A stretch of 32,000 bases of DNA from Akkermansia muciniphila ATCC BAA-835 (GTDB lineage Bacteria > Verrucomicrobiota > Verrucomicrobiia > Verrucomicrobiales > Akkermansiaceae). The stretch's first letter is position 1. Each line of letters starts with the position of its first letter. Below are positions 1 to 32,000 of the stretch, in pieces. The notes beneath the pieces were generated by a model, which saw nothing but the letters and a program-made list of their open reading frames with translations, was not told where the DNA came from and ran no database searches. Both the position numbers and the translations under genes were made by a program. The stretch is taken from contig NC_010655.1 in assembly GCF_000020225.1 (NCBI RefSeq), positions 2,430,001 through 2,462,000 on the forward strand. Reading direction: 5' to 3'.

Positions 1-790
1 TGGCGGGCAGCTGGGCGAACATGGCCACGGAAAGGATGAACCCGGCATCCTCATAGCTCATGCCCCGCTGCCTCAGAAAGATGGGAATCCAAGTATAAAA
101 GAAATAGGCCGCCCCAACGCGGCTCAAGTAAAAAACGGTAACCTGCCATGCTTTGCCGCTGCGCAGCAGGTTGTGACCGGAAGCCGCCGGATCGCTTTGA
201 AACACGCCGGCCGGGTGCCTGAGAAAATAAGCGCCCCATACCAGCATTCCCAGCAGAATGGGGATAATCCAGACCCCCAGGCCGAAACGCCAGCCTCCCA
301 GCATGTTGGAAATGGGAACGGACAATCCGGAAGCCGCAGCGCTGCCCACGCCGATCATGGCGCTGTAAACCCCCATCATGGCGGAAGCATGGTCAGGAAA
401 CTGGTGCTTAATCAGTCCGGGAATGGCCGCCCCGGCAATTCCCATGCCCAGCCCCATCAGAACCATGCCGCCGTATAACCCCGCTACGCCGTCCCAGCTG
501 CGCCAGAAAATTCCGGCCACCGCCAGAAGCTGGAACCAGAAAATGATTTTCCACGGCGTCATCCAGCGCGCCACGCGTGGAGAAATGGGAGCCGCCACCC
601 CCAGCACAAAGACGGGCAACAGGGCGAACAGCCCTGAATTTTCCAGGGAAAGCCCCATATCCCTTTCAATCGTTCCCAGCAGCGGATCGGGAGAATCAAA
701 CCCGGTACGCAAATTGAAGCACACGATTAAAAAGGCGACAAACAGCAGCATCTTTCCCCTGATGCCTCCGGAAGTCCCTGCCTTATCCAT
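1..790 (-). CDS. MFS transporter, CynX/cyanate-permease-like; 3' end runs off the window
   Basis: My own translation of the minus strand from the ATG at 790 gives MDKAGTSGGIRGKMLLFVAFLIVCFNLRTGFDSPDPLLGTIERDMGLSLENSGLFALLPVFVLGVAAPISPRVARWM... It is hydrophobic and open to position 1. It is absent from the ORF track because it is truncated. The listed + ORF 378..1070 is its antisense shadow. Confidence 0.6.
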   Translation of the reverse strand, partial: MDKAGTSGGIRGKMLLFVAFLIVCFNLRTGFDSPDPLLGTIERDMGLSLENSGLFALLPVFVLGVAAPISPRVARWMTPWKIIFWFQLLAVAGIFWRSWDGVAGLYGGMVLMGLGMGIAGAAIPGLIKHQFPDHASAMMGVYSAMIGVGSAAASGLSVPISNMLGGWRFGLGVWIIPILLGMLVWGAYFLRHPAGVFQSDPAASGHNLLRSGKAWQVTVFYLSRVGAAYFFYTWIPIFLRQRGMSYEDAGFILSVAMFAQLPA

Positions 791-927
791 CCCATGTTAT
801 ACATCCTTGCCCCCGCCCCTGTTCAAAAGTAACAGCCTTCCGGCTGTCAGCGGTCCGGAAACACGGCATGACGGAAAGACCATCAGGGGAAACAATCTCC
901 CTGCGGTTTTCCATCCCCCCTGCCATG

Positions 928-960
928 AAAAAGCGCCGCCGTCCCGGAGAACGGCGGCGC
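928..960 (-). terminator. Rho-independent terminator downstream of the M60 peptidase gene
   Basis: A 10-bp GC stem, gcgccgccgt (933-942) / acggcggcgc (951-960), is followed on the minus strand by a U-run (plus-strand A-run 928-932). Confidence 0.5.
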
Positions 961-985
961 CCGAACACGCTAACCTCTTAAGCTT

Positions 986-2857
986 TCATTTGGCAGGGCG
1001 TTTGCCGTACACCAGCGTCCGCCTGCCGTCCCAGGAAACGGCTTCAATCCGCGTAGAACCTTCCGGATAGGGAACCGTGGTGGAGGAATTATCCCTGGAA
1101 TCTGTCCCCACCATGGTGATGCGGACCATTTCCCTGTCTTTGTATGTTTCAAAGACGACGGCGTTTTTCCACACGTCATGGGAAACAACGCGCCTGTTGC
1201 CCTGCTCCGTAACGCCCTGGTTGTAAACGCCGCGGACAGGCAGTCGGTTCTTATATGCTTCCGCGCTGTTGACGGAAATATAGTAAATGACGGGGCTTTC
1301 CGGCTTTTTGTACTTCCTGGCGTAGGCAATCAGGTTCTTGCAGTCGGCCTCCGTGATGGTCATGCGGGCGCAGGTGTAGTCGTCCAATTCCTGGTCAATG
1401 GGCTTGAGCATGCCCGTTTTCCGGAAAAAATCCGTCAGGTCCTGTCTGGCGGCGTCGCAGGCGTTCTTCATGAACGCAAGCTGGAGCTCGCCGTCCTTCT
1501 TGCCCCTGGTATCCATCTTGATGGCCTTATAAAAGATATCCGGATAAAAGTCGGGATTACCCTTCCCGGCTACCTTGAAATACAGCTCAAGCTGCCACAG
1601 GGGGGCCAGCTTGACAAAATGGTCGTGCACCATCGGACGGTTATCCCCGCCGGAACGCTTGTCCGGCCCGCTCTGGACAAGCCAGTTTTCCCCCTTCAAA
1701 ATGCCGTTGTTCAGATAGGCGTTGAAGCGTCCGCCAATCATGTTGCCGTCCCCGCCGTTGATGCGTTCATGCTCCAGGCGCATGCTGGAGGGATTCAGCA
1801 TGTAATTCACGTAAGCGGAGTAAATGTTATTGGTCACTTCTCCGGTGGAGACCCATTTCATGGCGGGGCGCACCTGGTTGACGTGGCCGAACTCATGGGC
1901 AATCCCCCAGGCGCTGCCGGGAATCCTGTCCGGATTGCCGACCTCCTTCATGGTGCCGTTATGAAAGGCGGCCCCCGTGCCGTCCGCGTGCATGAACCCG
2001 TTCCAGATCACACGGCCGAACATGCGGTTTTTGGGCAGCATCCTGTACTTGTACAAGCCCATGATCTGCTGCTCCATGCCGATAATCCTGTCGTACAGGG
2101 CAATAAGCTCCTCCCCCTTGTCCGGACAGAATTGTTTAAGTTCCTCCACCGGATACACCAGATGCACGCGGCTGCCCACGATGTCCACAACTTCCGTGGG
2201 GGAGTTTTCCAGCATCTTCTTCCAGTCGCTGTTTTTGCTGACTCCTCCCACGAAAACTCCGTTCACCTTGCCGGACAAAATGGATAAATGCACCTTGGGA
2301 GCCTTCTTATAATTGGGGGTGAAATACTCAATGTAGCCAAGCCCCTTGTTCTTCGCCCTGATGATGTTGACCCCCTCCTTCAGCGGATAGGAGCTGTGGC
2401 CTCCGTCCCGCCCGAAGTTGTGGATAACCAGATTCAGCTTTTCACCTTTGGGATCCCCCATGACCAGCAACACGTCCTCCCCCTCCTCAAAAAAGATGCC
2501 GGTGGGATTTTCAAATTTGCTGTACTGGCTGGTACGCAGGCGTTCCGCCAGATCCTTGACCGGTTCATACGGTTCCGCCGTAAGGGCGCGGGCCTTGCGG
2601 TCAAATTTCTTCTCCGCCATCCGCGTGGCGAGCCCGCGCACAAAGGGGTCCTTGATTCTGGCGATGCGGTCGCGCGTGACATTGGGCTTCAACGCCAGCA
2701 TGTATTCATTGGCGAACACATTGGAATCCAATGCTTTCAAACCCTCCTCCGTAATCGGCGCACCCCCTGCTTCCTGGGCGGAAAGCACGCCGCCGCCCAG
2801 CACGCCGCAGAGGGCCAATAAAAGAACCCCCTTTTTCAACAATGGTGAGAAAATCAT
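986..2857 (-). CDS. Secreted M60-like (enhancin-like) zinc metallopeptidase, a putative mucinase
   Basis: The ORF 986..3049 contains an HEFGH zinc motif and M60-like flanking sequence. I trimmed the start to the ATG at 2857 (MIFSPLLKKGVLLLALCGVLGGGVLSAQ, a signal peptide). This removes the overlap with htpG. Confidence 0.85.
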   Translation of the reverse strand: MIFSPLLKKGVLLLALCGVLGGGVLSAQEAGGAPITEEGLKALDSNVFANEYMLALKPNVTRDRIARIKDPFVRGLATRMAEKKFDRKARALTAEPYEPVKDLAERLRTSQYSKFENPTGIFFEEGEDVLLVMGDPKGEKLNLVIHNFGRDGGHSSYPLKEGVNIIRAKNKGLGYIEYFTPNYKKAPKVHLSILSGKVNGVFVGGVSKNSDWKKMLENSPTEVVDIVGSRVHLVYPVEELKQFCPDKGEELIALYDRIIGMEQQIMGLYKYRMLPKNRMFGRVIWNGFMHADGTGAAFHNGTMKEVGNPDRIPGSAWGIAHEFGHVNQVRPAMKWVSTGEVTNNIYSAYVNYMLNPSSMRLEHERINGGDGNMIGGRFNAYLNNGILKGENWLVQSGPDKRSGGDNRPMVHDHFVKLAPLWQLELYFKVAGKGNPDFYPDIFYKAIKMDTRGKKDGELQLAFMKNACDAARQDLTDFFRKTGMLKPIDQELDDYTCARMTITEADCKNLIAYARKYKKPESPVIYYISVNSAEAYKNRLPVRGVYNQGVTEQGNRRVVSHDVWKNAVVFETYKDREMVRITMVGTDSRDNSSTTVPYPEGSTRIEAVSWDGRRTLVYGKRPAK

Positions 2858-3033
2858 ATTTGTTAAATAATACTGTTCAGTTTCCGGAATTGTTTCAAGG
2901 AAAAACGCCCGGCCCCTCCCATGCCCGGGAAAAAGCCCCTTTGTGTGACATGGAACGCTCAGGCCCAGGGAAAAAAACTGTCCATCCCCCTTGACGGGGG
3001 CCGTATAATGACGCTCGCAAAACATTTTTCCAT

Positions 3034-4875
3034 ATGAATACAGAAACACATCAATTTCAGGCGGAAGTCCGGCAGCTGCTGGACATTGTCATCAACGCCC
3101 TTTACAGCGACCGTGAAATCTTTGTCCGCGAACTTGTCTCCAACGCTTCCGACGCCCTGGAAAAACTGCGCCTGAAGCAGCTGACGGACTCCAATATTTA
3201 CCAGCCGGACAAGCCCCTGGAAATCACTGTAGCCACGGATAAGGAAAACAAAACCATCACCATCGCGGATACCGGCATCGGGATGACGGAAGCGGACCTG
3301 GTGGAAAACCTGGGAACCATCGCCCACTCCGGCACCAAAAAATTCATGGAAGCCCTTAAGCAGAAGCAGGAAGGCGGAGCGGACCTGATCGGTCAGTTCG
3401 GCGTGGGCTTCTACAGCTCTTTCATGGTGGCGGACCGCGTGGAAGTGTTCACCCGCTCCTATGAACCGGAAGCCGCCTCCCTGCGCTGGTCTTCCGACGG
3501 ACGGGAAGGCTACAGCATCGAAACGCTGGCGGAACCGCTGGACCGGGGCACCCGCATCGTCATCCGCCTGAAAGACGAATATGAAGAATTTTCCCAGGAA
3601 TACCGCGTCAAGGAACTCCTGCGCCGCTACTCCAACTTCGTGGGGTTCCCCCTCAACTTCAACGGAGAACACATCAACACCGTCCAGGCCATCTGGTCCA
3701 AGTCCAAATCCGACGTGAAGCCGGAGGAATATGACGAGTTTTACCAGTTCATCTCCCATACGGATGAAAAGCCCCTGTCCTACATGCACTTCAGCGCGGA
3801 CGCCCCTATTGCCCTGAATGCCCTGCTTTTCATCCCCAGGCGCAATCCGGAAATGTTCGGATTCGGCCGCGTGGACGCCAACGTGGCCCTGTACTGCAAG
3901 CGCGTGCTGATTGACGCCAAGCCGGAAGGCCTGCTGCCGGAATGGCTCCGCTTCCTGAACGGCGTGGTGGACAGCGAAGACCTGCCCCTGAACATTTCCC
4001 GCGAAATGCTTCAGGACAATTCCCTGGTACGCAAAATCAGCGACATCATCACCAGGCGCTTCATCAAGCATCTGGAAAAACTGGCGAAGGACGACAAGGA
4101 AACCTACAGGGAATTCTACGCGCAATTCTCCCGCTACCTGAAAGAAGGCGTCGTCACCTCCTGGCCGAACAAGGAATCCCTGGGCAAGCTGCTCCGTTTT
4201 GAATCCACGTCCACGGAACCGGGGGAAACGACCTCATTTGAGGAATACCTTACCCGCATGAAGGAAGGGCAGACGGCCATTTACGCGCTTACCGGCCCTT
4301 CCCGCTCCCATCTGGAAAACAGCCCGTACCTGGAAGCCTTCAAGGCCCGCGGCTATGAAGTGGCCTTCTTCACGGACCACGGGGACGAATTCGTGCTGGA
4401 CTCCCTGTCCAGCGTGGACGGCAAGCCCGTCACGATGATCGACCGCGCCGACGTGGAACTCCCCGCCCTGGAAGAGGAACAGAAGGACGCCCTGCCCCAG
4501 GAGGAAGCCGCGGCCCTGGAAGAATGGCTGAAAGGACTGTACCCGGACAAATTCTCCAAAGTCACCCTGGGCAAGCGCCTGGTCAGCGGAGCCGCCGTAG
4601 CCCTGCAAAGCGGCAATGACATGGGGCCGGAAATGAGGGCGTACATGAAAGCCATGGGGCAGGAAGTGCCGGAAAGCCACCCGCAGCTGGAACTGAACCC
4701 CTCCAACCCTCTGGTGAAAAAGCTTTCCGCCCTGCGGACGGAAAACCCGGAACTGGCGCAAATGGTGGCGGACCAGATCGCGAATACCGCCCTGCTCCGC
4801 GCCGGCATGCTGGACGATCCCGCCGTGCTGGCCCAGTCCTCCCAGGCCCTGATGGAACAGCTCCTGCTGAAGTAG
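3034..4875 (+). CDS. htpG: Molecular chaperone HtpG (Hsp90)
   Basis: 613 aa. The N-terminus FQAEVRQLLDIVINALYSDREIFVRELVSNASDALEKLR and the motifs IGQFGVGFYS and LNISRE are canonical HtpG. Confidence 0.95.
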   Translation: MNTETHQFQAEVRQLLDIVINALYSDREIFVRELVSNASDALEKLRLKQLTDSNIYQPDKPLEITVATDKENKTITIADTGIGMTEADLVENLGTIAHSGTKKFMEALKQKQEGGADLIGQFGVGFYSSFMVADRVEVFTRSYEPEAASLRWSSDGREGYSIETLAEPLDRGTRIVIRLKDEYEEFSQEYRVKELLRRYSNFVGFPLNFNGEHINTVQAIWSKSKSDVKPEEYDEFYQFISHTDEKPLSYMHFSADAPIALNALLFIPRRNPEMFGFGRVDANVALYCKRVLIDAKPEGLLPEWLRFLNGVVDSEDLPLNISREMLQDNSLVRKISDIITRRFIKHLEKLAKDDKETYREFYAQFSRYLKEGVVTSWPNKESLGKLLRFESTSTEPGETTSFEEYLTRMKEGQTAIYALTGPSRSHLENSPYLEAFKARGYEVAFFTDHGDEFVLDSLSSVDGKPVTMIDRADVELPALEEEQKDALPQEEAAALEEWLKGLYPDKFSKVTLGKRLVSGAAVALQSGNDMGPEMRAYMKAMGQEVPESHPQLELNPSNPLVKKLSALRTENPELAQMVADQIANTALLRAGMLDDPAVLAQSSQALMEQLLLK

Positions 4876-4928
4876 GGGCCCCGGAAGAAACAGCTTCCTT
4901 CCCCAACGCCAACGCCGCTCCCTGCCCT

Positions 4929-4950
4929 CCCCGCCGGGGGCGGCTTTTTC
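4929..4950 (+). terminator. Possible intrinsic terminator after htpG
   Basis: Short GC hairpin ccgcc-ggg-ggcgg followed by cttttt. Confidence 0.35.
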
Positions 4951-4965
4951 ATTTCTCTTCCCGCC

Positions 4966-5793
4966 ATGAACTCGTTACGCCACATGCCCCGCCACGTTCT
5001 ATTCCTGAGGCTGGCCTATCAAGCGGGCATGTGCCTGCTGGCCCTGGTCGCCGTAACGCTGACCGCCATTGACCTGACAACGGAAGCGGCGGAATGGGAA
5101 GTCACGGCGGACCGCATCATCTACTGGATTTTTGTGCTGGATTATGTGATCCGCTTCTCCATCAGCCGGTCCAAATGGCTCTTCGTTAAAGAACACCCCT
5201 GGGATTTGCTGGCCATTATTCCCTTTGACGCCCTGTTCCGCCTGTTCAGATTCGCCTCGCTGGGAGAAATCTTAAGGCTCGCCAGATATCTGGACCTGTT
5301 TTCCTATGCCATGAGGTTCACCACGCGCATCCGGCGTTTCTTCAACACGAACGGATTCAAGTATATCTGCATCGCCGCCCTGGTCATCATCCTGCTGGGG
5401 GCCGTAGGCATCCATCTGGCGGAAGGCATGAGCCTGCCCAACGGCATCTGGTGGTCCTTCGTCACGGCTACCACGGTAGGCTACGGGGATACCTATCCGG
5501 TCACCACTTCAGGCAAATTCCTGGCTGTATTCCTGATGCTCACGGGCATTGGATTCGTGGGAACGCTCACCAGCACCATCACTTCCTTCTTTCTGAGTCC
5601 CCACGGCGGAGAAGCGCTGCCGTACCGGGAGGAGGAAATTGAGGCCATCAAAAAGAAACTGGACGACCTTTCCTCCATGACGGATGAAGACATAGACACC
5701 ATGGCGGCCCTGCTGAAGACCCTGCGGGACGCATCCTCGGCACCTCCAGCGGAAAAAGAGGAAACGCCTGATATCCATTCCGGAAAAAACTGA
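4966..5793 (+). CDS. Voltage-sensor-like potassium channel
   Basis: 275 aa. It has the TTVGYGD K+ selectivity filter, an Arg-rich S4-like helix (RLFRFASLGEILRLARYL) and multiple TM segments. Confidence 0.85.
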   Translation: MNSLRHMPRHVLFLRLAYQAGMCLLALVAVTLTAIDLTTEAAEWEVTADRIIYWIFVLDYVIRFSISRSKWLFVKEHPWDLLAIIPFDALFRLFRFASLGEILRLARYLDLFSYAMRFTTRIRRFFNTNGFKYICIAALVIILLGAVGIHLAEGMSLPNGIWWSFVTATTVGYGDTYPVTTSGKFLAVFLMLTGIGFVGTLTSTITSFFLSPHGGEALPYREEEIEAIKKKLDDLSSMTDEDIDTMAALLKTLRDASSAPPAEKEETPDIHSGKN

Positions 5794-5868
5794 AAAGATC
5801 CGTTTGGTATTACATCGGAAAAGACGTCCTGTCCGTACCAGGGCAAACACCAAATACTCAACCGTTTT

Positions 5869-6483
5869 TCAGTGAGAAGCTCTTAAGTCTCTATGTTGAT
5901 TACCAACTGCTTGGCCACCTTTAAAAAAAAGAAACGCCGCAATAACAATGTTGGCCAAAGGAACCAGTTTTAAAAACACCCACCATCCGCTCTCTCCTAT
6001 ATCATGAAGCCTTCGGACATCCGCAACAATATTGAAATATATAAAACAAATAAAAATAATAACTGTCAACACCAACATTCCTGCATCATTCCCTGTTTTA
6101 CTCCACATCATTACAACTCCACAAAGAAGAATACTAGCCATCATTGGCAATATCAGCAACTTTAGCACCCAATATTCAGATCTGGAAATACGACCGGAAA
6201 AACTGACATATTTTTTCAAAAATAAATTTCTATTCGCATTCCCCATTTTTATAGAAGCATTTCCCTCTATCTCTCTGCGGATTTTATGCATATCGGAAGC
6301 AGATACGGAAGACTTCAAAATCTCCTGTACGTCAGACGCATTACACTCTATTCCCAACTCATTATTCACGATGTCTGCAACTGCTTTAGAACTCGTTTTT
6401 GTCAATATTGCGACGTCCACAAGTTTATTGTATGCATCAATACGGGATAGCCTTTCTTCCGACTGTTCCATAACTTTTTTCAT
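5869..6483 (-). CDS. DUF805-family membrane protein with an extra ~90-aa N-terminal soluble domain
   Basis: 204 aa. The motifs GRISRSEYW and RRLHDIGESGWW plus TM helices are typical of DUF805. The gene is very AT-rich. Confidence 0.7.
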   Translation of the reverse strand: MKKVMEQSEERLSRIDAYNKLVDVAILTKTSSKAVADIVNNELGIECNASDVQEILKSSVSASDMHKIRREIEGNASIKMGNANRNLFLKKYVSFSGRISRSEYWVLKLLILPMMASILLCGVVMMWSKTGNDAGMLVLTVIIFICFIYFNIVADVRRLHDIGESGWWVFLKLVPLANIVIAAFLFFKGGQAVGNQHRDLRASH

Positions 6484-6531
6484 TGGTGATCTTTTTATAA
6501 ATACAGTAACTATGCCTCTTCTCTCTTCCCT

Positions 6532-6774
6532 TTACATTACTCCCAGCTTCTTCAGCATGGAGATGGCAACGGTATTTCCCTGTTCCGCAGCCAGACGATA
6601 CCAACGTATTGCTTCTTGCCTGTTTTTAGCGACTCCATGCCCAAAATAGAAACATGCGCCCAATCTTCTTTGTGCTTCTGCATTTCCTTTTTTGGCTGAC
6701 AAAAAATACCAGTTTACGGCTTCTCTTTTATTTTTCCCAACTCCGTTTCCAAAAAAATAACAGTCTCCCAGCAT
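6532..6774 (-). CDS. Sel1-repeat (SLR/TPR-like) protein fragment
   Basis: 80 aa with two Sel1 repeats (LGDCYFFGNGVGKNKREAVNWY, LGACFYFGHGVAKNRQEAIRWY). Repeat-like sequence continues upstream of the Met (EAQR-MLG). A signal-peptide ORF lies in another frame at 6734-6871, so the gene is probably disrupted. Confidence 0.55.
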   Translation of the reverse strand: MLGDCYFFGNGVGKNKREAVNWYFLSAKKGNAEAQRRLGACFYFGHGVAKNRQEAIRWYRLAAEQGNTVAISMLKKLGVM

Positions 6775-6985
6775 CCTCTGGGCTTCCCGTTTCCAAGGTT
6801 CGAGCTAAAACATGTTCACCCATCAGAAAGACTGTTCCAAATATGATTAATGTGGAAATAGAGATATTCATTTTTACCTGTTCTAACGGATTCCCAATCC
6901 GTACACTTATATTGAATAATGTAGAAAAAAATCTAACATATTTTCATAAATCATTGTTTATCCACTTCCATCTCCTCTCTCGTTC

Positions 6986-8134
6986 TTGTTTGATTTTTAT
7001 AGCTGTTATCAGCACATTTTAGACTTGTGTACGGATTGGGAATCCTCTGTTACAACGTTCTTCATGAACATACCTACTTCCTCTTTCCCAACTGACGCAG
7101 ACCAGGCCGGAATCTTCCTCATCCGTTCCCTGGGCATTCCGCCCATGGACGCTTTCCTTCTTTTAAAGGATCTCCTGGACACCAGCCGCGGAAGAGGCGA
7201 CAGAATAACCCGGGCCAAACGCTGCATACGGCTGGGAGGAGAGGCTCTTGCCGACAGGGAAAAAAGCGTATCGTTTTCCCAGGCTGTCCGCGCCAGCCTG
7301 GAAGCAAGGAAACACCGCCGTCCCCGCACGCTGCAGGAAATCCGCTATATGGCCGCCCGGATGATGAAAAAATGCCCGGAGCTGGCAAGGAAACAGGTCC
7401 GTTCCATCACTCCGGAAGATTGCGGGCGTTATCTCCGCAAAAGCTTTCCCACTCCCCGCCAGCGGCACAAGGGGCGGCTGATCCTGAGCGGCATCCTGAA
7501 TTATTCCCTGAAGCGCGGATGGTGCCGCAGAAACGCGGCCTTTCTGGTTCCTCCCCCCATCCTCAGGGAAAAACGCATCAGGGCCCTTTCCCTGTACGAG
7601 GCAAAGCGGCTTCTCCACACTGCGGAACAGTTGTTCCGAGGGGAATGCCTGCCGGCCTGCGCCCTGATGCTGTACGCGGGTATACGCCCCCACGAGGTCA
7701 AAAGGCTGACGTGGAAGCATATCAATCTGAAATCCGGCCTGGTTTCACTGGCGCCCACCCATACCAAAACGGGAGGGAGCCGCCATGTTTCCATCCTTCC
7801 CGTGCTGGGTTCCATCCTCAGCCGGATGTCTTCCGCCGGTTCCCCCGCCCGTTCCGTCTGCCCGCCCAACTGGGAAAAGAAATGGAAGGAAGTAAGGCGC
7901 CGGTCCGGCATCCTGAAGAAAAGCGGATGGGTTCAGGACGTGCTGAGGCATACCTACGCCTCCTACCACCTGGCCCATTTCTGCAATCAAAACCTTCTCC
8001 AGAAGGAGATGGGACACTCCTCCCCCTCCCTGCTGCTGGCCCGCTATCTTAATATGGAGGGCATCACCTCCGCAACCGGCGCCATGTTCTGGACGCACAG
8101 CTTTGTTTCTCCCGCTCCGTTAAAGGAAGACTGA
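6986..8134 (+). CDS. Tyrosine recombinase / phage-type integrase
   Basis: 382 aa. The catalytic signature is present: LYAGIRPHEV (Arg), LRHTYASY (His-x-x-Arg box) and GHSSPSLLLARYLN (His...Tyr). The alternative start at 7065 (MNIPTS) cannot be excluded. Confidence 0.85.
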   Translation: MFDFYSCYQHILDLCTDWESSVTTFFMNIPTSSFPTDADQAGIFLIRSLGIPPMDAFLLLKDLLDTSRGRGDRITRAKRCIRLGGEALADREKSVSFSQAVRASLEARKHRRPRTLQEIRYMAARMMKKCPELARKQVRSITPEDCGRYLRKSFPTPRQRHKGRLILSGILNYSLKRGWCRRNAAFLVPPPILREKRIRALSLYEAKRLLHTAEQLFRGECLPACALMLYAGIRPHEVKRLTWKHINLKSGLVSLAPTHTKTGGSRHVSILPVLGSILSRMSSAGSPARSVCPPNWEKKWKEVRRRSGILKKSGWVQDVLRHTYASYHLAHFCNQNLLQKEMGHSSPSLLLARYLNMEGITSATGAMFWTHSFVSPAPLKED

Positions 8135-8185
8135 CAAAAATCCGTCTGGAATTGCGCGGCCAAAGGCGGAGCAATCCCCTGCGCC
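8127..8185 (+). repeat. Direct repeat copy 1 (59 bp), att-like, overlapping the integrase stop codon
   Basis: aagactgacaaaaatccgtctggaattgcgcggccaaaggcggaGcaatcccctgcgcc. It is identical to 13834..13891 except for one extra g at 8171. Confidence 0.9.
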
Positions 8186-8205
8186 ATCAGACCGGAGGCG
8201 CATTT

Positions 8206-8965
8206 GTTTTGCCTTGAATCCAAAATAAGGCACAGTACAACAGACAGGGCTGGGGGACAAATACGTGGAGGGTTTTGCCTTGAATCCAAAATAAGGCACA
8301 GTACAACAGCACTACAGCATAATATCCAGAGCCAGAGGTTTTGCCTTGAATCCAAAATAAGGCACAGTACAACGTCTTTGTTCCTAATGGAAAGAACACC
8401 GTTGTTTTGCCTTGAATCCAAAATAAGGCACAGTACAACCTTCGCATAACACACATAATGCAAAGTCGGGTTTTGCCTTGAATCCAAAATAAGGCACAGT
8501 ACAACTCATCACTCTTTCCGGCGTTCCCCTCATCGTTTTGCCTTGAATCCAAAATAAGGCACAGTACAACCATTTGACAGGGGAGACTTCCATAAGCTCA
8601 GTTTTGCCTTGAATCCAAAATAAGGCACAGTACAACAATATCTAAAATCCTCAAACCTCTACACCGGTTTTGCCTTGAATCCAAAATAAGGCACAGTACA
8701 ACGGAGGAACCTTCTACCCCTACGGACCTGCTGTTTTGCCTTGAATCCAAAATAAGGCACAGTACAACTTGTGGCGCAGCATGCGCCGCGGCCATTGGTT
8801 TTGCCTTGAATCCAAAATAAGGCACAGTACAACGTAGCGCAGGTAGAGCTGACGGATGATCATGTTTTGCCTTGAATCCAAAATAAGGCACAGTACAACG
8901 ACTTTGATGCCGAAAATAATGCTTATCATGTTTTGCCTTGAATCCAAAATAAGGCACAGTACAAC
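8206..8965 (+). CRISPR. CRISPR array with 12 identical 36-bp repeats and 11 spacers (29-30 bp)
   Basis: The repeat is GTTTTGCCTTGAATCCAAAATAAGGCACAGTACAAC, starting at 8206, 8272, 8338, 8404, 8470, 8535, 8601, 8667, 8733, 8798, 8864 and 8930. All spacers are unique. The plus orientation is inferred from the tracrRNA anti-repeat geometry. Confidence 0.97.
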
Positions 8966-8990
8966 AGATACTGTGCCTTATTTTTATGTT
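8946..8990 (+). terminator. Hairpin plus T-run formed by the last repeat and an inverted partial repeat copy
   Basis: aaaataaggcacagt (8946-8960, inside repeat 12) pairs perfectly with actgtgccttatttt (8970-8984). The loop is acaacagat, followed by t/atgtt. It sits between the array and the cas2 stop. Confidence 0.5.
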
Positions 8991-9025
8991 CAGCGACTTA
9001 TAAAAAAATACGGCGTCCGATATTT

Positions 9026-9358
9026 TTACCAGAGGAGCATCTGCTGAGGCAGGGAAACCTCCTGTCGGGGACAAGACCTGCCATGAAAAACGAACATCTT
9101 ATCCCACTGGATATTCGTAACGAAAAGACAGCGGACAGAACCATCAGGCGGTATCATTTTCTGGATTCTGCGGGAGTGGGTAGCCATTCTTTCCTGAGTA
9201 ACGCACGCGCGGGCATAGACGCTATACTGAATCATCGTATAGCCGTCTTCTAAAAGAGCCTTACGGAAATATTGATAGTTTTTTTTATCTTCCGGCGTGG
9301 TTGTGGGAAGATCAAAGAACACAACTAGCCAGCCCATTTTATAGTTGTCATAAGCCAT
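9026..9358 (-). CDS. cas2: CRISPR-associated endoribonuclease Cas2 (type II)
   Basis: 110 aa. The motif WLVVFFDLPTTTPEDKKNYQYFRKALLEDGYTMIQYSVYAR is a typical Cas2 ferredoxin-fold N-terminus. The gene overlaps the cas1 3' end by 34 nt. Confidence 0.9.
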   Translation of the reverse strand: MAYDNYKMGWLVVFFDLPTTTPEDKKNYQYFRKALLEDGYTMIQYSVYARACVTQERMATHSRRIQKMIPPDGSVRCLFVTNIQWDKMFVFHGRSCPRQEVSLPQQMLLW

Positions 9359-10260
9359 GGTTCATACGGTTCGGATTGTCCGGCAAGAACTGCTTTGCGG
9401 AAACTGCGGCAAACGGCCTCTACCGCCGCTTTCAACGGCAGCTGTTTATCCCGGTACATGACAGAAGCCTGCAAGGTGGCTGTAATATGTTGCCTGAACT
9501 CACGGGTGATTTCTCCTGCTCTCTCTTCTGTTTTTCCTTCCCGCAGGCACAAATGAATCCAACGGGCCACATTGGCGTCAAAGGCAGGCCTGAAGGGTTC
9601 CATCAGATCATAAGCCAAAGGCGCCGCATGTTCCCGGGATTGATGAAAAATGCCGAAGCAGGGATCCAGCCCCAGAGCAAAGAGATATTGCAATATGCAA
9701 GACAACAGAATAGCGTACGCATAGTTGAAGAGGTTATTAAACCCCTCCTCATGACGTCCCCTGCGAAAATCGGAGTTTGCCCATGTATCCGCAAATACGC
9801 TCCAGAACAGGCGGGCGCACTCTGCTTCCCTCGCCGTCTTTTCCGTCACGGCCATTCTCTTCAGCTCCGCAATGGCGGGATGATGCGGATTCCATGCTTG
9901 GGCCAGAGCCGTCTGATTCCCACACTTGGCATCCAAAGTCTTTTGCCAAAGGCGGTTCCGCAAACGGGCCGGCATATCCGCCAGATGTCTTAGCAGACCG
10001 GTATCCGTAGACCGATCCGCTGGCAGGAGCAGCACGGCAGGCCTGTAGCTTTCACACAGCACAAATCCTATTCTCTTCCTGGCCAGTTCTATCAGCAAAT
10101 TGCTCGTGAGCGTCGCCTTAAAAGAACTGAGCACAACAGCCCCCACATCCTCCAGCGGAATCGTTCGGGGAGAATTCTCTCCATCCGCGCATCTGAGTTG
10201 GCCCTTGTCGCAGCTCAGATGGCATGTATAGGCATCTATGCTTAGAATATGGTATGACAT
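9325..10260 (-). CDS. cas1: CRISPR-associated integrase Cas1 (type II)
   Basis: 311 aa. The Cas1 C-terminal catalytic region is present (NNLFNYAYAILLS..., GIFHQSREHAAPLAYDLMEPFRP). The gene follows cas9 after 10 nt. Confidence 0.95.
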   Translation of the reverse strand: MSYHILSIDAYTCHLSCDKGQLRCADGENSPRTIPLEDVGAVVLSSFKATLTSNLLIELARKRIGFVLCESYRPAVLLLPADRSTDTGLLRHLADMPARLRNRLWQKTLDAKCGNQTALAQAWNPHHPAIAELKRMAVTEKTAREAECARLFWSVFADTWANSDFRRGRHEEGFNNLFNYAYAILLSCILQYLFALGLDPCFGIFHQSREHAAPLAYDLMEPFRPAFDANVARWIHLCLREGKTEERAGEITREFRQHITATLQASVMYRDKQLPLKAAVEAVCRSFRKAVLAGQSEPYEPWLMTTIKWAG

Positions 10261-10270
10261 GTAAAATGCC

Positions 10271-13200
10271 TTATCGTGGAGTTCCCGTATAAGAAGTAGG
10301 GTATCTTTTCATCTGGTATTTTTTTAATAAAGAAATGAGATCTACTTCACGCCAATTACATTCATGCGTCTTATTTTTAGGTACAGCGCAATGCGCTCTC
10401 TGAAGATCTAATTTTACGCCACCTTTTGAATCCTGTATGGATTCAATTCTCCATACACCTGCATGCTTGGGATCTTTAGACGAGGTTAAATGAATCAACA
10501 TGCCTTTTTTCAAAATGCGCACCGGCTTGCCGCCGTTCTGTTCTTTCAGGGCCATGATTCGCTTAAACACCTTAATATGTCTGATCACCACCGGCTTGGG
10601 ATCTAACGCCACTCCATAATTGCCATCAATTTCTATGGCTGCCTTAAGAGCCTTCAATTTTGACGGGCCTTCCGGAAACACTCCGACCAATTTGCTTGCT
10701 TTTACCTGATTTTTTTCCTTCTTCCCATCTTTCTTTTTGGAAAGAGAAACCATGGCATCCTCCCCGCTTCCATCAACAGAAAGCACTCTCTGCATGGTTT
10801 CCTTGAGTAAAGCGCCGCCCATGTCTGCAGGGACATGCTGAATGACCCTCTGCTCCATCAATTGTTCACGAATATTTTCTTTAAGAGAGGCGGAAAGATC
10901 ACGCAACATCATGCGTCCATCATCATTCAGGACATAATGACGCTGATTCGCAACAGGCCTGACTTGAGGTATCAGTTTTTCCGGAATTCGGCGCATGGCA
11001 AGAACACGTCTCAGCAAACCATTATGATGAGCGGGTATGATATAGGGAATAAGCCCCAGCACACAGGCATCCAAGGCATGATGCAAATGAGTGAGAGAAC
11101 GCAGGTTTTCCTTAAGAATCTTGCCGGAGTCCGGGTCGGCAGCTTCCGGGCATAATTCCTTAAAGACCCCAAAAACATCCCACGCCTTGCGAACTTCAGC
11201 AGTAACAGCGCCGGGAATCATGTCGATGTGCGCATCCGGCAGAGAGGTTTTAATAGACTTGCATGCCAGTTTCATCAGGTGGGAACTCTGCGTCATCATG
11301 CCTTCCGTCATGCCTATTTCCTTCATGGCCTCGTGATTTTGTGATTGATGTTTATGAGACAATCCCCTCACCATCAGTAAGGCTTTGCGCTTCTTTTTGC
11401 GCCTGCGGTCATCTTCATGCCCCTTCTTGTCATCCAACTTTTCAACCAATTCCCTGTAATTATTCAGGGAACAAATATGCAGGTTGGGTTTATCCGGCAC
11501 AGGATTCTCCTGCTCCTGCTCCACAAAGTCGTACCCGGTGCGCTGACCTTTCATCCTATTGACTCCCGGCCAGGTAAGAACCAGAGAAGAAAGCGCGTTA
11601 GACTGCCGGAAAGAATGGGGCACGATATGTTCCAGCTCCAGATTTTCCAGCTCATGATCGCCATACGTTGCGCCGGTGAACGGGCATGTCCAGTTCATGT
11701 CCATGGCAATGCGGCACTTGCGTATCAGGTTGGCAGAAAGCGCTTTCCCCGGCAACTTCCGTTTTAATCTATTGACGGCATCCGTATGGCTTTTCTGGCG
11801 CAGAGTTAGTTCTCTCTGAATTTTTTTGCTGTCCATGGCGGAAAACGTCGTCAGCTCCTTGCCAACTTCCACGCAAACGCGGGAGATTCTGTCTTTTTGC
11901 CCGTCAGCGAAATCTTGAATCAGATCCTTCAGCAAGCGATCCAGAATCAACATACGGTGACGCACAAGGTGGTTGTTGGTCATCGTATCAAGACGGCGCT
12001 CTTTCTGGTGCTGATTCACGGAAGAATCCGTATCAAGGAGGCAATACAGGCAACCGTCATGCGCTTTCAGTTCCCCATCCGGATGCGCTTCCCCCCGGGC
12101 AGGACGCGTCGGATCTTCTCCATCAAGAATTTCTTCCACCACTTTTTTCAAGACGGTGCGGGCATACGGCGCACGCCCCGTCGCATATTTGGGTTTTAAC
12201 GGAGTGTCGGCATAATCCGCCTCTTTCTTTTTAGATTCTTTCTCTATTTTCTTTTCCAACGCCTCGCCAGATTCCCCACGAGACTTAAGCAAATTCAACA
12301 AATAGTTTGGAGTAACGGACTTCCCGCGACGCAGGCGATTGGCGGCAATTCGATACACAGACGGCGAAAGAATTTGCCCGATGCCGCTTCTTTGCAGAAC
12401 TTCCACGGCAGGGTTCAGGTAAAGAGCCTCTTCGCTGTCAGGATGCAAAGTAAAATAGTTGCTTACATTAGTCTCTGTCTCCTTTCCCAGACGGGAAGAA
12501 ATAGCCTTCTCCAGAGAGGCTTTGGTCAACTTGCCTTCCTGTCGGGCCTGATTCATCAATTCTCTGCGTATCTCTGCAGAAAGAGGTTCTCCGTCTGCAC
12601 GGATATTGCATAAAATCCGGGCCATGCGGTATTCATAAAATTCCGGGCAATTCGCCGTGGGCACCTTGGATAGTTTTTCTGCCCGTTCACGGGCGCTTTG
12701 CTCAGAATTGCCTTTCTTCAACTCAGCTTCATACACCTGCGCCCACGTGACAGGGCAGCGGCTGATGATGCGGTTATCAAAACGGGGGATTAACTGCCCG
12801 AACAAAAGACTTCCACGATAACGCCGAGCCAATTTTATCCCGTGCTGAAGCAACACGCCGCGCTGTTCCGTTGTCAGGGGATGATGCTGCGCAATCAACT
12901 CTATGATCTCCGCAGTCAGCCCAGGAATCAGAGGCGCGGAAAGCTCCAATATGCGCCGTACCTCCTTTTCCACGATTAAGCGAGGAAAGGCGGTATTGAG
13001 ATTTTTATAAGCCGGCGTTGAAACCTCCATCGGAGCATCCGCTTTGCCTTCTTCCAGTTTCAACTCCCGGCAAATGGTTTCCGCCATGGTCGCCGTCCCA
13101 TGTTTATCCATCAAATCTTGAGCATGCTTCACTCTCTCGGTATCCTCACCGTTCCCGCCATCTTCTGAAAGGCTGTTAGACCATGAGGCATTATTGTCGT

Positions 13201-13579
13201 ACCCTCTGTTATGAGCATACCAGCGGAGAACATGCCAAAGCTCAATCGGGGCGAGAGTTCGATGCCCTTTTAACGCTTCTGACGCCAAATAAAAGGGAGC
13301 GGGGTGCCCGGAAGTTTCTTTCATTTCCGGCGTGATGATTTGCGCCTGAACCAGCAATCTGCCGATACGCTCAATGCGAACGCGCCGGGAGCGGATATTG
13401 CGTCTCAAACGTCTGTATTCACGCCTTTTAAATGCCTGACAATCATCTTTCGGAAACAGAACCGTACCGCAACCGCAAACCGAGGGATCCGCATCATCAT
13501 GGGATGCGGAAGCAATGACAGCCCATCCAATGGATGCATAACCAATATCAAACGAAAAAGTGAGAGAACGCGACATCAC
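10271..13579 (-). CDS. cas9: Cas9, compact type II-C (1102 aa)
   Basis: RuvC-I (FSFDIGYASIGWAV, Asp11), Arg-rich bridge helix (RREYRRLRRNIRSRRVRIERI), HNH (LELEHIVPHS...VNRMKG) and RuvC-III (HLHHALDACVLG) are all present. With only cas1 and cas2 as partners and no csn2 or cas4, this is subtype II-C. Confidence 0.97.
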   Translation of the reverse strand: MMSRSLTFSFDIGYASIGWAVIASASHDDADPSVCGCGTVLFPKDDCQAFKRREYRRLRRNIRSRRVRIERIGRLLVQAQIITPEMKETSGHPAPFYLASEALKGHRTLAPIELWHVLRWYAHNRGYDNNASWSNSLSEDGGNGEDTERVKHAQDLMDKHGTATMAETICRELKLEEGKADAPMEVSTPAYKNLNTAFPRLIVEKEVRRILELSAPLIPGLTAEIIELIAQHHPLTTEQRGVLLQHGIKLARRYRGSLLFGQLIPRFDNRIISRCPVTWAQVYEAELKKGNSEQSARERAEKLSKVPTANCPEFYEYRMARILCNIRADGEPLSAEIRRELMNQARQEGKLTKASLEKAISSRLGKETETNVSNYFTLHPDSEEALYLNPAVEVLQRSGIGQILSPSVYRIAANRLRRGKSVTPNYLLNLLKSRGESGEALEKKIEKESKKKEADYADTPLKPKYATGRAPYARTVLKKVVEEILDGEDPTRPARGEAHPDGELKAHDGCLYCLLDTDSSVNQHQKERRLDTMTNNHLVRHRMLILDRLLKDLIQDFADGQKDRISRVCVEVGKELTTFSAMDSKKIQRELTLRQKSHTDAVNRLKRKLPGKALSANLIRKCRIAMDMNWTCPFTGATYGDHELENLELEHIVPHSFRQSNALSSLVLTWPGVNRMKGQRTGYDFVEQEQENPVPDKPNLHICSLNNYRELVEKLDDKKGHEDDRRRKKKRKALLMVRGLSHKHQSQNHEAMKEIGMTEGMMTQSSHLMKLACKSIKTSLPDAHIDMIPGAVTAEVRKAWDVFGVFKELCPEAADPDSGKILKENLRSLTHLHHALDACVLGLIPYIIPAHHNGLLRRVLAMRRIPEKLIPQVRPVANQRHYVLNDDGRMMLRDLSASLKENIREQLMEQRVIQHVPADMGGALLKETMQRVLSVDGSGEDAMVSLSKKKDGKKEKNQVKASKLVGVFPEGPSKLKALKAAIEIDGNYGVALDPKPVVIRHIKVFKRIMALKEQNGGKPVRILKKGMLIHLTSSKDPKHAGVWRIESIQDSKGGVKLDLQRAHCAVPKNKTHECNWREVDLISLLKKYQMKRYPTSYTGTPR

Positions 13580-13601
13580 AAAAAAACTGCTTTAATTCAT
13601 A

Positions 13602-13628
13602 TTATATGCCAATATTGCATTCCATCAA
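13602..13628 (-). promoter_or_regulatory. Candidate cas9 promoter
   Basis: The minus strand reads TTGATG-15 nt-TATAAT (plus coordinates: -10 at 13602-13607, -35 at 13623-13628), about 20 nt upstream of the cas9 ATG in an AT-rich spacer. The 15-nt spacing is short. Confidence 0.3.
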
Positions 13629-13664
13629 GTATTTTAAAAATTATTCCATTCAGAAAAAAAACAG

Positions 13665-13694
13665 TTGACAAAACATCTGAACATCACTTTAACT
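13665..13694 (+). promoter_or_regulatory. Candidate tracrRNA promoter, divergent from cas9
   Basis: TTGACA (13665-13670), 18 nt, then TTAACT (13689-13694). The predicted start at about 13700 falls at the first base of the anti-repeat. Confidence 0.35.
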
Positions 13695-13699
13695 CCCAA

Positions 13700-13814
13700 C
13701 GGATTCAAGACAAAATTTGAAATGCAAACCGATTTTCCTGACTGCCAGCCAGTCACACCGGTAACAAAAGCATTTTTATCAAACTGCCATGTGTTTCAGC
13801 ACATGGCAGTTTTT
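13700..13814 (+). ncRNA. tracrRNA candidate
   Basis: GGAUUCAAGACAAAAU (13701-13716) pairs with repeat nt 1-16 (GUUUUGCCUUGAAUCC): 14 Watson-Crick pairs, 1 G-U and 1 mismatch. A structured tail follows, with stems 13720-25/13770-75, 13728-31/13759-62 and 13739-44/13750-55. A perfect 10-bp terminator, ctgccatgtg/cacatggcag (13784-13809), is followed by TTTTT. Confidence 0.65.
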
Positions 13815-13833
13815 ACACCTTCTGAAAGTTCGA

Positions 13834-13891
13834 AAGACTGACAAAAATCCGTCTGGAATTGCGCGGCCAAAGGCGGACAATCCCCTGCGCC
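13834..13891 (+). repeat. Direct repeat copy 2 (58 bp), att-like
   Basis: Identical to 8127..8185 minus one g. It lies 19 nt after the tracrRNA T-run and 51 nt before the alr ATG. Confidence 0.9.
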
Positions 13892-13942
13892 GGGAGCGTC
13901 CGTCGCCCCTCTTTTTTTCAACCTTTCCGCCATTCTCCAACC

Positions 13943-15049
13943 ATGCCAGCAACCAGCCCTCCCCGCGCCTGGGCCGAAATCGACCTTGGGGCCATCCGCC
14001 ATAACCTGAATGTCGTCAAACAGGCGGCCAAAGGGGAATATTACATGCCCGTCGTGAAGGCCGGCGCCTATGGCCACGGCCTGGAACAGGTTTGCCGCAC
14101 GCTGGATTCGGAAGGCATCGCTTTCTTCGGGGTGGCCAATGTGGGAGAAGCCCGGCGCATCAGCCAGGCGGGCTGCCGCACCCGCCCTTACATCCTGGGC
14201 CCCGCGTTCCCGGAGGAACGGGAGGAAATCGTGCTGAACGGCTGGCGCTCCTTCATTTCCACCATGGAGGAAGCCGCGCATTACAATTCCCTGGCGCGGC
14301 TGTACGGAAAGACGCTGCCCATCCACCTTTCCGTGGATACGGGAATGGGCCGCGGCGGATTCCTGCCGGACCAGCTTGAAGAACTGCTTTCCCGCCTGGG
14401 AGAACTGGACAGCCTGCATCTGGAAGGCCTGGGCGCTCACCTTCCCTGCGCGGACGAGGACCGGGAGATTACGCTCAGGCAAATCTCCCGCTTTGAACAG
14501 ATGGCCGCCCGCATCCGGGAAAAACTGCCTTTGAAGTACTGCCACCTGGCCAACAGCGCCGCCTCCCTGGATTATGAAATTCCCTCCAACAACATGTGCC
14601 GCCCCGGCCTGGTGCTGTACGGTTTTTCCCCCATTCCCTCCCCATGGGCCGCGCAATTGAAGCCGGCCATGGCCCTTTTTTCCCGCCTGACGGTGGTGCG
14701 CACGCTGCCGGAAGGCCACGGCATTTCCTACGGGGGTACCTTTGTGACGGACCACCCCACCAGGGTGGCGACCGTAGGCATAGGCTATGCGGACGGCTAC
14801 CTGCGTTCCCTGGCCCACAAGGGCGCCCGCGTCATGGTGGACGGCGTTTCCTGCCCCCTTCTCGGGCGCGTGACGATGGACCAGATCATGGTGGACGTCA
14901 GCCGGGCGCCGCACGCGGAACCGGGCATGACCGCAGAAATCATGGGGCCGCATATCCCCGTGACGGAACTGGCGGAAAAGGCCGGCACCATTTCCTGGGA
15001 GATTTTTACCGGAATAGGCCCCCGGGTACCCCGCCACTACACCCACTAA
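13943..15049 (+). CDS. alr: Alanine racemase
   Basis: Alr N-terminus (RAWAEIDLGAIRHNL...) and PLP-lysine region (VVKAGAYGHG). I trimmed the start from 13859 to the ATG at 13943 to avoid reading through the direct repeat. Confidence 0.9.
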   Translation: MPATSPPRAWAEIDLGAIRHNLNVVKQAAKGEYYMPVVKAGAYGHGLEQVCRTLDSEGIAFFGVANVGEARRISQAGCRTRPYILGPAFPEEREEIVLNGWRSFISTMEEAAHYNSLARLYGKTLPIHLSVDTGMGRGGFLPDQLEELLSRLGELDSLHLEGLGAHLPCADEDREITLRQISRFEQMAARIREKLPLKYCHLANSAASLDYEIPSNNMCRPGLVLYGFSPIPSPWAAQLKPAMALFSRLTVVRTLPEGHGISYGGTFVTDHPTRVATVGIGYADGYLRSLAHKGARVMVDGVSCPLLGRVTMDQIMVDVSRAPHAEPGMTAEIMGPHIPVTELAEKAGTISWEIFTGIGPRVPRHYTH

Positions 15050-15145
15050 ACCAGGCAGGAGGGAAAAGGGCCAAGCCGGCCGCCCATTTCTGGGGGCTTC
15101 TTTCCCGATTGACGGACAGACAGAAATATCGTTTAGTTAGCCAGT

Positions 15146-15589
15146 ATGATGAAGGTTTCCACCAGAGGACGTTACGCGCTGCGCCTGATGATTGACCTCG
15201 CCCAGCACCGCGACGAGGGTTACATCTCCCTGAAGGAGATTTCCGCCAGGCAGGACGTTACCGTACGTTATCTGGAACAGATTATCGCCATCCTTTTGAA
15301 AGCGGGATTCGTCCAGAGCTTCCGGGGAAAGGCCGGCGGATACCGCCTTTCCAGGCATCCGCGCGAATATACTACGGAAGATATCCTGAAACTGACGGAA
15401 GGCTCCCTCCTGCCCCTTTCCTGCACGGCTTCCCACGAGAATCCGTGCCCGCGGGCGGCCGGCTGCGCCACGCTGCCTTTCTGGCGCGGGCTGCAACAAG
15501 TCATTGAGAATTATTTGCGTCGCGTAACGCTGGAAGATCTGGCCGAACAGCAGAAGGAAATCGGCTGCGACTACGGAGCAGGTATTTAA
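15146..15589 (+). CDS. Rrf2-family transcriptional regulator (CymR/IscR-like)
   Basis: 147 aa. MKVSTRGRYALRLMIDLA...ISLKEISARQDVTVRYLEQI is the canonical Rrf2 winged HTH. Cys residues are present in the C-terminal half. Confidence 0.85.
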   Translation: MMKVSTRGRYALRLMIDLAQHRDEGYISLKEISARQDVTVRYLEQIIAILLKAGFVQSFRGKAGGYRLSRHPREYTTEDILKLTEGSLLPLSCTASHENPCPRAAGCATLPFWRGLQQVIENYLRRVTLEDLAEQQKEIGCDYGAGI

Positions 15590-15663
15590 GCAGCGGCCGC
15601 GGGCCTGAACATTTCCCTTTCCTTTCCCATTCCGGCCCATGTCCCGTTTTTTTTACCCGGAGC

Positions 15664-15692
15664 TTGACATTTGCTTTCCTTTTCATTATTTA
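15664..15692 (+). promoter_or_regulatory. Candidate promoter of the metY-cysK-thiE-thiM cluster
   Basis: TTGACA (15664-15669), 17 nt, then TATTTA (15687-15692). Inverted elements TATTCC/GGAATA (15691-96/15711-16) and TTCC-gata-GGAA (15703-14) sit at or after the predicted start and may be an operator. Confidence 0.4.
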
Positions 15693-15724
15693 TTCCCTAG
15701 TTTTCCGATAGGAATATAAAAACC

Positions 15725-17011
15725 ATGAGTAAGAACCATCGATTTGAAACACGCCAGATCCATGTGGGTCAGGAAAGTCCGGATCCGGCCACCGATGCGC
15801 GCGCCGTGCCTATTTACGCCACCACTTCGTATGTCTTCAAAGACTCGGAACAGGCGGCAGGCCGTTTTGCCCTGGCGGAGCCGGGCAATATTTATAACCG
15901 CCTGATGAACCCTACCGCAGATGTTTTTGAAAAACGCATCGCCTCCCTGGAAGGAGGGACGGCCGCGCTGGCCGTCTCCACCGGGGCTGCCGCTGTCACG
16001 TATGCCATCCAGAACATCGCCCGGGCCGGGGACCACATCGTTTCTTCTTCCACCGTATATGGCGGGACGTATAATCTCTTTGCCAATACGCTGGCGGACG
16101 CCGGCATAGAAACCACTTTCGTGGATGCAAGGGACGTTCAGAATTTTTCCAGGGCCATCCGGAACAATACCAAGGCCCTGTACGTGGAAAGCCTGGGCAA
16201 CCCGAACTGCGACATCGTGGATATGGAAGCGCTGGCGGAAGTGGCGCACGCCCACGGCATCCCGCTCATTGTGGACAGCACGTTCGCCACGCCCTTCCTG
16301 TTCCGCCCCCTGGAACACGGAGCGGACATCGTGGTGCATTCCGCTACCAAATTCATCGGCGGCCACGGCACGGTGATGGGCGGCGTGATTGTGGACGGCG
16401 GTAAATTCGACTGGACGCAGAACGACAAGTTCCCCGGCATCAGCAAGCCCAACCCCAATTACCACGGAGCCGTGTTCGCTGAGGTATGCGGCAATCTGGC
16501 CTATATCGTCAAAATCCGGGCCACCCTGCTGCGGGATACGGGAGCCACCATCAGCCCGTTCAACTCCTTCCTGCTGCTCCAGGGGCTGGAAACACTCTCC
16601 CTGCGGGTGGAACGCCATGTGCAGAACGCCCTGCGCGTAGCGGACTATCTGGCCTCCCATCCCCAGGTGGAGAGGGTGAACCATCCCTCCCTGCCGGACC
16701 ATCCGGACCACGACCTTTACAAGAGATACTACCCGAACGGGGGCGGCTCCATCTTCACCTTTGAAATCAAGGGTGGCGCGGAAAAAGCTCGCAAATTCTG
16801 CGAAAGCCTGGAACTATTCTCCCTGCTCGCGAACGTGGCGGACGTCAAGTCCCTGGTGATTCATCCGGCCTCCACCACCCATTCCCAGATGACGGAGGAG
16901 GAACTGAAGGCGGGAGGCATTACGCCATCCACCGTGCGGCTTTCCATCGGGACGGAACATATCGACGATATTCTGGAAGATCTGGAACAAGGCTTCCGCG
17001 CCATTCTCTAA
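15725..17011 (+). CDS. metY: O-acetylhomoserine sulfhydrylase (PLP-dependent, Cys/Met metabolism family)
   Basis: 428 aa. FETRQIHVGQ..., NPT..VFE.RIA.LEGG and SATKFIGGHG (PLP lysine) are typical of MetY/MetZ-type enzymes. Confidence 0.88.
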   Translation: MSKNHRFETRQIHVGQESPDPATDARAVPIYATTSYVFKDSEQAAGRFALAEPGNIYNRLMNPTADVFEKRIASLEGGTAALAVSTGAAAVTYAIQNIARAGDHIVSSSTVYGGTYNLFANTLADAGIETTFVDARDVQNFSRAIRNNTKALYVESLGNPNCDIVDMEALAEVAHAHGIPLIVDSTFATPFLFRPLEHGADIVVHSATKFIGGHGTVMGGVIVDGGKFDWTQNDKFPGISKPNPNYHGAVFAEVCGNLAYIVKIRATLLRDTGATISPFNSFLLLQGLETLSLRVERHVQNALRVADYLASHPQVERVNHPSLPDHPDHDLYKRYYPNGGGSIFTFEIKGGAEKARKFCESLELFSLLANVADVKSLVIHPASTTHSQMTEEELKAGGITPSTVRLSIGTEHIDDILEDLEQGFRAIL

Positions 17012-17047
17012 CGATTTAACGGCAGCAACGCTCTTTTCCTACAAGCC

Positions 17048-17977
17048 ATGAGAATTTACAAAAACATTACGGAACTGATCGGCGGCACCCCGTTGCTGGA
17101 ACTGACCAATTACGAACGCAGGAATGGCCTGAACGCCACGCTCCTGGCCAAGCTGGAATACCTGAACCCTGCCGGCAGCGTGAAAGACCGCATTGCCCAG
17201 GCCATGATTGATGCGGCGGAAGCCGCCGGGAAGCTGAAGCCGGATTCCGTCATCATTGAGCCCACCAGCGGAAACACGGGCATCGGCCTGGCGGCGGTGG
17301 CCACTTCACGCGGGTACCGGATTATATTGACCATGCCGGAGACGATGAGCGTGGAACGCCGCAACCTTCTGAAAGCCTACGGCGCGGAACTGGTGCTGAC
17401 GGACGGCGCGCTGGGCATGAAGGGAGCCATCTCCAAGGCGGAGGAACTGGCCGCGGGACTGCCCAACAGCTTTATCCCCGGCCAGTTCGCCAACCCGTCC
17501 AACCCGGAAGCGCATTTCCGCACCACAGGCCCGGAAATCTGGAATGATACAGAAGGCAAAGCGGATATTTTTGTGGCGGGCGTGGGTACCGGAGGCACCA
17601 TCACAGGCGTGGGCAAGTACCTTAAAACCCGTAATCCGGACATCCGGATCGTGGCTGTGGAGCCGTTCTCCTCCCCCGTGCTGACCCAGGGCACGGCCGG
17701 CCCCCACAAGATTCAGGGCATTGGCGCGGGCTTCGTGCCGGGAACGCTGGACACCTCCGTGTACGATGAAGTCATCGCCGTTACCAATGAAGACGCTTTC
17801 TCCACAGGGAAGGAACTGGCGCGCACGGACGGCGTGCTGACGGGTATTTCCTCCGGAGCAGCTCTCTGGGCCGCCACACAGGTGGCGCGGCGCCCGGAGA
17901 ATGAAGGAAAGACCATCGTCGTCCTGCTGCCGGACACGGGGGACCGCTATCTTTCCACCCCTCTGTTTACGGACTGA
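17048..17977 (+). CDS. cysK: Cysteine synthase A (O-acetylserine sulfhydrylase)
   Basis: 309 aa. The motifs [31 protein letters not shown] and [10 protein letters not shown] are present. Confidence 0.95.
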
Positions 17978-17995
17978 TTCCTTCCATTCCCTGCC

Positions 17996-18610
17996 ATGAA
18001 AAAATTCAATCTCCATCTCTACCTGGTTACGGATGAAGCATCCAAATGCCGCCTCAGCCTTCTGGAAACCGTACGGAAAGCGGCGGACGGAGGAGTTACC
18101 ATCGTGCAGTACCGCTCCACCAATCCGGATGCGGGAACCTGTTACCGGGAAGCTTTGCCCATACGGGATTTCCTGGCTTCCCGCGGTATTCCCTTCATCG
18201 TCAACAACCGCATTGACCTGGCTCTGGCGCTGGAAGCAGACGGCGTCCACATCGGCCAGAGGGATCTTCCGGTTCCATCCGTCAGAGCCATGATCGGCCC
18301 GGATAAAATCCTGGGACTGTCCGTCTCCAATAAGGAACAGCTCCGCGCCGTGGATGCCTCCCTGGTGGACTACCTGGGCATGGGCCCCGTCTTCCCCACC
18401 ATTTCCAAGCTGAACGCGCCTCCCGTGCTGGGCGTGGAAGGCTTCGCCGCTCTGGCTTCCCAATCTCCCCTGCCCGTTGTCGCCATCGGCGGACTGGACG
18501 CGGAACGGGCCCGTCAAGTGCGCGCCACGGGAACCGCCTCCGGAATTGCCGTTGTCTCCGCCATTTGCGGAGCGGAGAATCCGGAAACCGCCGCACGGGC
18601 TCTTGCCTGA
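17996..18610 (+). CDS. thiE: Thiamine-phosphate synthase
   Basis: 204 aa. LYLVTD..., VQYR..., VNNRIDLALALEADGVHIGQRDL and IGGL are typical ThiE. The gene starts 18 nt after the cysK stop. Confidence 0.9.
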   Translation: MKKFNLHLYLVTDEASKCRLSLLETVRKAADGGVTIVQYRSTNPDAGTCYREALPIRDFLASRGIPFIVNNRIDLALALEADGVHIGQRDLPVPSVRAMIGPDKILGLSVSNKEQLRAVDASLVDYLGMGPVFPTISKLNAPPVLGVEGFAALASQSPLPVVAIGGLDAERARQVRATGTASGIAVVSAICGAENPETAARALA

Positions 18611-18657
18611 CGGACGTACCGCAGGAAATACCGGACAATCAAGCACTTTTTTACGCC

Positions 18658-19473
18658 ATGCTTTCATCGACAGACCTTGTTCAAGCCGTTACCGCCGATT
18701 TGGGAAAAATCCGGGAAACGGCCCCGCTGGTTCTCTCCCTGACCAATTCCGTCGTCCAGCCCCTGACGGCCAATCTCCTGCTGGCCATAGGCGCCGTCCC
18801 CGCCATGCTCAACGACGCGGAAGAAGCGGTGGACATGCTCCGCAGCGGAACAGGCGCCCTGCTGGTCAACCTGGGCACCGTGACGCGTGAACAGGGAGCC
18901 GCCATGCAAACGGCGGTGCGGGAAGCCAACCGGCTGAATATCCCCTGGGTGCTGGATCCTGTGGCCGTAGGGGCTCTTTCCCTGCGCACGCGGCTGGCGG
19001 GGCAATTGAAGGAACAATCCCCCCGCATCATCCGCGGAAACGCTTCTGAAATCATGGCCCTGGCCGGCTATTCCTCCGTCACGAAAGGGCCGGAAAGCAC
19101 CAGCTCCAGCGCAGACGCCCTGCATGCGGCCAGGGAACTGGCCCTGCACACGGGGGCGGCCGTGCTCGTTACGGGGCGTACGGATTATTCCACTGACGGC
19201 CGCCAGGTAACCGCCACGGAAAACGGCCACGCCATGATGTCCCGGGTTACGGGCGTGGGCTGTTCCATGGGAGCCCTGTCCGCCGCCTGCGCCGCCGTCT
19301 CCCCCACCCCCCTGCAGGCGGCCGTTTCCACAGCCGTACTCATGGGCATTGCCGGAGAAATGGCCTTTGAACAAAGCCCCTCCCCCGGTTCCTTTGCCGT
19401 ATCATTGCTGGACAGCCTTTACGCCCTTTCTCCGGAAGACGTTGTCCGCAGAGCGCGCTTTCTTTCCCTTTGA
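18658..19473 (+). CDS. thiM: Hydroxyethylthiazole kinase
   Basis: PLVLSLTNSVVQPLTANLLLAIGAVPAM and VTGVGCSMGAL are ThiM motifs. I trimmed the start from 18565 to the ATG at 18658 to remove the overlap with thiE. Confidence 0.9.
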   Translation: MLSSTDLVQAVTADLGKIRETAPLVLSLTNSVVQPLTANLLLAIGAVPAMLNDAEEAVDMLRSGTGALLVNLGTVTREQGAAMQTAVREANRLNIPWVLDPVAVGALSLRTRLAGQLKEQSPRIIRGNASEIMALAGYSSVTKGPESTSSSADALHAARELALHTGAAVLVTGRTDYSTDGRQVTATENGHAMMSRVTGVGCSMGALSAACAAVSPTPLQAAVSTAVLMGIAGEMAFEQSPSPGSFAVSLLDSLYALSPEDVVRRARFLSL

Positions 19474-19760
19474 CAGTCTTCTCTTCCCCGGAAAGCAACT
19501 CCGCTGCCATGCACACGGCCTGACCCGGAAATCTCCGGAAGGGGAAGCACATCACCAGGAGCTGCCCGGGAGAGGGGAACCTCCGGCACCCTCCCCGCTA
19601 GAACAACCTGCGCCATATTTTCAGGCATTCCGCCTGCGGAGCAGGAAGCGGCATGCCGGGGACCTGACGAATCCCGGCACAGCCATTTGCCTATGCCGAC
19701 CGCCAGAGCGCCGGAACCGCAAGCGGATTTAGTGTTGAGAAATACCTGCGGCCTTTTATA

Positions 19761-20246
19761 ATGGAGGCAACCCATTTCAGCATGGCAAACTCCACTACCA
19801 CGCAAAAACTCTGCAACTGGTTCATTCAGCAGGCGAACGCCAAGGAGCTCATCCTGACGCCCGTCAAACTGAACCATCTGGTCATTCTGGCGGACTGGTG
19901 GCATCTGCACCGGACTGGCGCTTTCCTGATCAATGAACGGGTGGAAGCCTGGCCTTCCGGTCCGGTACTTCCTTCCATTTATCATGAATACAAGGATCAG
20001 CCGCCCTACTCTTCCATAGAGCATCCCAGCCGCCGCCAGCCCCCTTTGGAGGAGGAAACGGACATTATCCCCTTTCTGGAGCATATCTGGAACGTCTATG
20101 GCAAATATACGGCCCAGCAGCTCGGACGCATCAACACCGCCCCGTCCTCCCCATGGAAGCAGTCCCAGGGCAAGCATGAACAGGCGCACCGCCAGCAAAT
20201 CACGGAGGAGCACGTACAGGCGTACTTTAAAAGCCTGGCCGGATAG
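19761..20246 (+). CDS. Panacea/DUF4065 (SocA/GepA-like antitoxin-domain) protein
   Basis: 161 aa. LTPVKLNHLVILADWWHLHRTGAFLINERVEAWPSGPVLPSIYHEYK matches the DUF4065 core pattern (KLQKLLY.aqgW.L...g.pLf.e.feAW..GPV.p.vY). Confidence 0.65.
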   Translation: MEATHFSMANSTTTQKLCNWFIQQANAKELILTPVKLNHLVILADWWHLHRTGAFLINERVEAWPSGPVLPSIYHEYKDQPPYSSIEHPSRRQPPLEEETDIIPFLEHIWNVYGKYTAQQLGRINTAPSSPWKQSQGKHEQAHRQQITEEHVQAYFKSLAG

Positions 20247-20321
20247 TTCCGGAAAAAACAGCCTGCCGCTTACCTGTACAGCCTTTTTCCAATCAAAACA
20301 TATCTTTGAGTAAAAAAAAAC

Positions 20322-20350
20322 TTGCAAAAAACGGCCTCTTCCGCTTTAAT
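20322..20350 (+). promoter_or_regulatory. Candidate tRNA-Gln promoter
   Basis: TTGCAA (20322-20327), 17 nt, then TTTAAT (20345-20350), about 30 nt upstream of the tRNA. Confidence 0.35.
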
Positions 20351-20380
20351 GCGCCCGCGCCGCAAAAGCGCCCGTTACAT

Positions 20381-20455
20381 AGCCCTATAGTGTAATCGGT
20401 AACACAGCGGATTCTGGTTCCGTATTTTGGGGTTCGAGTCCTCATAGGGCTACCA
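20381..20455 (+). tRNA. tRNA-Gln (anticodon CTG)
   Basis: Hand-folded cloverleaf. Acceptor stem AGCCCTA/TAGGGCT, anticodon stem GCGGA/TCCGT with loop TTCTGGT, T-arm TGGGG-TTCGAGT-CCTCA, and an encoded CCA. Confidence 0.88.
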
Positions 20456-20468
20456 CTTCTAATAAAAA

Positions 20469-20500
20469 GGCCGTCTCTCCGGAGGCGGCCTTTTTATTTT
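20469..20500 (+). terminator. Rho-independent terminator after tRNA-Gln
   Basis: A 9-bp stem, ggccgtctc/gaggcggcc with loop tccg, is followed by tttttatttt. Confidence 0.7.
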
Positions 20501-20607
20501 CTTTCTATTACCGATTCCGCTCTGGACAACAAGGAGACGGCAAAAAATCTGGAAGCAAAAGATGATTCTTTGACAGAACCTGTTTCCTCCCCGTTTATAT
20601 TGGAAAT

Positions 20608-22089
20608 ATGGCACGTCCCTTACCCATTCTCGGCGGCATTCTGCTATCCTTCTCCCCTCCGGCAGAAGCAACAGCCCAATACAGCATTATCCCTGAGCCG
20701 TCCAGAACGGAACTCAGACAGGAAACAGCTAAAACTTTACAGCTTCTTTCCGACCAGGAAGTTCCGACCCTGGAAACGGACGCCTACCGGCTCACGGTCA
20801 CCCCGCAGGGGGCGCACCTTGCTTCCGGAGGAAGGGAAGGCAGAATTTACGGGCTGGCAACCCTCCGCCAGCTCCGGGACCAGCTGGCGGGACAGCCGGA
20901 GGGCATTCCCTGCGGCGTCATCACGGACAAGCCGCGCTATCCGTGGCGCGGCCTCATGGTGGATCCCGCGCGGCATTTCATCCCCGCGGCCGATCTGAAA
21001 AAATTTGTGGATATGATGGCCTACTACAAATTCAACAGGCTGCACCTGCATCTGACGGACAACCAGGGCTGGAGGCTGCCCGTGCCCGGCTACCCCAAAT
21101 TGAAAAGCGTCGCATCCAGGCGGGAGGAAAGCTTCGGAGACGGAATCCCCCACGAAGGGATGTACACCAAACAGGAACTGAAGGAACTGGTGGCGTACTG
21201 CGCAGCGCGCGGCATTGATGTCATCCCTGAAATAGACATGCCGGGCCACAACCAGGCGCTTCATGCCGCCTACCCGGAATTTTTCTGCTTCCCCAAACCG
21301 GACATGAACGTGCGGACGACAGCGGGAAACAGCAAGGAACTGGTCTGTCCCCAGAAGCCGGAAGTCTGGAAATTTTATGCCTCCGTCTTTAATGAACTCA
21401 AGGATATCTTCCCGTCCGGTATCGTTCATCTGGGCGGGGACGAGGCCCCCACGGAACTCTGGGAAAAATGCCCTCTGTGCCGGGAAGCCCGGACCAGGGC
21501 AGCCATGAAAGACGAACAGGAACAGATGAAAGCCTTTTTTGCGAAAACGGCAGCTCTGCTTGCCAAAAACGGGCAAACGCCGCAATTCTGGTATGAGGGG
21601 AACGCCGGCATTTACCATCCGGGGGAAACGGTTTACGCATGGCGGCAAGGCCAGGCCCTCCAGTCCATTGAGAAGACGAAAAAGGCGGGATTGAACCTGA
21701 TTATGGCCTCCAGCGAATACTGTTACCTGGATTTTCCCCAGATTCAGGGGCAGCGCAACTGGGGATGGATGAAAACCACCACCCTGCAAAAATGTTATGA
21801 CCTGGATCCCGCTTTTGGAAAACCGGAGAAAGAGGCAGGCCATATCCGGGGCGTGCATGCCCCCGTATGGGCGGAACGCCTGCCGGACTTGAACCACTTG
21901 CTTTACCGCGCCTATCCCCGCGCCTGCGCCATTGCGGAAGCCGGCTGGTCACCGATGGGCGTGCGCTCCTGGGAAAACTTCCGGCGCAAGCTGGCCGACC
22001 ACCGTCAATTCATCCTCAAACGCTTCAATTATGATATGGAGCGCACTCAGGGGAATGAACCGGCCTTCCGCTGGGAAAACAACAAGTAA
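20608..22089 (+). CDS. GH20 beta-N-acetylhexosaminidase, paralog 1
   Basis: 493 aa. It has a signal-like N-terminus, DKPRYPWRGLMVDPARHF, HLHLTDNQGWR, EIDMPGH and HLGGDE (the catalytic D-E pair). Confidence 0.9.
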   Translation: MARPLPILGGILLSFSPPAEATAQYSIIPEPSRTELRQETAKTLQLLSDQEVPTLETDAYRLTVTPQGAHLASGGREGRIYGLATLRQLRDQLAGQPEGIPCGVITDKPRYPWRGLMVDPARHFIPAADLKKFVDMMAYYKFNRLHLHLTDNQGWRLPVPGYPKLKSVASRREESFGDGIPHEGMYTKQELKELVAYCAARGIDVIPEIDMPGHNQALHAAYPEFFCFPKPDMNVRTTAGNSKELVCPQKPEVWKFYASVFNELKDIFPSGIVHLGGDEAPTELWEKCPLCREARTRAAMKDEQEQMKAFFAKTAALLAKNGQTPQFWYEGNAGIYHPGETVYAWRQGQALQSIEKTKKAGLNLIMASSEYCYLDFPQIQGQRNWGWMKTTTLQKCYDLDPAFGKPEKEAGHIRGVHAPVWAERLPDLNHLLYRAYPRACAIAEAGWSPMGVRSWENFRRKLADHRQFILKRFNYDMERTQGNEPAFRWENNK

Positions 22090-22153
22090 TTTCACCGTTT
22101 TTCCTTATCACGCATCCCTTACCATGGTAGAATCTTTTCCGAAACAGTTCTTC

Positions 22154-23638
22154 ATGATGTTTAAACTGCCCCTCATCCTGGCCTGCGCCATTTTTTCCGC
22201 CCACATGGCATGTGCCGCCGCAGCGGACAAATACAGCGTTATCCCTGAACCGGAAAAAACGGAGCTGCAGCACAACAGTACCAGAACCTTAAAACTTCTT
22301 TCCGACCAGGAGGCTCCGACCCTGGGAACGGACGCCTACCGGCTCACAGTCACCCCGCAGGGGGCGCACCTTGCTTCCGGAGGAAGGGAAGGCAGAATTT
22401 ACGGGCTGGCAACCCTCCGCCAGCTCCGGGACCAGCTGGCGGGACAGCCGGAGGGCATCCCCTGCGGCGTCATCACGGACAAGCCGCGCTATCCGTGGCG
22501 CGGCCTCATGGTAGATCCCGCACGCTTTTTCATCCCCACGGCCGATCTGAAAAAATTTGTGGATATGATGGCCTACTACAAATTCAACAAGCTCCAGATC
22601 CACTTGACGGACGACCAGGGGTGGCGTCTTCCGGTGCCCGGCTACCCCAAACTCAAAAGCATCTCCTCCAAACGGAAAGAAAGCATGCGCAACGGAATCC
22701 CCCATGAAGGGATGTACACCAAACAGGAACTGAAAGAGCTGGTGGCGTACTGCGCAGCGCGCGGCATTGAGGTCATCCCTGAAATAGACGTGCCGGGGCA
22801 CAACCAAGCCCTGGCGGCAGCCTACCCTGAATTCTTCTGCTTCCCGAACCCGGATACGAAAGTGAAGACCGATGAAGGCGTCACCCTCCACCTCATCTGC
22901 CCGCATAAACCGGAAGTCTGGAAATTTTATGCCGCTGTTTTCAAGGAACTCAAAGATATTTTCCCGTCCGGCATCGTCCATCTGGGCGGCGATGAAGCAC
23001 CCCTGGAAAAAACCTGGGCCAAATGCCCCCTCAGCATCCAGTACCGGGAGCAAAAAGGCATGAAGGACGTCCACGAGGAATTGAAGGAATTCATCAAAAA
23101 AATGTCCTCCATGCTGGCTGTTCACGGCAAGCGCATCCAACTATGGTATGAAAAACCGTGGGCCAGGGCCAACATCTACAACAAAGGAGACACCGTCTTC
23201 ACCTGGCGCATGGGACTGACACCGTCCACCATCACGGAGACGAAAAAGCAGGGGCTCTCCCTGATCATTGCTGCCGGGGAATACTGTTACCTGGACTATC
23301 CGCAACTTCCAGGGCAAAGCAACCGGGGATGGATGCCCACCACCACGCTGGAGCAAAGCTACAGGCTGGACCCCGCCTACGGCAGACCAGAAAAGGAAAC
23401 AAACCATATCACCGGCGTTCAGGGCACCGTGTGGGGAGAACATCTCCCTACCCTGAACCACATTCTCTACCGCGCCTATCCGCGTGCCTGCGCCATTGCG
23501 GAAGCCGGCTGGTCACCGATGAACGTGCGCTCCTGGGAAAACTTCCGGCGCAAGCTGGCCGACCACCGTCAATTCATCCTCAAACGCTTCAATTATGATA
23601 TGGAGCGCACCAAAGAAAACGAACCGCCTTTCAAATAA
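22154..23638 (+). CDS. GH20 beta-N-acetylhexosaminidase, paralog 2
   Basis: Same motif set as paralog 1 (HLTDDQGWR, EIDVPGH, HLGGDE). I trimmed the start to the ATG at 22154 (MMFKLPLILACAIFSAHMACAAA, a signal peptide). The ORF-track start at 21932 reads through the end of paralog 1. Confidence 0.9.
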   Translation: MMFKLPLILACAIFSAHMACAAAADKYSVIPEPEKTELQHNSTRTLKLLSDQEAPTLGTDAYRLTVTPQGAHLASGGREGRIYGLATLRQLRDQLAGQPEGIPCGVITDKPRYPWRGLMVDPARFFIPTADLKKFVDMMAYYKFNKLQIHLTDDQGWRLPVPGYPKLKSISSKRKESMRNGIPHEGMYTKQELKELVAYCAARGIEVIPEIDVPGHNQALAAAYPEFFCFPNPDTKVKTDEGVTLHLICPHKPEVWKFYAAVFKELKDIFPSGIVHLGGDEAPLEKTWAKCPLSIQYREQKGMKDVHEELKEFIKKMSSMLAVHGKRIQLWYEKPWARANIYNKGDTVFTWRMGLTPSTITETKKQGLSLIIAAGEYCYLDYPQLPGQSNRGWMPTTTLEQSYRLDPAYGRPEKETNHITGVQGTVWGEHLPTLNHILYRAYPRACAIAEAGWSPMNVRSWENFRRKLADHRQFILKRFNYDMERTKENEPPFK

Positions 23639-23656
23639 TCCGCACTCTCTTTTCCC

Positions 23657-24676
23657 ATGAGCAACATCAAATTTGCACGTCCGCACCGCCCTTCCGTAGA
23701 AGAACTGGCCCAGGGAGTACTGGCCGGAAACCGCGCCCTGCTGGGAAGGGCCATTACACTGATAGAAAGCAATGCCGTCCGGGACCAGGAATCTTCCCGC
23801 GCCCTCATCTCCAGGCTCCTTCCCCATTCGGGCAACGCCGTCCGCATCGGCATTACGGGCGTTCCGGGCGCCGGGAAATCCTCTTTCATTGAAGCCTTCG
23901 GCACTTACCTGTGCAAAAAAGGGTTCAAGGTGGCTGTGCTGGCTATTGACCCGTCTTCTTCAGTCTCCCGCGGTTCCATTATGGGAGACAAAACACGCAT
24001 GGAGGAACTCTCCGGAGAGGAAAACGCCTTCATCCGCCCTTCCCCCTCCGGCGGCTCTTTGGGCGGCGTAGCCCGGAAAACGCGTGAAACCATGATTGCA
24101 TGCGAAGCTGCGGGCTTTGACATTATTCTCATTGAAACCGTGGGAGTCGGCCAGTCGGAAACTACGGTGCGCTCCATGGTGGACATTTTCATGCTCCTGC
24201 TCATCACCGGAGCCGGGGACGATCTCCAGGGCATCAAGCGGGGCATCATGGAACTGGCGGATATCCTAGTAGTTACCAAAGATGACGGCGACAACCGCCA
24301 GCGCGCCGCAGCCCACTGCCAGGAACTGAAAATGGTACTCCACTACCTGCAAAGCCCCACTCCCGGCTGGACGCCCTCCGTCCTCACCTGTTCCTCCCTG
24401 GAGGGACGCGGCCTGGACACCATTGAAGAGACGCTCTTCCGCTTCCGGGACAGCATGAAGGAATCCGGATTCTGGTACAGCCGCCGCCGGAGCCAGTCCC
24501 TTTCATGGGTCCAGTCCCTGGTGCATGAAGCCCTGCTCACCGCTTTTGAACAGCACCCCGCCGTAGCGTCCCGCATGCCCATTCTGGAAAACATGGTGGC
24601 GGGGGACAAAATGGACCCCGTTTCCGCCGCACATGACCTGCTGAGCCACTTTACTTATCCCGCGCCCGGACATTAA
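23657..24676 (+). CDS. meaB: Methylmalonyl-CoA mutase accessory GTPase (MeaB/ArgK)
   Basis: 339 aa. It has the P-loop GITGVPGAGKSSFIEA, plus AIDPSS, ETVGVGQSE and VVTKDD, which are G3E-family motifs. Confidence 0.9.
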   Translation: MSNIKFARPHRPSVEELAQGVLAGNRALLGRAITLIESNAVRDQESSRALISRLLPHSGNAVRIGITGVPGAGKSSFIEAFGTYLCKKGFKVAVLAIDPSSSVSRGSIMGDKTRMEELSGEENAFIRPSPSGGSLGGVARKTRETMIACEAAGFDIILIETVGVGQSETTVRSMVDIFMLLLITGAGDDLQGIKRGIMELADILVVTKDDGDNRQRAAAHCQELKMVLHYLQSPTPGWTPSVLTCSSLEGRGLDTIEETLFRFRDSMKESGFWYSRRRSQSLSWVQSLVHEALLTAFEQHPAVASRMPILENMVAGDKMDPVSAAHDLLSHFTYPAPGH

Positions 24677-25127
24677 AGAAATCTTCCAGAACCCTGGCGT
24701 AAACTTTCTTTTTAAACTCCGGCAGCCACTCCAGCTTAAATTCGGCTGGGGCTATCCACTTGTAATCGCAAAACTCCCGGTCATCCAGGACGGGTTCCGG
24801 AGCGTCCGCATGCAGCCAGCACAGGAAATACTCCTGCGCCTGCCCAACAAAAGGCTGCCGCCGCTTTTCACGAACATACTCCAGCACCTCCGGCGGATAA
24901 TCGTAACGATACCCCTTCCGGGATTCCACAATATTATACTGGGACGGCAAAAACCCCACTTCCTCCCCAATCTCGCGCCGCACGGCTTCCAAAGCCGTTT
25001 CCCCCGGGTCAATTCCGCCCTGGGGAAACTGCCAGGCTCCTTTCTGCCCGGAACGCTCGCAAATCAACAATTTCCCGTCCTGCCGGACCATCATCCCCGC
25101 AACATTCGGACGATACAATCTTTCCAT
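24651..25127 (-). CDS. rppH: Nudix hydrolase, RNA pyrophosphohydrolase-like
   Basis: YRPNVAGMMV...WQFPQGGIDPGETALEAVRREIGEEVG is a Nudix box with RppH-like context. I trimmed the start to the ATG at 25127. The 3' end overlaps meaB convergently by 26 nt. Confidence 0.75.
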   Translation of the reverse strand: MERLYRPNVAGMMVRQDGKLLICERSGQKGAWQFPQGGIDPGETALEAVRREIGEEVGFLPSQYNIVESRKGYRYDYPPEVLEYVREKRRQPFVGQAQEYFLCWLHADAPEPVLDDREFCDYKWIAPAEFKLEWLPEFKKKVYARVLEDFFNVRARDK

Positions 25128-25474
25128 GCCCTGTTCATTAACATACCCTTTTCCGCATTTCCAGCCATGTTCCTTCCATAAACCCGTTGAAAACGGGCAA
25201 AAAAATCCTTTCACAGATTTCCCCCCCTACTTCAAGGCACTCCGAATATCAACCGCCTTCCACCAGAAGAATAAGCGGTATAAAAAAACGAAAAACTTCC
25301 CGTTTGCGGCGGGAATTCCGGCCAATCAGCTAAAAACTTTAGTAATCAGATATTAACATACTGCCATTTTTCGAACATTGTTCTTTATTGGCAAGTCTAT
25401 TGTTCCTGCAAAGTAAAATATGGGAACCGGCCTTCCTTTTACTTTTCACGCGTTCCGTTAATAAAACTCCGATC

Positions 25475-26950
25475 ATGAAAACAAAAATGAACTATTTGAC
25501 AGCCACGCTTCTGGCAATATTTGCATGGGGCGGTACAGGCGTCGGTATGGCAAAACAATCCAAAAAGGCGCTAAGGCATCCCGTTGAAGACAACAAAAAA
25601 TCTCCCGGAGTTTACGATGCGAATCAAAATGACCGTCAAGGCATTCAAGATGCGGAACAAAGCCCCGGGGACAAACCGGTTACGTGGAGCATTTCCCGTC
25701 CCAATGCCAAAAACGCGCTGTCTGAAGTCACAAAAGGAATTTACCAGATTCACGGCGGAGGTTTTCCGAACATAACTATTATTGAAGGACGGGAAGGCAT
25801 CATGATCATTGCCCCTTTCGTCCCGAAGGAAACCATGGCCGAGAGTCTTGACCTCTATTACCGGAAGGCGGGAAAACGGCCAATCAAGGCTGTTGTAGAT
25901 GCACATCCACATACCAACTATTTTGCCAGTACCAAAAGAACGGCATCCGGGCTGGACATAGACGGCATAGAAATGGAATTCATGGCGGTTCCCGGAATGG
26001 GGGCCTCTTCTGCCGCACTGATGTATTTTCCCCAATTCAAGGCGCTTTTTTATGGAGAGGACACGGCAAGCGCCATACATGATATCTGCACTCTGGGAGT
26101 ATCCAAAATAAGGGATGCAAAAAACAGGTGGAAAGCCCTTGATCAAGCCATTCAGCGTTATGAAGACAAAATAGAGATTTTGTTCTCACAACACCATTGG
26201 CCCAGAATAGGAAAAGAAAATATCAAACGGTTCCTGGCCAGGGAATGCCGCAACTGCAAATACATGCATGACCGGATATTGAACCTGATTAGCAAAGGGT
26301 ATTCCCCCGCAGAAATTGAGGGAATAATCAATCCGATTCCGGAAAGCGGCAGAATCAGGAATAGCCCTCCGGAAATCACCGGGCAAAAGGACTATCGTCA
26401 AGACGCCGGGACATTAAGGAACGTTATGTCTGCCCATCTAAAAAGAGGAAACATAAGGAATCTGGTAAGAAATATGTTGAAACAGTTCGGTTATCAAACG
26501 GAACCCGTATTCCGGAACGATGAACTTCTCGTCAATGCCGGAGAACCGGGAATCGGGCTGCTTAAAAACTCCCGCGAACTTACGTTGACGGACACTTTAT
26601 ATGCCCTGACTCCGGAACTGCTGTTCGACTATTTGGGCGTCAGCCTGAATAGTGAGAAATCCAAAGGGAAAAAACTGGCTTTCAACTGGATTGCCCAAAA
26701 CGGAAGATCATACGGCTTCTGGATTGAAAACGAAGTGCTGATGTACCGCGAAGGAAAACTGGTCAAACATCCCGACGCAGTCATCACCGGAGACAGGCTC
26801 CACTTCGCCCTGGTCGCCATGCGGGCAATGCCCTTAAAGACAGCTCTGGACAAAGGCATGATTAAAATTGAAGGCAATACGGATAAATTCAGGGAATTGC
26901 TCGGATGCATGGATAAGTTCCATGGAAATTTCCATGCCATAACACCCTGA
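25475..26950 (+). CDS. Alkyl/aryl-sulfatase-like protein (MBL fold plus SCP2-like C-terminal domain), probably non-canonical
   Basis: Signal peptide (MKTKMNYLTATLLAIFAWGG). The MBL N-lobe resembles SdsA1/BDS1 (GIYQIHGGGFPNITIIEG), followed by a dimerisation region (LFSQHHWPRIG) and an Alkyl_sulf_C-like tail (IKIEGNTDKFRELLGCMDKF). The metal motif is degenerate (AHPHTNY, 25901-25921). Confidence 0.75.
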   Translation: MKTKMNYLTATLLAIFAWGGTGVGMAKQSKKALRHPVEDNKKSPGVYDANQNDRQGIQDAEQSPGDKPVTWSISRPNAKNALSEVTKGIYQIHGGGFPNITIIEGREGIMIIAPFVPKETMAESLDLYYRKAGKRPIKAVVDAHPHTNYFASTKRTASGLDIDGIEMEFMAVPGMGASSAALMYFPQFKALFYGEDTASAIHDICTLGVSKIRDAKNRWKALDQAIQRYEDKIEILFSQHHWPRIGKENIKRFLARECRNCKYMHDRILNLISKGYSPAEIEGIINPIPESGRIRNSPPEITGQKDYRQDAGTLRNVMSAHLKRGNIRNLVRNMLKQFGYQTEPVFRNDELLVNAGEPGIGLLKNSRELTLTDTLYALTPELLFDYLGVSLNSEKSKGKKLAFNWIAQNGRSYGFWIENEVLMYREGKLVKHPDAVITGDRLHFALVAMRAMPLKTALDKGMIKIEGNTDKFRELLGCMDKFHGNFHAITP

Positions 26951-27186
26951 TTCCATTACCTTTTTACGTACGTTTCAGGTTTTTCATCCGGAAACAGGAG
27001 TATTGGCATTTTCTATCAATATCATGAACTGTGCCAGTAAATATTATTCAAACAGTCATGTATTCCGGCGCAAGGGAGCAACTGAAAAAAGGGATGACAT
27101 TTATCCATGAACAGACATGTTCTCCCCCGCAAACATTCAACGATTTTTCCTTCCCATACAGTAAGAGCTGATATTAAATAGAAAGC

Positions 27187-27708
27187 ATGAAACGATTCTG
27201 CCTTCCTGTTTTAGCTCTATTTGTTTGTGCAGCCGCACCTCTTTCCGCCCAGTCCAAGAAAGGAGCCGCCGTCCCGTCCACGGATGACTACAACCAGAGC
27301 CAGTTCTGGATAGGCAATTTTCCGGAGGGGCAGTATGTGGTGCATCTCAGCCGGATTGTAGCGGTGGCGCAGCACAGGTATATTCTGGACAATGCCTGCA
27401 TGGTGTATGAAGTAACGCTGATTACCCTGGGGAATACGCCCACCAAGTTTTATTATCTGGAAACGCTGGGTCAAAATTCCGGTATCAACGCCATCAAGAA
27501 TGTGACTGACCGTGCGAAGGAGCTTGGGGCCGGCGCCGTCAACCGGGCAACGGGAGGCAGCATTGACCCGGATACAACCGTCGCAAAAGCTTACCCGAAT
27601 ACGAATACCGTGGAATTCCGTGTAGCTACCCTGGAGCAGCTCAACAAAATGTATGCTTCCCTTCTCAAGGCGTGGCAGGACGGAAAAGGGAGGACGTTCA
27701 GGCCCTGA
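27187..27708 (+). CDS. Secreted hypothetical protein
   Basis: 173 aa. It has a clear signal peptide (MKRFCLPVLALFVCAAAPLSAQ) and no motif I recognise. Confidence 0.55.
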   Translation: MKRFCLPVLALFVCAAAPLSAQSKKGAAVPSTDDYNQSQFWIGNFPEGQYVVHLSRIVAVAQHRYILDNACMVYEVTLITLGNTPTKFYYLETLGQNSGINAIKNVTDRAKELGAGAVNRATGGSIDPDTTVAKAYPNTNTVEFRVATLEQLNKMYASLLKAWQDGKGRTFRP

Positions 27709-27801
27709 CGGCTTGAATCAGTGATTAGAGAACAGCGCCGGGCGGTCAGATTTCAATCCGCGGGCTGCAAGTACGGTTTTTACACTCATATCTCATCACT
27801 A

Positions 27802-28305
27802 CTAAATGTATTTCCTCTCCATCATGTGGGCCTTCAAAGGGTCCGCAGAAAAGAGGTGGGTGAGGCCGATCGCCAGGGCGTCGGCGGCATCGGATTCCGG
27901 CGTTTCCCGGAGTTCCAAAAGAGCCCGCACCATGAAGGCGACCTGCGTTTTTTGAGCGGCCCCGCGCCCTACGACGGAGAGCTTCACGCTTTTGGGGGAA
28001 TATTCCATAATACGCAGCCCGGCTTCCGCCGCGGCAATGACCACGGCCGCCTTGGCCGCACCCATCGTGATGGCCGTCTGATGAGACTGGACATAGATGA
28101 TGCGCTCCACCGCCATTTCATCCGGGTTCCATTTGTCAATGAGATTGCCCAAATGCTGCTTGATGGCAAGCAGGCAGCCGGACTGGGACACGCTCCGGGG
28201 AATGGATAGCGTTCCATAGTCCAGGGCGCGCGCGCGCCGGTAATCCCCCTCCACCACGGCATAACCCGTGTTGCGGATGGCCGGGTCTATGGCAAGAATG
28301 CGCAT
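27802..28305 (-). CDS. ruvC: Holliday junction resolvase RuvC
   Basis: 167 aa. MRILAIDPAIRNTGYAVVE and the C-terminal DAADALAIGLTH are canonical RuvC. Confidence 0.95.
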   Translation of the reverse strand: MRILAIDPAIRNTGYAVVEGDYRRARALDYGTLSIPRSVSQSGCLLAIKQHLGNLIDKWNPDEMAVERIIYVQSHQTAITMGAAKAAVVIAAAEAGLRIMEYSPKSVKLSVVGRGAAQKTQVAFMVRALLELRETPESDAADALAIGLTHLFSADPLKAHMMERKYI

Positions 28306-28356
28306 GGGATGATCTTCATTCCATCAGAGAGAAACATCATGTTTTCCCCCCCCTCC

Positions 28357-29559
28357 TTAGCGCCTGCGGCGCTTGGGACCTGCGGGTTTGGGCTTGCGGA
28401 CGGATTTGACGGGCTTGTCTTCCAACAGGGCGGTGTACGTGTAGTTGAACCCGTCCAGTTTTTTGCGTTCAATGGGTTTCCCAATGAAATTTTCCACAGC
28501 CGCAGCAAAATCCAGCTCATCCGCCGTCATGATCGTGAACGCATCCCCGGAAGCTTCCGCGCGGCCGGTACGGCCGATGCGGTGCACATAGTCTTCCGCG
28601 TTTTCCGGAACGCGGTAGTTGATGACGTGGGTCACACCGCTGATGTCAATGCCGCGCGCCGCCACATCCGTAGCCACCAGAATATCATATTTTCCGCTCT
28701 TGAATCCCTTAAGCGCCTCCATGCGTTCCTTCTGGGGAATGTCGGAGTGCATGACGGCCACCTCCCCGCGGTAGCCATGATGCTTGAGCATGCCGCATAC
28801 CGCGTCCGCCTCCTTGCGGGTGCGGGTGAAAATCATGACGGAACGGAAGTCCGTCCCCTTGAGCAGGGCCAACAGCAGTTCATCCCGCTGGTCCAGAGCT
28901 ACCGGATAAAAGGCATGGCTGATGGTGGCGGCCACTTCACGCCGGGCGATGGTAACTTCCGCAGGGTCCGTCAGGCACCATTTGGCAAATCCCGCGATGA
29001 CCGGAGGCATGGTGGCGGAGAAGAAGAGGGTTTGCCTTCCTTCCCACGGACAAAGGTTGACGATTTTACGGACAATGGGCAGGAACCCCATGTCCAGCAT
29101 TCGGTCCACTTCATCCAGAACCAGGGCCTTGACTTCTCCGAAGCGCATGGTGCAGCGGTAGAAGTGGTCCACCAGCCGGCCGGGAGTGGCCACAACGATG
29201 TCCGCCCCTTTTTTCAGGTCTTCCGTCTGCTTTCCGTACCCCACGCCGCCATACAGCAACGCTACTTTCAACCCGGTGAATTCACCGTATTCGGCAAAGG
29301 ATTCCGCCACCTGGTCGGCCAGTTCCCTGGTGGGTTCCAGCACCAGTATCTGAGGTTTGCCGATGGGCTGAATCCTTGTCAGCAGCGGGAGGGCGAAAGC
29401 AGCGGTTTTCCCCGTCCCCGTCTGGGAGGCCCCAATGAGGTCCCTGCCTTCCAGAATGATGGGAATGGCCTGCTCCTGAATGGGGGTGGGATGTTCATAA
29501 CCGCATTTCTCCACCGCCTTCAAGACGGGTTCCGATAAACCTAATTCTGAAAATAACAT
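28357..29559 (-). CDS. DEAD-box ATP-dependent RNA helicase (RhlE-like)
   Basis: 400 aa. It has the Q-motif region (PTPIQ), AxTGTGKT (SQTGTGKT), DEVD (a DEAD variant), SAT and HRIGRTGR. Confidence 0.95.
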   Translation of the reverse strand: MLFSELGLSEPVLKAVEKCGYEHPTPIQEQAIPIILEGRDLIGASQTGTGKTAAFALPLLTRIQPIGKPQILVLEPTRELADQVAESFAEYGEFTGLKVALLYGGVGYGKQTEDLKKGADIVVATPGRLVDHFYRCTMRFGEVKALVLDEVDRMLDMGFLPIVRKIVNLCPWEGRQTLFFSATMPPVIAGFAKWCLTDPAEVTIARREVAATISHAFYPVALDQRDELLLALLKGTDFRSVMIFTRTRKEADAVCGMLKHHGYRGEVAVMHSDIPQKERMEALKGFKSGKYDILVATDVAARGIDISGVTHVINYRVPENAEDYVHRIGRTGRAEASGDAFTIMTADELDFAAAVENFIGKPIERKKLDGFNYTYTALLEDKPVKSVRKPKPAGPKRRRR

Positions 29560-29620
29560 TGATCTTGTATGCTTGCTAAAGAGTAGAACACGATTCCGTA
29601 CAGCGGCGCGGGAATCGCGG

Positions 29621-30250
29621 TCAGGAGATGAACGGATTGGTCAGCAGTTCGTTTTTCACGTTGGTATATGGACCGTGGCCCGGGAAAATCATGGTCGTGG
29701 CGGGCTGGTTGAGCACTTTCTTTTCAATGCCCTGTTTCAGCAGGCGCAGGTTTCCTCCCGGGAGATCCGTCCGCCCGATGGAGCCGGCAAAAATGACGTC
29801 ACCTGTGAACATGATTCCTTCATCCGGCAAATCGTAAACAATGCTGTCCGGAGAATGGCCGGGCACCTGGTGGAGATGCCACAACAGGCCGCCCCAATTC
29901 GCCGTGTGAATGTCCGGAGTAAGTATTTCATCCACCACAAACGGCTGAACATTGAGGGGAAGTCCCCAGGCGTCGCGGGCCATTTTTTCCAGCGTCAGGC
30001 TTTCATTGTAAGGTTGCCCGGCATGAATGCGGCAGTCGAAAATCTGGCGCATGCGGCAGGCATCCTCCACATGGTCAAAATGCTGGTGGGTGATGAGAAG
30101 ATCCGTGATGATGATATCGGGCTTTTTGGAATAGATCCAGTCCGCAAAGCCGGACGGAGCGTCCACCGCCACGTAAGCGTTATCCCTCGTCTTAAAGAGG
30201 TAACCATTACAGGAAGCAACTCCACCCGTATAAACGCGAATCCGATCCAT
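29621..30250 (-). CDS. MBL-fold metallo-hydrolase (glyoxalase II-like)
   Basis: THQHFDH motif and a downstream GH/D pattern. I trimmed the start to the ATG at 30250 (MDRIRVYTGG). Confidence 0.8.
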   Translation of the reverse strand: MDRIRVYTGGVASCNGYLFKTRDNAYVAVDAPSGFADWIYSKKPDIIITDLLITHQHFDHVEDACRMRQIFDCRIHAGQPYNESLTLEKMARDAWGLPLNVQPFVVDEILTPDIHTANWGGLLWHLHQVPGHSPDSIVYDLPDEGIMFTGDVIFAGSIGRTDLPGGNLRLLKQGIEKKVLNQPATTMIFPGHGPYTNVKNELLTNPFIS

Positions 30251-30341
30251 GGGCAGGGATTGTAGTGAGATTGCCCGGAATATCCAGTATAAAGACGGTT
30301 CCCTTAAATAGCTTTCTGTCATCTTCCCCTGGAAAAGCCCC

Positions 30342-31343
30342 TCATATCAGTCTCCAAGGAATGGTGCATCCGGCATCCATCGGCACCACTTTCTGTCCAT
30401 GTCCTTCATAAGCGTCCGGCACCAGCATTTCACGCCGCTGCAGACGGACCGTCCTGGCAGGCGGATTCAACCCGTACAAAGCGCAGGCATGACCGGAAAC
30501 AAAGCCCTGCAACCGGTCCAGGGCCCCGTGTTCGTCAAACAGGGCCGCCAGACGAGGAAGAGCGATGGGGGCGGTAAACACGCCGGCGGCGCATCCGCAC
30601 GCTTCCTTGGCATGGATGGGATGGGGGGCGGAGTCACTGCCGAACATGAGGCGGGGATGCCCGGAAAGGGCAGCCTGCAACAGGGCTTCCCGGTCTTCCG
30701 GCCTTTTGGCGATCGGCTTGCAGAACAGATGCGGCCTCAGCATGCCACCGGCCACATCGTCCAAAGTAATGAGAAGATGCTGGAGGGTTACCGTGGCGGC
30801 CAGGTTTTCAAATTCGTCCAGCAGCTGCACGGCGGCGGCCGTGGTAATATGTTCCATGCAGATAGTCAGCCGGGGGAAGCGCGTAGCCAAATCACGGTAA
30901 ACATCCAGGAATTCGGCCTCCCGGTCCATCACGAAGCCGTGGCTTTCGCCATGCACCAGCAAAGGAATATCCATTTCCTGCATGATGGACAGGGTAGCTT
31001 CCGCATCCTTCATGGCCTTCACGCCGCCCTCGCTGTTCGTGGTGGCTCCTGCCGGGTACAGCTTGATGCCGAACACCAGTTCCTTGAGCCGGGACAATTC
31101 CTTTTCTGAATAGGAGCGAAAAAATGCCGTCATGTACGGCTGGAATACATCGTCTCCGCAAGCGTCCAGCACCCGCTGCCGGTAAGCCTGCACCGCACCC
31201 GCATCAGCCACCGGAGGCACCAGGTTGGGCATGATGACCGCCCCGGCAAAAGAGGCGGAACTTAACGGAGCGACCAGCTTCATCATATCGCCGTCCCTCA
31301 GGTGAAGATGCATGTCCAGCGGGGAGTGCAGTTCCAGAATCAT
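30342..31343 (-). CDS. pyrC: Dihydroorotase (homodimeric class II type)
   Basis: The N-terminus [12 protein letters not shown] and the motifs [15 protein letters not shown] and GSDSAPH are present. I trimmed the start to the ATG at 31343. Confidence 0.85.
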
Positions 31344-31610
31344 GCCGACATCATGAGGGAAGATTGCGCCTAAATCAAGCACGCTCCCCCGCCCTGCAGG
31401 AAAGCAATTCTCCAACGGGCAGGGAAAACGGGCATTTTCCCGCAAACCGGAAGGGATGCGGTACTCTTTGCTGCTGTTGCGACAAGGCAAAATCGCCGGG
31501 AAACGAATCGTAAAAGCAAATTCTGTCCCAATGCCTCAGAAAAACGCTGTTCTCCCGAACGGCTTTCTTGAAACAGCAGACGGAATGCAGGAACAGTAAA
31601 AGTCCGAATG

Positions 31611-31640
31611 AAAAAAAGCCGCCCGGAGGCGGCTGTTTTT
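31611..31640 (-). terminator. Rho-independent terminator after tRNA-Asp (possibly bidirectional)
   Basis: The stem agccgcc/ggcggct with loop cgga is flanked by A7 on one side and gttttt on the other. On the minus strand it is followed by TTTTTTT. Confidence 0.6.
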
Positions 31641-31651
31641 CCTGAACAAGG

Positions 31652-31729
31652 TGGCGAAGCGGACGGGGCTCGAACCCGCGACCTCCAGCGTGACAGGCTG
31701 GCGCTCTAACCGAACTGAGCTACCGCTCC
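31652..31729 (-). tRNA. tRNA-Asp (anticodon GTC)
   Basis: The reverse complement is GGAGCGGTAGCTCAGTTCGGTTAGAGCGCCAGCCTGTCACGCTGGAGGTCGCGGGTTCGAGCCCCGTCCGCTTCGCCA. The anticodon loop is CTGTCAC. It closely resembles the canonical bacterial tRNA-Asp. Confidence 0.9.
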
Positions 31730-32000
31730 ATAACCTTGGATGCCGTCCCTGCCTTGCGGCGGGGACGTGGAGGCTTATACACGCCTTTATACCCCGGTGA
31801 CAAGAAAAAAAGACTTTTTTTGCAACTTCTGCAACCGTCGGCGGTTTGTACGGTGAAGAAACCGTAACTTTTCAGTTACCCGATTTATTTCAATACAGCA
31901 ATAACTTCTCAACTTTATTTGTTTTAGTTTGACAACAATTAACCGGTTTTGACATAACACCCCCATGCTTCAGACTGCCGCGGATATCACAGCCTCCGTT

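Follow-up and report, generated by a model that had tools for sequence, protein, structure and literature searches.

A duplicated 58-bp host sequence bounds the type II-C CRISPR-Cas module of Akkermansia muciniphila and may drive its precise loss and exchange

Type II-C CRISPR-Cas is present in ~33% of Akkermansia muciniphila genomes, without clear phylogenetic structure (PMC8278651). As a gut commensal and candidate probiotic, A. muciniphila has received much study, and large surveys have left this patchy distribution, in about one third of strains, unexplained. The locus of strain ATCC BAA-835 raises the question of what could move the module. In the window analysed here, the 32,000 nucleotides from 2,430,001 to 2,462,000 of NC_010655.1, it lies between two copies of a direct repeat, R, beside a gene for a tyrosine recombinase, and either the recombinase or the repeats might be responsible. 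The reading that we favour, and hold to be reasonably probable, is that one old insertion duplicated R and that homologous recombination on R has since driven both precise loss and exchange of the cassette. Such loss and exchange would explain the patchy type II-C distribution in A. muciniphila. The duplicated 58-bp host sequence would thus offer a simple mechanism, open to testing, by which cassettes are lost cleanly and repeatedly and are swapped across lineages.

A cassette between two copies of a gene end

R-left (8127-8185, + strand) consists of 44 nt, an extra g at 8171 and a further 14 nt, and R-right (13834-13891, + strand) is the 58-bp form that strains and species lacking the cassette carry once. 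Positions 8127-8170 are identical to 13834-13877 over 44 nt, and 8172-8185 are again identical to 13878-13891 (14 nt); the 59/58-bp direct repeat described in the original prediction was thus confirmed in all its coordinates. Allowing up to three mismatches, R occurs exactly twice in the window and not at all in 100 shuffles of it. R is composed of the final 8 bp of the recombinase gene (7064-8134, + strand; Pfam Phage_integrase), with R-left taking in its last five coding bases and TGA stop (8132-8134), and of 50 bp of a conserved region 3' of that gene. A gap of 20 bp separates R-left from the first CRISPR repeat at 8206; on the other side, R-right begins 19 bp after the T-run of the tracrRNA terminator (13810-13814) and ends 51 bp before the ATG (13943) of alr, whose product matches Pfam Ala_racemase.

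Fold prediction places an intrinsic terminator of the recombinase gene at 13872-13917 (+ strand), with the arms GGCGGAC..UCCC and GGGA..GUCCGUC, the loop CUGCGCC and a U-run. Positions 39-58 of R correspond to the 5' arm and loop of this predicted hairpin, and R-right ends exactly where the loop meets the 3' arm (13891/13892); a five-sequence alignment contained no compensatory pairs supporting the hairpin. Where R-left ends, the minimum-free-energy fold has a substitute hairpin formed with the 20-bp spacer (8180-8210, + strand), in which UGCGCC, 11 nt and GGCGCA are followed by UUUGUUUU extending into the first CRISPR repeat. This hairpin may act as a replacement terminator for the recombinase transcript.

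Between the repeats lie the CRISPR array (8206-8965, + strand; 12 repeats of 36 nt, all identical, with 11 spacers), cas2 (9026-9358, - strand; 62 bits on the Cas2 model), cas1 (9325-10260, - strand; type II, with 153 bits against the NMENI subtype model), cas9 (10271-13576, - strand) and the tracrRNA (13700-13814, + strand, the 5' end being approximate). Cas9, of 1101 aa and with an HNH domain, scores 191 bits against TIGR01865 (cut-off 100). As had been claimed, these are the sole contents: there is no other open reading frame with a cas domain, csn2 and cas4 are absent between the two R copies, and the interior is indeed AT-richer, with a GC content of 0.46-0.52 inside against 0.54-0.63 in the flanks. 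The module, with cas9, cas1, cas2, a tracrRNA and an adjoining array, belongs to CRISPR-Cas type II-C. The tracrRNA folds as a structured RNA (z = -4.1). It contains an anti-repeat (13701-13726), whose complementarity to the CRISPR repeat is 81-85%, together with two hairpins, one nexus-like and one forming the terminator. Since it is the 5' portion of the CRISPR repeat to which the anti-repeat pairs, the array is transcribed on the + strand; its old (trailer) end is the one on the recombinase side. A hairpin formed by the last CRISPR repeat and a downstream complement, followed by a U-run (8946-8990, + strand; z = -5.7), probably stops transcription of the array ahead of cas2.

Canonical type II-C loci, exemplified by Neisseria meningitidis, have the order tracrRNA, cas9, cas1, cas2, array. 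The A. muciniphila locus has the same gene order, likewise lacks a fourth cas gene, and its array is similarly transcribed towards the cas genes. Its Cas9 has been listed among type II systems (PMC3737331), and Karcher et al. termed the locus canonical (PMC8278651). Unlike canonical type II-C loci, however, it has 58-bp direct repeats and exact empty sites, neither of which we found described in the literature searched.

Empty sites, old occupancy and recurrent events

CRISPR-negative relatives had been predicted to carry a single-copy junction of integrase, R and alr. This junction was found in L003, L008, L010 and L013 and in about 20 metagenome contigs, with nothing else between the two genes, and the two flanks of the empty L003 share 99.7% and 99.3% identity with those of the window. 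The 59-mer did not turn out to be a dispersed repeat, which would have spoken against the original prediction: all 139 of 139 metagenome occurrences of R are at the integrase-alr locus, and among 185,579 species genomes R was matched in one Akkermansia MAG, with both copies at that locus. Only one kind of cargo, of 5.7 kb, was found at R among the metagenome occurrences, and a search for the cassette on plasmids or phages found it absent. The description of the module as a gain/loss cassette holds in that it is precisely bounded and is present or absent among strains.

R, a conserved stretch 3' of the integrase stop, is older than the cassette. The cassette-free species L022, whose recombinase is 78% identical, has a single R, and conservation is 94% in the first 50 bp of R, compared with 76% at the integrase 3' end and 73% from R to the ATG. 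The occupied state is likewise old: a lineage ~91% identical to the window is also occupied, with similar divergence of cassette and flank, and in L154, a species further removed, a cassette of 70% identity lies in the same place, adjoining one R. At the borders of related cassettes elsewhere (L152 and A. glycaniphila L156) there is no R-like sequence.

Occupied and empty alleles are both present inside at least three flank lineages, and differ by no more than 0.5% inside flank haplogroups that are themselves 4.7% apart. In haplogroup 2 both states occur in two of the three right-flank subtypes, and haplogroup-2 flanks carry window-type cassette ends, with the right breakpoint between 13832 and 13873. 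Left breakpoints fall between 8129 and 8166 in L046, between 8126 and 8166 in L055, and between 8062 and 8104 in L040 and L064. The recombination breakpoints are thus in or near R at variable positions, some of the left ones being inside the integrase gene. Whether a given event was a loss or a gain, we infer by parsimony.

Recombination on R and its rivals

Under the homologous-recombination reading, R would be native host DNA just upstream of alr, where a compact type II-C module (array, cas2, cas1, cas9 and tracrRNA) would have inserted once, long ago, leaving R duplicated. One candidate route for this first insertion is a single crossover with circular DNA bearing a copy of R; another is illegitimate recombination, anchored by homology, from a donor chromosome whose cassette already lay beside R-alr, as in L154. 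The two R copies, with their 44-base identical core, could then serve as substrates of the general homologous recombination of the cell. Recombination of R-left with R-right would delete the cassette precisely and restore the ancestral integrase-R-alr arrangement, and recombination in or next to R would transfer whole cassettes among diverged strain backgrounds, with the neighbouring recombinase required for neither loss nor exchange.

Homologous recombination between short flanking direct repeats deletes chromosomal segments in bacteria. The present locus resembles such cases: the segment between its two 44-58 bp repeats is dispensable, a single hybrid copy is left after loss, and crossovers vary. 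It differs from them in two respects: R is a duplicated conserved gene end with its terminator, rather than an IS element or an rRNA operon, and its copies also mark the ends of cassette exchange among diverged lineages. Some points count against the homologous-recombination reading. A length of 44-58 bp is short for efficient RecA-type recombination, and the first 44 bp of R-left are near-invariant among ~9% diverged lineages, whereas its tail diverges.

The rival that survives best, to which we give a minor but real chance, is that the repeats are a passive scar of one insertion and do not recombine with each other, and that allelic replacement has shuffled an old polymorphism among strains through crossovers in the long homologous flanks (integrase and alr). 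In L015 and L088 the integrase and cassette were indeed imported with the right crossover inside alr (13987-14020), outside R, and the cassettes are mosaics, which indicates that homologous recombination is frequent across the region. Also in line with a passive scar, no empty allele had both flanks identical to those of an occupied one, the closest pair differing by 1+1 bases in 1540. However, flanks are expected to cluster by state under an old two-allele polymorphism, and this is not the pattern of the immediate flanks, which are near-identical between empty and occupied alleles in at least three lineages that are several percent apart. Moreover, several breakpoints lie inside R itself.

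The original prediction had offered the repeats either as attL/attR-type junctions or as substrates for homologous recombination. The second part gains support from the breakpoints in or next to R, and the first fares poorly because the crossover positions vary. That R-left and R-right are true attL/attR, from which the neighbouring or another tyrosine recombinase excises the cassette as a circle that re-integrates at a single R, seems unlikely to us. The cassette would then resemble an island that has no integrase and is mobilised in trans, or R an integron-like capture site. True attL/attR would account for a recombinase gene that abuts R-left, for precise empty sites with direct repeats at both ends of the occupied form and a single copy in the empty one, and for the presence in R of AATCCG, half of the motif of a nearby inverton. 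In one cassette introgression the two breakpoints both map to the initial 40 bp of R, as a site-specific crossover would also predict. In addition, two short metagenome contigs (L093 and L097) join tracrRNA, R and array, as is expected of a circle or a tandem duplication. These contigs are ambiguous, however, and may be assembly chimeras or repeat mis-joins; L093 has a low coverage of 3.2x, begins with an adaptor and combines sequence types of two lineages. The exact circle-junction pattern gave no matches in two collections. Furthermore, R lacks the full CGGATT..AATCCG site, and the half-site is unspecific, as AATCCGT occurs 13 times in the window. The variable left breakpoints (8062-8104, 8126-8166 and 8129-8166), some of them inside the integrase gene, fit homologous recombination better than a fixed site, and the single kind of cargo at R and its absence from plasmids and phages likewise argue against attL/attR.

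Mobilisation in trans by the neighbouring integrase, as originally proposed, was not borne out. The gene lies outside the repeats and adjoins alr across Akkermansia, including cassette-free species (L022-L028); it is kept in the empty strains L003, L008, L010 and L013; and in L015 it is a pseudogene with an in-frame TAG, yet both R copies are retained. It is also improbable that R is a site at which a tyrosine recombinase, whether the adjacent one through the AATCCG half-site or another, captures and releases a self-contained Cas9 cassette. If it were, R would work in an integron-like way, as a point at which an adaptive-immunity module is exchanged through circular intermediates, of which L093 and L097 give a hint. 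Integrons contain "59-base elements", attC being an imperfect palindrome and attI lying upstream of the integrase. The present locus shares with them a resident tyrosine recombinase beside a site with a promoterless-looking cassette, and a repeat length of ~59 bp. In contrast to integrons, R is at a gene 3' end, is not an attC-type imperfect palindrome and has one 5.7-kb cargo; the integron integrase model gave no match to the recombinase above cut-off, the only matches being weak Xer-like ones far below cut-offs, and we rejected an integron on the basis of the missing IntI-type match, the position of R and the single cargo.

Finally, a target-site duplication from transposon-like or Cas1-mediated insertion is very improbable, for although the duplicated sequence is host DNA present once at unoccupied sites and cas1 and cas2 lie in the cassette, the cassette ends have no terminal inverted repeats, no transposase domain was found, the related cassettes of L152 and A. 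glycaniphila L156 lack R-like borders, and the known target duplications of transposons and casposons are, to our knowledge, far shorter than 58 bp.

The neighbouring recombinase and related islands

CRISPR-Cas is also carried by genomic islands that bear an integrase and are flanked by att direct repeats, for example in Vibrio (PMC6360697). The Akkermansia locus is similar in having a complete module between direct repeats beside a tyrosine recombinase gene, present or absent among strains and with one repeat at the empty site. It differs from such islands in that the element is minimal, extending only ~20 bp beyond array and tracrRNA, and does not encode an integrase; the recombinase beside it is a resident gene outside the repeats. 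The element was also found at a single chromosomal locus and never on a mobile element. A recombinase gene beside a repeat-bounded island is thus not necessarily its mobiliser. In practical terms, the copy number of R, one or two, provides a PCR-sized marker for strain typing, and R might serve as a natural "landing pad" for engineering.

In all likelihood the "integrase" is an enzyme of phase variation unrelated to the cassette, and its adjacency to an inverton (6888-7045), immediately upstream of its own gene, points to the flipping of this segment as its probable function. Perfect 19-bp inverted repeats (6888-6906 and 7027-7045; core CGGATTCCCAATCCG) enclose 120 bp between the recombinase gene and divergently oriented secreted/surface-type genes. 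Similar inverted-repeat pairs accompany the orthologue in L022, a homologue with 60% identity (L029) and a paralogue with 50% identity (L146); at the locus of another paralogue (L149) there is no comparable pair. According to PMC13343947, which cites Jiang et al. 2019, Akkermansia invertons bear CGGATT..AATCCG inverted repeats; the paper makes no mention of 6888-7045 or of a link to the CRISPR-adjacent recombinase. The inverted repeats at 6888-7045 match this motif, and, as in the published invertons, both orientations are seen: among 66 contigs, 61 have the window orientation and ~5 the reverse complement, a count that compares strains rather than reads or cells of one culture.

Boundaries, distribution and empty sites of the cassette

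Sequence comparison places the direct repeat R where the original prediction had it, with one copy at 8127-8185 (R-left) and the other at 13834-13891 (R-right). The 44 nt at 8127-8170 and 13834-13877 show no difference, an extra g at 8171 is found in the left copy only, and the 14 nt that follow it are again identical; at ≤3 mismatches the 44-mer has two copies in the window and none in shuffled sequence. The predicted boundaries also hold. R-left covers the TGA of the resident tyrosine recombinase gene (the integrase; 7064-8134, Pfam Phage_integrase) and is followed after 20 bp by the first of 12 CRISPR repeats, and the tracrRNA terminator T-run is followed after 19 bp by R-right, whose end is 51 bp short of the alr start codon. 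The array, cas2, cas1, cas9 and tracrRNA, which together are the hallmarks of type II-C, make up the entire enclosed content, and its G+C is below that of the flanks. The distance between the R copies ranges from 5.2 to 8.3 kb, varying with array length, and the Cas9 cassette is the sole cargo type between them among the matches listed from metagenome contigs.

A dispersed R had been named as a finding that would speak against the cassette idea; among the matches from both collections scanned, R is confined to this locus. A degenerate 23-mer from the R core, searched in one genome per species (185,579 species), matched a single contig, an uncultured Akkermansia MAG with both R copies at the same locus. 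Among the matches listed from metagenome contigs (115 stretches), every one of the 139 R copies mapped here, comprising integrase-R-array (69), tracrRNA-R-alr (43) and integrase-R-alr junctions (23), integrase-R at a contig end (2) and tracrRNA-R-array junctions (2). Megablast of the cassette against plasmid and phage collections gave no match.

Exact-protein look-ups with the recombinase and alr yielded complete Akkermansia muciniphila genomes and metagenome contigs in which the locus occurs in four states. The window and the majority of loci have integrase-R-cassette-R-alr (state D), and L003, L008, L010 and L013 have integrase, a single R and alr (state C). In state A (L011 and six metagenome contigs) the integrase is gone save its last ~53 bp, followed by R-alr, and in state B (L012) cassette-R-alr remains, with ~880 bp of other DNA in place of the integrase, R-left and a portion of the array. 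R copy number matches the state in all cases. The empty site predicted for CRISPR-negative relatives, with integrase, one R and alr, was thus found; in L003, for example, identity to the window is 99.7% as far as 8185 and 99.3% beginning at 13834, and exactly the interval between the repeats is missing.

Several further features of these loci were observed. The state A allele, in which loss of the recombinase gene up to its last ~53 bp leaves a PEP-CTERM gene fragment followed by R and alr, is recurrent, occurring in seven contigs (L011 9840-9950, L042, L061, L063, L073, L074 and L081). The L012 array (3593-5015) has 22 repeats with internal duplications, one spacer being doubled in tandem and another reappearing six positions on, and its left end is cut within a repeat by the ~880-bp AT-rich insertion, which encodes a small membrane-like protein. 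As for shared spacers, L016 has 66-69 and L019 has 66-70, and L001 and L004 have only spacer 13 in common, near the recombinase side. This sharing suggests that new spacers join at the cas2-proximal end, a reading supported by the degenerate first repeats of L015 and L020; even so, the array is transcribed towards cas2, with a strong hairpin from the last repeat at its end (array and hairpin at 8206-8990).

Proposed gain and loss by recombination at the repeat

The idea that the cassette is gained and lost is supported by these exact empty sites and by the presence of both states within haplogroups. When flanks (800 bp of the recombinase and 740 bp of alr) were clustered, joining members at ≤8 differences, the window-like haplogroup contained 14 occupied and five empty loci, and a second haplogroup, 4.7% away, three occupied and six empty. 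The latter falls into three subtypes by the sequence just after R, two of which contain both occupied and empty alleles. Since independent insertions with identical junctions are implausible, precise loss or R-guided gain must have occurred at least three times. Deletion between short direct repeats is a classical process.

The cassettes are also mosaic across haplogroups. Where second-haplogroup flanks carry window-type cassette ends, the right breakpoint lies at 13832-13873, and the left one at 8129-8166 in L046, at 8126-8166 in L055 and, within the recombinase gene, at 8062-8104 in L040 and L064. In another import, shared by L015 and L088, the right crossover is within alr. Because their positions vary, the left breakpoints speak for general homologous recombination, with its preference for the longest tracts of identity available in ~5% diverged flanks. 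Within the cassette (window 8965-13833 against L046, L055 and L103), haplogroups whose flanks are ~5% apart share near-identical cas2, cas1 and 3' cas9 sequence, and diverge by 5-23% in a mid-cas9 block (roughly 11400-13200).

A tracrRNA-R-array order is the junction that excision of the cassette as a circle, or its tandem duplication, would produce. An exact pattern for such junctions, which was too strict, had no matches in genome_contigs and metagenome_contigs, and a looser scan recovered two variant contigs, L093 (OXZL01005190.1) and L097 (OHRZ01001451.1). The former has 3.2-fold coverage, an adaptor at its start and combined sequence types of two lineages; the latter is a circularly permuted cassette that starts and ends within the array. 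Both are ambiguous, because coverage-guided repeat resolution in mixed occupied/empty samples could make such joins. In sample OLZQ01, L131 ends in integrase-R with a right-copy-type tail that overlaps tracrRNA-R-alr of L054 (5902-5956) by exactly 55 bp. Empty and occupied junctions therefore coexist in this sample, reflecting either two strains or a subpopulation with excision.

Known precedents include Vibrio, in which CRISPR-Cas modules sit on islands that have an integrase and att repeats (PMC6360697). That this canonical type II-C locus forms a minimal cassette between two copies of a 58-bp host segment, and has exact empty sites, appears to be undescribed in the Akkermansia literature searched. 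According to Karcher et al. (PMC8278651), type II-C is present in ~33% of A. muciniphila genomes, 'with no clear phylogenetic structure', and the R-bounded cassette offers a mechanism for this patchy distribution.

Origin of the repeat and age of the cassette

Recombinase orthologues with 78% and 87% protein identity occur in other Akkermansia lineages, where synteny is kept (ion-channel gene, variable minus-strand genes, recombinase, alr), the cassette is absent and R is single. In the more distant of these two lineages conservation reaches 94% over the first 50 bp of R, compared with 76% for the recombinase 3' end and 73% for the stretch from R to the ATG. Its single copy and conservation in cassette-free lineages indicate that R predates the cassette. 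By folding, R positions 39-58 form the 5' arm and loop of a predicted hairpin whose 3' arm and U-run directly follow R-right, so that the right end of R is the loop/3' arm boundary; the R-right hairpin looks like a putative recombinase terminator. The R-left end and the 20-bp spacer could fold into a replacement hairpin that precedes a T-rich tract. The hypothesis that R forms a structured RNA was rejected: RNAalifold on five sequences including R returned the hairpin with no compensatory pairs, and z-scores of R regions were not significant. Rfam gave only sub-threshold chance matches across 6700-14100, with R and the tracrRNA in no curated family, and a consensus scan for a promoter within R was negative.

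Across diverged lineages the first 44 bp of R-left are almost invariant and its tail evolves fast; this near-invariance may come from exchange with R-right or from an unknown function. Strict concerted evolution of the copies was rejected, as left and right haplotypes are mixed at repeat positions 31, 34 and 40. At positions 31 and 40 (8157/8166 and 13864/13873), both CpG, the two copies vary alike across strains, with C/T and G/A polymorphisms segregating in each, which could be due to inter-copy exchange or to recurrent mutation at possibly methylated cytosines.

Cas9 homologues within Akkermansia form a graded series of 99, 94, 91, 82, 76, 70 and 58% identity, down to 53% in A. glycaniphila, and the occupied state is found in a lineage ~91% identical to the window, with cassette and flanks similarly diverged. 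This series and the occupied state in diverged lineages indicate that the module has long been resident in the genus and at this site. In L154, from a more distant species (flanks 86-87%), a single R-alr is immediately preceded by a 70%-identical cassette that keeps the window's orientation; the recombinase gene is absent and the gap from tracrRNA to R is ~95 bp, compared with 19 bp in the window. An integrase 3' remnant in this gap was rejected, its local alignment score being no better than shuffles. Other relatives have the module at unrelated loci and lack R. Duplication of R might go back to a single crossover with an R-bearing circle, or to illegitimate, homology-anchored recombination in which an integrase-R-alr chromosome received DNA from an L154-like one; either would give the observed structure. 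In the otherwise intact loci of two complete genomes cas9 is a pseudogene split into two ORFs (582+502 aa in CP024738 and 213+884 aa in CP114595; coordinates L009 13208-16512 and L018 6331-9637).

The neighbouring recombinase and an upstream inverton, its probable substrate

Just upstream of the recombinase start codon, perfect 19-bp inverted repeats (6888-6906 and 7027-7045) surround 120 bp. Their core, CGGATTCCCAATCCG, fits CGGATT..AATCCG, the inverted-repeat motif of Akkermansia invertons (PMC13343947), and among 66 contigs the inner segment has the window's orientation in 61 and is reverse-complemented in about five. Comparable upstream pairs, in which arms with an AATCCG-type core are 126-203 bp apart, accompany the orthologue L022 (7789-7946), a 60%-identical homologue whose context differs (L029, 7746-7984) and a 50%-identical paralogue (L146, 4822-4985); none was found upstream at the second paralogue locus, L149. 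The paralogues stand divergently beside autotransporter genes, which are large, with housekeeping genes on the opposite side. The recombinase relatives thus resemble a family in which invertase-inverton modules control surface proteins.

The proposal that the neighbouring integrase mobilises the cassette fared poorly. The inverton directly upstream gives the recombinase an obvious candidate substrate of its own, the full CGGATT..AATCCG motif is absent from R, and in L015 the recombinase gene has an in-frame TAG, yet the cassette and both repeats are still there; we therefore regard integrase-driven mobility as very unlikely. The L015 stop is at about 3090 in an otherwise intact locus. AATCCGT, common to R and the inverton repeats, was rejected as a link since it is unspecific, with 13 occurrences in the window.

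The end of the strain-variable upstream region (~5733-6884) coincides with the left inverted repeat, a hint that the recombinase site doubles as a gene-replacement hotspot. Its minus-strand genes are wholly different between strains, encoding DUF805 and Sel1 proteins in the window and PEP-CTERM or unknown proteins elsewhere. A second low-G+C stretch of the window, at 25000-27500 (0.47, against ~0.57 around it), contains a 520-aa ORF at 25388-26950.
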